DNA of 36,017 bases, from the IMG/VR virus record IMGVR_UViG_3300045988_158494. One strand, written 5' to 3'. This DNA comes from a virus. Shown piece after piece: positions 1-36,017 of this stretch. How positions within the stretch are numbered: the stretch's first letter is position 1; each line of letters opens with the position of its first letter. The notes beneath the pieces were generated by a model. That model made no database searches and was not told where the DNA came from. It saw nothing but the letters and a program-made list of their open reading frames with translations. The position numbers and the translations under genes are program-made.

Positions 1-37
1 CCTGCTGCTTCAGTCGATCGGGCGGCCTGCTGCGGAT
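1..37. repeat. Terminal tandem repeat: one full 25-bp unit CCTGCTGCTTCAGTCGATCGGGCGG (1-25) plus a 12-nt diverging partial unit (26-37)
   Basis: Read directly. Bases 1-28 are identical to 35990-36017, so the window ends overlap inside the same array. Confidence 0.95.
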
Positions 38-125
38 TGTTCTAAAAGTCGGATTTTCTTGTAACGTATTGATACACAGGGAGTATAACAAAATCTTATC
101 GTCTGGTCGCTTGGTATAAAAAATC

Positions 126-426
126 TTCATATCCACAAAATTTACACAACTTATTGATTTACAGACTATTAATGTGGGATATGTAACTGCTTGAAAGCCA
201 GTCGAATAGTTTTTAAATTTTTTTATATACACACGTATATCGCTGAAAATCAATACGATGCCAAAAAGTGGGATATGAAAACGAGTTTTCGAAACTTTTC
301 CGGAAAATCGGCACTTTTCAAAAACGGTCATTTTCTCAAAAAAGTTTCGATTTTCATATCCCACCACCAACAAAAGGCGCGTAATGTGTTGAGAACGAGC
401 CAAAATAGGTCCGTTTCATATCCACA
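126..426. promoter_or_regulatory. Cluster of five 12-mer sites T(T/A)CATATCC(C)AC in both orientations (126-137 +, 174-185 -, 268-279 -, 353-364 +, 415-426 +); DnaA-box-like iterons
   Basis: Strings read on both strands. ATATCCACA at 129-137 and 418-426 matches 8 of 9 positions of the bacterial DnaA box TTATCCACA. Weaker variants lie at 565-575, 35792-35799 and 35815-35821. Confidence 0.55.
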
Positions 427-479
427 CCGCTGGGGGGAAATCGCGTAAAGGTTTGAAAATCAAATAGAAAAAAATTCAA

Positions 480-516
480 CTAAATGTCCTTTTTTTTGTT
501 CTAAATGTCCTTTTTT
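480..516 (+). repeat. Two copies of CTAAATGTCC followed by T-runs (480-497, 501-516); inverted copies GGACATTTAG at 724-733 and 836-845; degenerate copy at 631-640
   Basis: Exact 10-mers read on both strands inside an AT-rich tract. Confidence 0.8.
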
Positions 517-580
517 CACTTTTCATTTTGCAATCTGTTTAGTATCAATAATTTAGCCCCTTTTTTATCCCCACACTTAT

Positions 581-636
581 TTTTGACTAACCGCGTAAAT
601 AGCGGTAAATTAGTGTGTTACGCAGTTAGTCAAAAT
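581..636. repeat. 11-bp perfect inverted repeat TTTTGACTAAC / GTTAGTCAAAA with a 34-nt spacer
   Basis: Arms at 581-591 and 626-636 are exact reverse complements. Confidence 0.85.
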
Positions 637-670
637 GTCCTATTTTGGAACTCGATCGTACCTAAAAAGT

Positions 671-695
671 TAAGTTGCTGATAACCAGCAACTTA
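671..695. promoter_or_regulatory. Perfect 10-bp-arm palindrome TAAGTTGCTG-ATAAC-CAGCAACTTA (operator-like site or hairpin)
   Basis: Arms at 671-680 and 686-695 are exact complements. It is related to the site at 746-770 by a compensatory C:G to T:A change. Confidence 0.7.
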
Positions 696-722
696 TAATC
701 GGAATAGGCCGACCGGGTTATG

Positions 723-853
723 CGGACATTTAGAACATTTTTACATAAGTTGTTGAAACTCAACAACTTATCGACGTTCCACGTGGAGCAACTTATCGAC
801 GTTCCACGTGGAACACCACAATACCGGACATTTAGAACATTTTCCAGGCGCCC
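723..853. repeat. Composite repeat: the 19-bp direct repeat CGGACATTTAGAACATTTT (723-741, 835-853) flanks a 25-bp tandem duplication (764-787, 789-812) carrying CACGTG-centred palindromes
   Basis: CAACTTATCGACGTTCCACGTGGA occurs twice with period 25. GTTCCACGTGGAAC at 801-814 is a perfect 14-bp palindrome and TCCACGTGGA at 778-787 a perfect 10-bp one. A third TCCACGTG lies at 1299-1306. Confidence 0.9.
746..770. promoter_or_regulatory. Perfect 11-bp-arm palindrome TAAGTTGTTGA-AAC-TCAACAACTTA (second copy of the operator-like site)
   Basis: Arms at 746-756 and 760-770 are exact complements. Confidence 0.7.
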
Positions 854-901
854 CGATCTTGTCGCCGTTTCGGCGATTTTCGCCTGTTTTCTCGCTTTTC
901 G

Positions 902-943
902 GCGATCCGGCGGTTAGGGTAGGACGCCGATCCGCCGGATCGC
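902..943. repeat. 12-bp perfect inverted repeat GCGATCCGGCGG / CCGCCGGATCGC with an 18-nt spacer
   Basis: Arms at 902-913 and 932-943 are exact reverse complements. Confidence 0.85.
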
Positions 944-1005
944 GCGTCGCACCGAATAATTTCCCCGCTTCGGCCACAACGTGCAGACGAAACGGCGAAA
1001 AACGT

Positions 1006-1133
1006 TACCGCCGAAACGTTTTGCCGCCGAAACGCTTTACCGTCGTTTCGACGCATCGCCGAATAGACGAATAATCGAAACGTAACGAAAACGGGATAAA
1101 CGTTTAGTCGATTAGACGTTTCGGCGATTAATC
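1006..1133. repeat. Degenerate tandem array of about 16-bp period built around CGAAACG/CGTTTCG (about 8 units)
   Basis: Units such as TACCGCCGAAACGTTT, TGCCGCCGAAACGCTT and TACCGTCGTTTCGACG follow each other in register. The CGAAACG or CGTTTCG 7-mer occurs at 866, 988, 1012, 1028, 1044, 1076, 1117 and 1402. Confidence 0.5.
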
Positions 1134-1316
1134 GGAACTTTAGAACAAAATTTGCCGATTTTTCGAGGGGTAAACAGGGCGACGGGGCGACGGCACATAC
1201 CGACATCCGAGTCGCAGAAAAAAAAATTAAAATGGAAAAATTACGTTTGTAAAAATTTTTAATAACCGTTTGGGCGGCTCGCACCCCGACGACCCGCCTC
1301 CACGTGTGCCGTCTGC

Positions 1317-1342
1317 TCGATCGGCCGGGCCCTGCTGCGGAT
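1317..1342. repeat. Degenerate internal copy of the terminal-repeat junction (TCGATCGG-CCGGGC-CCTGCTGCGGAT versus TCGATCGG-GCGG-CCTGCTGCGGAT at 14-37)
   Basis: Direct comparison of the two strings. Together they bracket the 1.28-kb repeat-rich block. Confidence 0.75.
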
Positions 1343-1361
1343 CGACGACCCGGCGCCCCGC

Positions 1362-1381
1362 CTATATAAATATAGGTATGT
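1362..1381 (+). promoter_or_regulatory. Candidate promoter element CTATATAAATATAGGTATGT facing the + (virion) arm, 69 nt before the first + gene
   Basis: A near-identical element in the opposite orientation lies at 35913-35931. It overlaps the 16-bp palindrome CCTATAT-AA-ATATAGG (1361-1376). The following TATGTTTTG resembles, but does not exactly match, the Bacteroidota -7 box TAnnTTTG. Confidence 0.4.
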
Positions 1382-1449
1382 TTTGTTCATAGGCGTGCAG
1401 ACGAAACGGAGAAAAATTCCGTATATTTACACAAAGGAAAAGTGCGTAT

Positions 1450-1674
1450 ATGGAGAAAATCAAAGCCAAGCTAAATGCGCTTACACGGCTCGTTCTGTCC
1501 GGAACGTTAGACGAGGAGCAAAGGCGTGAGGTAAACGCGCAGCTAACTACGTTGAGAAACTTGATAGCTACGTGGAGAGCCTATGATGGCTACGAAGGTG
1601 AGATCGACCCCGACGCATTATCCGACGACAATACGACCAGACAGAAACGTACATCAAATGCGAAATGGGACTAA
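1450..1674 (+). CDS. Hypothetical 74-aa helical/charged protein; its position suggests a small terminase subunit
   Basis: ATG ORF and first gene of the + arm, overlapping the terminase start by 10 nt. No motif recognised. Confidence 0.5.
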   Translation: MEKIKAKLNALTRLVLSGTLDEEQRREVNAQLTTLRNLIATWRAYDGYEGEIDPDALSDDNTTRQKRTSNAKWD

Positions 1675-3092
1675 CGACTAAAATCAAACTGACCGTGAAG
1701 CAGGAACGCGCGGTTGATCTACTCGACGACGCGATCCATGACATCGAGCTGCTGCTCGGTGGTTCCGGTTCGGGAAAGTCGTTTGTCGAAGCGTACAAAG
1801 TTGTACGTGACACCCTTCGGTACTGCGCTCCGTCGTTGATCTGCCGTGACAAGTACGTGGACTTGCAACAAGGTATGATCGACCAAATTATCCCGGCGAT
1901 CCTCCAAGCGATCGCCGAGGCTAACGGGCATAACGGTAGCTGGACTACGTGGAAGATCGACGGGTTGAAGTTCGCCCAGTGGGGGGAAAAGAAAACGAAG
2001 CTGACGTTTTGTAACGGTGCTTATATACGTTTCGGTGGTCTTTCGAAACGTGATCTGTCCGAAAGTGGATCGGATAAGATTCTGTCCCCGTCATGGCTCC
2101 ACATTCTCGTGGAGGAGGTTTCCGAGTGCGAGTGGGACATCATCGAGTTGCTCATTACTCGATTACGTTTTCAAGTAAAGGGCGTGCTGAATAAGTTAAT
2201 GATGACGGAGAACCCGCCTTCGATCAATCACTGGTCGTATCGTCGTTTTTTCGAACACAAACGCGAGGATGGCTCTACGATGTCCGACGACGAGATAGCA
2301 AGGTATGCGTATCTCGAAATGCAACCGAAGGACAACGTGGAGAACCTCGGCGAAGCGTATATACGAAACCTGTCGCAGCTCTCCGGTGCGAACCGTGAAC
2401 GATTCTACGAAGGGCGATTCCAAGATACGGAGAGTGGTGACATCCTCAAACGTATTCAATGGACGGACAATCTCCCGAGATCGTTTGACTGGGACAAGTT
2501 GATAATTTACACGGACCCCACGCCGCTGACTGGCAAAGAGCACAGCATCTACGCGGACTACAAGGCGAGCGTTCTGTGCGGTCTGTTCGAAGGCGTAACG
2601 TACGTTCTCGACATACGTATGATCCGCGGATCGACGTTGGACCTGCTCAACAACATACGTCAGTTGTGGGACGCATCGCCTAACCAATCCATCACCGAGC
2701 TGTGGATGGAGAAAAAAGGTGTGCCGAGCGACTTTAACCAAGTCCTCGTACAGTTCGCGTCCATGACCGGGTGGTCGGTGCCGATCCAATGGGACACACG
2801 GGTGTTCGGTGACAAAAAAGCTGCAATCGAAACGTTCTTGCAGCCGCTGTTTGAGAACGACATGATCTTCTTTAACCAAGCGTTCAGAGACACGGAGCGA
2901 GGCCGACAGGCCCAGTTCCAAATCTTGAAGTTCTCGCGTAAGGCAAACAAGAACGTACACGACGACATCCCGGACGCAATCATGCGAGCCGATACCAAAA
3001 TGAAGGGTAAGCAGAAGCGAAAGCACATACGTAACGCACGTTTAGTTGCTTTCGTTAAGCCTGCCTATATTCACGACAAGGCAAATGGATAA
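1665..3092 (+). CDS. terL: Terminase large subunit
   Basis: 475 aa. Walker A is LLLGGSGSGKS and a Walker B-like motif is HILVEEVSE. The C-terminal RNaseH-type nuclease acidic motifs are IIYTDPT and VHDDIPDAIM. Confidence 0.85.
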   Translation: MGLTTKIKLTVKQERAVDLLDDAIHDIELLLGGSGSGKSFVEAYKVVRDTLRYCAPSLICRDKYVDLQQGMIDQIIPAILQAIAEANGHNGSWTTWKIDGLKFAQWGEKKTKLTFCNGAYIRFGGLSKRDLSESGSDKILSPSWLHILVEEVSECEWDIIELLITRLRFQVKGVLNKLMMTENPPSINHWSYRRFFEHKREDGSTMSDDEIARYAYLEMQPKDNVENLGEAYIRNLSQLSGANRERFYEGRFQDTESGDILKRIQWTDNLPRSFDWDKLIIYTDPTPLTGKEHSIYADYKASVLCGLFEGVTYVLDIRMIRGSTLDLLNNIRQLWDASPNQSITELWMEKKGVPSDFNQVLVQFASMTGWSVPIQWDTRVFGDKKAAIETFLQPLFENDMIFFNQAFRDTERGRQAQFQILKFSRKANKNVHDDIPDAIMRADTKMKGKQKRKHIRNARLVAFVKPAYIHDKANG

Positions 3093-3154
3093 AATCGTAC
3101 AGATGTCCCAAGAAGAGCTGCAAAGCCTCGGGTGGACGATAAGCGTGACGGAAA

Positions 3155-3604
3155 ATGGGCAAGACGTTAGTAGTGATTCTACTGGTGCTTTGTAGCTTCG
3201 CGTGCACCAAGACGGTGTACGTTCCAGTAGAGACCGTGAGAACGGTTACAAAAACAGAGCGTGACACCGTTGTGCAGGTGAAGATCGAGCGCGAAAGCGT
3301 CTTTGTCAGAACGAGAGACACTATTGCCCGCGCGGAGACAAGTATCGCCGAAGCAGAAGCACGTGTTTCCGGCGGGCAGTTAGCTCTCGACCTACGTAAC
3401 AAGGACACAACGGTAGCCGCGGAGACAAAAGTCATAGTCATCAACACGGTAGATTCAATCCCGTACGTCGTACCCACGCCTGTCGAAGTAAAAGTAAGGT
3501 ACGTAGCGTGGTACGATAAGTTGATCCGATGGGCCGGGCTTGCGATTCTCGTTTTGAGTGCGTTCGGCGTAACAATTTTTGATATACGTAAACTGTTTAA
3601 GTGA
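3155..3604 (+). CDS. Lipoprotein-signal protein with a C-terminal transmembrane helix (unimolecular-spanin-like architecture)
   Basis: The N-terminus MGKTLVVILLVLCSFAC looks like a signal peptide with a Cys. The middle is beta-rich. The C-terminus has the TM segment WAGLAILVLSAFGVTIF followed by basic residues. Confidence 0.6.
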   Translation: MGKTLVVILLVLCSFACTKTVYVPVETVRTVTKTERDTVVQVKIERESVFVRTRDTIARAETSIAEAEARVSGGQLALDLRNKDTTVAAETKVIVINTVDSIPYVVPTPVEVKVRYVAWYDKLIRWAGLAILVLSAFGVTIFDIRKLFK

Positions 3605-4029
3605 TGGACTATTTGGTGCAAATCATCCTTGCTTGCATTGGGGTGATTGGTGGTGGTAGCTCGGTGGTGATGTGGGTAATGTTTCGCAAGCAAACGGCAC
3701 GTATCAAAAACGCCGAAGCGGTTGAAAAGGAGGTCCAGTCACTACGCAGTACCGTAGAAACGTTGCAGCAGCAACAGGAGTTCTACGAAAAACGTTTGAA
3801 AGCGATGCAGGAGTTGATTATCGGAAAGGATAACTACATTGAGGTTATCTCGCACGATAAGCAGGTACTCGAAGTAAAGCACGCAAAAAATAAAAGCGCG
3901 ATCAATCGCGCTCACGAGTGCGAGTTCTGTAAGGGCGATTCGTCGAAGTGCCCCGTTCTCGCGCAGAAAAATAAAAACGACGACGAGTATTTACACAGTA
4001 TAGAGCACAAAAATGACACGAGCGTTTAA
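3604..4029 (+). CDS. N-terminal TM plus coiled-coil protein (i-spanin-like or holin-associated)
   Basis: The ATG overlaps the upstream TGA (TGATG). The TM segment is LVQIILACIGVIGGGSSVVMWVMF, followed by a heptad-like charged helix and a Cys-rich tail ECEFCKGDSSKCP. Confidence 0.55.
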   Translation: MDYLVQIILACIGVIGGGSSVVMWVMFRKQTARIKNAEAVEKEVQSLRSTVETLQQQQEFYEKRLKAMQELIIGKDNYIEVISHDKQVLEVKHAKNKSAINRAHECEFCKGDSSKCPVLAQKNKNDDEYLHSIEHKNDTSV

Positions 4030-4873
4030 TATCGAAGGACTTGTACGCCTTCAAAACTATATGGGAGGCAAAACGTTGAGCGACGCCCAGTTCTTTGCGG
4101 TACTCAACGCGGATGTCGTTGAAATGATCGACGGTGAGGAGAGCACGACGAAGCGTCGTTACTTTCGTATCGCTGAGAACGACGAGAGCATAACGTTTTC
4201 GTGCATCCTCGGATCGTCGCAGCAGCAGATGGTAGTGACCAAAGCTACCAAGCAGCTCGACGTTACGACTACGGAGATCGGCGGTGGTATCACCCCCGGC
4301 TCGATCACGACTGAAATGCTTGCCGATGGGGCGGTTACGGGTGCGAAGATTAAAGACTTGAGCATAAGTATCTCTAAACTTGTAGACAATGTAATAGTCT
4401 CAAGTAAAATCGCAAACGGTGCCGTAACGTCAGAGAAACCCGCCGCAGGTCTCGACGTTTCGGGTCTGTTCTTTATCCTCCCCGAGGGTACGCAGTTCCC
4501 CTACACGTTGACGGACGATGAGTACGAAAAACTATCGAAAGCGTCTTTTATGATGCTGTATAGTAGTACTACTAATGCGTATTTTGTACTTTCACCATCA
4601 GGTCTGACAAATAGACCCACCGGAAGTTGGTGGGGTAGTTACAGTAATGGGTCGTTCGTAAGGGTTACGATATCGGGTAAAGAAGTGGGTATTCCGGGTA
4701 TCGTTACTATATCGGATAACTCAGCTGTAAAATTCACTTCTCAAACGCTCACTGCCGAGCAGAAAACGCAGGCGAGAACGAACATCGGTGCAGCGGAAGA
4801 CCCGAATACGTCCGGCGATCCGCAAGCTACGTTGGAGGAGCCACCCGTTGTAGACGAGGAACCTATACCATAA
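4013..4873 (+). CDS. Fibre-repeat-containing structural protein (candidate head fibre or second receptor-binding protein)
   Basis: 286 aa. It has the repeats ITTEMLADGAVTGAKIKD / SSKIANGAVTSEK, of the same type as in the tail fibre at 19912-20919, and a Pro/Glu-rich C-terminus. Confidence 0.6.
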   Translation: MTRAFNIEGLVRLQNYMGGKTLSDAQFFAVLNADVVEMIDGEESTTKRRYFRIAENDESITFSCILGSSQQQMVVTKATKQLDVTTTEIGGGITPGSITTEMLADGAVTGAKIKDLSISISKLVDNVIVSSKIANGAVTSEKPAAGLDVSGLFFILPEGTQFPYTLTDDEYEKLSKASFMMLYSSTTNAYFVLSPSGLTNRPTGSWWGSYSNGSFVRVTISGKEVGIPGIVTISDNSAVKFTSQTLTAEQKTQARTNIGAAEDPNTSGDPQATLEEPPVVDEEPIP

Positions 4874-4879
4874 TACGTT

Positions 4880-5455
4880 ATGTCATTTGTAGCTACTGCA
4901 CAGAAAACCGTAGTCGATCCGTCCGGAGACGAGATCCTCTACACATACTCCGCCGAAGCGTCGACCAGTGAGCTCGCTTTGCAGCAGGTTTGCATCTACG
5001 CGTCTATGGTCGAGTACGGTATGGTGGCGGACAAATGGCAGCCGAAGGACATGGCGTTTCCACGCGAACAGTTGTACCAGTTTATCCAACCGTCCCAGTT
5101 GGAGAACATCGAGAGTATGTACCCGGACGCTGTTGCGACGGCGTATCAAAGCGCTCTCGCGTACGTTCAATCGTATATTGGTAATATGTTCGACGTGGAC
5201 GCTATGTTATCTTCGGAATCTACAACGTCTACCGCTTTGACGCTGCGTTTGGCGCTTGCAATTAGTACGGTAACGTACGTACTCGCATCGTCCCCGCAGT
5301 ATTCCGAGGTGATCGAACTTCATAACCGACAGCTTCAGACGCTGTTGAGAGGTCTGAAAGCGGGTAGCCGTAACATGGGCAAAGATGGAATCATCGCCGA
5401 CCCGAACGTACGTGCTACCGTCGTTAAGTTACAGAAAACAGGAGCTAAACCATGA
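4880..5455 (+). CDS. Hypothetical virion protein (possibly a head-completion/adaptor protein)
   Basis: 191-aa ATG ORF overlapping the next gene by 4 nt (ATGA). The function is a guess from context only. Confidence 0.55.
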   Translation: MSFVATAQKTVVDPSGDEILYTYSAEASTSELALQQVCIYASMVEYGMVADKWQPKDMAFPREQLYQFIQPSQLENIESMYPDAVATAYQSALAYVQSYIGNMFDVDAMLSSESTTSTALTLRLALAISTVTYVLASSPQYSEVIELHNRQLQTLLRGLKAGSRNMGKDGIIADPNVRATVVKLQKTGAKP

Positions 5456-6771
5456 AAAACCCGTACAACATACTCAACTACTTTGGTGCTACGGGGGCCA
5501 AGATTCAAGCTCTACCGCAGAACTACGCGTTCGAGCTCACGATGGCTACGTGGTGGAGCGCTGTTCAGAGGGCCCGACTGTACTCCGATTACGTAGGCCT
5601 CGACGCACTATACTCATACGTTATGAAGAGCAGCACGATCATACGGTCGGCTATCGACAAACGTTTGAGACCGTTACGATCCCGTACGTTTGCCGTCTAC
5701 GTAAACGGCAAAGAGCGTACCGATCTGACCGACAAATTGGCCAACTCGCCCACCATGCGGGACTTGATTTACCAAAGAGGTTTGGCGAACTTCACCTACG
5801 CTCGTGTGATAGGTGTGGACAGGAACGGCGAAACGTTCATCTATCCTCTTCGAAACCTCGACACGGTGAACCGGGCTGTACGTAAGATGACGTATGACAT
5901 ACAGGACGTTTTTCTTGTGAAAAACCACGTGAACTTGTTTTGGATGCAGACGTCGTACAAGTCGGAGGACACGTTGGGGCTCCTCGAACCCATCTGCCGC
6001 GACTACATTAACTTAATGAACGCGCAGAACAACTGGCAGACCGCTTCGCAGTATCAAGCGTACCAGCAGCCTGTCATGTATTACGAGAACGGAGACGAAA
6101 AGATGCAGCAGGCCGCCGAGCAAAGCGCCGCGCAGGTCGGTCTCGGAACAGTAATCGTTTCCGGTAAGTCCACCGACGAAATCTCCGGGAAGGTTGTGAA
6201 AGACCTCGAACTGGAGAACGTAGGCACAGGTACGGCTGCGGACACGTTCCGCATCTTCAAAGAGAACATCGAACAGCTTCGCGGCTCGATTATGCAGCTC
6301 GTTCTCGGCTCATCGTTGCTCGGAATGAGTGACAAGAACACGAACTCTGAACGTTTAGTGCGGGCCCACTTGAAGTTGTTCCGTGATATACAGGAGAGCG
6401 ACGCTATCGACGTTCAAGACTGGTTGAACTTGCGTGAGAACAAGATAAAACTCGCGTACATTTTCAACGAGCCGGACATCGAGAACTGTACGTTCAAGGT
6501 AAAACCGCTCAACTACATCGACATTGGCGACGTTGAAGCGTACGTTAACATGATTAAAGAGCTCGGCCTCGGGGCCACGAGGGACTTTATTTTCAAAACT
6601 GGCCTCGATCCGGATGACGTTACAGGCTATGAAAACGCTCAAAACGTTAGTGAGGGAGGCAAACGACCTGGCTCGCTACCTCAAAAAGGGAATGCTAAAA
6701 GAAGTGTCGCAAACGTGGTTGTGGACTTCACAAAACGCATTTTTAAGCGAAACAGATCCGTCGACAGGTAA
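5452..6771 (+). CDS. Portal protein (assigned by size and synteny)
   Basis: 439 aa, in the head module downstream of the terminase, and preceded by AGGAG. No diagnostic motif recalled. Confidence 0.6.
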   Translation: MKNPYNILNYFGATGAKIQALPQNYAFELTMATWWSAVQRARLYSDYVGLDALYSYVMKSSTIIRSAIDKRLRPLRSRTFAVYVNGKERTDLTDKLANSPTMRDLIYQRGLANFTYARVIGVDRNGETFIYPLRNLDTVNRAVRKMTYDIQDVFLVKNHVNLFWMQTSYKSEDTLGLLEPICRDYINLMNAQNNWQTASQYQAYQQPVMYYENGDEKMQQAAEQSAAQVGLGTVIVSGKSTDEISGKVVKDLELENVGTGTAADTFRIFKENIEQLRGSIMQLVLGSSLLGMSDKNTNSERLVRAHLKLFRDIQESDAIDVQDWLNLRENKIKLAYIFNEPDIENCTFKVKPLNYIDIGDVEAYVNMIKELGLGATRDFIFKTGLDPDDVTGYENAQNVSEGGKRPGSLPQKGNAKRSVANVVVDFTKRIFKRNRSVDR

Positions 6772-7183
6772 AAAATGGCCTGATCGTCGTGGTATCGTCC
6801 AGGGAACAAAAGAACACGGTAAGTATTTCAACGTTCGAACCCGCGTTTTGGGTAGCGCCGAACAGTACTTACGTTATAAAAAGCTACATCGTACCGGACG
6901 ACTTCTTCGCGGGCTCAAGTCTACGTACGGAATGTATGGGAGGAAAGGAATCGTCGCTCTTTACAATAACGTAGAGTACGCGGAGGTCCAAGATACGGGG
7001 AAAGGGCCGATCGGGCGATACAAAGCTACCGTTCGCCCTCCTCTCTCCCAAAACGGTACAGTTGTTCATTTAGGTGTGAAACCCAAAGCGAGACCGTTCA
7101 TGCGTCCGAGTAAGTACGTTTTGAACTCCCCAGCGAGGCTTTTGAAACAAAGAATGAAGTCATACGGATGGCTTAATGCGTAA
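6614..7183 (+). CDS. Neck/virion-morphogenesis protein (HK97 gp10-like or Mu gpG-like)
   Basis: The segment GKKWPDRRG...LHRTGRLLRGL resembles the TG-L motif of gp10/gpG-type head-tail joining proteins. All possible starts (6614, 6629, 6692) lie inside the portal ORF. Confidence 0.5.
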   Translation: MTLQAMKTLKTLVREANDLARYLKKGMLKEVSQTWLWTSQNAFLSETDPSTGKKWPDRRGIVQGTKEHGKYFNVRTRVLGSAEQYLRYKKLHRTGRLLRGLKSTYGMYGRKGIVALYNNVEYAEVQDTGKGPIGRYKATVRPPLSQNGTVVHLGVKPKARPFMRPSKYVLNSPARLLKQRMKSYGWLNA

Positions 7184-7185
7184 AG

Positions 7186-7725
7186 ATGGTAGGATATTTA
7201 GGAGCCGCAGTAGCCGCGGCGTTGAGACAGTGGCCAGCGTTGAAGCAGGCAAACATATTTCCGACCCGGGCAGCGGAAGGCACGACCGTAGTGGTTGATA
7301 CGCCTTTACCTGCTATCGTAATACACGTAATAGGCACAGATGACCCGGAGGATGAAGGGGGAATAGCGTTCGGAGGTGGTATACGTTTCTATTTTAACCT
7401 CTTTATGTACGTTTTACTCCCAGTAACGAACGTATCGTACTCACCGGATGGCGGCAAACAGGCAGACCTGCTTGATATGTCAGAGGAGGTTGTACGTTGT
7501 ATCGAACAGACAGACATTCTCAACGAGGTTAAGCAGCAGCACGATCTCAATTTGCAGTTCGTTAATATGCCAACAGACACAACGTACGGAACGCGTGGGG
7601 CGGAGTCCGTTTTGGTCGACGTGCACAAGGTGAGCTACAAGGGGTCTGTAAGTTTTGATCCGAAAGACAAAAATAAGCTCGAAGCTACGCTCGAAAAAAT
7701 TATAATTAAACACGAGAACTCATGA
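7186..7725 (+). CDS. Neck/tail-completion-like protein (DUF3168-like by eye)
   Basis: 179 aa. The N-terminal pattern ALRQWPALKQANIFP...PLPAIVIHV is typical of tail terminator/completion families. Weak evidence. Confidence 0.45.
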   Translation: MVGYLGAAVAAALRQWPALKQANIFPTRAAEGTTVVVDTPLPAIVIHVIGTDDPEDEGGIAFGGGIRFYFNLFMYVLLPVTNVSYSPDGGKQADLLDMSEEVVRCIEQTDILNEVKQQHDLNLQFVNMPTDTTYGTRGAESVLVDVHKVSYKGSVSFDPKDKNKLEATLEKIIIKHENS

Positions 7726-9851
7726 GGGTATCAAAGAAAAGACAGGTCCTTACCACGGGCGCTGTCGACATGAACCGCAACGTTATACCGCCGGACGCTA
7801 TCGACTGGTCGCGTTTCGACGCTAATCCGTTGCTGCGCTACGACCGAGAGCACGAAGGCCACAAAGGTGTGGCCGTCGGCAAAGTTATCGAACGAGAACG
7901 TATCGGAGACGCGTTCGTTGGGCGTCTCGCTTTTATGGAGAGATTCGAAGACGCGGACATCGCGTTCGAGAAGTACGAGCAGGGGATCCTCCGTTACGTA
8001 TCAATCGGCGGATTCGCTCTCGGGCAGGAGAACGAGGACGGCATTTTCGTCGCAGACACGTACCTCGCTATGGAGGTTTCGCTCGTGGCACAGCCTGCCA
8101 ACATTGAATGCCGACCGATCGAGGACCGTGACGTAGAGTCGGAAGCCGATCGTGAGATCGTGGAAGGTATGCGCAAAGACGGTTGCGAGGTACGTTACCT
8201 TACGATGGGATTCTCCGAGACGGAATACAAACGTATCGAAGCCAGTCTCGAAGAGTCCGATCCGGAGCCGAACAACGATCCGGAGCCGAACAACGACCCG
8301 GAGCCGAACAACGACCCGGAGCCGAACAACGACCCGGAACCGAACAACGACCCGGAACCGAACAACGACCCGGAACCGAACAACGACCCGGAGCCGAACA
8401 ACGACCCGGAACCGAACAACGACCCGGAGCCGAACAACGACCCGGAGCCGAACAACGACCCGGAACCGAGGCCCGTTAATGCGGGTGTCGAGGACGACGA
8501 TGACGACACGCAAAAACACGGACGCCGACTGCCTAACGGCATGACGTGGCACGAACAACAGATTCTTAACCAAACAAAACCAATCAACATGGAAAAGACT
8601 TTCAGAGAGTTGAATTGCGACGCCGATTTTCAGAAGCGTTTGCACCAGCTCGGCGCGGCGTTCCGTACTGGCGCTACGGCCGCAGACAAAACCACGGAGA
8701 ACACCGAAACGGTGCGTATGCTCGCCTGCTCGATGCTGAACGACGAGCGTATGGTAACGCTCGCTTCGGCGGCGAACTTCACCAACGGGGTGACCCACGA
8801 ACGTAAAAACGGACTTCGCGTGCTCGTCGAGTGCGCCGCAGGCGGCGCAGCCGCTGGCACGCTGGCCGCTGCTGACCTCGGTGTCATCAAGTGGCTGTCG
8901 CTTTTCTACGAGAAGCTGCTCCCGAACAACACGTTCATGCGATCCGTACGTTTCGTTCCGATGTCGGACCGCGAGGGTGCCATCTACGTTGAGTCGGGTG
9001 TGAACCCCGCAACGTACGTCGGTTCTGTCACCCCGGTCAACGCTCCCCGCTACTTCTACGAGGACATCAAGCGGACGATCGCCCGGCAGGTGTTCTCCAT
9101 CCAGCCGATGACGTTCCAAAACGCGGAGCTTGCCATCCTTGCGTACGACAAGCAGTCGTGGGGTTGGACGATCGCTATGGATTCGCTCATGGCGAAGGTG
9201 GCTACGTTCATCCTTCAGGTGGCAGCGAACACCACAGGTGTGTCGAAGGTTCTCACCTCGGGTGAAACCGTCTCGTCGCAGGGCCTGTTCCCGATCGAGG
9301 CTCCGAGCTCGAACGTGAACATTAAGAAGCTCGCCCCGACCGACCTCGTGTACCTCGTCGGCCAGTTCCTCATGCAGAACTACGTGCTCGACAATCGCCG
9401 CGTGGAGGTCGTACTCCCGTCGCAGATTTACACGATGGCCGCTGCGAACAAGGACTTCCAAACCGTTCTTACCCGCGGGCTGTCCGGTGCGACTGGCTCC
9501 GGCTTCGAGTGGAACGGCATGAAGATCGGCCAGCGTAACCCCGTTGCACGTTACAACACCACGAGCAACAAGCCCGAGCTCGACCCGGCTATGTACGCCG
9601 ACTACTCCGTAGACGCTGACGGCAAACCCGAGGCCATCGACCCGGCCGTTACCGGCAAGAACACGGTTGGAGCAGGTGTTGCGTTCGTCGAGAACGAGAT
9701 CATCGCAGGTATCGGAACGATCGACGTGATCGTCATGCCGGACCCGACCAACTACGGATACACGTACTCGGGTTGGATGTCGGCAGGCGCAACCGTTGCC
9801 CGCGACGGCGGAAAGGGTGTCGCACTTGTCGTTCCCACTCTCGCCGAGTAA
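7722..9851 (+). CDS. Prohead protease (HK97 S78/U35 type) - repeat linker - major capsid protein, as a single 709-aa ORF
   Basis: The N-terminal protease motifs are YDREHEGHKGVAVGKV, LRYVSIGGFA and LAMEVSLVAQPANIEC. DPEPNN is repeated 11 times (8259-8456). The C-terminal region of about 420 aa has capsid-like size and composition. An in-frame internal ATG lies at 8589. Confidence 0.8.
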   Translation: MRVSKKRQVLTTGAVDMNRNVIPPDAIDWSRFDANPLLRYDREHEGHKGVAVGKVIERERIGDAFVGRLAFMERFEDADIAFEKYEQGILRYVSIGGFALGQENEDGIFVADTYLAMEVSLVAQPANIECRPIEDRDVESEADREIVEGMRKDGCEVRYLTMGFSETEYKRIEASLEESDPEPNNDPEPNNDPEPNNDPEPNNDPEPNNDPEPNNDPEPNNDPEPNNDPEPNNDPEPNNDPEPNNDPEPRPVNAGVEDDDDDTQKHGRRLPNGMTWHEQQILNQTKPINMEKTFRELNCDADFQKRLHQLGAAFRTGATAADKTTENTETVRMLACSMLNDERMVTLASAANFTNGVTHERKNGLRVLVECAAGGAAAGTLAAADLGVIKWLSLFYEKLLPNNTFMRSVRFVPMSDREGAIYVESGVNPATYVGSVTPVNAPRYFYEDIKRTIARQVFSIQPMTFQNAELAILAYDKQSWGWTIAMDSLMAKVATFILQVAANTTGVSKVLTSGETVSSQGLFPIEAPSSNVNIKKLAPTDLVYLVGQFLMQNYVLDNRRVEVVLPSQIYTMAAANKDFQTVLTRGLSGATGSGFEWNGMKIGQRNPVARYNTTSNKPELDPAMYADYSVDADGKPEAIDPAVTGKNTVGAGVAFVENEIIAGIGTIDVIVMPDPTNYGYTYSGWMSAGATVARDGGKGVALVVPTLAE
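8259..8474 (+). repeat. 18-bp tandem repeat GAYCCGGARCCGAACAAC x11 plus a partial 12th unit (encodes DPEPNN)
   Basis: Units were counted directly. All differences between units are synonymous (GAT/GAC, GAG/GAA). Confidence 0.95.
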
Positions 9852-9860
9852 ACTCAAACA

Positions 9861-9894
9861 AGAAGGTATGCCCAGTAACTCGGGTGTACCTTCT
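9861..9894 (+). terminator. Stem-loop just after the capsid stop (AGAAGGTA ... TACCTTCT, 8-bp stem); possible attenuator
   Basis: Exact complementary arms at 9861-9868 and 9887-9894. There is no clear U-tract. Confidence 0.4.
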
Positions 9895-9910
9895 ATAAAA
9901 CGTAGAAACT

Positions 9911-10432
9911 ATGGCAGCACCCAAATTCAACATCAAACAGATCGCGGGCATTGCGACGCAGGTTCGTCGCTACAAGACGCTCCACGTAACGACGGAAGGC
10001 GTCATGTTCCGCACCAAGCGGGCAGCCGAGGAGGCTGTACGTACCCGAAACATGATCTTTGAGGACGCAACGCAGTTTGTGGCCATCAAGGAGATCACCG
10101 AGAGCGACGTAACGAACGAAAAGCTCCGTTCGTACGCGAAGGACCTCGACGCGTTCAACAAGCTCTTCGAGAACGCGTACGTTCCGGTACAGAAGGGAAA
10201 GAAGGCGGCCGAAAAGAAGGACGAGGGCCCCGCACCGATCTCGAAATCCGAGGAGGACGAGATCATGGCCGCGCTCAAAGGGGAGGCCGACGCGCAGCCC
10301 GAAGCCGCAAAGACGGAGGCCGACGCGCAGCCCGAAGCCGCAAAGACGGAGGCCGACGCGCAGCCCGAAGCCGCAAAGACGGAGGCCGACGCGCAGCCCG
10401 CAAAGGAAAACAAAAACCCGTTCAAAAAGTAA
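9911..10432 (+). CDS. Hypothetical 173-aa protein with a C-terminal EADAQPEAAKT repeat (decoration or scaffold-like?)
   Basis: ATG ORF between the capsid and sheath genes, with a charged, low-complexity C-terminus. Confidence 0.6.
   Translation: MAAPKFNIKQIAGIATQVRRYKTLHVTTEGVMFRTKRAAEEAVRTRNMIFEDATQFVAIKEITESDVTNEKLRSYAKDLDAFNKLFENAYVPVQKGKKAAEKKDEGPAPISKSEEDEIMAALKGEADAQPEAAKTEADAQPEAAKTEADAQPEAAKTEADAQPAKENKNPFKK
10282..10400 (+). repeat. 33-bp perfect tandem repeat x3 plus a 20-nt partial unit (GGAGGCCGACGCGCAGCCCGAAGCCGCAAAGAC)
   Basis: Units at 10282-10314, 10315-10347 and 10348-10380 are identical. Confidence 0.95.
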
Positions 10433-10438
10433 ACCAAC

Positions 10439-11632
10439 ATGGCAAGAACTGGCATTTCGATCGTAGTGGCTAACACTACGGTTGGGGACAGTCAACCTGT
10501 AAACTCTAACACGTTGCTTATCGTCGTCGGAGCGACGGCGGCAAGCGGCGGTAGCTTGCAGTTTGAACTGGACACCCCTTATATGATCCAGTCGGCCGAC
10601 GAGCTCGAAACGTTGCTCGGTGTTACGGAGGAGAACAACGCAGACCTCTACAAACAGGTGAACGACTTCTACGCGCCCATGTCGGGTGTTAACAACTCGG
10701 GAACCATTCTGTGGGTAGTAGGTACGGAGTCGCCGAACACGGGCGTTACCGATAAGTTGGCGGATTGGGTACGTGCTACGGTCACGGGCGGCTTCCAGTA
10801 CCGACCGCGTAACATCGTCATTTCGACTGACCCTACCGTCGAAGGTATCGAACAGTCGGACGTGCAGACCGTAATCGACGAGCTCTACGAGGAGGGGTTT
10901 GCGACCGTGTGCTTCTTGGCAGAAGCGCAGCTCCCGGAGGGGGCTATCACCACGATCTACGCGTCGCTCCCCGATCTCTCGTCGGAGAACGCCCCCGCAG
11001 TAGGTACGTGTATCGTAACAAACGCTCTCAAAGGTCGTGCGTGTGTAGGGGCCCTTTCGGGCCTTCACGTGAGTGTGTCACTCGGCACGTCTGTTGGAGA
11101 CGCTGGCCTCCAGTCGTTCGCCGACGCGTTGTGGTATATCGACAAGTCGTCGGACGATTACGTTAACACCCCGTGTGCATCCGTACCGCTCGTCGTGGTA
11201 AATACGCTCGGTGATAAGCAGTATATCTTCGCGCGTACGAGGCCACCGAAAAACGGGTTGTGGTGGAACGACGGAGCGACAGCCGCAGAGGCCACAACCT
11301 CCCTGTCCACGATCGAGGCCTCGGCTGTAATCGCAGCTATGGTCGACGATCTCCGCGAGTTCCTCACCCCGTATATCAACTCGAAGGTGCCGTGCAATGC
11401 TAACGGAGACATCGACCCGACGTACAAACAGGTGGTTATCGACAACGCACGTTCGTCCGTCATCACCCCGTACGTAGAGGATAACGCTATCTCCGACGCT
11501 CGAATCACGATCAACGCTCTGAATAACGACATGATCGGTACTCGTACGTGGAAAGTGGTTCTTAAAGTTCTCGCCGCCCCGACCCTCCGCTGGGTAGACG
11601 GAAAGGTGTTCTACGTAAAATCTCTCGAATAA
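10439..11632 (+). CDS. Tail sheath protein (by synteny and size)
   Basis: 397 aa, immediately upstream of a 159-aa tube-sized ORF, the frameshifted chaperone and the tape measure. Confidence 0.6.
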   Translation: MARTGISIVVANTTVGDSQPVNSNTLLIVVGATAASGGSLQFELDTPYMIQSADELETLLGVTEENNADLYKQVNDFYAPMSGVNNSGTILWVVGTESPNTGVTDKLADWVRATVTGGFQYRPRNIVISTDPTVEGIEQSDVQTVIDELYEEGFATVCFLAEAQLPEGAITTIYASLPDLSSENAPAVGTCIVTNALKGRACVGALSGLHVSVSLGTSVGDAGLQSFADALWYIDKSSDDYVNTPCASVPLVVVNTLGDKQYIFARTRPPKNGLWWNDGATAAEATTSLSTIEASAVIAAMVDDLREFLTPYINSKVPCNANGDIDPTYKQVVIDNARSSVITPYVEDNAISDARITINALNNDMIGTRTWKVVLKVLAAPTLRWVDGKVFYVKSLE

Positions 11633-11635
11633 GGT

Positions 11636-12115
11636 ATGTCACAGAACGTAATCCCCGCAAGAGATTTTTTCCTCTATCTGAATTTCGACGCTATCGGGGT
11701 AGCTTTCCAAGTCGAAACAGGTGCGAATTTCAACGCGAATATCTCCGGTCAGACGGACGATATCGGAGCGTTCTCGACGGATGAGCCCATCGCCACCGAC
11801 AACGGTGGCAATACGTACGATTTGAACTTCTCGTTGCAGGAGGCCGAAGCGCAGCGTATCATGGACGCACTTGCAGCCGCTACGGCGAACAGCGAGAACG
11901 GCTCTATCGTACACATCCGAGACATCGTTGAGTCGGCTACTATCACCGCCGTGTGGAAAAAGCTGCGCGACGTTCCCGCCACCTCCACTATCGAGACGTA
12001 CACACGTTGTACGGGCGTGGAGGAGAGTGACGGGGTAGAACGCCGATCCACCGAGACGCTCAAAAACTGGCGATTCCGCGCCCGCGGCAAGTCACGAGTG
12101 ACGGTTCCGTTGTAG
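11636..12115 (+). CDS. Tail tube protein (by synteny and size)
   Basis: 159 aa, between the sheath-sized ORF and the chaperone. Confidence 0.6.
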   Translation: MSQNVIPARDFFLYLNFDAIGVAFQVETGANFNANISGQTDDIGAFSTDEPIATDNGGNTYDLNFSLQEAEAQRIMDALAAATANSENGSIVHIRDIVESATITAVWKKLRDVPATSTIETYTRCTGVEESDGVERRSTETLKNWRFRARGKSRVTVPL

Positions 12116-12157
12116 TTCGCTACGTTTTTCATCGGGGCATCTATAACAAAGTCCCCA

Positions 12158-12221
12158 CTTCCGGATGCAGGTTTGCAGGCCCATAACGCAGGCTCACGCG
12201 GTTCGACTCCCGTTCCGGAAG
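12158..12221 (+). other. tRNA top-half mimic: 7-8 bp acceptor-like stem plus a T-arm containing GGTTCGACTCC, without D or anticodon arms
   Basis: CTTCCGGA (12158-12165) pairs with TCCGGAAG (12214-12221). The T-arm at 12196-12213 has loop TTCGACT and a 5-bp stem with one bulged C, and abuts the 3' acceptor strand. The 30-nt insert carries three direct GCAGG repeats. Confidence 0.4.
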
Positions 12222-12250
12222 CACATTTGTTCAACCAAAAATCTAAAGCT

Positions 12251-12595
12251 ATGGCAGAGATCAAAACGCGTAAAATTACGCTCAAGAACGTAAAGACCGA
12301 GATCGGATCGAAGGACATTACCGTGGAGGTAGTTCCGTTCAACGAACGAAACGACTCTCACGTAGAGTTCGCCTTCGGTATGTCCGACATGATGGGTCGG
12401 CTTCCGTCACCCTACTCGAACATCAACGATGCAGCACGTGCGTACGTAGAGCTGTTCGTTGTGCACAAAGAGGAGGAGCTTCACAACCCAATCAGCAACG
12501 TATCCCTCGTCCGTGCAGACCTTCGGGCTTCACGATGCCTTCTCAACGACCCTATCTTTCAGAAGGAGCTGCGTGATTTTTTCGAGAACGCCTAA
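12251..12595 (+). CDS. Tail assembly chaperone, zero-frame product (gpG/gpE-like)
   Basis: 114-aa ATG ORF between the tube and tape measure genes. It ends 12 nt after a T TTT TTC slippery heptamer. Confidence 0.75.
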   Translation: MAEIKTRKITLKNVKTEIGSKDITVEVVPFNERNDSHVEFAFGMSDMMGRLPSPYSNINDAARAYVELFVVHKEEELHNPISNVSLVRADLRASRCLLNDPIFQKELRDFFENA

Positions 12596-12906
12596 CGTAT
12601 CCCGACAAGGATATTGAGGGCATAGATAAAGACAAGCAGATCGAGGCGAAACGAATCGTATCGAACTATAAGATCATAGATCGTGTTCAGAAACGTGATC
12701 GTATGTTCATCCGTAGGGTGTTCGTCTCGCACTATCTCAACATCCCGTACCATCTACTCCTTGACAAGGAGCTTTATCCTATAACGTTGATCGAGGAGCT
12801 ATACGCCGCCTCGTCGTTCCTTATGCGGAACTTCGAGTTGGCCCCGTTTGCTACCGACAACTTAGAGGACGCATTGATAAAACGTATAGAAGATGGCAAG
12901 TTATAG
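12251..12906 (+). CDS. Tail assembly chaperone, -1 frameshift fusion product (gpGT/gpE+E'-like); shift at 12577-12583
   Basis: The -1 frame opens exactly at the heptamer, since its last upstream stop is TGA at 12574-12576. It stays open to 12906 and overlaps the tape-measure start. Confidence 0.7.
12577..12583 (+). other. Slippery heptamer T TTT TTC (X XXY YYZ) for -1 programmed ribosomal frameshifting
   Basis: The zero-frame codons are GAT TTT TTC GAG. The codon phase was verified from the ATG at 12251. Confidence 0.7.
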
Positions 12907-14902
12907 CATCGTACTCAACATATCCGGAAACGCTACAACGCGTGCCGAAAAGTTGGCCGCTGCGTTGGCGAGAGCCGACGTTAGCGCGAAGTCCCTTGCC
13001 TTATCGCTCCGTTCGGTAGGTGCGGCTGCGCAAGCCGTTCCGGTAAGGACTATACGTGTATCAAGCGCAGCCCCTCGTGCTACGTCTGTCGCTCCGGGTA
13101 GGGAACCGTCAATGTATACCCGACATCGCTACACGCGTGTCGGATCTTACGGGTACGGTTTCAGTTTTGGAGGGTTCAGCGCACGTCTCTCGTCCATAAT
13201 TCAACCCGACGAAAACGGTCAGTTGTTCGGTATGGACGCCGCGAAGTTGGCTCGAACGGTTAACATTGCGGGCATCGCTACGAACATACTTGCGTCTGTT
13301 GGGAAGGCTCTATTCAAAGCCACTGCGTACACCACTATCGGGTCATACGCCGTAGGCGGAATAGGTACGATGATGATGACGAAGTTCCTCATGTCGGAGG
13401 GTATGGCCGAAGGCGTACGTATCTTGCAGCGTAGGAACCAAGCACGTTTGGGACTCGGTGGCGCCTACCTTCAAGCACAGGGTAACGCGGATGCCCTTGC
13501 ACGAGACTACGGCCTCGACAGGTCCGCAGCCATATCGGCGATTAACGTTCTGTCAGGCATGGGGGTGGCCAGCACCGGGAGCAAGCTGACCGTAAACGAT
13601 GCTACGGCGCTAACTCGTGTCGGAGGTCTTATCTCGCAGCAGGCAGGCGTCTCGTTTGAACGTGTAATGACCAACATACAGCAGTTAATGGTACAGAGCA
13701 ACCCGAATATTCGAGATATTCGAGAGCTCCTTAACCAAGCCCCGATCCTCGGACGATACGCTATCGACGAAATGGAGCGTAAGGGCATAACTGGCGTAGA
13801 CAAAAACACGTACCTCAAGGATCAAAGTAACCTGCTGTCCGTACTTACTCGCTACGACGTGGAGAACGCGTCGAGTCCGATCATGCAGGCTCGGGGTGTT
13901 GTAACGGTTGCACAGCAGGACTTCTACGCGAAACTTGCAGAAAATCCAAGTTGGCTCACCGTAGCAGGTAACGCGGCGGACATACTTAACACGTTTGGTG
14001 ACGCTCTGTCTAAACTAATAACGTCATTAACTTCCGATACGGGGTTCATGAACTCCGTAAACGCATTAACCTACCTGTTTGATTACATATCAAGTAACTC
14101 TGACATAATCGTAGGTATGCTGTCGAAATTCGGGGGCAAACTTTATGACACATTTGGAATAGACATAGGCGATTTGCGGGAGCAGTACGTGGGTAGAACG
14201 CAGAGGCAGCAGACAATACGTGAGGTAGCCAACAGATACATGGAGGATGCCTTTAGTATGTTCGTAGGGAGCGGAGCCGCTCGAAGTAACGACCCGGCTG
14301 TGCAACGTAAAGAATTTGAGACGTTCTTTTTACCTTTGGTAAGTAGATGGTCGAGGGATCCGGAGAAGCTCGGGGCCGTGCGTTTCGACTTCCCCGCTGC
14401 GTACGAGAGTTGGGACTTGTCCGGGGACACGAAGCTGTATAACCTCACACAGAATAGAAACTTACGCTACGGCTTTTTCAACAAACTGTCAGAGGCCGAA
14501 AAGCGTAACTACTTCATGCCTAACGGAGCCGGATCGTATGTAGGGTCGACACCGAATTTTGCTGCGTACCTGTCAAGCGTACCTAACATGATGATGCTCG
14601 AGTGGTATAAAGACGCTTTGAACGACTATATGAAGTCTCCGAAGCTACCAAACTACGGAGGCGCCGGAGGAGCGTCGGGTGGTACAGGGACGGAGGACGA
14701 TTTACGAGGGTTCAGTCGTGACAGACGTTCGCTTGTTATCAACTTCAACGACAAGTTGGTAGAGTGGAACTCGACCATCACAACAGACGATCCGCAGGAA
14801 GTTGTGGACGACGTTTCGCAAAACATTAATACGTTGGTGTCGGCGGCTATTCAAAAAGCTCTGCTCGGCGCTACTAATACAATGAACTCACGTTGGTACT
14901 AA
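12893..14902 (+). CDS. Tape measure protein
   Basis: 669 aa, the longest tail-module ORF. It is Ala/Gly/Ser-rich and helical, and directly follows the frameshifted chaperone. Confidence 0.8.
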   Translation: MASYSIVLNISGNATTRAEKLAAALARADVSAKSLALSLRSVGAAAQAVPVRTIRVSSAAPRATSVAPGREPSMYTRHRYTRVGSYGYGFSFGGFSARLSSIIQPDENGQLFGMDAAKLARTVNIAGIATNILASVGKALFKATAYTTIGSYAVGGIGTMMMTKFLMSEGMAEGVRILQRRNQARLGLGGAYLQAQGNADALARDYGLDRSAAISAINVLSGMGVASTGSKLTVNDATALTRVGGLISQQAGVSFERVMTNIQQLMVQSNPNIRDIRELLNQAPILGRYAIDEMERKGITGVDKNTYLKDQSNLLSVLTRYDVENASSPIMQARGVVTVAQQDFYAKLAENPSWLTVAGNAADILNTFGDALSKLITSLTSDTGFMNSVNALTYLFDYISSNSDIIVGMLSKFGGKLYDTFGIDIGDLREQYVGRTQRQQTIREVANRYMEDAFSMFVGSGAARSNDPAVQRKEFETFFLPLVSRWSRDPEKLGAVRFDFPAAYESWDLSGDTKLYNLTQNRNLRYGFFNKLSEAEKRNYFMPNGAGSYVGSTPNFAAYLSSVPNMMMLEWYKDALNDYMKSPKLPNYGGAGGASGGTGTEDDLRGFSRDRRSLVINFNDKLVEWNSTITTDDPQEVVDDVSQNINTLVSAAIQKALLGATNTMNSRWY

Positions 14903-14903
14903 T

Positions 14904-15635
14904 ATGAGCGCAAGCACCACATATAAAAACGTAACGAGCCCCATCGTTGTTACGCTGGCCGAGGCATGGCTCGGTATAGGTATGCTTCGGCCAGCAAAAA
15001 CCAACGATGACCCGTTGATTAGTAAGCCGGACTGGGCGAAAACACGCAGCGGTGATACTAATAACGTATTTGCCTCGACGGGGGACATAGACAGGTACGA
15101 CTACTCTAAACTATGGTCTCTCCAAATAGGTGACTATTTTATGCCTCTCTCGCAGACGTTTTCACTTCGGGCGAAAAAACGACTCAACGTTTCGTCGCTC
15201 GTAGACGGCGTAGACATCATACAGCAAACACGAAAAGAGGCCAAGACTATCGACTGCACGTTACGACTTACGTTGAGGAACAACCAGCCTAACCTTCAGA
15301 TAATGAAAACCACCGAATCGGGTGAGTTTTCGATAGAAGGGGTGTCCAATGCGGTTGTAGACTCGGTTTCGGCAAAGGTGGTAGAGTTAGCGCAGTTCCT
15401 ACGAGAGTTCTACGATGATGACGCAGTATTGCGCATTCGAAACAAAATGATTAATGAAACTTTTGGCGTAGACTACGTATTTATATCCGAATACAAGTTT
15501 ACCCCAAAGGTAGGTATGGGCACCTTTACGTTTGAGTTCTCGCTAACCGAGGTCAAGTACGGCGAAAATGTACTGACTTTCAATTTACGAGAAATCGACG
15601 CGGACGCTGGAAACCGAACACAAATAGAAGGTTAG
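14904..15635 (+). CDS. Tail/baseplate protein (position of XkdP or DNA-circulation-like proteins)
   Basis: 243-aa ATG ORF, tightly packed after the tape measure. Assigned by synteny only. Confidence 0.5.
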   Translation: MSASTTYKNVTSPIVVTLAEAWLGIGMLRPAKTNDDPLISKPDWAKTRSGDTNNVFASTGDIDRYDYSKLWSLQIGDYFMPLSQTFSLRAKKRLNVSSLVDGVDIIQQTRKEAKTIDCTLRLTLRNNQPNLQIMKTTESGEFSIEGVSNAVVDSVSAKVVELAQFLREFYDDDAVLRIRNKMINETFGVDYVFISEYKFTPKVGMGTFTFEFSLTEVKYGENVLTFNLREIDADAGNRTQIEG

Positions 15636-15636
15636 T

Positions 15637-16761
15637 ATGAACGCAAACATGGTTATATGCAGAAACGAGGTTGTCATAGAGGGGGAAAACGTAGGTCAAT
15701 TCGAGAGCTTCAAACTGCAATCGAACAGTCGTACCTTCGGAGACTCCGCTACGCTCGTTCTTCCGCTTTACGCGCTCGGCGTCGTTCAGTCCGGGGAGGC
15801 AAGAAACCGTGTGAGGAGCGTTTTCAAAGCTAACGTCATTAAACCCACGGCCCTCGTAGAGGTGTTTATGTGGTACGACGGAATGGAGAAAATACGAGTG
15901 TTCCGTGGGTTTATTGAGCACGTCGGAGAGGGTTTCCCCACCGTGTTGTACCTTCGGGACTTCACGTTTATGCTTCGATTCGGCTCTATGCAGAAGGGGT
16001 GGAACGGTAACGTAACGCTTCAACAAATGGTGAATGACTGCATACCTGTTGCTACGGAAGCGTTTAAGAAGGAGAGAGAGGTAATGGGGCTGTCATCCGA
16101 CGTACCTACTTTGTACTGCGAACCGAACGATAAGGTTGTGCAGGCTACAACGACCCCTATCCCAGCGGTGAAGTTTGCGGTGGGCCGATCCCCGTACGAG
16201 ATTATGCAGTACTTAATGCAGTACTTCATGATGTGGGCCGGGGTAACAGAAGATGGTGGCGTGTTCATAGGTGCGGGCGTGGACGACAAAGACAGAATCC
16301 CCGTGACGGAACTCGATACGAGATACAACGTAGTAGGCCGAGACATCGTTCCGATTGACGGAAGATTTGTAGACTACAACGTAGTGGTTAGCGGGTTGCT
16401 CGAAAACGGTGAGCGGTATACGTATACGGCGGGCATCAAAAACTCTCGTACTACCGACCAACGTACGCAGTTTGACAAAAAGTACGGGGAGCCCGTACGA
16501 GCGTGGTGTAACCTCCAGTCAAAAGAAGGCATCGAGAGCTTCGCGGAACGTGCTTTGCAGCACCAAAAAGGGTTCCGAAACAAAGGTCGACTAACCCTGT
16601 TGTTGTACCCTAAAGTGAATATCCTCGACTCGATCGTGTACCACGATTCTCTCTTCCCGGAGTTATCCGGAACGTATTACGTTTTGGGGTATAACTTGAC
16701 GGCTAACGACAGCGGCTATTTCCAAACGCTCGAAGTTACCGACCAAATTTATATGCTATGA
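15637..16761 (+). CDS. Baseplate hub protein (gpD/XkdQ-like by synteny)
   Basis: 374 aa, in the conserved position before the spike gene. Confidence 0.5.
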   Translation: MNANMVICRNEVVIEGENVGQFESFKLQSNSRTFGDSATLVLPLYALGVVQSGEARNRVRSVFKANVIKPTALVEVFMWYDGMEKIRVFRGFIEHVGEGFPTVLYLRDFTFMLRFGSMQKGWNGNVTLQQMVNDCIPVATEAFKKEREVMGLSSDVPTLYCEPNDKVVQATTTPIPAVKFAVGRSPYEIMQYLMQYFMMWAGVTEDGGVFIGAGVDDKDRIPVTELDTRYNVVGRDIVPIDGRFVDYNVVVSGLLENGERYTYTAGIKNSRTTDQRTQFDKKYGEPVRAWCNLQSKEGIESFAERALQHQKGFRNKGRLTLLLYPKVNILDSIVYHDSLFPELSGTYYVLGYNLTANDSGYFQTLEVTDQIYML

Positions 16762-17390
16762 AACGAGGATCAATCGCAGAGGCGGCAGGAGAGGAGTTCG
16801 GATCGGAACTTGCACGTATGCTTCGCCGTTTCGTTCTCAAAACCGTTACGATCGAGAGTGTCGATGAGGAGAACAATGCTGCCAACGTTACCATATTTGA
16901 AGGTGACGCACCCATACAAGTGCCCTTGTCACTTTTCAACATAGGTACGGCTAACGTTACGATCGTGCCTACCGTCGGGAGCGTGGCGGTGATAGCCAAC
17001 CCGAATGGAGACGACAACAACCCTCAATTTTTGTGGTTTGAGAGCGTTGACAAAGTGTCGTTCAAACGTGGATCTGTATCGGCTACTCTTCAAGTAGACC
17101 CGGACGACGAATCAAAAGATTCGATCTCCCTATCACTCGGTGAGTCGTCGATAGACGTAACGTCTGACCTCATACAGTTCAACGGCGGGTCGCTCGGGGC
17201 ACTTGTAGCGATAAGCAAGCTCACGGAACGGTTAAATAAACTGAAATCTGAGCTCGATACGCTTCAGAACAACATTGCTACGCACACACACCCGGCCCCG
17301 GGTGGAACCACGTCTACGCCAACGTTTATTAAAGCTAACATATCATCGTTTTCCGATGACGATTACGCTAACGAAAAGATAAAACAATGA
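16758..17390 (+). CDS. Baseplate central spike (gpV-like)
   Basis: 210 aa. The C-terminal motif IATHTHPAPGG is an HxH motif of the kind that binds iron in spike apex domains. Confidence 0.6.
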   Translation: MKRGSIAEAAGEEFGSELARMLRRFVLKTVTIESVDEENNAANVTIFEGDAPIQVPLSLFNIGTANVTIVPTVGSVAVIANPNGDDNNPQFLWFESVDKVSFKRGSVSATLQVDPDDESKDSISLSLGESSIDVTSDLIQFNGGSLGALVAISKLTERLNKLKSELDTLQNNIATHTHPAPGGTTSTPTFIKANISSFSDDDYANEKIKQ

Positions 17391-17689
17391 TAGGTATTAA
17401 ATACGACTTTGACGTAGGAGACGTAGTTATAGGAAACTCCGGGCAGTTTGAAACCGCTACGATAGACAATCAATGCGTCGCTTTGATATCTCTATCGCAG
17501 GTGTGCCGACTGACGTATCTGTACTTTGGTGCGCAGATAGGAGCAAGGCTCGTAAACGTACCTTACAACAGGGTTCAACCTGTACTATCTGACGCGCAGT
17601 CTATGGCTATCAAGGACGGCGCATCTAACGTTGAAGTAAAGGTGTCTAACGGAACGTTAACATTCTACGGTGACTATGGTAACGATTAA
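17387..17689 (+). CDS. Small baseplate-module protein (position of the gp25/gpW-like wedge protein)
   Basis: 100 aa with a 4-nt overlap with the spike gene. No motif recognised. Confidence 0.45.
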   Translation: MIGIKYDFDVGDVVIGNSGQFETATIDNQCVALISLSQVCRLTYLYFGAQIGARLVNVPYNRVQPVLSDAQSMAIKDGASNVEVKVSNGTLTFYGDYGND

Positions 17690-18002
17690 ACAAAATACGA
17701 GCGTCGTAGACGTAGCTTTTAACCTATCCGGCTCTCTGACGGGACTTCCTGCCGTAGTTGAACAACTCCCCGTCGGAGAGCGGGTAGGTTTCGATACTAT
17801 GCCCGAAATGTGGCAAGACGTACCCGACATAGGTCAGACGTGGACACCCGACCTTCAAGGCATGACCCTCGATCTGTCTGTACCTATCTACGACACGCTC
17901 GGGCAGGCGAAAGCACCATATTCTACCAATCTGTTCATGCTTCAAAAAGCGATAACGGATGGTGAAACGTATCTTGAAACATTGTCTAACTTAATAGACT
18001 AA
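17670..18002 (+). CDS. Hypothetical 110-aa protein
   Basis: ATG ORF overlapping the upstream gene by 20 nt. Confidence 0.5.
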   Translation: MTMVTIKQNTSVVDVAFNLSGSLTGLPAVVEQLPVGERVGFDTMPEMWQDVPDIGQTWTPDLQGMTLDLSVPIYDTLGQAKAPYSTNLFMLQKAITDGETYLETLSNLID

Positions 18003-18006
18003 ACGT

Positions 18007-18240
18007 ATGGAAAAAATTATTAACTGGTTTCTGGCTTCTAACCGATGGCTTCACATCCTCGGTTGTTTCATTCTTTCCCTCGCTTTCGGTTGGCAGGCCG
18101 GAGTAGGAGCTATGTTCGCCACGGAGGTGAAAGACGTTCAGTATGCAAAGAGCATCACGGCGTGGGACTGGATCGACGTTCTTTGCAACGGCATCGGTAC
18201 CGTCCTCGGAGGGTTGTGCCACTTTTTAATCTTCCGATAG
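18007..18240 (+). CDS. Small membrane protein, holin candidate
   Basis: 77 aa with two hydrophobic segments (WLHILGCFILSLAFGWQAGVGAMFA and WIDVLCNGIGTVLGGLCHFLIF), immediately upstream of the M15 peptidase. Confidence 0.5.
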   Translation: MEKIINWFLASNRWLHILGCFILSLAFGWQAGVGAMFATEVKDVQYAKSITAWDWIDVLCNGIGTVLGGLCHFLIFR

Positions 18241-18241
18241 T

Positions 18242-18649
18242 ATGGCCGAATTTTTTACGTTGGACGAACTGACGCATTCCAACACAGCGAAGTCCCGGGG
18301 GATAGATAATACCCCCGGGCCGGAGGAAACGAAACGTTTAAAGTACTTAATGGACCACTGCCTCGACCCCATCAGACGAGCGTGGGGCAAACCTATAACT
18401 GTAAACAGCGGGTACAGGTGTAAGGCGCTTAACGCTGCGGTTGGTGGTGTAGCGAACTCGCAGCATCTTCGGGGGGAGGCGGCCGACATTACTACGGGTA
18501 GTGTGGAAGGAAACCGTAAGCTATTTGAAATGATCGCTTACGGTGCGTTTGATTACGATCAAGTAATCGACGAAAAAGGGTACAGCTGGGTACACGTTTC
18601 GTGTAAAGAGAACAGCATAGGTAACAGAAAACTCGCTATTCATTTGTAG
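18242..18649 (+). CDS. Peptidase M15 (D-Ala-D-Ala carboxypeptidase-type) cell-wall hydrolase; endolysin or virion lysin
   Basis: SGYRC..LN...SQHLRGEAADI ... SWVHVS gives the H-D-H zinc ligand pattern of the Peptidase_M15 family. Confidence 0.85.
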   Translation: MAEFFTLDELTHSNTAKSRGIDNTPGPEETKRLKYLMDHCLDPIRRAWGKPITVNSGYRCKALNAAVGGVANSQHLRGEAADITTGSVEGNRKLFEMIAYGAFDYDQVIDEKGYSWVHVSCKENSIGNRKLAIHL

Positions 18650-18650
18650 T

Positions 18651-19451
18651 ATGGGAGCCGTGTCTACTATTATGGCGGCGTTACAAGAACTGCTGCCATC
18701 CTTTGCTAAAAGCAACGGTTCGATCGAAGCCAAAATCATCGACGTGGTAGGCACGTTCGCCGATACGGAAAAGATCGAAAGAGAGAATACGCTGGCCGCT
18801 ATAAACGCAGCCCTCGCGTCGCAAAAAATTACGACGGTAGAATACTACCGTCGTAAAGCCGTTGCGTTTCAACTCGGAGACAATTTGGTGTACGACCCTG
18901 TAAATCAAGGTGGGTACTACGAGGTGGTAAACGAGGAGAACCAAATCGTGAAGCAAGCGTATATAGTTGGTGATTACCCGTTGTTCACGCTTCTTGTAAA
19001 CAAGATAGGCACCGACGGGCACCTTACTACGTTAACGTCCGATGAGTTGGCCTCGTTTAGAACGTACTTTCAAGCATTTCAGCCGCTGGGTTTGAACCTT
19101 AATATCGCCTCTCTTCAAGTAGCGAATATCACAGACCCCGGTATAAAGATCTACGTACGATCCGGATCTGACGCGTCTACCGTAGCCTCGGAGATTAACG
19201 CTAACCTAAAGGCGAATGAGTCTGTACTGCGACCCACAAATACCGTATCTATGTCCGAAATCTCGGACGTGATACAGAAACAGTCAGACGTTTTGGCTAT
19301 CGGCTTCAGCTCGTCTCTCATGGCCACGGAACAGCAACTGGACGGCTCTACGAAGCAGATTTTCCCGTCGGAAGGTCTGTTCAAGCTGACCAACGGGGCG
19401 TTTACGTTCGGGACGGAGATAACGGTGAATATGATTAAAACGTTGCAGTAA
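18651..19451 (+). CDS. Baseplate J-like wedge protein (by synteny)
   Basis: 266 aa, between the wedge/lysis genes and the fibre genes. Confidence 0.45.
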   Translation: MGAVSTIMAALQELLPSFAKSNGSIEAKIIDVVGTFADTEKIERENTLAAINAALASQKITTVEYYRRKAVAFQLGDNLVYDPVNQGGYYEVVNEENQIVKQAYIVGDYPLFTLLVNKIGTDGHLTTLTSDELASFRTYFQAFQPLGLNLNIASLQVANITDPGIKIYVRSGSDASTVASEINANLKANESVLRPTNTVSMSEISDVIQKQSDVLAIGFSSSLMATEQQLDGSTKQIFPSEGLFKLTNGAFTFGTEITVNMIKTLQ

Positions 19452-19912
19452 TGTTTAAATACATAGACATGCCGAAACTCGTGGCTTTATACCTCCGCGA
19501 GTTCTCTCTACGAAAAGACGGAGAGACGTCCGTACTGTTCAAATTTATCTTTTGCCTTTGCCTTCCGTTCATATCTCGAACGTTCCGCAAGGCGAGATTG
19601 ATTGCTTTGGCTATCGCCGAATGCACGGATAGCCAAGATCAGATCGTCCGGCTTCTCGAAAAAATAACAGGTGTGACCGTTGAGATCATACCCGAATACT
19701 CGGATTACAGCGTTCAGTACGATGGTACAGACGAAGTACCCGAGTTCTCGTACGACGGCACGTCCGACACACCTGTTATACCTTACAACCCCGTCGATAA
19801 CGCTGGGATCATAAACATAACTCTCAACGGGGCCTCGCAGACGGAAGTGGAAGGGTACGTATCGCTACTCATACCTTTTTATATCGCATCACACGTAAAC
19901 TACATTCAGTAA
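19451..19912 (+). CDS. Baseplate/fibre-attachment protein (gpI/XkdU position)
   Basis: 153 aa. Its stop overlaps the next start (TAATG). Assigned by synteny only. Confidence 0.4.
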   Translation: MFKYIDMPKLVALYLREFSLRKDGETSVLFKFIFCLCLPFISRTFRKARLIALAIAECTDSQDQIVRLLEKITGVTVEIIPEYSDYSVQYDGTDEVPEFSYDGTSDTPVIPYNPVDNAGIINITLNGASQTEVEGYVSLLIPFYIASHVNYIQ

Positions 19913-20919
19913 TGTCCGGAATTAAGACAATCAATTCAGCAAATCCGGGCCTCAAAAGACCGTTCAGACTTTCGGATTTGCAAAACGTATGGGATGGTCT
20001 CACCGAGGCTCTCGCGTCGGAGACGCTTAATAGCGCCACGCCTATCAAGATCGTAAGCGGTCTGCACGTAATCGGGGGTGAACTTTCCCCCGGGGTGATT
20101 GCTTACAAGGGTAAGCTGTACTACTACGAGGGGGAGACCGACGATAATGGCGGGTTCTCCGAGGACCACGATATGTACGTTGCGACAATTGACGGTGGTG
20201 ACAGAACTTTGAGCACGGGGCTCGTTCAGCCGTTTGACTTCAACAACGTTATCCGAAACAGCAAAGTTAATGACGGAGCTGTACTCATCATTTCGAACGT
20301 AACGGAGAACACACTCTCTCAATACAGGTACGTCCCTAACGTGAACGGTAGCGCTATTGAGAACGGCACTATTAACACGGAAAAACTCGTAAATATGTCC
20401 GTAACCACGGATAAGATTGACGATGCAGCCGTTACGATGGATAAAATTGCGAATCAAGCCGTAGGTAATTCTCAAATAGTTGAGGGGTGTATTGACGAGG
20501 ATAAACTGGACCTCTCCTGCGTAACGACCGAAAAGATAGCCGACAGTAGCGTTACACCCGTTAAGTGCAGCGCCGCTCCGTTTGTACGTTCGGGAGTTAC
20601 CGTATACATCGGTAATTGTCGCATCAACGTTACGGGTCTGTTCATCGTGATGTTGCAGCCCACGCAGACGAATATAACGTTCGGGCCGTCAATACCGGGG
20701 GTGGTACACATCATCGCAAGGAATACAACGAACCAAGCTATAGCAGTACGACTTAGCAGTCCTACTGGCGTAGCTAACTACGGAGCGTTCTCCGCTCCTT
20801 CGAACTCCCAGTACGCCATAACTGTGAGGTTTACCACCGGGTGGCCCAATACGGTGGTAGAGGCGAGAAAACTTGACTTCTTCCAAACGTTCCCGCTTCC
20901 CGGTCAAGGAATCGGATAA
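19912..20919 (+). CDS. Tail fibre / receptor-binding protein
   Basis: 335 aa and the last gene of the virion arm. It has the fibre repeats INTEKLVNMSVTTDKIDDAAVTMDKIANQAVG...VTTEKIADSSVTPVK. Confidence 0.7.
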   Translation: MSGIKTINSANPGLKRPFRLSDLQNVWDGLTEALASETLNSATPIKIVSGLHVIGGELSPGVIAYKGKLYYYEGETDDNGGFSEDHDMYVATIDGGDRTLSTGLVQPFDFNNVIRNSKVNDGAVLIISNVTENTLSQYRYVPNVNGSAIENGTINTEKLVNMSVTTDKIDDAAVTMDKIANQAVGNSQIVEGCIDEDKLDLSCVTTEKIADSSVTPVKCSAAPFVRSGVTVYIGNCRINVTGLFIVMLQPTQTNITFGPSIPGVVHIIARNTTNQAIAVRLSSPTGVANYGAFSAPSNSQYAITVRFTTGWPNTVVEARKLDFFQTFPLPGQGIG

Positions 20920-20959
20920 AAGAAAAGACGTACGAGTTGATTCGTACGTCTTTTCTTTT
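20918..20959. terminator. Bidirectional intrinsic terminator between the convergent arms
   Basis: A perfect 18-bp stem, AAAAGAAAAGACGTACGA (20918-20935) with TCGTACGTCTTTTCTTTT (20942-20959), and loop GTTGAT. The A/T runs give U-tracts on both strands. Confidence 0.85.
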
Positions 20960-21275
20960 ATACCCACATGCCATCAAACGCTTCAACGAGCTTTTCTATC
21001 TCGAAATCCGTTTCGATCTCATACGGGTAGTCATCTTTACTGTATGTCTCAAATTCGAATTGTCTTACCACCACACGTTTTATCAGATAGTTAGTAGTGT
21101 CGGGGCAAACGTGGCTTTCAAAAGATATGAACGCTGACAGAGACATAAAAATATTTACGTCCCCGTCTTCCAACTCTACGACGGCATCTATCGACCCGTC
21201 GTACCAAGCCGCACCCTCTATAAAAAGGCGTGCTAACGACTGATATACGCTATCAGTTACGTGAAATGTCTTCAT
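20958..21275 (-). CDS. Small strongly acidic protein (105 aa), function unknown
   Basis: ATG ORF with a 4-nt overlap with the SNF2 gene. It is Asp/Glu-rich and is the last gene of the - arm. Confidence 0.6.
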   Translation of the reverse strand: MKTFHVTDSVYQSLARLFIEGAAWYDGSIDAVVELEDGDVNIFMSLSAFISFESHVCPDTTNYLIKRVVVRQFEFETYSKDDYPYEIETDFEIEKLVEAFDGMWV

Positions 21276-22609
21276 TTTACAAAATCTTTTGCATAATTCT
21301 CTTTTTTCCGAAGTATCGACAGAACACGCTCGTCTATCGTACCTCTCGCGATCAAATGTATAATACTAACCGTAGAGGTCTGCCCGCTACGGTGGAGACG
21401 TTTGTTCAGCTGGGCGTACAGCTCGGCGTCGTACGTTAAGCTAAACCACACGAGTACGTGGCCACCAAACTGGAGATTAAGGCCGTGCCCTACGCTCGCA
21501 GGGTGAACAAGAGCCATCGGCATACGACCCTCGTTCCACGATACGACGTCCTCGTCGGTTTCAATCCGCTGGGCCTTCGGAAAGGCTTTTTTCAACTCCT
21601 CGTACTCGCTCTTAAATTGATAGGCCACCAGGACGCCCCCGTCGAAGCCCTCCACGAGCTCCTTCAGCGCCTCGATTTTCTCCCTGTGCGCCGTCACGTA
21701 CGTTTTGTGTTCGTCGTCTGTGTAGACAAACCCCGAGGCGAACTGTCGCAACTTCATACCGAGAGAGGTACGTGAGAAGGCGAGCAGAGTTTTCGCTTCG
21801 CCGCTGTACGCATCTTTACCTGTCTCCTCTCTGTACGTCATGACGTACGACTCTTCGAAGCTGTCATATTTTTCTTTGACGCTCTTCGGCAAGTCGATCG
21901 TCACGTCTTTATACAGACAGTCGGGTAGCTTTACGTCCGCATCGACTACGTATACCACCGATTTAATGTCACGCATGAGCTGCGGTATCTTCGCCGGGTC
22001 GATCTCAAAAATCGTAACGACGCCGTTGACCCTGTACTTTTCACGCATATACCGAGACCGGAACTCTCCGAGCGTGCGGCCGACAGCCTTACCCCCGTCG
22101 AGCAGGAACAACTGGTGCCACAAACCTTCATATCCGTTGTGAATCGGCGTGCCAGTCAGTTCGATACGCCGGGGCACCTTATCGCATATACGTCGGGCTT
22201 CTTTTGAACGCTTCGACTTATGGTTTTTCATCATCGTACTTTCGTCGATAACTACGCAATCCCAACAGCCGTGCGGTATCTCCTCTATCCGCGTCACGCT
22301 ACATACAGCTATGTGGTGTGTAGCAGGTTCGAGAAGGAACAGCTTTACGTCCAAAGCTCTCTCGCAATACCTAACGTTCAGACCAGTTTCGTTCTCCACC
22401 GCTTCCCGCGCCCACACGCTCTGTGCCACACGTTTCGGTGCGATTATTAGTACGTTTTCTACGCACTCTCGTTGGTCGATTATAAGAGCGGCGAGCGCGG
22501 TCAGCGTAGAGATCGTCTTACCTGCGCCCATCGGGGCCACTACGAGGAGGTTCTTTCGTTGAACCTCCTCGGCGACCATGCGTTTTTGATAGTCTCGTAA
22601 TTGAAACAT
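21272..22609 (-). CDS. SNF2/DEAD-like superfamily 2 helicase
   Basis: Walker A is APMGAGKT and the DExx box is VVIDESTMMKN. Other motifs are LTGTPIHNG and the C-terminal helicase motifs GHGLNLQ and LHRSGQ. It is preceded by AAGGAGG. Confidence 0.85.
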   Translation of the reverse strand: MFQLRDYQKRMVAEEVQRKNLLVVAPMGAGKTISTLTALAALIIDQRECVENVLIIAPKRVAQSVWAREAVENETGLNVRYCERALDVKLFLLEPATHHIAVCSVTRIEEIPHGCWDCVVIDESTMMKNHKSKRSKEARRICDKVPRRIELTGTPIHNGYEGLWHQLFLLDGGKAVGRTLGEFRSRYMREKYRVNGVVTIFEIDPAKIPQLMRDIKSVVYVVDADVKLPDCLYKDVTIDLPKSVKEKYDSFEESYVMTYREETGKDAYSGEAKTLLAFSRTSLGMKLRQFASGFVYTDDEHKTYVTAHREKIEALKELVEGFDGGVLVAYQFKSEYEELKKAFPKAQRIETDEDVVSWNEGRMPMALVHPASVGHGLNLQFGGHVLVWFSLTYDAELYAQLNKRLHRSGQTSTVSIIHLIARGTIDERVLSILRKKENYAKDFVK

Positions 22610-22669
22610 AACATCCTCCTTTTACGCAGACGTTACACACGCAGAACGGGCAGTCGTCTACAAAGCAAA

Positions 22670-23056
22670 TCAATGATCCTCGTGCGTTACGATTGTACCT
22701 TTCGACTTACGGCCAGCGAGTTTCTCCAAGTTCATTTCGGCGACCTTGCTCAACGAGTAGCCAAAATGATCCGCGATACCTGCCACGAACCACAAAACGT
22801 CACCAAGTTCGCCCATAAGGCTCGCACGTTTACTTTCCGCTTCGTCGATATGGAAAGTATCAAATACGAGTAGATCGTCCGTTACGTATGCTTCCTTCTT
22901 ACGCTTCCACTTTGCGATCTTGTCGGCGAGCTCTCCTACCTCGGCCACGAGGCCAAAGGCCATATACGTAACGTTGTCACACGAGTCCAACCTCGTGCTC
23001 ATGGCTCGGGTTTGATACTCGTCAAGTCCTTTTACGTGCTGTTCTTTACTCTGCAT
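22670..23056 (-). CDS. mazG: MazG-like nucleoside triphosphate pyrophosphohydrolase
   Basis: The motifs GLVAEVGELADKIAKW and GELGDVLWFVAGIA give the EExxE/D pattern of all-alpha NTP-PPases. The start was chosen at the ATG at 23056, which overlaps the upstream stop by 11 nt (ATGCAGAGTAA). Confidence 0.75.
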   Translation of the reverse strand: MQSKEQHVKGLDEYQTRAMSTRLDSCDNVTYMAFGLVAEVGELADKIAKWKRKKEAYVTDDLLVFDTFHIDEAESKRASLMGELGDVLWFVAGIADHFGYSLSKVAEMNLEKLAGRKSKGTIVTHEDH

Positions 23057-23504
23057 ACGCCCAATCCATAATTGCCCCGTCGAGGAACAGGATGTGATGA
23101 CGAAGTTCAGACGTGAAGGCCGTAAGGTCACTTTCGAACGTAGGATCTACGTCCTTGCCTTCGATGCGGGTATGTATGATAGCAATGACCTTATTGAGCT
23201 CGTCTCGTGTAGTACGCAGAAACTCATCTACGTTATTCTGTGACTCCCGAGACGTTATAGACTTATCCAACTGAACGTATGACGTCTTAGCCCAAATCTC
23301 CGAATCCCACTCGGGGACCTTTCCCAATACACGAACAGTTTCGGCGATCCGATCAGCCCCATCGAGAAGTGTTTTCCACACCTTATCCAACAAGGTATGG
23401 GCCGAATCGAATCCCGATCCGGCAACGAGCCAGTGGCGACCTTTTACGTTAATGGCCACAATCTCAACAGTAGCCAGCATTTTGTTCATTTCAAATTCAT
23501 TCAT
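23046..23504 (-). CDS. Dps-like (ferritin superfamily) protein
   Basis: NVKGRHWLVAGSGFDSAHTLLDKVWKTLLDGADRIAETVRVLGKVP aligns by eye with the Dps core HW.V.G..F..LH.LLDE......D.IAER...LGG.P. The ferroxidase His, His, Asp, Asp and Glu positions are present. Confidence 0.7.
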   Translation of the reverse strand: MNEFEMNKMLATVEIVAINVKGRHWLVAGSGFDSAHTLLDKVWKTLLDGADRIAETVRVLGKVPEWDSEIWAKTSYVQLDKSITSRESQNNVDEFLRTTRDELNKVIAIIHTRIEGKDVDPTFESDLTAFTSELRHHILFLDGAIMDWAYAE

Positions 23505-23509
23505 AGCTT

Positions 23510-23935
23510 TTATTTTTTACGGTAAAACTTTGAGTTCTCGTTCATTTCGTACGTTTTATACGACTGCGCGTACAAATCGTAAAAATTAATCAACCGAGAG
23601 TCGAGTACGTACGTCTCGATCCCGTGTTTTTTAAGCTCTGCCTGCATGGCTACCTGTGCCGCGGAACATTCCTCGCCTGTGGTTTTTGTCTCCACGTAAA
23701 AGGTTCGGCCCGCTACGTGTACGAGGTAGTCGGGAACCCCCTTATTTGTAAGGGGGTGCATTTTGAGGATCATACCCCCGGCTTCTTTCACAACCTCTCG
23801 AAGTCTACGTGCTACGGTAGTCTCGGACACGGGTTTTTCTATGTAGTTTTGCCTACGTCGAAGGGTCTTTGTGATTTTGTAGTCTTTTTCCGCTTTCACT
23901 TTAGCGACCCAGTTATCAACTTTTTTGTTACTCAT
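23510..23935 (-). CDS. VRR-NUC domain nuclease
   Basis: GVPDYLVHVAGRTFYVETKTTGEECSAAQ gives the PD...(D/E)xK and Q pattern of VRR-NUC. The start was chosen at the ATG at 23935, overlapping the upstream stop (ATGAGTAA). Confidence 0.75.
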   Translation of the reverse strand: MSNKKVDNWVAKVKAEKDYKITKTLRRRQNYIEKPVSETTVARRLREVVKEAGGMILKMHPLTNKGVPDYLVHVAGRTFYVETKTTGEECSAAQVAMQAELKKHGIETYVLDSRLINFYDLYAQSYKTYEMNENSKFYRKK

Positions 23936-24206
23936 ACAATAAAAATTTATGGGTGTGTTTCTCGCAATCAATCTCTACGCGTAGAGTAACTACGGGGCAC
24001 ATCGCAGCATTAACTACGTCGTTGTTAAACACAACATCCGTTTCATCTACTATGATAGCCTCGCAGTTTTCAGCTATCGGGTCGTACGTTTCGTAAAACT
24101 CTTCGATAGTCGAAACGCGCTTATCTACTACTCGTTTCCCGTTCGTCGCGAGACGTTGAACGGCCGAAAAGCTATCATACGCTTTCCCGGATATGTTGAG
24201 TATCAT
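23928..24206 (-). CDS. Hypothetical 92-aa protein
   Basis: ATG ORF interlocked with both neighbours. Confidence 0.5.
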   Translation of the reverse strand: MILNISGKAYDSFSAVQRLATNGKRVVDKRVSTIEEFYETYDPIAENCEAIIVDETDVVFNNDVVNAAMCPVVTLRVEIDCEKHTHKFLLYE

Positions 24207-24693
24207 TAGGTTTCGATTTTAAATCCAGCTCCCTACGAACAACTTTCGTACGTAAATTATACACCGTCCTCTCCGCAACTTTGAGTTTTTCGGATATGCA
24301 AGACGGGGACCCACCTTGCAGCAACAGGCACTCTACGGCGAGACGTATGCACCCTCTCTCCGTACACGGATATACCGAGACCCAAAAATCCCGGGACCCG
24401 AAGTTCTCCGACAAAACGTGTATCACCTCCTCGGATGATTTGTGTATCTTTGCTTCCGGCAACCTATAATAGGCGTATTTTATTACGTGCGATGGGACCT
24501 TCTCCGTTAGTAAAAGTCTTACTGTTTCGAGCTGACTTGTAATAGTCTCGTCCTTGTCGTTGGTTCTCACTATGCGTTTAAGCGCCCAAGAGAATAACCT
24601 CAAGCCGGAGTATGGCGCTAAACGCGTTATGGCCTTGTCGTCAAGTCCAAATTTCCGGCTCTCCTTTAGTATCAAATCCGTCGTAGTCATCAA
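24175..24693 (-). CDS. HTH DNA-binding protein, sigma-70 region 4 / LuxR-like C-terminus
   Basis: LLLQGGSPSCISEKLKVAERTVYNLRTKV fits a region-4-type helix-turn-helix. At 172 aa it has the size of an ECF sigma factor, but region 2 was not recognised. Confidence 0.5.
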   Translation of the reverse strand: MMTTTDLILKESRKFGLDDKAITRLAPYSGLRLFSWALKRIVRTNDKDETITSQLETVRLLLTEKVPSHVIKYAYYRLPEAKIHKSSEEVIHVLSENFGSRDFWVSVYPCTERGCIRLAVECLLLQGGSPSCISEKLKVAERTVYNLRTKVVRRELDLKSKPNDTQHIRESV

Positions 24694-27028
24694 TAGTATT
24701 TTTTAATTCCTTTGGTACCCTTCTACGTATCCAAGCTACACACGATCCGTACTCACCGAATCGTCGGTTAGCTGCTGTTTGGTCAAAAAGCTGCGTCCTA
24801 CGTATCGCGTCAGCCACCTTTCGGCCTATCGTCGGGGTCATATCTTTACGTTCGTATTCATAGAACTCCCGCGCCACTTCAGTAGTACATACGTATTGAC
24901 GAGGAGTTCCCGACCACACGTCTCGTGAGTTCAACCAGTATTGCTTGTGCTCGAACGTACTCATCTTATACCAATCAACAGGAACAGGCATATTAAGATA
25001 GTCGATCAACGCTCCGAGCTCGGAATCCTCCGCTTTGTGGACCGTTCTAAACTGACGGGCCTCCGCCTCAGCGGCATCCGACAATACGGGTAGCACACCT
25101 TGCAAATAGTAATGAACCGCTTCGGCCCAGTACTGGTCTACAAGATCGAGAAACGCTTCCGAATGAACGTCTATCTTTACGCGCTCCTTGTTGCAGATCA
25201 TACCCCACCAACGTCGGCCATCCTCCGACGGGTCGTCGAGGAACACCACGTCGTTCGACGAGGCGATAAATACGCACTGACGTTTGTACGTCTTTGTGTA
25301 TTTAAGGTAAGCCGCACGATATCGGTCCTCCCCTTTGGTGACGAACGCTTTTCGGCTGTTCGTGCTTTTGCTCTGCACTCCGTTCAACTCGGGGATCTCC
25401 ATGATCCACACACCCCGTAACTGCTCGTAAGCCTCCTTGCTACCGTTGAACGTATAGAAAGTATCGGACCCCCAAAGTTTGGCCATACGTCGGATAAACT
25501 TCGATTTACCGAAACCCTCCTCCGAAACGAGAACAGGTATGTAGTCCATCTTCGAGGCAGGTATGAACACACGTCGAACCGCACCTGTGAAAAACTTCTT
25601 TCCCACCTCGCGCGTGTATAGCGTATTTGGTACCCCGAAACAATCTATGAAGATCGTTTCGAGACGCTTCACCCCGTCCCATTTGAGAGAGTTGAGATAG
25701 TCACGTACAGGATGGAACGCGTTCTCGTGCTCTACGATGTTAAGGGCGTCCGTGAGGACCGCACGTGCGTCAAAGCCGTACTTATCCTCGAAATAGAGTC
25801 GTAGGTAGCTTTCGTCCGTGTCGGTCATTTCGTCGTACGTTTGGATGTTTCGGCAGTCCTCGTTCTCCGTCCGAATATCAAAGGTGCGCCACGACGGCGT
25901 ACGCTTCAATACGGGCATTTCGCTGAACAGATCGTACGCAAAGATGTCCCGCAGCTCCGGGTCATACTTCAAGATCAACTGTGCGTTTTTGAGAGTCTTT
26001 TCGAGGTTTCCTTTGCTGTCCACCTCCAAACGTTCGTTGAGTATGGCTTTAGCCTCCTCGTCGTCCATCCCGTCGATGGTAAGACGGTGAACCTTTCCGC
26101 TATCCGCACGTATGCCGAGGCTTTCACACAACGACGCCATAGCCGCCTCGCCCTGCTTACCCTCGCCGAATTTATATAAACGTACGGCGTCATACGCGTT
26201 ATGACACCGACCGAGGTACGGGTCGGAGGAGTGATTCGAATAAAGATATTTGTCCTCGTATATCACACCGCCTCCTACGGTCGTAGCGCCTATAAGCGTG
26301 TACCTTCCGTTTCTCTCTTTTCTCCATACGTCCTGTAAGTACGTTTCGATTGCTTCTCGGATCGAGACCTTCGCGCAGAACGCACCTACCAAACCACCTT
26401 TGTACTTCGGGTCCTGCACCCGTACCTTCTCCGGTACAGGTACGTCGGACAGGTCCTGCCAGTTGTCGAGCTGCTCCAACAGCGGGGTTACGTCGAGTTC
26501 CTCCCCGGTCTCGTACTCGAAAAAATACTCTGCGTCCTTCGGGATAGACGGGAGGAACATGATACGATTGAAGTCAAACGTCGAGACGTCGAGAGGGAGT
26601 TTGAACTTGTCGTGCAATACACGCATAATCGCTCCGTACTCGTCAGCGAGCACAATACGATTCAACGGAACGACGACCCGGTATCTCGGGTCATCCGGCG
26701 TGGAACTGTGCGTACTATGTATAACGTACGACTTACCCGCAAGCCAGTCTCGTAGTGCTTTTAGCGTACCCTCCGCTGCCTCGTCGATGTCAATGACGAG
26801 CAACTGACGATACGTAACTTTTCTCTTCACGCACAAGCCTCCGATGAAAAAGCCAACGTCTTTGACGTCGACCTTTTGCGATTTGCTCATTTGGGCGTAT
26901 TGTGCCATCGTCTCGTCGGTCCTCGTTACGTTCTTTAGACGCTGAACGATCTCCTCCCATTCGAGACGATACTGTTTTGTTGTCGTCTGTGATCGTTTGA
27001 CCCCAAACGCAATGTCGTAAACACTCAT
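24641..27028 (-). CDS. Primase-helicase: N-terminal primase-polymerase-like domain plus a VirE/D5-type P-loop NTPase
   Basis: 795 aa. The DxD motif is LLVIDIDEA, followed by VIHSTHSS and DFNRIMFLPS. Walker A is SEEGFGKSKF and a Walker B-like motif is CVFIASSND. Confidence 0.8.
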   Translation of the reverse strand: MSVYDIAFGVKRSQTTTKQYRLEWEEIVQRLKNVTRTDETMAQYAQMSKSQKVDVKDVGFFIGGLCVKRKVTYRQLLVIDIDEAAEGTLKALRDWLAGKSYVIHSTHSSTPDDPRYRVVVPLNRIVLADEYGAIMRVLHDKFKLPLDVSTFDFNRIMFLPSIPKDAEYFFEYETGEELDVTPLLEQLDNWQDLSDVPVPEKVRVQDPKYKGGLVGAFCAKVSIREAIETYLQDVWRKERNGRYTLIGATTVGGGVIYEDKYLYSNHSSDPYLGRCHNAYDAVRLYKFGEGKQGEAAMASLCESLGIRADSGKVHRLTIDGMDDEEAKAILNERLEVDSKGNLEKTLKNAQLILKYDPELRDIFAYDLFSEMPVLKRTPSWRTFDIRTENEDCRNIQTYDEMTDTDESYLRLYFEDKYGFDARAVLTDALNIVEHENAFHPVRDYLNSLKWDGVKRLETIFIDCFGVPNTLYTREVGKKFFTGAVRRVFIPASKMDYIPVLVSEEGFGKSKFIRRMAKLWGSDTFYTFNGSKEAYEQLRGVWIMEIPELNGVQSKSTNSRKAFVTKGEDRYRAAYLKYTKTYKRQCVFIASSNDVVFLDDPSEDGRRWWGMICNKERVKIDVHSEAFLDLVDQYWAEAVHYYLQGVLPVLSDAAEAEARQFRTVHKAEDSELGALIDYLNMPVPVDWYKMSTFEHKQYWLNSRDVWSGTPRQYVCTTEVAREFYEYERKDMTPTIGRKVADAIRRTQLFDQTAANRRFGEYGSCVAWIRRRVPKELKNTIDDYDGFDTKGEPEIWT

Positions 27029-28888
27029 CTACTTTATGTATCTGAAATCTGTGAATCCATCCCCTTTTGTCACAAGTCCCGGGGCCCAACTTATCGGACG
27101 CGCCATTTCCTCCAACAAGACGTCCAGAGTATTTTCGCCTTTACGGCTTATGTACCACACTTCGTCGTGCACCGACCCAATGCACTGCACGTCAATGCGC
27201 GCACGTACGCGTTGCATAATATCTACTATCACGTCCCGGGCAATAGCCTGCGTTACGTTTTCCAGTAGGGTCCCTCCCCACATCTTAGTACGTGCAGCAT
27301 GGTCTCCGCCGCGTGAATAGTCGAGGTAGTATATAGACCACTGGTCGAGGTGCGTACCACGATAGTACAGACATCGACCGCTCGGAAGCGTAATAGCTGC
27401 TGTTTTGCCATCATACTTAAACGTCAGTTTGGTCTGCCCGCATTGCAAAACCGTTATCCCGGAGCGCATCGAACCTTTGAATGCGTTCTCAATGTCCCGC
27501 CACAATCGGCAAATTTCCGGATTCGTTCCTCTCCATACGGCTACGAGGTTTGAAACCTTCTCGTCTCCCTGCTCTCGGTAGAAGTCCGGAGCGATACGTT
27601 CGATTGCCGCCGATCCGCCCCCGTAACCAAGACCGAGCTCCGCACACTTACCCATCTGACGCTCGGGCATACCTTTGTGAACGTTCTCGATATTGAACAT
27701 CTTCTCCGCGGAGCGTGAATAGATGTCCTCGTCGTTTCGAAACGCGTCCATACGCCACTTGCAGTTAGCGAGCCATGCCACGATACGTGCTTCGATTTGT
27801 GATAGGTCTGCGCACGTAAACTGTTTTCGTTCGTCTCCGGCGTACATGCACAAACGCAAATGTTGTCGGAGGTGGTCGTAGCTTCGTACCTTCGACAAGT
27901 CTGTGGACGTGTCGTCTGCACCGTGCGCGAAGTTCTGCAACTGTACCCCACGGCTACTCCATCGCCCGGTATGCGCACCGAACCCGACGAACTCACCTCG
28001 GAGACGGCCGTCGGAGCAGATACGCGTCTCGGCTTTTTTGATCTTTGAGAAGGAGGCCCCGGTGGCCTCGTCGCGTAATTCGAGAATCTCATGCGTTACG
28101 CCTTCCCGTTCCTTTTTATTAAGGCTCGAAAGCGTGATACCCTCACGGTAGAGGGCCATTTGTACCTGCTGCGGGGATCTCAGATTTTGTATGCCGTACT
28201 TTTCACGGGCGGTGATGCCCGCACGCGTAGAATAGTACTCGGCCAACGCGCCGATTCGTCGGGCGAACTCCATATCGAACGGAACGCCGTTGAAGTTCAT
28301 TTCGAACGTAAACTGCATCGTGAAAATCTCGATCGGGGGTATGGCCGCCATTTTGTTGTAGCATTCACGCATAACCTCGACGTCGAGGGCGGAGTATCCT
28401 TTGAAGCGTTCAAACGCTTCGGGGTAGTCCTCCGGCTCGGGGAACTTAACGTGCCCGTCCTCCATGACTATCTCTTTGCGTTTCGTACGTACAGGCGAAG
28501 CGAAGAGCAACATTTCCTCCTGTGACGCTTTTCTCGTCGTTCGCAGAATCTCCGCAAGGTGTGACAGCTTTCGGGGGTAGCCAAAATACGCTGCTTGGTA
28601 CGCTGTGTCCCACCAGTCCATCGGATTGATCTCTACGCCACAAACGTACTTTGCGATGGCCATATCGAACTCGGCGTTGTGTGCCACTTTCAAAACGCTT
28701 TGATCCTCCAACGCCTCACGCACCTCGTCACTAACGCTGGTGCACGTCCTTACAGGTTTGCTGCCGAACGCGTAAGACAATAGTGTCACTTCGGTGGTGG
28801 GGTCTGTGGCATACCTGTGTGCTCCCACGTCGGCCACGTTGAGTACGCTGCGCGTCTCGAAGTCTAAAAACAAAATTGAGCTGTGCAT
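27029..28888 (-). CDS. polA: Family A DNA polymerase with a 3'-5' exonuclease domain (no 5'-3' exonuclease domain)
   Basis: The exonuclease motifs are Exo I LFLDFETRS, Exo II VAHNAEFD and Exo III YSALDVEV. The polymerase motifs are motif A CADLSQIEARIVAW, motif B RQMGKCAELGLGYGG and motif C SVHDEV. Confidence 0.9.
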   Translation of the reverse strand: MHSSILFLDFETRSVLNVADVGAHRYATDPTTEVTLLSYAFGSKPVRTCTSVSDEVREALEDQSVLKVAHNAEFDMAIAKYVCGVEINPMDWWDTAYQAAYFGYPRKLSHLAEILRTTRKASQEEMLLFASPVRTKRKEIVMEDGHVKFPEPEDYPEAFERFKGYSALDVEVMRECYNKMAAIPPIEIFTMQFTFEMNFNGVPFDMEFARRIGALAEYYSTRAGITAREKYGIQNLRSPQQVQMALYREGITLSSLNKKEREGVTHEILELRDEATGASFSKIKKAETRICSDGRLRGEFVGFGAHTGRWSSRGVQLQNFAHGADDTSTDLSKVRSYDHLRQHLRLCMYAGDERKQFTCADLSQIEARIVAWLANCKWRMDAFRNDEDIYSRSAEKMFNIENVHKGMPERQMGKCAELGLGYGGGSAAIERIAPDFYREQGDEKVSNLVAVWRGTNPEICRLWRDIENAFKGSMRSGITVLQCGQTKLTFKYDGKTAAITLPSGRCLYYRGTHLDQWSIYYLDYSRGGDHAARTKMWGGTLLENVTQAIARDVIVDIMQRVRARIDVQCIGSVHDEVWYISRKGENTLDVLLEEMARPISWAPGLVTKGDGFTDFRYIK

Positions 28889-28990
28889 ATACGTGGATTT
28901 AAGAGAATTGTGCGAGTGCGGGACCCGCCCCCGCGCACGTTACGTGCTCTGTGCTCGCTACCCGACTGTTTAACGTACAGTCGAAACGTG

Positions 28991-29590
28991 CTACTCGTAG
29001 TCGGCCGGGTTGATGTAGTCGTCAACGCTCTTCGACATCCCGCCGATCTGCTCGCCCTCGGCCATACGCATGATGGCATGAACGTTGCAGCCGATGCCCT
29101 GTGCAGCCGAGTTGTTGTAGATCCAGAACGAAACGTTTGCGAAGATGTAGTCACCGTCGTGGAGCTCCTCGTCGGACAGACGCTCAACGTCTACGTTCGG
29201 CAGCGGGACGTTGTTGATGATGATGCGTTTCTGCGTGTCCGTAACGATCGGACGGAAGTTCCTGCTGCCCACCTTCAACATGAGGTAGCCGCGGAACGCG
29301 TCCATGCCCTCCTTCTCGTCGGCGTACTCGTCGCCGTCCTGCAAACAGTTGTTTTTCGGGTTGATCCCCTTCGGGGTTTTCGACTTGAAGCCCGTGTCCT
29401 GCAACTGCTTGAACGCTTTCATGTAGAACTCGTTCACCTGTGCGACCTTCTCCGCGTCGTCCTTCGGGATAAGGATGATCGCGTTGTACTTCGGGTCTCC
29501 GACCCCTCCCTTTACTTGCGTTTTCTCGAAGAGACCACGAGGATAGACAATGCGGCACGTCGGGGCGCCTTTAATCATGAAGTTTTCCAT
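28991..29590 (-). CDS. DUF2815-like protein (phage ssDNA-binding-type protein usually linked to PolA)
   Basis: 199 aa. The N-terminus RIVYPRGLFEKTQ...GDPKYNAIILIPKDD and its position next to PolA match the common PolA/DUF2815 module. Confidence 0.6.
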   Translation of the reverse strand: MENFMIKGAPTCRIVYPRGLFEKTQVKGGVGDPKYNAIILIPKDDAEKVAQVNEFYMKAFKQLQDTGFKSKTPKGINPKNNCLQDGDEYADEKEGMDAFRGYLMLKVGSRNFRPIVTDTQKRIIINNVPLPNVDVERLSDEELHDGDYIFANVSFWIYNNSAAQGIGCNVHAIMRMAEGEQIGGMSKSVDDYINPADYE

Positions 29591-29627
29591 AGTTTAATAC
29601 GTTTAAGTGTTTAATAAAAAAGGTGAA

Positions 29628-30065
29628 TTATTCGATTGTATTGATCAACTTCGCTACGGCGATGTCGTGGAGTACAGCTTTGACCACCTCCTCCGTGTTG
29701 CTTATTGCACGGGCGAACGCATACTCGATTACGCTGATCTCCACGCCTACGGACGCTCGTGTGATACCGTTTCCTTCTACCTGAAGGTTATACGTACTGG
29801 ATAAAAAAAGCTTTACACCCTTCGCATCCCGGTCGACCAGCGCCAGCATACGCGACGAGAACTCAGCTTCCCGCTCCGGCTTTACATACTTCTCGAACAA
29901 CTTGGCGGAGCGTGCTACGTACTCGGACAACCCGAAAAGTAACGCAACGGTAGAGATCGGGAGCTCCTTGTACGTTTTGGCGGTGTCACCGGCAGTTACT
30001 TTAATACTACCGTCCAAATTACGGTCTGCGGAGAAAAGTTTCTCCATTTCATGACGTGTTTTCAT
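29628..30065 (-). CDS. Hypothetical 145-aa protein
   Basis: ATG ORF with an AU-rich leader. Confidence 0.55.
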   Translation of the reverse strand: MKTRHEMEKLFSADRNLDGSIKVTAGDTAKTYKELPISTVALLFGLSEYVARSAKLFEKYVKPEREAEFSSRMLALVDRDAKGVKLFLSSTYNLQVEGNGITRASVGVEISVIEYAFARAISNTEEVVKAVLHDIAVAKLINTIE

Positions 30066-30080
30066 AGTGCTGAATAAGTT

Positions 30081-30812
30081 TTATAAAAGTGGATTTTGTA
30101 CGTTTGCAATCTTACACAACTTCACGATCTCCTCGGGGTGCGTGTGGTAGTAGTACGTCGATTTGTGCAACAGGGTCAACGGTATGTCGCACGGGTTGTC
30201 CTCGGAGAATCCCGCACGTTCGAATAGCTTACGCAGATACCCGACGTTGCAGTGATTGTGGTACGACTTACGTCTGTGGAACTCGTCCTTCGGTTTCTCC
30301 TCCGTGAAGTACAGGTCCGCGAAATCCTCCGGCGTCAACGTGTTGTTGCACTCCAAGTACAGCGCCGTGTAGTCCCGCACGTCGATCTCTTCCCGAAACG
30401 AATTGAAGTCTGTCGCGTACAGTATGCGCTCCCCGTCGTGCGTAATATCGAACCCGATACAGGGAATGTCGTGCTTTACGTTTATCGGGCGCACGAAATA
30501 CTCGTCACCCGGCGCCGCATCGTACGGTAGCCGATACGTTGGATTCGGCAGCCCGTCGTCCTCGCACTCCAAAATATTGACCACTAAAAACGGCCACTTT
30601 TGAGCTATTGCTTCGCTTGTAGCCCTCCCGGCATATATAGGTATGCCTTCGAACCTTTGGAGCGCCTTTGTGTGGTCTGTGTGGGCGTGGGTAAGCAATA
30701 CCGCCGACCCTTTCGGCACGACCTCGGGGCAAAACCCGGCGTCGATTATTAAACGATCGTCGATCGTTACGCAGTTGCCGCTACTGCCCGATTTAATTAC
30801 TCTAACGTCCAT
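30081..30812 (-). CDS. Metallo-beta-lactamase-fold hydrolase (probable nuclease)
   Basis: SGSSGNC...IIDAG...LLTHAHTDHTKAL contains the HxHxDH motif. There are later His and Asp residues (NVKHDIP, YATDFN). Confidence 0.8.
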   Translation of the reverse strand: MDVRVIKSGSSGNCVTIDDRLIIDAGFCPEVVPKGSAVLLTHAHTDHTKALQRFEGIPIYAGRATSEAIAQKWPFLVVNILECEDDGLPNPTYRLPYDAAPGDEYFVRPINVKHDIPCIGFDITHDGERILYATDFNSFREEIDVRDYTALYLECNNTLTPEDFADLYFTEEKPKDEFHRRKSYHNHCNVGYLRKLFERAGFSEDNPCDIPLTLLHKSTYYYHTHPEEIVKLCKIANVQNPLL

Positions 30813-31291
30813 TCGCGTATTGTTTTGTTTCCGCTCGCTGCGGAGATTGCTTTTATCAACTTCATAAACGTTTCAGCGTCTCGGTTTGCGATGGCTGTAA
30901 ATACGTTGCTTACTACTTTAAGGCGGATCGGCGTCGGAACGCTATCTTTAAAAGCGTCGGTAAGGTCCCGTATGCCGTGCTTTTGATTTGCAAAGCGAAC
31001 GTACTTAAAAAGTACGTCTTTACTGGACGCAGCCCCCTGTACGCTTGCAGACGTTTCGTACTCGTAGACCATTTCGAAATACGTATTTTCCGGAAACTCG
31101 GGAAACGAATCGTCCACCCCGTAGCCCACCGACGTTTCGAGGTCCGCACGTAAGTTTGTAGAGTTCAATACGTTTATCGGGCCGCGTAGTGATCCCACCC
31201 CAAACTCGACATACGAGCACGGTCGCTCTATGAATCTTACTAACGTCTGCACGTAGTTTCTATGCACGTGCACTTTTACTCTCGTTCGCAT
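30797..31291 (-). CDS. Hypothetical 164-aa protein
   Basis: ATG ORF overlapping the MBL gene start by 16 nt. Confidence 0.55.
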   Translation of the reverse strand: MRTRVKVHVHRNYVQTLVRFIERPCSYVEFGVGSLRGPINVLNSTNLRADLETSVGYGVDDSFPEFPENTYFEMVYEYETSASVQGAASSKDVLFKYVRFANQKHGIRDLTDAFKDSVPTPIRLKVVSNVFTAIANRDAETFMKLIKAISAASGNKTIREWTLE

Positions 31292-31313
31292 ACCTTGTTA
31301 TTTACATTTGCAC

Positions 31314-31339
31314 CCGGATAGCCGATCAAAGCTATCCGG
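31314..31339 (-). terminator. 9-bp stem-loop CCGGATAGC-CGATCAAA-GCTATCCGG between early genes
   Basis: Exact complementary arms at 31314-31322 and 31331-31339. There is no clear U-tract. Confidence 0.4.
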
Positions 31340-31350
31340 ATAATACGTTG

Positions 31351-31614
31351 CTATTCTGCAACGACCTCGACACCCACCGCTACATATTTGATGTCGGGTT
31401 TCACCACGAGCGTGGTTTCTACCACAACTTCGTCCACCTTGCACGTCTCGATAACGTTCTCGTCGCAGAAACGTAGAGCGGCGCTCAACGTTCCGAATTT
31501 GTGCTCCTCCTTTTCGTGGTTGGCTCGCGTCACCCGCACGGTAACGCCTATGTTCGTTATAATGAACTCGCCGTACCCAACAGGTACGAGGTTCGGTTCT
31601 CCCGCACGTTTCAT
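31351..31614 (-). CDS. Hypothetical 87-aa protein
   Basis: ATG ORF with a 4-nt overlap with the upstream gene. Confidence 0.5.
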   Translation of the reverse strand: MKRAGEPNLVPVGYGEFIITNIGVTVRVTRANHEKEEHKFGTLSAALRFCDENVIETCKVDEVVVETTLVVKPDIKYVAVGVEVVAE

Positions 31615-31988
31615 ATTAAGTAATCTTTAAGAGTTAGTTGGTACTCCCTACGTGTTATATCACAACGATTTTCGTCCACACGTATGCCCTTGTCGTTCAA
31701 TACGTGAATTTCAAAATACTTTATTACTCCTTTACAGTATGTTGTGACAAGGATGTTAGACGCCCGTTGGAAAATATTCACGTGCAATCCGCCCTTTGCG
31801 CAAGCTATTATCGCGCTTGCAGTGTTACTAAAACGTTTTGGAACAACCGACCTGTCGCTATCGACCTCCTGATAATACCCACACACTACACAAGGCTGTT
31901 CGGCTATGTGCGTGTGTCTGAATATACGCATAAACCGATCAAACGAATCCAGTTCTAAACGAGTTTCTACGTAGCATTTACTTATCAT
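31611..31988 (-). CDS. 125-aa Cys-containing protein, paralog A of a tandem pair
   Basis: It shares the PCVVCG motif and the C-terminal block FEIHVLNDKG..DENRCD..RREYQLTLKDY.I with the adjacent gene. Confidence 0.65.
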   Translation of the reverse strand: MISKCYVETRLELDSFDRFMRIFRHTHIAEQPCVVCGYYQEVDSDRSVVPKRFSNTASAIIACAKGGLHVNIFQRASNILVTTYCKGVIKYFEIHVLNDKGIRVDENRCDITRREYQLTLKDYLI

Positions 31989-32362
31989 ATTACGTAATCT
32001 TTGAGGGTCAGTTGATACTCTCGACGCGACAGGTCACAACGGTTCTCGTCCGCATGTACCCCTTTGTCGTTCAATACGTGAATCTCGAAAAGATCTATCC
32101 CGTCGTGATGGTGCGCATCTACGAGGATATCGGACGCACGTTGCGATATTTTCACATATTCACATCTTTTGACACACGAGTAGATAGCGTTTTCTAAACC
32201 ATCAAACCTTGTCGGGCATATCTCTATACGACCCCGCCATGTTCCAATTGTACCGCACACAACGCAAGGACGCTGCGCAACGTCGCTATACTTGAGCTCT
32301 TCGATGAACTCCTCAAAAGACGTATACTCTTCCCACGTGTCCACATACGTTCTCTTAATCAT
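31985..32362 (-). CDS. 125-aa Cys-containing protein, paralog B of a tandem pair
   Basis: Same length and motifs as 31611-31988. The 3' ends are also visibly similar at the nucleotide level. Confidence 0.65.
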   Translation of the reverse strand: MIKRTYVDTWEEYTSFEEFIEELKYSDVAQRPCVVCGTIGTWRGRIEICPTRFDGLENAIYSCVKRCEYVKISQRASDILVDAHHHDGIDLFEIHVLNDKGVHADENRCDLSRREYQLTLKDYVI

Positions 32363-32365
32363 AAC

Positions 32366-32451
32366 TTTAAGTTTTAAGTACGTTCAGACTATCTGAACGT
32401 TTCGAGCTCCGGCGAGGGCACGACCCGCACGTTTCGATTTTCCGGAGCTAA
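32366..32451 (-). promoter_or_regulatory. Conserved structured intergenic element, copy 1 (nested GC hairpin plus a 9-bp hairpin), 42 nt upstream of the ATG at 32362
   Basis: It is 86 nt long with 5 mismatches to copy 2. The outer stem pairs 32405-32412 with 32442-32449. The inner stem-loop is 32414-32428. The second hairpin ACGTTCAGA-CTA-TCTGAACGT is at 32380-32400. Confidence 0.7.
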
Positions 32452-32455
32452 AGTG

Positions 32456-32815
32456 TTATTTTACAGTCGAGAGCCACGATATTGGGTATTTAGGCTCTAT
32501 CTTACGCTCCCCTACTACCTCCATACGTTTTCCCACAAGTTTAAATTTATTCACGCACCCGATACCCTCGAGAAAATCGTTCATCACTCGGACCTCCGAT
32601 CGGGATACTTCGCAAACGTGAATATACGGCCGTACAAATACTGGTCCGGGGTGTGTATGATAAGCAAACTTCGGGTCTCTAACGTAAAGTATAAGACGCT
32701 CACCGTGATAAACCATGTACTGCGCGCACGCACGATTCATAACGCCGTGCCACGATCTGAACTGCGCGTGTTCACAATCGTTGAACCCACGCAACAAAAC
32801 GTCTACTGTCCGCAT
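32456..32815 (-). CDS. Hypothetical 119-aa protein
   Basis: ATG ORF overlapping the upstream gene by 13 nt. Confidence 0.5.
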   Translation of the reverse strand: MRTVDVLLRGFNDCEHAQFRSWHGVMNRACAQYMVYHGERLILYVRDPKFAYHTHPGPVFVRPYIHVCEVSRSEVRVMNDFLEGIGCVNKFKLVGKRMEVVGERKIEPKYPISWLSTVK

Positions 32816-33459
32816 ACCTTGTCCACGAGTGCTTTACGTCCTTCTTTGAGCTGGTCGATAGTGGCGAACAGGGTTAGCTCTTTTACGCGGAACAACGGAT
32901 TGATCTCCGAGATACGCTCCCCGATCTCCGACCGCAGGTCGCTGACTAACTTATCGTAATAATCATAACGTTCGATTGCGTCGAGGAGGATGGCAACCTC
33001 CTCGCGTATGTCTGTTACCTTTTTGACTGCTGCGTCACGTATCGCTTGAGCGCATATGCGATTTTCGGAGGTGACGCCTTCGTCGGCGAAAAAGTCCAGA
33101 TACATCCCGTTGTCGATATACGTTCCGGTCGATACACCGTTATCATCCGTACCGAGGGAGACCCAACGATTCGCCATGTGGAACATAAACCACAAGCGTC
33201 GATACTCTATATGTACGCCGTTGTTCATCTTACCGTACGTATCGACATCGGTTGTCACCGAAAAACGAGGTACGTCCATATTCGACGCGGGGCGGAACAT
33301 CTTCTCGCACGCTTCGTCGATAGCCTTCTTGAATCTTACGTTGAGAACTTTACCGTCGAAACGTTCCGCCACGTCGAGTAGCGGAACGAGGTATTTGCAA
33401 AATGCGTTGTACTCAATGACTTGTGCCTGCGATACCGCGATAAACTTTTCTTTTTTCAT
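32803..33459 (-). CDS. Hypothetical 218-aa protein
   Basis: ATG ORF directly downstream of element copy 2. Confidence 0.6.
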   Translation of the reverse strand: MKKEKFIAVSQAQVIEYNAFCKYLVPLLDVAERFDGKVLNVRFKKAIDEACEKMFRPASNMDVPRFSVTTDVDTYGKMNNGVHIEYRRLWFMFHMANRWVSLGTDDNGVSTGTYIDNGMYLDFFADEGVTSENRICAQAIRDAAVKKVTDIREEVAILLDAIERYDYYDKLVSDLRSEIGERISEINPLFRVKELTLFATIDQLKEGRKALVDKVCGQ

Positions 33460-33463
33460 TGTG

Positions 33464-33549
33464 TTTAAATTTTAAGTACGTTCAGACTATCCGAACGTTT
33501 CGCGCTCCGGCGCGGGCACGACCCGCACGTTTCTATTTTCCGGAGCTAA
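33464..33549 (-). promoter_or_regulatory. Conserved structured intergenic element, copy 2, 44 nt upstream of the ATG at 33459
   Basis: The outer stem pairs 33504-33510 with 33540-33546. The inner stem-loop is GCGGG-CACGA-CCCGC at 33512-33526. The second hairpin at 33478-33498 has one mismatch. Confidence 0.7.
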
Positions 33550-33620
33550 CCGTTATATTAAAGGAAAGATAAAGAACATATCACCCGCATAGGGCGGACC
33601 TCGTTCGCTCGCCGGGATTT

Positions 33621-34772
33621 TTATCCGACGCGTAACAGGACGACGTTCGGAACGTAAACGTCCTGCACGCTCTCCGCGTTGTCTACTATGATCGGGAAGG
33701 CATGCATACCTCGCGTCACACGAGCGGAGTTCAGAATAGAGATACATAATTTTACACGTTCTGCACGATTAACACTTTTAAGTGGCACACCGTTGTACGT
33801 TAAAGTAAACGTCCCGGTCGTGCGACCCGTTTTTAACGTTTTATCGGTTACGAGTTGCCACCCGTCGGGAAGTTCGGCCTGTACGGCCCGGCGGTCCGCC
33901 TCGCGTATCTCGGCCTCCGTTTCGGCGATTCGGCGCTCCAACTCCCGCACGTTGTCGCGCGCACGTTTCGACGCCTCGACCATTTGTTTAGCGCGTAATA
34001 TGGCCGACTGTTCGTCGTTGTATGCGTCGAGTTTTGCGACAATACGCGCGGCTTCGTCACGTTTCGACGTCATAACCGCACACGCCTCGGAGTACGCAAA
34101 TTTGATCTCCCGCACGCGCTCCGCCGTGTAGGCACGTTTGCACGTCGGGCAAACGCACTCCATACCCTTGTCCACGATCTCCACGGCTCGGTTGTAGTCG
34201 GCGAGAAAAACTCGCTCGGCTTCGCTCAAAGGTTCGCACGTTTCGACGGGGATAGTTACGTTGGATAGTGCGTAACGTTCGGCCGTCTCTTTGTCCGCAC
34301 GTAACGTGCGCAACGTTTTGCGGAGTTGGTCGGCCTCGACGTTGTCCATTACGTCCGCCCGCACGAGTACGCGGCGCAGTTGGTCCGCCGTTACTTGCGG
34401 GTCGGCTAACGTATTAACGTCGGCACACGCGGCAGCGAACTCGACGTCCACGCCTTTGTCCATCATCGCCCGCACGAAGTCAGTTTGAGACGTAGCGCGG
34501 TTATTGACGTACAATTGCGTGCCTTTGGGGGTCAGTTCACGCCGGATCGACAACCCGGCAAAATCTTCGATCTCAACAGTCGGCCTAACCTTATCCCGAT
34601 CGACCCCGGCCGGGATAACGTCGAACCCGTTCAACGTGCGGCCAGTTAGTGCCCAATAATACGCATTTACTAACGTGGTTTTCCCTGCCCCGTTTGCCGC
34701 CGTTTTGCTCTCAACTGGCAAAACGTGCGGGCCGCCACGAAACGCGGCGAAATCGTCTAAAATTACGTCCAT
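33621..34772 (-). CDS. Rad50/SbcC-like ABC-type ATPase with a central CxxC hook (383 aa from the ATG at 34772)
   Basis: The N-terminus MDVILDDFAAFRGG...AANGAGKTT contains the Walker A motif. The middle is a long helical region with CPTC. A degenerate signature NRAERVKL is followed by the Walker B motif FPIIVDNAES. The 20-codon extension to 34832 was judged non-coding. Confidence 0.65.
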   Translation of the reverse strand: MDVILDDFAAFRGGPHVLPVESKTAANGAGKTTLVNAYYWALTGRTLNGFDVIPAGVDRDKVRPTVEIEDFAGLSIRRELTPKGTQLYVNNRATSQTDFVRAMMDKGVDVEFAAACADVNTLADPQVTADQLRRVLVRADVMDNVEADQLRKTLRTLRADKETAERYALSNVTIPVETCEPLSEAERVFLADYNRAVEIVDKGMECVCPTCKRAYTAERVREIKFAYSEACAVMTSKRDEAARIVAKLDAYNDEQSAILRAKQMVEASKRARDNVRELERRIAETEAEIREADRRAVQAELPDGWQLVTDKTLKTGRTTGTFTLTYNGVPLKSVNRAERVKLCISILNSARVTRGMHAFPIIVDNAESVQDVYVPNVVLLRVG

Positions 34773-34868
34773 TATTTTACAGTTTTTCCCGGACCAACGG
34801 CGGCCCGGCTTTTCGCGCCCCGTGCCCGGCATGATCGGGCCGCCCGCCTAAAGCGGGAAACGGGGCAA

Positions 34869-34928
34869 ATTTCGCCGATCGGATCGGCGGTGCGTACCTT
34901 TGTACGTTTCCGATCCGATCGGCGAAAT
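34869..34928. repeat. 60-nt near-perfect palindrome: 19-bp arms ATTTCGCCGATCGGATCGG / CCGATCCGATCGGCGAAAT with an inner 5-bp hairpin CGTAC-CTTT-GTACG
   Basis: Arms at 34869-34887 and 34910-34928 are exact reverse complements. Each arm carries two GATC sites. Confidence 0.9.
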
Positions 34929-34937
34929 ATATACGGG

Positions 34938-34965
34938 AAAAGCCGCCCTTTTCGGGGCGGCTTTT
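34938..34965 (-). terminator. Intrinsic terminator after the 34986-35579 gene
   Basis: AAAAGCCGCCC (34938-34948) pairs with GGGCGGCTTTT (34955-34965). On the - strand the GC stem is followed by a U-run, 21 nt after the stop codon. Confidence 0.8.
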
Positions 34966-34985
34966 CGGCGGTACGTTTGCCCGGC

Positions 34986-35579
34986 TTACATTTTGTCCGG
35001 ATCGAGGCCCGCGGCGATAAGCATCGCGCGCAAACGTTCGTTTTCCGACAGCGCGGCGGCAGCCTTGAATTCGGCGGCGGCTACCTTTGCCGACAACGTT
35101 TCCCGGGCGGCCTTCTCGGGCAGTTCGTACGCCTCAACGTCGGCGGCGGCCTTTTCGAGTTCGGCGGCGGCGGCCCCCTTTTCGGCTTCGAGCGCGGCCA
35201 GTTCGGCTCGGGCTTCGTCGATCTTTTTGTCCAGTTTGGCGGCGTCCGCTTCTGCGGACATGATACGGGCGGCGGCCCGCTTGATCGACATTTCGGCGGC
35301 CAGCGCGTCGGTCATACTTTCGATGTCGGCGTCGGCTACCACAAGCCGAGACACCTTTTCCGTTCCGTCGTCCTGCGTTTGCAGAACGGCTCGGAAGAAG
35401 TTCCCAGTACGCTTTTCGAAGTTGAGGCCCTTCTCGGACAGGTGCGGCAGTTTCGCACGGAGCACGGCGGCGGCCTTTTTCTCCAGCGGCGACAGTTCGC
35501 GCGCGGGCTCTTCGGCGGTTGCGACGGCCTCAACGGCGGCGGTTTCAACGGTTTCGGGGTTGTTCAGAACGTTTTTCAT
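34986..35579 (-). CDS. Ala/Glu-rich coiled-coil protein (197 aa), first gene of the early arm, function unknown
   Basis: ATG ORF with a GC3-rich coding signature, which produces long shadow ORFs on the + strand. It appears to form its own transcription unit between element copy 3 and a terminator. Confidence 0.65.
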   Translation of the reverse strand: MKNVLNNPETVETAAVEAVATAEEPARELSPLEKKAAAVLRAKLPHLSEKGLNFEKRTGNFFRAVLQTQDDGTEKVSRLVVADADIESMTDALAAEMSIKRAAARIMSAEADAAKLDKKIDEARAELAALEAEKGAAAAELEKAAADVEAYELPEKAARETLSAKVAAAEFKAAAALSENERLRAMLIAAGLDPDKM

Positions 35580-35632
35580 GATGCGTAAATGTTTAGTTAG
35601 TTAATAAGTGAATTACACGCGTTTTGCGTTTG

Positions 35633-35680
35633 TGCCGCCGCCGGGAGCGACCCGGGCAAACGCTTAACGTTTCGGCGGCA
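35633..35680 (-). promoter_or_regulatory. Structured element copy 3 (same nested-hairpin architecture with different stem sequences), 53 nt upstream of the ATG at 35579
   Basis: The outer 8-bp stem pairs TGCCGCCG (35633-35640) with CGGCGGCA (35673-35680). The inner stem-loop is CCGGG-AGCGA-CCCGG (35641-35655). A 17-nt bulge contains ACGTTT. Confidence 0.55.
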
Positions 35681-35912
35681 GACCTATTTTATTTTGCGAG
35701 TGCAACTCGCAAAACCGCTTTACAAAGGTTCGAACGATCGACGGGCTCGAATCCGTCTATTCGGCAAGAGCTTTCATACGTAGTTATTGCGTTCATATCT
35801 TAAAAATTTTTAATATATCCCGTTCGGACCTGTTCCGAACTCCTTCTGGGGGTAAAATTACAAAAACGTTTCGAGACGTGCAAGTTTTTCGACCACTTTT
35901 TTGCAAAAATTT

Positions 35913-35931
35913 ACATACCTATTATATATAG
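35913..35931 (-). promoter_or_regulatory. Candidate promoter element (reverse complement CTATATATAATAGGTATGT) facing the - (early) arm
   Basis: It is a near-identical inverted copy of 1362-1381. On the - strand it is followed by TAAATTTTTG, which is loosely like TAnnTTTG. Confidence 0.4.
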
Positions 35932-35939
35932 CCCCCGGG

Positions 35940-36017
35940 CCTGCTGCTTCAGTCGATCGGGCGGCCTGCTGCTTCAGTCGATCGGGCGGCCTGCTGCTTC
36001 AGTCGATCGGGCGGCCT
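35940..36017. repeat. Three perfect head-to-tail copies of the 25-bp unit (35940-35964, 35965-35989, 35990-36014) plus CCT
   Basis: Counted base by base. The array continues into the unit at 1-25 when the ends are overlapped. Confidence 0.95.

Follow-up and report, generated by a model that had tools for sequence, protein, structure and literature searches.

How a compact phage genome makes use of a long interval that seems to encode nothing is the question raised by this locus. The window analysed here, 36,017 nucleotides in full, is a complete, circularly assembled phage genome of ~36 kb from the human gut, and the host is probably a member of the Bacteroidota, e.g. Alistipes. The original prediction described about 1.85 kb (35580-36017 plus 1-1449) without a credible ORF between two divergent arms, and held that a combined origin, packaging and transcription-control region could not be separated from a large structured non-coding RNA (ncRNA). 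The two ends of the window share 28 nt that fall within a tandem array of 25-nt units, and L008, an independent contig, runs unbroken over the window-end junction, indicating that the two segments are a single contiguous stretch. When ORFs of at least 50 aa on the strand of their own arm are counted as genes, these segments are the two biggest uncovered stretches of a genome that is otherwise 98% coding. The third is 153 nt long (34833-34985), in agreement with the claim that genes elsewhere overlap or lie less than about 215 nt apart. Early and replication genes lie on the minus arm, terminase and structural genes on the plus arm, and the gap separates the replication module (PolA, primase-helicase, SSB, helicase) from the terminase genes. 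The cumulative GC skew also reaches its minimum there; with both arms transcribed outward from the gap, this signal is inseparable from gene orientation.

The true gap is shorter than predicted and extends from 35798 across the junction to 1449 (~1.64 kb), because 35693-35797 on the minus strand encodes a 35-aa remnant ORF (MNAITTYESSCRIDGFEPVDRSNLCKAVLRVALAK). This ORF is derived by an in-frame 45-codon deletion from an 80-aa accessory gene; L007 and L032 still encode the full-length protein, whose N- and C-termini agree with those of the remnant, and the copy in L008 is frameshifted. The segment between the remnant and the 197-aa first conserved minus-arm gene (35580-35692, minus strand) has a GC-rich multi-stem fold and belongs to a cassette also found in the distant clade L032. 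The minus-strand RNA of 35585-35720 folds with -47.8 kcal/mol (z = -3.8), and this DNA is 85% identical to L032 2463-2592, whereas TerL is only 69% identical. The whole left-edge cassette is missing from L010 and L013. Hence 1-1449 is geneless as predicted, but 35580-35797 holds a remnant ORF and a structured intercistronic RNA. One genuine small-gene remnant, together with variable minus-strand small genes at the left edge in relatives (97 aa in L003; 80, 124 and 145 aa in L032), raises the question of whether unrecognised small protein genes lie within the interval. However, no ORF of 1-1449 matches a protein family in a family search, stop-codon recoding rescues none, and there are 16-25 stops per frame in all three frames of both strands. 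The longest ORF (832-1284, minus strand) carries frame-breaking indels in relatives, and the 83 variable columns of 29-760 show no 3-nt periodicity (31/30/22, p = 0.41), while 59 of the 64 variable sites of TerL are third codon positions. Hidden small genes are therefore extremely improbable.

A gap of 1.3-2.4 kb is present at the same position in 15 relatives with TerL 65-100% identical, in every clade. Its sequence is conserved within clades only, with no blastn similarity to the gaps of other clades. In the window clade, mean column identity over 29-900 is 95%; none of 49 columns in 29-78 and ~6% of those in 79-378 are variable, compared with ~12% of the third codon positions of TerL. A large share of 380-1180 changes at about the synonymous rate, suggesting that part of the gap may be only loosely constrained. 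Indels of 8, 25, 34, 55 and 58 nt separate near-identical genomes, and whole 25-58-nt units have been gained or lost between genomes whose TerL is 97% identical in DNA and 98-100% in protein. Common to the family are a ~20-bp iteron, a hypervariable tandem array and a ~55-nt block upstream of the terminase operon.

The gap is rich in dyads. Seven of the genome's 21 perfect inverted repeats (stem at least 9, loop at most 40) lie in this 5% of the sequence, a density of 3.7 vs 0.41 per kb (9-fold). Most dyads named in the original prediction are where it placed them, at 671-680/686-695 (10-bp arms), 745-756/760-771 (12), 902-913/932-943 (12) and 1361-1376 (7), as are the outer hairpins at 35692-35714 (10-bp arms), which spans the last codons and the stop of the remnant ORF, and at 35822-35840 (7-bp arms). 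The dyad given as 581-591/626-636 exists with 11-bp arms, but its right arm is truly 625-635, 1 nt off. The 12-nt arm pair of the 776-814 dyad exists, but the dyad is not continuous: it is the product of a 25-nt tandem duplication detected by TRF (two copies of CAACTTATCGACGTTCCACGTGGAG, 764-813, plus strand), each copy containing the 12-nt palindrome TTCCACGTGGAA. Identical substitutions in both copies in L008 and L013 indicate concerted change, and the unit pair is wholly absent from L001. Several direct-repeat families had also been announced, and families in direct or inverted orientation indeed occur in 4-5 copies in the gap and are absent from the remaining 34 kb. The most informative of them were overlooked, and so was an imperfect palindrome of ~100 nt (266-366), whose outer arms are two inverted DnaA-box-like sites and which draws spurious Rfam miRNA-precursor matches only.

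The inner 11-bp arms of the long palindrome (289-299/340-350) are broken by C348A in three of four relatives (L010, L013, L008), so the fold itself is not maintained. The dyad TTTTGACTAACCGCGTAA / TTACGCAGTTAGTCAAAA (581-635) has 11 perfect base pairs extendable to 18, and its pair T596/A620 is C/G in L013 and L008 and the intermediate C/A in L001. Two hairpin-form iterons, TAAGTTGCTGATAACCAGCAACTTA (671-695) and ATAAGTTGTTGAAACTCAACAACTTAT (745-771), are built from the CAACTTAT motif, which has five to six copies including 146-157; their stems are kept with a variable loop in L008, half of the right hairpin is deleted in L001, and one arm position has changed without compensation in each of L013 and L008. 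At the left end, a 25-nt tandem array of CCTGCTGCTTCAGTCGATCGGGCGG (35938-36017, plus strand) continues over the circular junction into 1-37. TRF reports 3.2 copies at 100%, or ~3 full copies plus a partial one after removal of the 28-nt overlap. A related single copy lies at 1313-1342; the copy number is 1 in L001, L013 and L008 and 0 in L010, and three contigs break within the array. The whole gap is bracketed by inverted repeats of ~22 nt, a left copy at 35912-35933 (reverse complement CTATATATAATAGGTATGT) and its partner at 1362-1381, which emerge from local alignment of the reverse complement of 35860-35945 with 1330-1435.

An interval that is long, ORF-free and hairpin-rich would also suit a large structured ncRNA in the size class of the GOLLD and ROOL RNAs, with the dyads as its stems. 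A few stems carry compensated changes (596/620 and 907/938), there are terminator-like hairpins at 671-695 (minus strand) and 872-884 (plus strand), and the compensated changes of the dyads at 581-635, 902-943 and 35822-35840 are equally compatible with transcript hairpins. However, covariance-model searches with Rfam 15, which includes GOLLD, ROOL and the other large RNAs, give no match at gathering score in the whole window, and 1-1500 and 35400-36017 yield only spurious miRNA or sRNA matches at E <= 10, far below threshold. RNAalifold over 29-900 in five relatives, all of them close so that the power of the test is limited, finds that some pairs are compensated (4 of 251) but many are broken, with a covariation term of +3.9. 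The long dyads are all perfect Watson-Crick without G-U pairs, as expected of DNA sites, and identical motifs recur in both orientations, which is also typical of DNA sites. The broken palindrome, the turnover of repeat units, the lack of similarity between clades and a family-wide conserved block that has no consensus RNA structure (single-sequence fold z-scores +0.7 to -2.1) likewise argue against an RNA. The gap resembles GOLLD and ROOL RNAs in size class and association with phage genomes only; it differs in having no covariance-model match, conserved fold or conservation between clades, and in its repeat-unit indels. A large structured RNA is thus very unlikely, and the two readings, which had been regarded as inseparable, can be told apart. 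The gap is very probably cis-acting non-coding DNA, neither a gene nor a large RNA.

In architecture, the left two-thirds of the gap resemble an iteron origin. The family-wide iteron WATCA[AG]NNNNTT[AG], with the extended consensus CTGAnWATCARnnnGTTA, is found at 62-74 (minus strand) and, in strict form, at 147-159 (minus), 543-555 (plus) and 671-683 (minus), with looser copies at 243-263, 454-470 and 752-771. There are four strict copies in the window's gap (0.24 expected) vs one in the other 34 kb. Most clades have 4-19 per gap (~0.2 expected) and 0-1 in the flanks; clades other than the window's have 10-19, with 0-1 in ~10 kb of flank, except that the gaps of L002 and L050 have only 0-1. 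The CTG 5' of the core is conserved although it lies outside the search pattern. The ~20-bp iteron resembles the IHF consensus, which its core matches, and E. coli IHF is able to replace the Bacteroides host factor (PMC2034462), indicating that an IHF-like bender exists in this phylum. A second repeat is clade-specific, a 14-19-mer (GGACATTTAGAACA) at 38-55 (minus strand), 480-495, 496-516, 631-646, 723-741, 825-843 and 1133-1151, which points one way left of ~650 and the opposite way right of it. Its family is conserved in L010, L013, L001 and L008, and TGTTCTAAA has 5 copies, all of them in the gap and none in the remaining 34 kb.

DnaA-box-like 9-mers of the family (T)TCATATCC(C)AC lie at 126-137 (plus), 174-183 (minus), 268-281 (minus), 351-364 (plus) and 414-426 (plus), and TTATCCCCA lies at 565-573; three ATATCCCAC variants are among the sites in the gap. 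Allowing at most one mismatch, TTATCCACA occurs three times in the gap vs five times in the other 34 kb (12-fold, binomial p = 0.004), and GGATATGAA has four copies in the gap and one elsewhere. Exact TTATCCACA is absent from the gap, and all of these boxes are imperfect. They are not conserved in other clades, which have other motifs instead, e.g. TTGCCCAC in L003. The predicted AT-rich tract at about 430-700 is real, and its core, a candidate DNA-unwinding element, is 441-540 (GC 0.23-0.25 in 60-nt windows). Two copies of CTAAATGTCCTTTTTT lie within it at a distance of 21 nt, and DnaA-box-like sites stand on either side, at 418-426 and 565-573. Two hallmarks of iteron origins are thereby present, a repeat of ~17-22 bp confined to the region and an adjoining AT-rich element. 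No initiator gene is found among the neighbours of the gap, which are a 197-aa protein of no assigned family on one side and a 74-aa protein with TerL on the other; the primase-helicase gene (24641-27028) is ~9 kb off.

The right third is of a different kind. A GC-rich hypervariable iteron block at 860-1130 consists of CGCCGAAACG-type 16-nt repeats identified by TRF (1000-1042, 1100-1130) and the dyad 902-913/932-943, in which L010 has a single compensated change (C907T paired with G938A). No part of the gap is more variable than this block (20-42% variable columns), its units are gained or lost in L001, L010, L012, L014 and L015, and many contigs terminate in it or its equivalent. A 23-nt direct repeat, CGTGCAGACGAAACGG(C/A)GAAAAA (980-1002, plus strand), has a 96% identical second copy at 1394-1416; the repeat is kept in close relatives. 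The family-wide conserved block, (GG)YAAACAGG-CGGC...ACCGAC...A-run, followed by the A/T palindrome TAAAAATTTTTAATAA (1250-1265), occupies 1171-1265 on the plus strand. Nearly every clade has a single copy of its ~55 nt, placed 350-880 nt upstream of TerL. GC-rich variable repeats (CCGCCTCCACGTGTGCC...) follow at 1275-1360 and include a copy of the end of the 25-nt array (TCGATCGGCCGG..CCTGCTGCGGAT, 1317-1342); units are duplicated or lost in L001, L010, L011, L014 and L015.

Outward-facing -7 boxes are found at both edges. The predicted plus-arm promoter region (1362-1429, plus strand) comprises the right bracketing repeat with palindrome CCTATATAAATATAGG, the second copy of the 23-nt repeat and, just downstream of it, the -7 box TATATTTA at 1422-1429, 21 nt ahead of the ATG at 1450; this TATATTT(G/A) box is aligned and nearly invariant across all clades. 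The first plus-arm genes (1450-3092) encode a conserved coiled-coil-like protein of 74 aa (1450-1674), which matches no family, HTH or PDB entry, and, overlapping it, TerL (1665-3092), identified by PHROG 979, PHROG 2 and Pfam Terminase_3/6N. On the other side, a Bacteroidota promoter scan predicts a minus-arm promoter and 5' leader at 35798-35935 (minus strand), with a -7-like box TAATTTTA at 35853-35860, an AT palindrome TAAAAATTTTTAAT at 35801-35815 and the leader hairpin at 35822-35840. L007 and L008 keep the stem of this hairpin although several positions of both arms have changed, L013 has a different hairpin in its place, and in L010 the promoter and leader segment directly adjoins the 197-aa gene.

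The combined-region half of the original prediction fits this indirect evidence, namely the gap-confined repeat arrays, the AT-rich core with DnaA-like 9-mers, the outward -7 boxes, the position at the GC-skew minimum and an evolutionary pattern as in the proven c2-type ori region. We favour a composite control region from 35798 to 1449, in which a replication origin is probably combined with divergent promoters and to which a packaging site possibly also belongs. Rather than encoding a folded RNA or a hidden gene, the gap would act as double-stranded DNA that carries numerous protein-binding sites. Bacteroidota-type promoters would fire outward from both edges, each beside one copy of the bracketing repeat, and the left two-thirds (~38-860) would form the probable origin out of the unwinding core at 441-540, the DnaA-like 9-mers, ~8 iteron copies and the 14-mer that switches orientation at ~650. 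Beyond the tandem-iteron block of 860-1130, the conserved ~55-nt block and A/T palindrome (1171-1265), ~250 nt upstream of the terminase operon, may serve as a packaging-recognition or late-control site. We infer the start of replication in the gap from architecture and position; the proteins presumed to bind these sites and the role of the conserved block are likewise putative.

Three other readings assign the gap, or part of it, differently. A short untranslated transcript could prime or open the origin, as the non-coding PE1-T transcript does in the ori of lactococcal phage c2 (PMC7150918), and part of the gap would then be both DNA site and small ncRNA. The candidate transcript, of plus-strand sense, would extend from ~585 to the terminator-like hairpin at 872-894, and would start behind a -7-like box (TATTTTTG) at 578 that is followed by the 581-635 hairpin with its compensated 596/620 pair. 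The terminator-like hairpin GGCGATTTTCGCC with its T-run is kept in all five close relatives, but terminator-like sites are no more frequent than in shuffles (2 found vs 2.6 expected), L010 and L013 have TG in place of the TA in the 578 box, and no -33 TTTG lies at the proper distance from it; such a transcript, with weak candidates for its promoter and terminator, is doubtful. That the right third (~860-1360) serves mainly in DNA packaging, with the conserved block and tandem arrays as pac or cos for the downstream-encoded terminase, is conceivable but on balance unlikely. The block is the sole sequence conserved in all clades, lies beside the tandem arrays, adjoins the terminase genes and is kept with them in nearly all clades. 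TerL is of the Terminase_3/6N type, and the circular assemblies of several relatives are broken at arbitrary points, as headful packaging from a pac site would allow. Terminase-binding regions such as lambda cosB and P1 pac typically contain repeat arrays and bending sites. However, no small terminase is recognisable, the 74-aa protein included, and TerL does not match in sequence any solved terminase from which its mechanism could be typed. Contig ends are not piled at one nucleotide of the conserved block; they cluster 250-800 nt upstream of TerL inside tandem repeats, where assembly fails.

The bracketing repeats suggest yet another possibility, an invertible phase-variable promoter cassette flipped between 35912-35933 and 1362-1381, since the ~22-nt repeats are imperfect inverted copies and invertible promoters with such flanks are common in Bacteroidota. 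However, all relatives that span the gap (L010, L013, L001, L008 and distant clades) have it in one orientation relative to the flanking genes, no recombinase is present among the scanned proteins, and the 8-mer TAGGTATG of the repeat recurs four more times elsewhere in the genome, so that an invertible cassette is hardly credible. A CRISPR array was also rejected, as the repeats are head-to-tail or scattered both ways without repeat-spacer periodicity.

The composite control region can be compared with several known systems. Like lambda cosB, which has an IHF site, and P1 pac, the gap lies directly upstream of a terminase operon and has repeats, IHF-consensus-like sites and a GC-rich conserved block. 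Unlike them, it has no recognised small terminase, and its repeat arrays extend over more than 1 kb, far longer than any cos or pac site known to us. Primase-helicases of the P4 ori/crr and SaPI ori kind recognise short iterons flanking AT-rich DNA, and this phage encodes a large primase-helicase of the VirE/D5 type. However, its repeats lie ~9 kb from that gene, not inside or beside it, and their motif is unrelated to the P4 and SaPI iterons. Iteron and DnaA-box theta origins are found in plasmids and phage-plasmids, as in P1 oriR, pSC101 and R6K. The gap shares with them arrays of ~20-bp repeats in both orientations and variable copy number, an AT-rich segment, DnaA-box-like sites and an IHF-type bending motif; it differs in its imperfect DnaA boxes and in having no adjacent Rep-type initiator gene, and the phage has its own PolA, primase-helicase and SSB and no recognised partition genes.

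The early and late blocks of the c2-type phages (Ceduovirus) diverge from a non-coding ori region that supports plasmid replication; within an ori type this region is conserved at more than 90%, and different types show no similarity (PMC7150918). The gap has the same placement, with repeats, AT-rich DNA and flanking promoters, and its sequence is likewise highly conserved within types and without similarity between them (PMC7150918). However, it is ~3 times longer, contains up to 19 family-wide iterons and a hypervariable tandem array, and belongs to another host phylum with another promoter type, a replication function and a transcript being putative here. A blastn search of 50,697 phage records gives no match of the gap to the ori of c2, bIL67 or 923. 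Judged by its sequence, the gap is therefore an analogue of the c2-type ori region, not a member of it.

The gap between the divergent arms of this genome is real and family-wide, and it is a known kind of element rather than a new one. The window is a complete phage genome, the ends of which overlap by 28 nt within a 25-nt tandem repeat. Because an independent contig from a close relative (L008) reads through the junction, positions 35580-36017 and 1-1449 form one continuous stretch. The original prediction of an ORF-free block there is borne out, as outside the block no interval longer than 153 nt lacks an ORF of 50 aa or more on its own strand, and the remainder of the genome is 98% coding. 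Its predicted extent, 35580-1449, is right for 1-1449, which is empty of genes, but not for 35693-35797, which carries a 35-aa ORF on the minus strand; the real gap runs from 35798 to 1449 and is about 1.64 kb long. No ORF in 1-1449 matches Pfam. In an alignment of five close relatives, the variable columns of 29-760 (n = 83) are distributed over the three phases as 31/30/22 (p = 0.41), and 59 of the 64 variable sites in the gene for the terminase large subunit (TerL) fall at third codon positions. In relatives, indels of 8, 25 and 34 nt interrupt the longest ORF (832-1284, minus strand), and alternative genetic codes with a reassigned stop codon do not open a credible ORF in the gap. By these sequence criteria, the gap is non-coding.

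The gap separates a plus arm, which starts with a gene for a 74-aa protein followed by that for TerL (1665-3092), from a minus arm encoding an SbcC-like ATPase, a Gp2.5-like SSB, PolA, a VirE/D5-type primase-helicase and a helicase. Because PolA and the primase-helicase are at most 36% identical to those of any deposited phage, the phage belongs to a lineage without a close cultured relative. A blastn search of 1-1449 against 50,697 phage records gave no match, and a tRNA and tmRNA scan found none. The relatives come almost entirely from human-gut metagenomes. One of them, L050 (contig JAZOPR010000016.1, 38.5 kb), is an entire phage binned within an Alistipes sp. MAG, and the textbook Bacteroidota promoter form, TTTG-N19-21-TAnnTTTG, is present in relatives; together with a GC content of about 51%, these are the only hints to the host. 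Literature searches returned nothing relevant on a described origin in Bacteroides phages and only passing mentions of the term "Alistipes phage". To our knowledge, almost nothing is known about the start of replication, DNA packaging or the early-to-late switch in gut Bacteroidota phages. Tandem repeats are also found within plus-strand ORFs. An 18-nt repeat at 8258-8469 (11.8 copies, 96% matches) encodes (DPEPNN)x12 in a large protein of the plus-arm structural module (709-aa ORF, 7722-9851), and a perfect 33-nt repeat at 10282-10400 (3.6 copies) encodes (EADAQPEAAKT)x3.6 at the C-terminus of a 173-aa ORF (9911-10432). Because its copies are 100% identical, a recent expansion of the latter is suggested.

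The 35-aa ORF at the left edge is an in-frame 135-nt (45-codon) deletion form of an 80-aa accessory gene, which is intact in L007 (175-417, plus strand) and in L032, a member of another clade (2527-2769, minus strand), frameshifted in L008, and absent in the close relatives L010 and L013. A GC-rich segment between this ORF and a 197-aa gene folds strongly as minus-strand RNA: 35585-35720 forms a hairpin and a Y-shaped GC-rich structure (-47.8 kcal/mol, z = -3.8), which may act as a terminator, attenuator or RNA-stability element. By eye, the three L032 differences in this segment all lead to G-U pairs on the minus-strand RNA. The whole cassette is 85% identical in L032, though TerL is only 69% identical between those clades, suggesting that it was exchanged horizontally in recent times and then decayed. 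It is absent in L010 and L013, and the corresponding promoter region of L010 is directly adjacent to the 197-aa gene; because of its presence in the distant L032 and its absence in these two close relatives, the cassette is a moron-like insertion. In the clade of L004, a perfect Bacteroidota promoter (TTTG...TATATTTG) is present three times in near-identical form within the gap (L004 1600-2150), and two of these copies drive small minus-strand genes. The left edge of the gap is therefore a hotspot for small promoter-plus-gene cassettes.

The original prediction left two readings of the gap side by side: a region controlling replication, packaging and transcription, or a large structured RNA of the GOLLD/ROOL class. 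Stems and repeats are indeed abundant. Perfect inverted repeats are 9 times denser in the block than elsewhere, with 7 of 21 lying within 5% of the genome. All of the predicted dyads exist, but one arm was misplaced by 1 nt, and 776-814 is instead a pair of 12-nt arms arising from a 25-nt tandem duplication. Several repeat families are confined to the gap: 8-10-mers such as TGTTCTAAA, CTAAATGTCC and CCACGTGGA occur in 4-5 copies here and in none in the other 34 kb, and ATATCCCAC occurs in 3 copies here and none elsewhere. The large-RNA reading is not supported. An Rfam covariance-model search gave nothing at the gathering score or at E <= 10, the gap sequence is unalignable between clades, and genomes with 97% identical TerL DNA differ by gain or loss of entire repeat units. 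Among relatives, copy number is 0, 1 or at least 3 for the 25-nt array and about 2 to 6 for the 16-nt CGAAACG repeats; the close relative L001 lacks the 764-813 duplication, and the GC-rich 1280-1330 unit occurs in duplicated form. Over 29-900 in five close relatives, the RNAalifold covariation term is positive and 4 of 251 pairs are compensated, and a 100-nt palindrome (266-366) is broken in 3 of 4 relatives. Compensated changes do occur in a few local dyads (596/620, 907/938 and the leader hairpin 35822-35840), a pattern that is equally predicted for symmetric protein sites. Thus, an ORF-free stretch with hairpins in a phage genome is insufficient for calling a large ncRNA.

The reading as an origin and control region is the supported one, on the basis of repeat anatomy, position between modules and the presence of the gap throughout the family. 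A gap of 1.3-2.4 kb lies at the equivalent position in 15 of 15 spanning relatives, TerL of which is 65 to 100% identical, and takes up 4-6% of the tightly packed genome in every relative. Variable columns amount to 0 of 49 in 29-78, about 6% in 79-378 and 20-42% in 929-1178, and TerL third positions vary at about 12%. The clades share an iteron with the core WATCA[AG]NNNNTT[AG], which is the classical IHF consensus, in the extended form CTGAnWATCARnnnGTTA. Strict copies in the gap number 19 in L032, 14 in L022 and L033, 10-12 in L003, L019, L020 and L046, and 4 in the clade of the window; about 0.2 are expected, and the flanks contain 0-1. The window hairpins 671-695 and 745-771 are long-stem forms of this iteron. 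In L032 (3040-4020), iterons are arranged in a higher-order unit of about 75 nt consisting of two iteron subtypes and a CGGGAAGAT motif, which points one way in the left half and the other way in the right, mirroring the switch of the 14-mer GGACATTTAGAACA in the window.

A tandem array is also common to the family, its unit being different in every clade and ranging from the 8-mer CGTATCGA, present in at least 13 copies, through a 15-mer and a 16-mer containing CGAAACG to a unit of roughly 60 nt. Just downstream of the array, 350-880 nt upstream of TerL, lies a conserved block of about 55 nt, (GG)YAAACAGG-CGGC...ACCGAC...A-run, followed by an A/T palindrome. Stems that looked compensated by eye in L003 and L040 raised an RNA hairpin as a candidate for this block, which was rejected; because RNAalifold finds no consensus structure and single-sequence fold z-scores are unremarkable, the block is treated as a DNA site. 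The A-run after it, noted in L021, has a length of between about 6 and 34 A in different relatives, which reflects either hypervariability of the homopolymer or a fault of assembly.

More than 20 metagenomic contigs of the family among L009-L049, including the near-full-length L012, L024, L035 and L045, end 250-800 nt upstream of TerL. Such ends were considered as physical termini and rejected, since most of them sit in tandem repeats (CGTATCGA xN, TTCGACGTTTCGGCGA xN and CGACGTTTTATGTAC xN), or they carry Nextera adapter remnants. L025 and L029 start (1-50) with the Nextera transposase adapter (AGATGTGTATAAGAGACAG), untrimmed in public assemblies. Many contigs are truncated because metagenomic assemblies of this family break at the tandem arrays, and contig ends there are not to be read as genome termini. 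Comparison of TerL and the 74-aa protein with PDB sequences, made to type the packaging mechanism, gave no match.

Other elements are specific to the clade of the window. Five DnaA-box-like sites lie in the gap, where matches to TTATCCACA with at most 1 mismatch are 12-fold enriched (p = 0.004), and two of these sites flank an AT-rich core (441-540, GC 0.23-0.25). GGACATTTAGAACA occurs in 5-6 copies and flips its orientation around position 650, the palindrome TTCCACGTGGAA occurs twice, and a 23-nt repeat lies at 980-1002 and 1394-1416. In L014, a copy of the promoter-proximal segment (CCGCCTATATAAATATAGGTATG...GACGAAACG) at 129-220 inside the iteron block is probably a misassembly via this 23-nt repeat, or else a real duplication. 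An inverted repeat of about 22 nt brackets the gap (35912-35933 and 1362-1381); an invertible cassette between its arms was rejected, as all relatives share one orientation. At 1422, the plus-arm -7 box TATATTTA is kept in every clade, and a -7-like box at 35853-35860 points in the opposite direction. A custom TTTG/TAnnTTTG scan of the gap found near-consensus boxes and no full consensus promoter, and a scan for sigma-70 promoters and terminators, which is based on an unsuitable model for Bacteroidota, gave counts equal to the shuffle expectation.

Taken together, the anatomy points to a DNA control region with putative outward-pointing promoters at its edges, an origin-like core in its interior and a conserved site in its terminase-proximal part. 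Replication and packaging modules flank the gap, which coincides with the minimum of the cumulative GC skew, a signal confounded by gene orientation. Because E. coli IHF substitutes for a Bacteroides host factor (PMC2034462), an IHF-like bending factor exists in Bacteroides. The iteron binder could be such a bender or, equally, a conserved phage protein. Pfam and PHROGs scans detected no phage-encoded HU/IHF among the proteins covered; they gave only a weak HTH for a protein of 172 aa and a "DNA binding protein" PHROG for one of 152 aa. A more speculative proposal, which we consider rather unlikely, is that the gap represents an undescribed type of Bacteroidota phage origin, a "super-iteron" region of 1.3-2.4 kb. 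Up to about 20 IHF-consensus-like hairpin motifs of about 20 bp would attract either a bender of the HU/IHF family from the host or a conserved protein of the phage, and these motifs, the DnaA-like boxes and the fast-evolving tandem array would serve to assemble the phage primase-helicase, perhaps aided by a priming transcript from inside the region, like that of c2-type phages. What makes the gap of interest is mainly its iteron array and its conserved block, together with the absence of any studied origin in this phage group; the shared iteron, the 55-nt block and the tandem arrays provide clonable candidates for the origin, packaging signal and promoters.

The closest experimentally grounded analogue of the gap is the ori region of the c2-type lactococcal phages (Ceduovirus), a non-coding stretch that separates the divergent early and late blocks and can sustain replication of a plasmid (PMC7150918). 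It is more than 90% conserved within ori types, with no similarity between types (PMC7150918). Because the c2-type system also makes a short untranslated ori transcript (PMC7150918), a small RNA may likewise be made inside the gap.

Follow-up and report, generated by a model that had tools for sequence, protein, structure and literature searches.

In the window, by which we mean the whole 36,017-nucleotide stretch of viral DNA analyzed here, two copies of an 86-nt direct repeat (family D4) were found at 32366-32451 and 33464-33549. The copies are 94% identical, with 5 differences, and the genes directly downstream of them are unrelated; the direct-repeat analysis thus bore out the preliminary description of the locus on this point. 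Because the flanking genes lie on the minus strand, the sense direction of the element is also the minus strand, to which all features below belong unless stated otherwise. The complete copy 1 (32363..32451, delimited from repeat D4 and the fold) lies between the stop codon of a 119-aa gene (32456-32815) and the ATG, at 32362, of a 125-aa gene (31985-32362). The complete copy 2 (33460..33549) lies between a gene for an SbcC-like ATPase (33621-34832) and a 218-aa gene (32803-33459, ATG at 33459). Besides the ATPase, the early proteins include the coiled-coil product of the first gene and a metallo-beta-lactamase-fold hydrolase (30081-30812), which had no match in a sequence search of the PDB; the others are unknowns.

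The element begins with a nested domain 1, in which an outer stem of 7-8 bp and an inner stem of 5 bp are stacked on each other; there is a bulge of 12 nt on the 5' side and a 7-nt N-UCRUG-N loop. It continues 3' with a 9-bp hairpin 2 and an A/U-rich leader devoid of a Shine-Dalgarno sequence. Domain 1 of copy 1 (32405..32449) comprises the 8-bp outer stem AGCTCCGG/CCGGAGCT (32405-32412 with 32442-32449), the 13-nt strand that forms the 5' bulge, AAAAUCGAAACG(U) (32429-32441), and the inner GC hairpin with the loop UCGUG (32414-32428), whose stem contains one C.U mismatch. In copy 2, domain 1 (33503..33547) has a 7-bp outer stem, the bulge at 33527-33539 and the inner hairpin at 33512-33526. 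Hairpin 2 reads ACGUUCAGA-UAG-UCUGAACGU in copy 1 (32380..32400; 9 bp, 3-nt loop) and ACGUUCGGA-UAG-UCUGAACGU in copy 2 (33478..33498), where a G.U pair forms in the sense-strand RNA only and corresponds to an A.C mismatch on the plus strand. Copy 1 is the sole aligned member of the family that combines A-U at the 7th pair of hairpin 2 with a UAG loop; the copy L005:6833 also has A-U there (found in 2 of the 38 distinct copies) but with a UAU loop. The leader of copy 1, ACUUAAAACUUAAAGUU (32363..32379), is conserved across copies and runs up to the ATG; its A residues at -6 and -11 to -13 match the Bacteroidota initiation pattern (PMC7366714). All the parts previously ascribed to the two copies (outer stem, GC hairpin, 13-nt strand, 9-bp hairpin and A/U-rich leader) were found, with two corrections: the inner hairpin GCGGG/CCCGC is mismatched in copy 1 (GAGGG/CCCGC), and the 9-bp hairpin, although present in both copies, is perfect in copy 2 only as sense-strand RNA.

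A covariance model built from the two 86-nt copies, which scored 104.3 bits on copy 1 (32376-32458) and 104.9 bits on copy 2 (33474-33556), was used on the window and its relatives. Together, the window and about 15 contigs of related gut phages yielded 61 copies, of which 38 are distinct, so that the relatives indeed keep the element; the carriers, phages of ~27-36 kb from human-gut metagenomes, form a single clade. Beyond this clade, a loose hairpin pattern matched 64 loci in IMG/VR, but the model confirmed same-clade members only; a domain-1 pattern match in contig L073, which sits in unrelated sequence, was dismissed as chance. When 185,579 cellular genomes were scanned with a pattern, the only matches were isolated ones in unrelated organisms, judged by pattern alone and not by model score to be due to chance. 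Comparison of 6 kb with 50,697 GenBank phages by blastn gave no match, and a protein-profile search with the neighboring ATPase recovered the same 8 contigs only. The earlier impression that the element corresponds to no described motif held in Rfam, where nothing was found at gathering thresholds for the window and nothing relevant at E <= 10 for the element regions; ARAGORN detected no tRNA or tmRNA. A distant relative, L006, with a polymerase 55% identical and a similar gene set, carries no element, which is thus not essential to a phage of this kind.

A third copy had been proposed upstream of the first early gene, and the region 35633..35680 is a probable diverged relative of domain 1, as indicated by a model match, the fold and the orthologous position. 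It is predicted to form a three-way junction (z = -2.9), as in the variant class of the element that carries an extra hairpin in place of the first GAAAC. The outer stem pairs 35673-35680 with 35633-35640 and encloses the hairpins AAACG-UUAAG-CGUUU (35658-35672) and CCGGG-UCGCU-CCCGG (35641-35655; CCGGG-AGCGA-CCCGG on the plus strand), the latter adjoining the 3' outer strand. The covariance model scored this region at 20.9 bits (E = 0.016 over 196 kb and 0.003 for the window alone with filters off), and the next best match in the window reached 13 bits. The kinship is marginal by model score and is supported because position and topology agree: the relative L007 has a bona fide domain 1 (58 bits; L007:1158-1236) at the orthologous position, before the same gene. 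Thus, the bases, nested stems, place and topology of copy 3 stood as described, whereas its score did not lift it to the rank of copies 1 and 2. The shared ACGTTT(C) carries no weight as evidence of kinship, because ACGT is over-represented 3.3-fold across the genome and no 7-mer is commoner than CGAAACG. Similarly, the compensatory changes read from copy 1 against copy 3 hang on this marginally supported homology, and it is the relatives that provide solid covariation. In the place of hairpin 2, copy 3 is followed by a small hairpin, ACGC-AAAAC-GCGU (35617..35629), after which an A/U-rich leader extends to the ATG at 35579. Directly upstream, a 35-codon ORF (35689..35796) ends 8 nt before copy 3; it is shortened by an in-frame deletion relative to an 80-codon ORF of the near-identical relative L001. 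The argument that copy 3 has no gene upstream and hence cannot be a pure terminator therefore fails. Neither of two further hairpins suggested as relatives belongs to the family: that at 28907-28955 matched the wrong strand, with 5.8 bits (E = 9), and that at 35822-35840 gave no model match.

All copies, including copy 3, are intercistronic and lie in the order stop codon, element, leader and ATG. Each genome carries 2-5 copies, all in the early arm and sense-oriented on its coding strand. They start 3-15 nt past the stop codon, except behind the ATPase gene, where the spacer is ~70 nt long, and end 17-22 nt before the ATG. The gene orders mapped for the window and 7 relatives showed that the element heads gene cassettes and not each gene: a copy stands at the head of every variable cassette, and genes within cassettes overlap by 4-13 nt. 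In L007, L001, L002 and the window, a short ORF precedes the first gene, with the element or the copy-3 form between them; in L005, the first gene comes straight after the promoter and the element is absent.

The element with its leader is 80-87% identical between subclades, compared with 51-74% for the flanking genes. By our count, its 73-nt core is ~93% identical between subclades whose proteins are 35-70% identical. At the same time, copies are more alike within a genome than between subclades. Copy 2 of the window is a chimera of two L001 copies: its left flank corresponds to the L001 element after the ATPase gene and its right part to that before the 218-aa gene, and comparison with L001 reveals a clean one-cassette indel, which shows loss or gain of a cassette by recombination between elements. 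Repeated regulatory modules shuffle early accessory genes in uncultured human-gut phages, too. This concerted evolution within genomes and the documented recombination between copies, as well as the lack of the element in L006, would suit a non-regulatory repeat, selfish or hitch-hiking, that is homogenized by gene conversion and spread by cassette recombination. However, the core is far better conserved than the proteins, conservation between genomes cannot be explained by gene conversion within them, the substitutions preserve structure, and strict orientation and stop-to-ATG register are kept in 61/61 copies. We consider such a repeat very improbable.

In the family alignment of the 38 distinct copies, 92.8% of the pair cells are paired, as opposed to 27-46% with slid partners, and the observed covariation score was reached by none of 500 shuffles. 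Double changes are found at the outer pair 13-87 (UA 22, CG 13, UG 2) and at the hairpin-2 pair 104-121 (GC 31, AU 5, GU 1), and pair 103-122 is GU in 27 copies, GC in 8 and AU in 2. The covariation falls in two helices, the outer stem of domain 1 and hairpin 2. It was never seen in the inner 4-bp stem, and the fifth inner pair, unpaired in 31/38 distinct copies, is not a conserved pair. RNAalifold independently returned the same fold. As the preliminary description had anticipated for a genuine structure, the stems are kept in the relatives, the changes being mostly compensatory or wobble. Stem variants are common to all copies of one genome, so the number of independent compensatory events is small. 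Nevertheless, the motif as a new candidate RNA family of 38 distinct sequences with two covarying helices is well supported.

Whether the structure acts as RNA or as DNA was judged from several properties. Relative to shuffled sequence, the sense strand of copy 1 folds with a z-score of -3.2 and that of copy 2 with -2.7; the corresponding antisense values are -2.3 and -1.2. By our tally of variants, ~9 single-sided transitions on the sense strand yield G.U and ~4 yield A.C, an asymmetry that is not significant and favors RNA over DNA only weakly. Palindrome-preserving covariation in hairpin 2 would also be expected if a symmetric dimer recognized the site as DNA. Furthermore, the unpaired bulge and loops are nearly invariant, and their conservation exceeds the needs of a pure folding or insulating role; folding alone is therefore insufficient and a factor that reads sequence is required, which a DNA site would fit equally well. 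On balance, the evidence favors a 5' leader RNA over a structured DNA site.

Several known types of structure were considered and rejected or set aside. GAAAC, a stem and H of a hammerhead ribozyme are present, but inspection by eye found no CUGANGA core upstream of domain 1. A hairpin promoter of the N4 type was set aside because no candidate virion or phage RNA polymerase was found and because, on the template strand, C.A mismatches would stand in place of the G.U pairs. Mimicry of a CRISPR repeat (GAAAC, 32 nt, GAAAC; ATTGAAAC in one subclade) was set aside given that the position varies among C, A and U and that GAAACG is the commonest word; identity to a type I-C repeat is only ~15/32 by eye. 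A CsrA-type GGA decoy was likewise set aside, since the GGA motifs vary and Bacteroidota are not known to have CsrA.

The element also contains an internal direct repeat, with 14/17 positions identical between the units GAAACGUGCGGAUCGUG and GAAACGUUCGGAUAGUC, which are 32 nt apart and each consist of GAAAC and the 5' half of a hairpin. These units could be half-sites of an operator for a trans-acting translational regulator, an RNA-binding protein of phage or host that would switch all cassette-head genes on or off together. The near-invariant loops and bulge and the fixed distance to the ATG agree with such an operator, as do the stem variants shared by the copies of each genome, as if co-evolving with one factor. 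Conversely, with 17-22 nt between the end of hairpin 2 and the ATG, it is not obvious that a bound protein would occlude the start site, and the variant class exchanges the first GAAAC for an extra hairpin. Moreover, searches of the early proteins against Pfam, PHROGs, NCBIfam and PDB sequences found no trans-acting factor or RNA-binding protein. We rate this operator as decidedly unlikely.

The host is very probably a member of the Bacteroidota, whose promoter consensus is TTTG-N19-21-TAnnTTTG (PMC7366714). Across the eight early arms, promoters of this type were found only upstream of the first gene, and a search for TTTG-N18-22-TAnnTTTG with at most 1 mismatch found none in or beside any copy; a sigma-70 scan also found no promoter in the element. 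In the window, the putative early promoter, CTTG-N20-TAATTTTA (35853..35884), has 2 mismatches to the consensus and is orthologous to sites in L007 (1 mismatch) and L005 (perfect). A host promoter inside the element was thus rejected. Of the earlier proposal that the element is a phage-specific leader marking early transcription units, the phage-specific, structured character stands, but the marking of transcription units loses ground for lack of a promoter consensus.

The element could nonetheless be a composite DNA cassette resembling the PeSLs of T4-type phages, with an attenuating domain 1, a delayed-early promoter overlapping hairpin 2 and read by the host RNA polymerase with an alternative or phage-directed specificity factor, and the palindrome perhaps serving as an operator. 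Like PeSLs (PMC2839356, PMC4122927), it is a composite repeat that heads ORFan cassettes in a variable early arm and whose copies recombine. The second GAAAC in copies 1 and 2 begins a GAAAC-N16-CGTA that fits the sigma-W/ECF-type consensus TGAAAC-N16-CGTA (PMC5758882) and is rare, recurring in the window only at one intragenic site on the other strand. Promoters of this type have a -35 (T)GAAAC and, 16-17 nt further on, a -10 CGTA or CGTC. Also, the highly conserved unpaired bases suit recognition of DNA by a protein, and in L005 the host promoter takes the place that the element has in L007, before the same gene. However, the palindrome yields the GAAAC-N16-CGTA match automatically, GAAACG and ACGT being the most over-represented words. 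The match is missing from copy 3 and from variants without hairpin 2: L004:3067 and L007:1158 lack hairpin 2 with its CGTA, keep domain 1 and still head genes. Bases of a promoter spacer need no compensatory changes, whereas the nested GC stems covary and tolerate G.U. The Bacteroidota sigma-A consensus is in none of the copies, and no sigma domain or RNA polymerase was matched among the early and larger proteins in Pfam, PHROGs and NCBIfam.

The distribution of terminators bears on the same cassette. The first early gene is followed by a canonical intrinsic terminator, GCCGCCC-CGAAAA-GGGCGGC with UUUUCCC behind it (34935..34961), and between the ATPase gene and copy 2 there is a weak hairpin that resembles a terminator and has a U-rich tail (33583..33599). 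Downstream genes may therefore need promoters of their own; in particular, the hairpin at 33583-33599, if efficient, would impose this on the copy after the ATPase gene. Most copies, in contrast, start 3-15 nt past a stop codon with no terminator between. Altogether, we regard the DNA cassette as fairly improbable. The element itself is not a sense-strand intrinsic terminator: in no copy is either hairpin followed by a U-tract on the sense strand, as the canonical example in the same genome is, since CGAAAC follows domain 1 and ACUUAAAA follows hairpin 2, and a terminator scan flagged only the antisense side of copy 2. Although the argument from copy 3 failed, these other observations speak against a canonical terminator on the sense strand.

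The same terminators could be passed with the help of the element, if its nascent two-domain RNA bound the polymerase, as the put RNA of phage HK022 does, and prevented termination after the first and the ATPase genes. The element has two adjacent stem-loop domains within ~75 nt that would act in cis on the sense strand, copy 3 of the window is placed downstream of the early promoter and upstream of the first gene with its canonical terminator, and the conserved loops and bulge suit direct contact with the polymerase. However, L005 lacks an element upstream of the first gene yet carries the same terminator behind it, and most copies lie downstream of the terminators to be suppressed. Neither the presence of 2-5 copies at cassette heads nor their fixed distance to the ATG is needed for an antiterminator, and Rfam revealed no similarity to any described antiterminator RNA. 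Antitermination of this kind is a possibility to which we give little credence.

No gene in the genome has a Shine-Dalgarno sequence, and in the element leaders A residues recur near positions -3, -6 and -11 to -14, the pattern reported for Bacteroidota (PMC7366714). Predicted start-site accessibility is 0.54, 0.71 and 0.70 for the three element-led genes, compared with a genome mean of 0.51 (sd 0.13); being modestly above average for two of the three, it hints weakly that the element may keep the start region unpaired.

Taken together, we tentatively favor, at somewhat below even probability, a reading of the element as an intercistronic cis-acting RNA expression module that heads cassettes and doubles as portable homology through which they are shuffled. 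The early arm would be transcribed mainly from the one host-type promoter upstream of the first gene, that is, as one transcript, which we infer because a single promoter was found. Genes inside a cassette would be translationally coupled through their overlaps, and at the start of each new cassette the element would fill the whole gap from stop codon to ATG. Domain 1 and hairpin 2 would be stable local folds recognized by a host or phage factor that reads both sequence and shape. They may delimit the mRNA through processing and/or protection of ends, and may keep the 17-22-nt A/U-rich leader single-stranded, allowing Bacteroidota ribosomes to initiate. Since ~85 nt are repeated 2-5 times in one orientation, the copies would also offer portable homology, through which the recombination system of the phage could delete, insert and swap cassettes.

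In a bolder reading, which we think decidedly unlikely, the phage has evolved domain 1 and hairpin 2 as an RNA signal that the RNA machinery of the host reads directly. By analogy with an IRES, the signal would be a bacterial structure-based ribosome-recruitment element that gives cassette-head genes priority for ribosomes. Alternatively, it could be punctuation: enzymes of the RNase P/Z type, or the metallo-beta-lactamase-fold hydrolase of the phage, could cut at the element and free the cassette mRNAs. Domain 1 matches the geometry of the acceptor/T-arm half of a tRNA, with a continuous 3' strand across 7-8 and 5 bp and a 7-nt loop containing UCR.

Expression from polycistronic mRNA is poorly understood in Bacteroidota, where Shine-Dalgarno pairing is not used. 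A compact multi-copy element at cistron boundaries offers a route into the control of initiation, processing or polymerase in dominant gut bacteria, and it is a candidate portable part for engineered Bacteroides operons. The cassette shuffling of T4-type phages extends to gut phages, via a different and apparently RNA-structured module.

Among described systems, the put RNA of HK022 is a cis-acting RNA of ~70 nt with two stem-loops, present once per early operon, upstream of the terminators that it suppresses; it makes the polymerase resistant to them without protein factors. The element resembles it as a putative two-stem-loop early RNA of similar size that would act in cis, but each of its copies goes with a cassette head and a start codon, and the terminator of L005, with no element before it, departs from the arrangement in which the RNA lies between promoter and terminators. 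The RNase III sites between the early genes of phage T7, described by Dunn and Studier, are reportedly irregular duplexes that span about two helical turns and contain an internal loop. There, too, similar structured RNAs recur between early cistrons, where they give message ends protected by hairpins, and all copies of the element share the intercistronic position. However, the element offers no ~20-bp irregular duplex: its longest coaxial helix, ~13 bp (7-8 + 5) interrupted by a 12-nt one-sided bulge, is short for RNase III, and hairpin 2 has 9 bp.

The start-associated sequences (SAS) of Cluster K mycobacteriophages are 13-bp repeats, GGGATAGGAGCCC, that include the ribosome-binding site and occur in 11-19 copies per genome; an extended form (ESAS) adds an upstream inverted repeat, and the function is still unsettled, with a role in translation suspected (PMC3203893). 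Both SAS and the element are repeated directly before the start codons of a subset of unrelated, non-structural genes, with nearly all copies in one orientation. The resemblance is positional only: GGGATAGGAGCCC is absent from the element, which shows no sequence similarity to it, is ~85 nt long with nested helices, occurs in 2-5 copies per genome and belongs to phages of a host without Shine-Dalgarno pairing. PeSLs combine a consensus early promoter for host sigma-70 with a stem-loop shown to terminate (PMC2839356, PMC4122927). The element has stable GC stem-loops but neither a host promoter consensus nor a U-tract terminator on the sense strand, and it has no sequence similarity to PeSLs; its fold is more elaborate, is supported by covariation and reaches the start codon. 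What the two share is the design of a short composite repeat with a GC-rich stem-loop, placed in one orientation at the heads of ORFan cassettes in a variable early region, and the recombination between copies that deletes, inserts or swaps cassettes, seen here as the chimeric copy 2.

The 86-nt direct repeat reported in the preliminary description is present as given: copies 1 (32366-32451) and 2 (33464-33549), both on the minus strand, differ at 5 positions, sit directly ahead of the start codons at 32362 and 33459 (-) and precede genes that are indeed unrelated to each other. All of the stems listed there exist, with three refinements: the inner stem of copy 1 carries a mismatch; in copy 2, only the sense-strand RNA forms hairpin 2 in full, its G.U being A.C on the opposite strand; and, among 38 distinct copies, the inner stem's 'fifth pair' is not maintained as a pairing. 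Relative to shuffled sequence, the sense-strand folds of copies 1 and 2 had z-scores of -3.2 and -2.7, and the antisense folds were less unusual (-2.3 and -1.2). On the antisense strand of copy 2 (33512-33539, +), a terminator scan flagged a U-rich run, ACGUUUCUAUUUUCC, following the inner hairpin; this could stop antisense transcription, but the evidence for the sense strand is stronger.

A covariance model of the element, built from 11 copies, recovered 28 copies in the window and its relatives and, after a metagenome scan, 61 copies, 38 of them distinct; all lie in the early arm, on its coding strand, with 2-5 per genome. Across the 38 distinct sequences, standard pairs occupy 92.8% of the pair cells; when the 3' partners were slid by 1-3 columns as a control, 27-46% were paired, and none of 500 shuffles reached the observed covariation score. 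Both members of a pair have changed together in the outer stem, where one subclade has U-A, the other C-G and intermediates U.G, and likewise in the apical pairs of hairpin 2 (GGA/UCU, GAA/UUC, GGA/UCC); the four pairs of the inner stem never vary. The same stem variants are common to copies within one genome, and the number of independent compensatory events is therefore small. RNAalifold independently predicted the same fold, with an extra U.G pair (U-A in one copy) by which the inner stem stacks directly on the outer one. Domain 1 thus consists of helices of 7-8 bp and 5 bp with a continuous 3' strand, a 12-nt bulge (AAAAUNGAAACG) in the 5' strand and a 7-nt loop, N-UCRUG-N; in a variant class, an extra hairpin replaces the bulge, yielding a three-way junction. 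Single-sided changes gave G.U about nine times versus A.C about four times, a difference that is not significant and leans towards the element acting as sense-strand RNA.

The element together with its leader is 80-87% identical between the subclades, and its 73-nt core about 93% (counted from aligned sequences); the flanking genes are 51-74% identical at the DNA level and 34-70% at the protein level. That the element is a functionless repeat we regard as very improbable. Hardly any variation is seen in its unpaired bulge and loops, and this points to recognition by a factor that would read sequence as well as shape. A translational operator for a trans-acting factor is a quite improbable alternative. 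The two hairpins have in common a 17-nt unit, 32 nt apart and identical at 14/17 positions (GAAACGUGCGGAUCGUG and GAAACGUUCGGAUAGUC). One element in the related contig L008 (4241-4357) contains a 34-nt internal tandem duplication between two GAAACGU motifs, suggesting that slippage or recombination took place at the repeat within the element.

IMG/VR contigs with a polymerase sharing only about 69% identity with that of the window contain the exact 21-nt hairpin 2. The element-bearing contigs are 26-35 kb long and, where the record name states an origin, come from human-gut metagenomes. With a looser pattern, matches in IMG/VR outside the clade were rejected by the covariance model, and a scan of 185,579 cellular genomes gave six matches in unrelated organisms, which were judged to be due to chance. 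A protein-profile search with the ATPase returned the same eight viral contigs and nothing further. In L006, a relative further removed (55% identity in the polymerase), there is an ATPase homologue, but the genes are tightly packed and the element is missing. Judging from these searches and from L006, the element is an innovation of one small clade with two subclades. Nothing resembling it was found in Rfam, even at E <= 10.

Copy 3 (35633-35680, -) has the bases and stems attributed to it in the preliminary description. It scored 20.9 bits with the covariance model (E = 0.003-0.016), ranking third among the window's hits, with the fourth reaching 13 bits; it folds into the three-way junction of the variant class, and a UCG-containing loop adjoins the 3' outer strand. 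The orthologous position in L007 is occupied by a clear-cut domain 1 (58 bits), and the small hairpin after it is a different one. Copy 3 is probably a diverged relative of the element. The ACGTTT that it has in common with the other copies, previously put forward as a likeness, is no evidence of kinship, ACGT-containing words being hugely over-represented. ACGT occurs 462 times in the window, ~3.3x expectation, and the commonest 7-mer is CGAAACG; chance matches to any ACGT-containing motif are therefore inflated. Contrary to the preliminary description, copy 3 does have a gene upstream of it: a 35-codon ORF is present at 35689-35796 (-), a version, shortened by in-frame deletion, of an 80-codon ORF in the close relative L001 (176-418), and copy 3 is therefore intercistronic too. 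The deletion is a clean, in-frame one of 45 codons between two genomes with identical polymerases. L005 has neither the short ORF before the first gene nor an element there.

Gene order was compared between the window and seven relatives. The early arm starts with a promoter, in some cases a short ORF and a copy-3-type element, then the first gene, a terminator, the ATPase gene and an element. Variable cassettes follow, each headed by its own element, and then an element, the 218-aa and 119-aa genes, an element and the 125-aa gene, from which overlapping genes run down to the polymerase. Within cassettes, neighbouring genes overlap by a few bases, and the element starts 3-15 nt past the stop codon and ends 17-22 nt short of the ATG; the exception is the element after the ATPase gene, which is preceded by a 70-nt spacer with a weak terminator-like hairpin. 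A put-like antiterminator is contradicted both by L005 and by where most copies sit, and we consider it slightly less credible still than the operator. The products of the variable cassettes are typical accessory proteins. Element-headed cassettes in L004 (3154-3831) and L003 (2102-2458) encode a pentapeptide-repeat/DUF5758 protein and a Kyano_Gp96-family protein, which may have accessory or anti-defence functions.

L001, with a polymerase 100% identical to that of the window, carries two cassettes missing from the window and lacks the window's tandem duplicate of the 125-aa gene. The paralogous 125-aa genes, at 31611-31988 and 31985-32362 (-), have starts 79% identical over 111 nt; the relatives have a single copy. 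Copy 2 of the window combines the left flank of the L001 ATPase-gene element with the right part of the next L001 element, placing the crossover point inside the element. Crossover within a repeated element is the signature described for the promoter-early stem-loop (PeSL) cassettes of T4-type phages (PMC2839356, PMC4122927).

The window appears to be a complete phage genome. One 25-nt unit, GGCCTGCTGCTTCAGTCGATCGGGC, recurs at both ends: 3.2 repeats at the right end (35938-36017) and again at the left end (1-33), either as a terminal repeat or because the assembly wraps around in a circle. Structural genes (large terminase, head, tail sheath, baseplate hub and fibres) extend from ~500 to 21,000 (+). 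The early/replication arm, from 35,579 down to 21,272 (-), encodes a 197-aa coiled-coil protein, an SbcC-like ATPase, several small proteins without assigned function, a metallo-beta-lactamase-fold hydrolase (30081-30812), a gp2.5-like single-strand-binding protein, a family-A DNA polymerase and a primase-helicase, as well as a Dps/ferritin-like DNA-binding protein (23046-23504, -; NCBIfam E = 4e-9, below curated cut-offs). Near-perfect tandem repeats, with periods that are multiples of three, lie within a 709-aa head-like ORF (8258-8469, 18 nt x 11.8) and near the end of a 173-aa ORF at 9911-10432 (10282-10400, 33 nt x 3.6). The ~500-nt non-coding left end contains five copies of TTCATATCC(C/A)AC (126-426; orientation +,-,-,+,+), which are candidate iterons or regulator sites; with <=2 mismatches, the whole window has 19 matches versus 7.1 expected, the five at the left end being clustered and the best.

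A perfect promoter for the Bacteroidota primary sigma factor, TTTG-N20-TATATTTG (consensus from PMC7366714), lies directly 5' of the first gene in L005; the same type occurs with 1 mismatch at the orthologous position in L007 and with 2 mismatches in the window (35853-35884). Shine-Dalgarno sequences are absent from all of the window's genes, and the leaders are invariably A-rich. A Bacteroidota host is very likely, given the promoter type, the absence of Shine-Dalgarno sequences and the gut origin. Scanning of 8 early arms revealed no promoter of this type in or beside any element and none elsewhere away from the first-gene site. The element might instead be a DNA-level promoter cassette, since its second GAAAC-N16-CGTA fits the ECF/sigma-W consensus (PMC5758882). 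However, this match arises as a side effect of the palindrome and is missing from copy 3 and from two variants that still head genes, and Pfam, PHROGs and NCBIfam scans of the window's early and larger proteins detected neither an RNA polymerase nor a sigma factor; we consider the cassette unlikely. A canonical hairpin-plus-U terminator (34935-34961, -) follows the first gene, and no U-tract lies 3' of either hairpin of the element. Between that terminator and the ATPase gene is a palindrome with 18-nt arms (UUUCGCCGAUCGGAUCGG ... CCGAUCCGAUCGGCGAAA; 34870-34927, -), possibly an operator or RNA structure, which is kept in L001 and L002 and missing from the other subclade.

Our preferred reading, held tentatively and at somewhat less than an even chance, is that of a cis-acting RNA module at cistron boundaries. 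Its RNA would be recognised by some factor, would define or protect message ends and would offer the A/U-rich leader for Shine-Dalgarno-independent initiation, the repeated copies secondarily serving as recombination sites. The element leaders conform to the A-rich pattern that has been reported in Bacteroidota (PMC7366714), and predicted start-site accessibility, above average in two of the three element-led genes, lends this reading weak support.

In genome evolution the element plays a part like that of PeSLs, but it fails the promoter test that defines them. The start-associated sequences of mycobacteriophages (PMC3203893) are similarly placed, and the RNase III sites of T7 follow a similar intercistronic logic; none of the three has the element's sequence, and their geometries differ. 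On these grounds, the element would be classed as a mobile early-region regulatory cassette of a known kind, carried by a new RNA motif.
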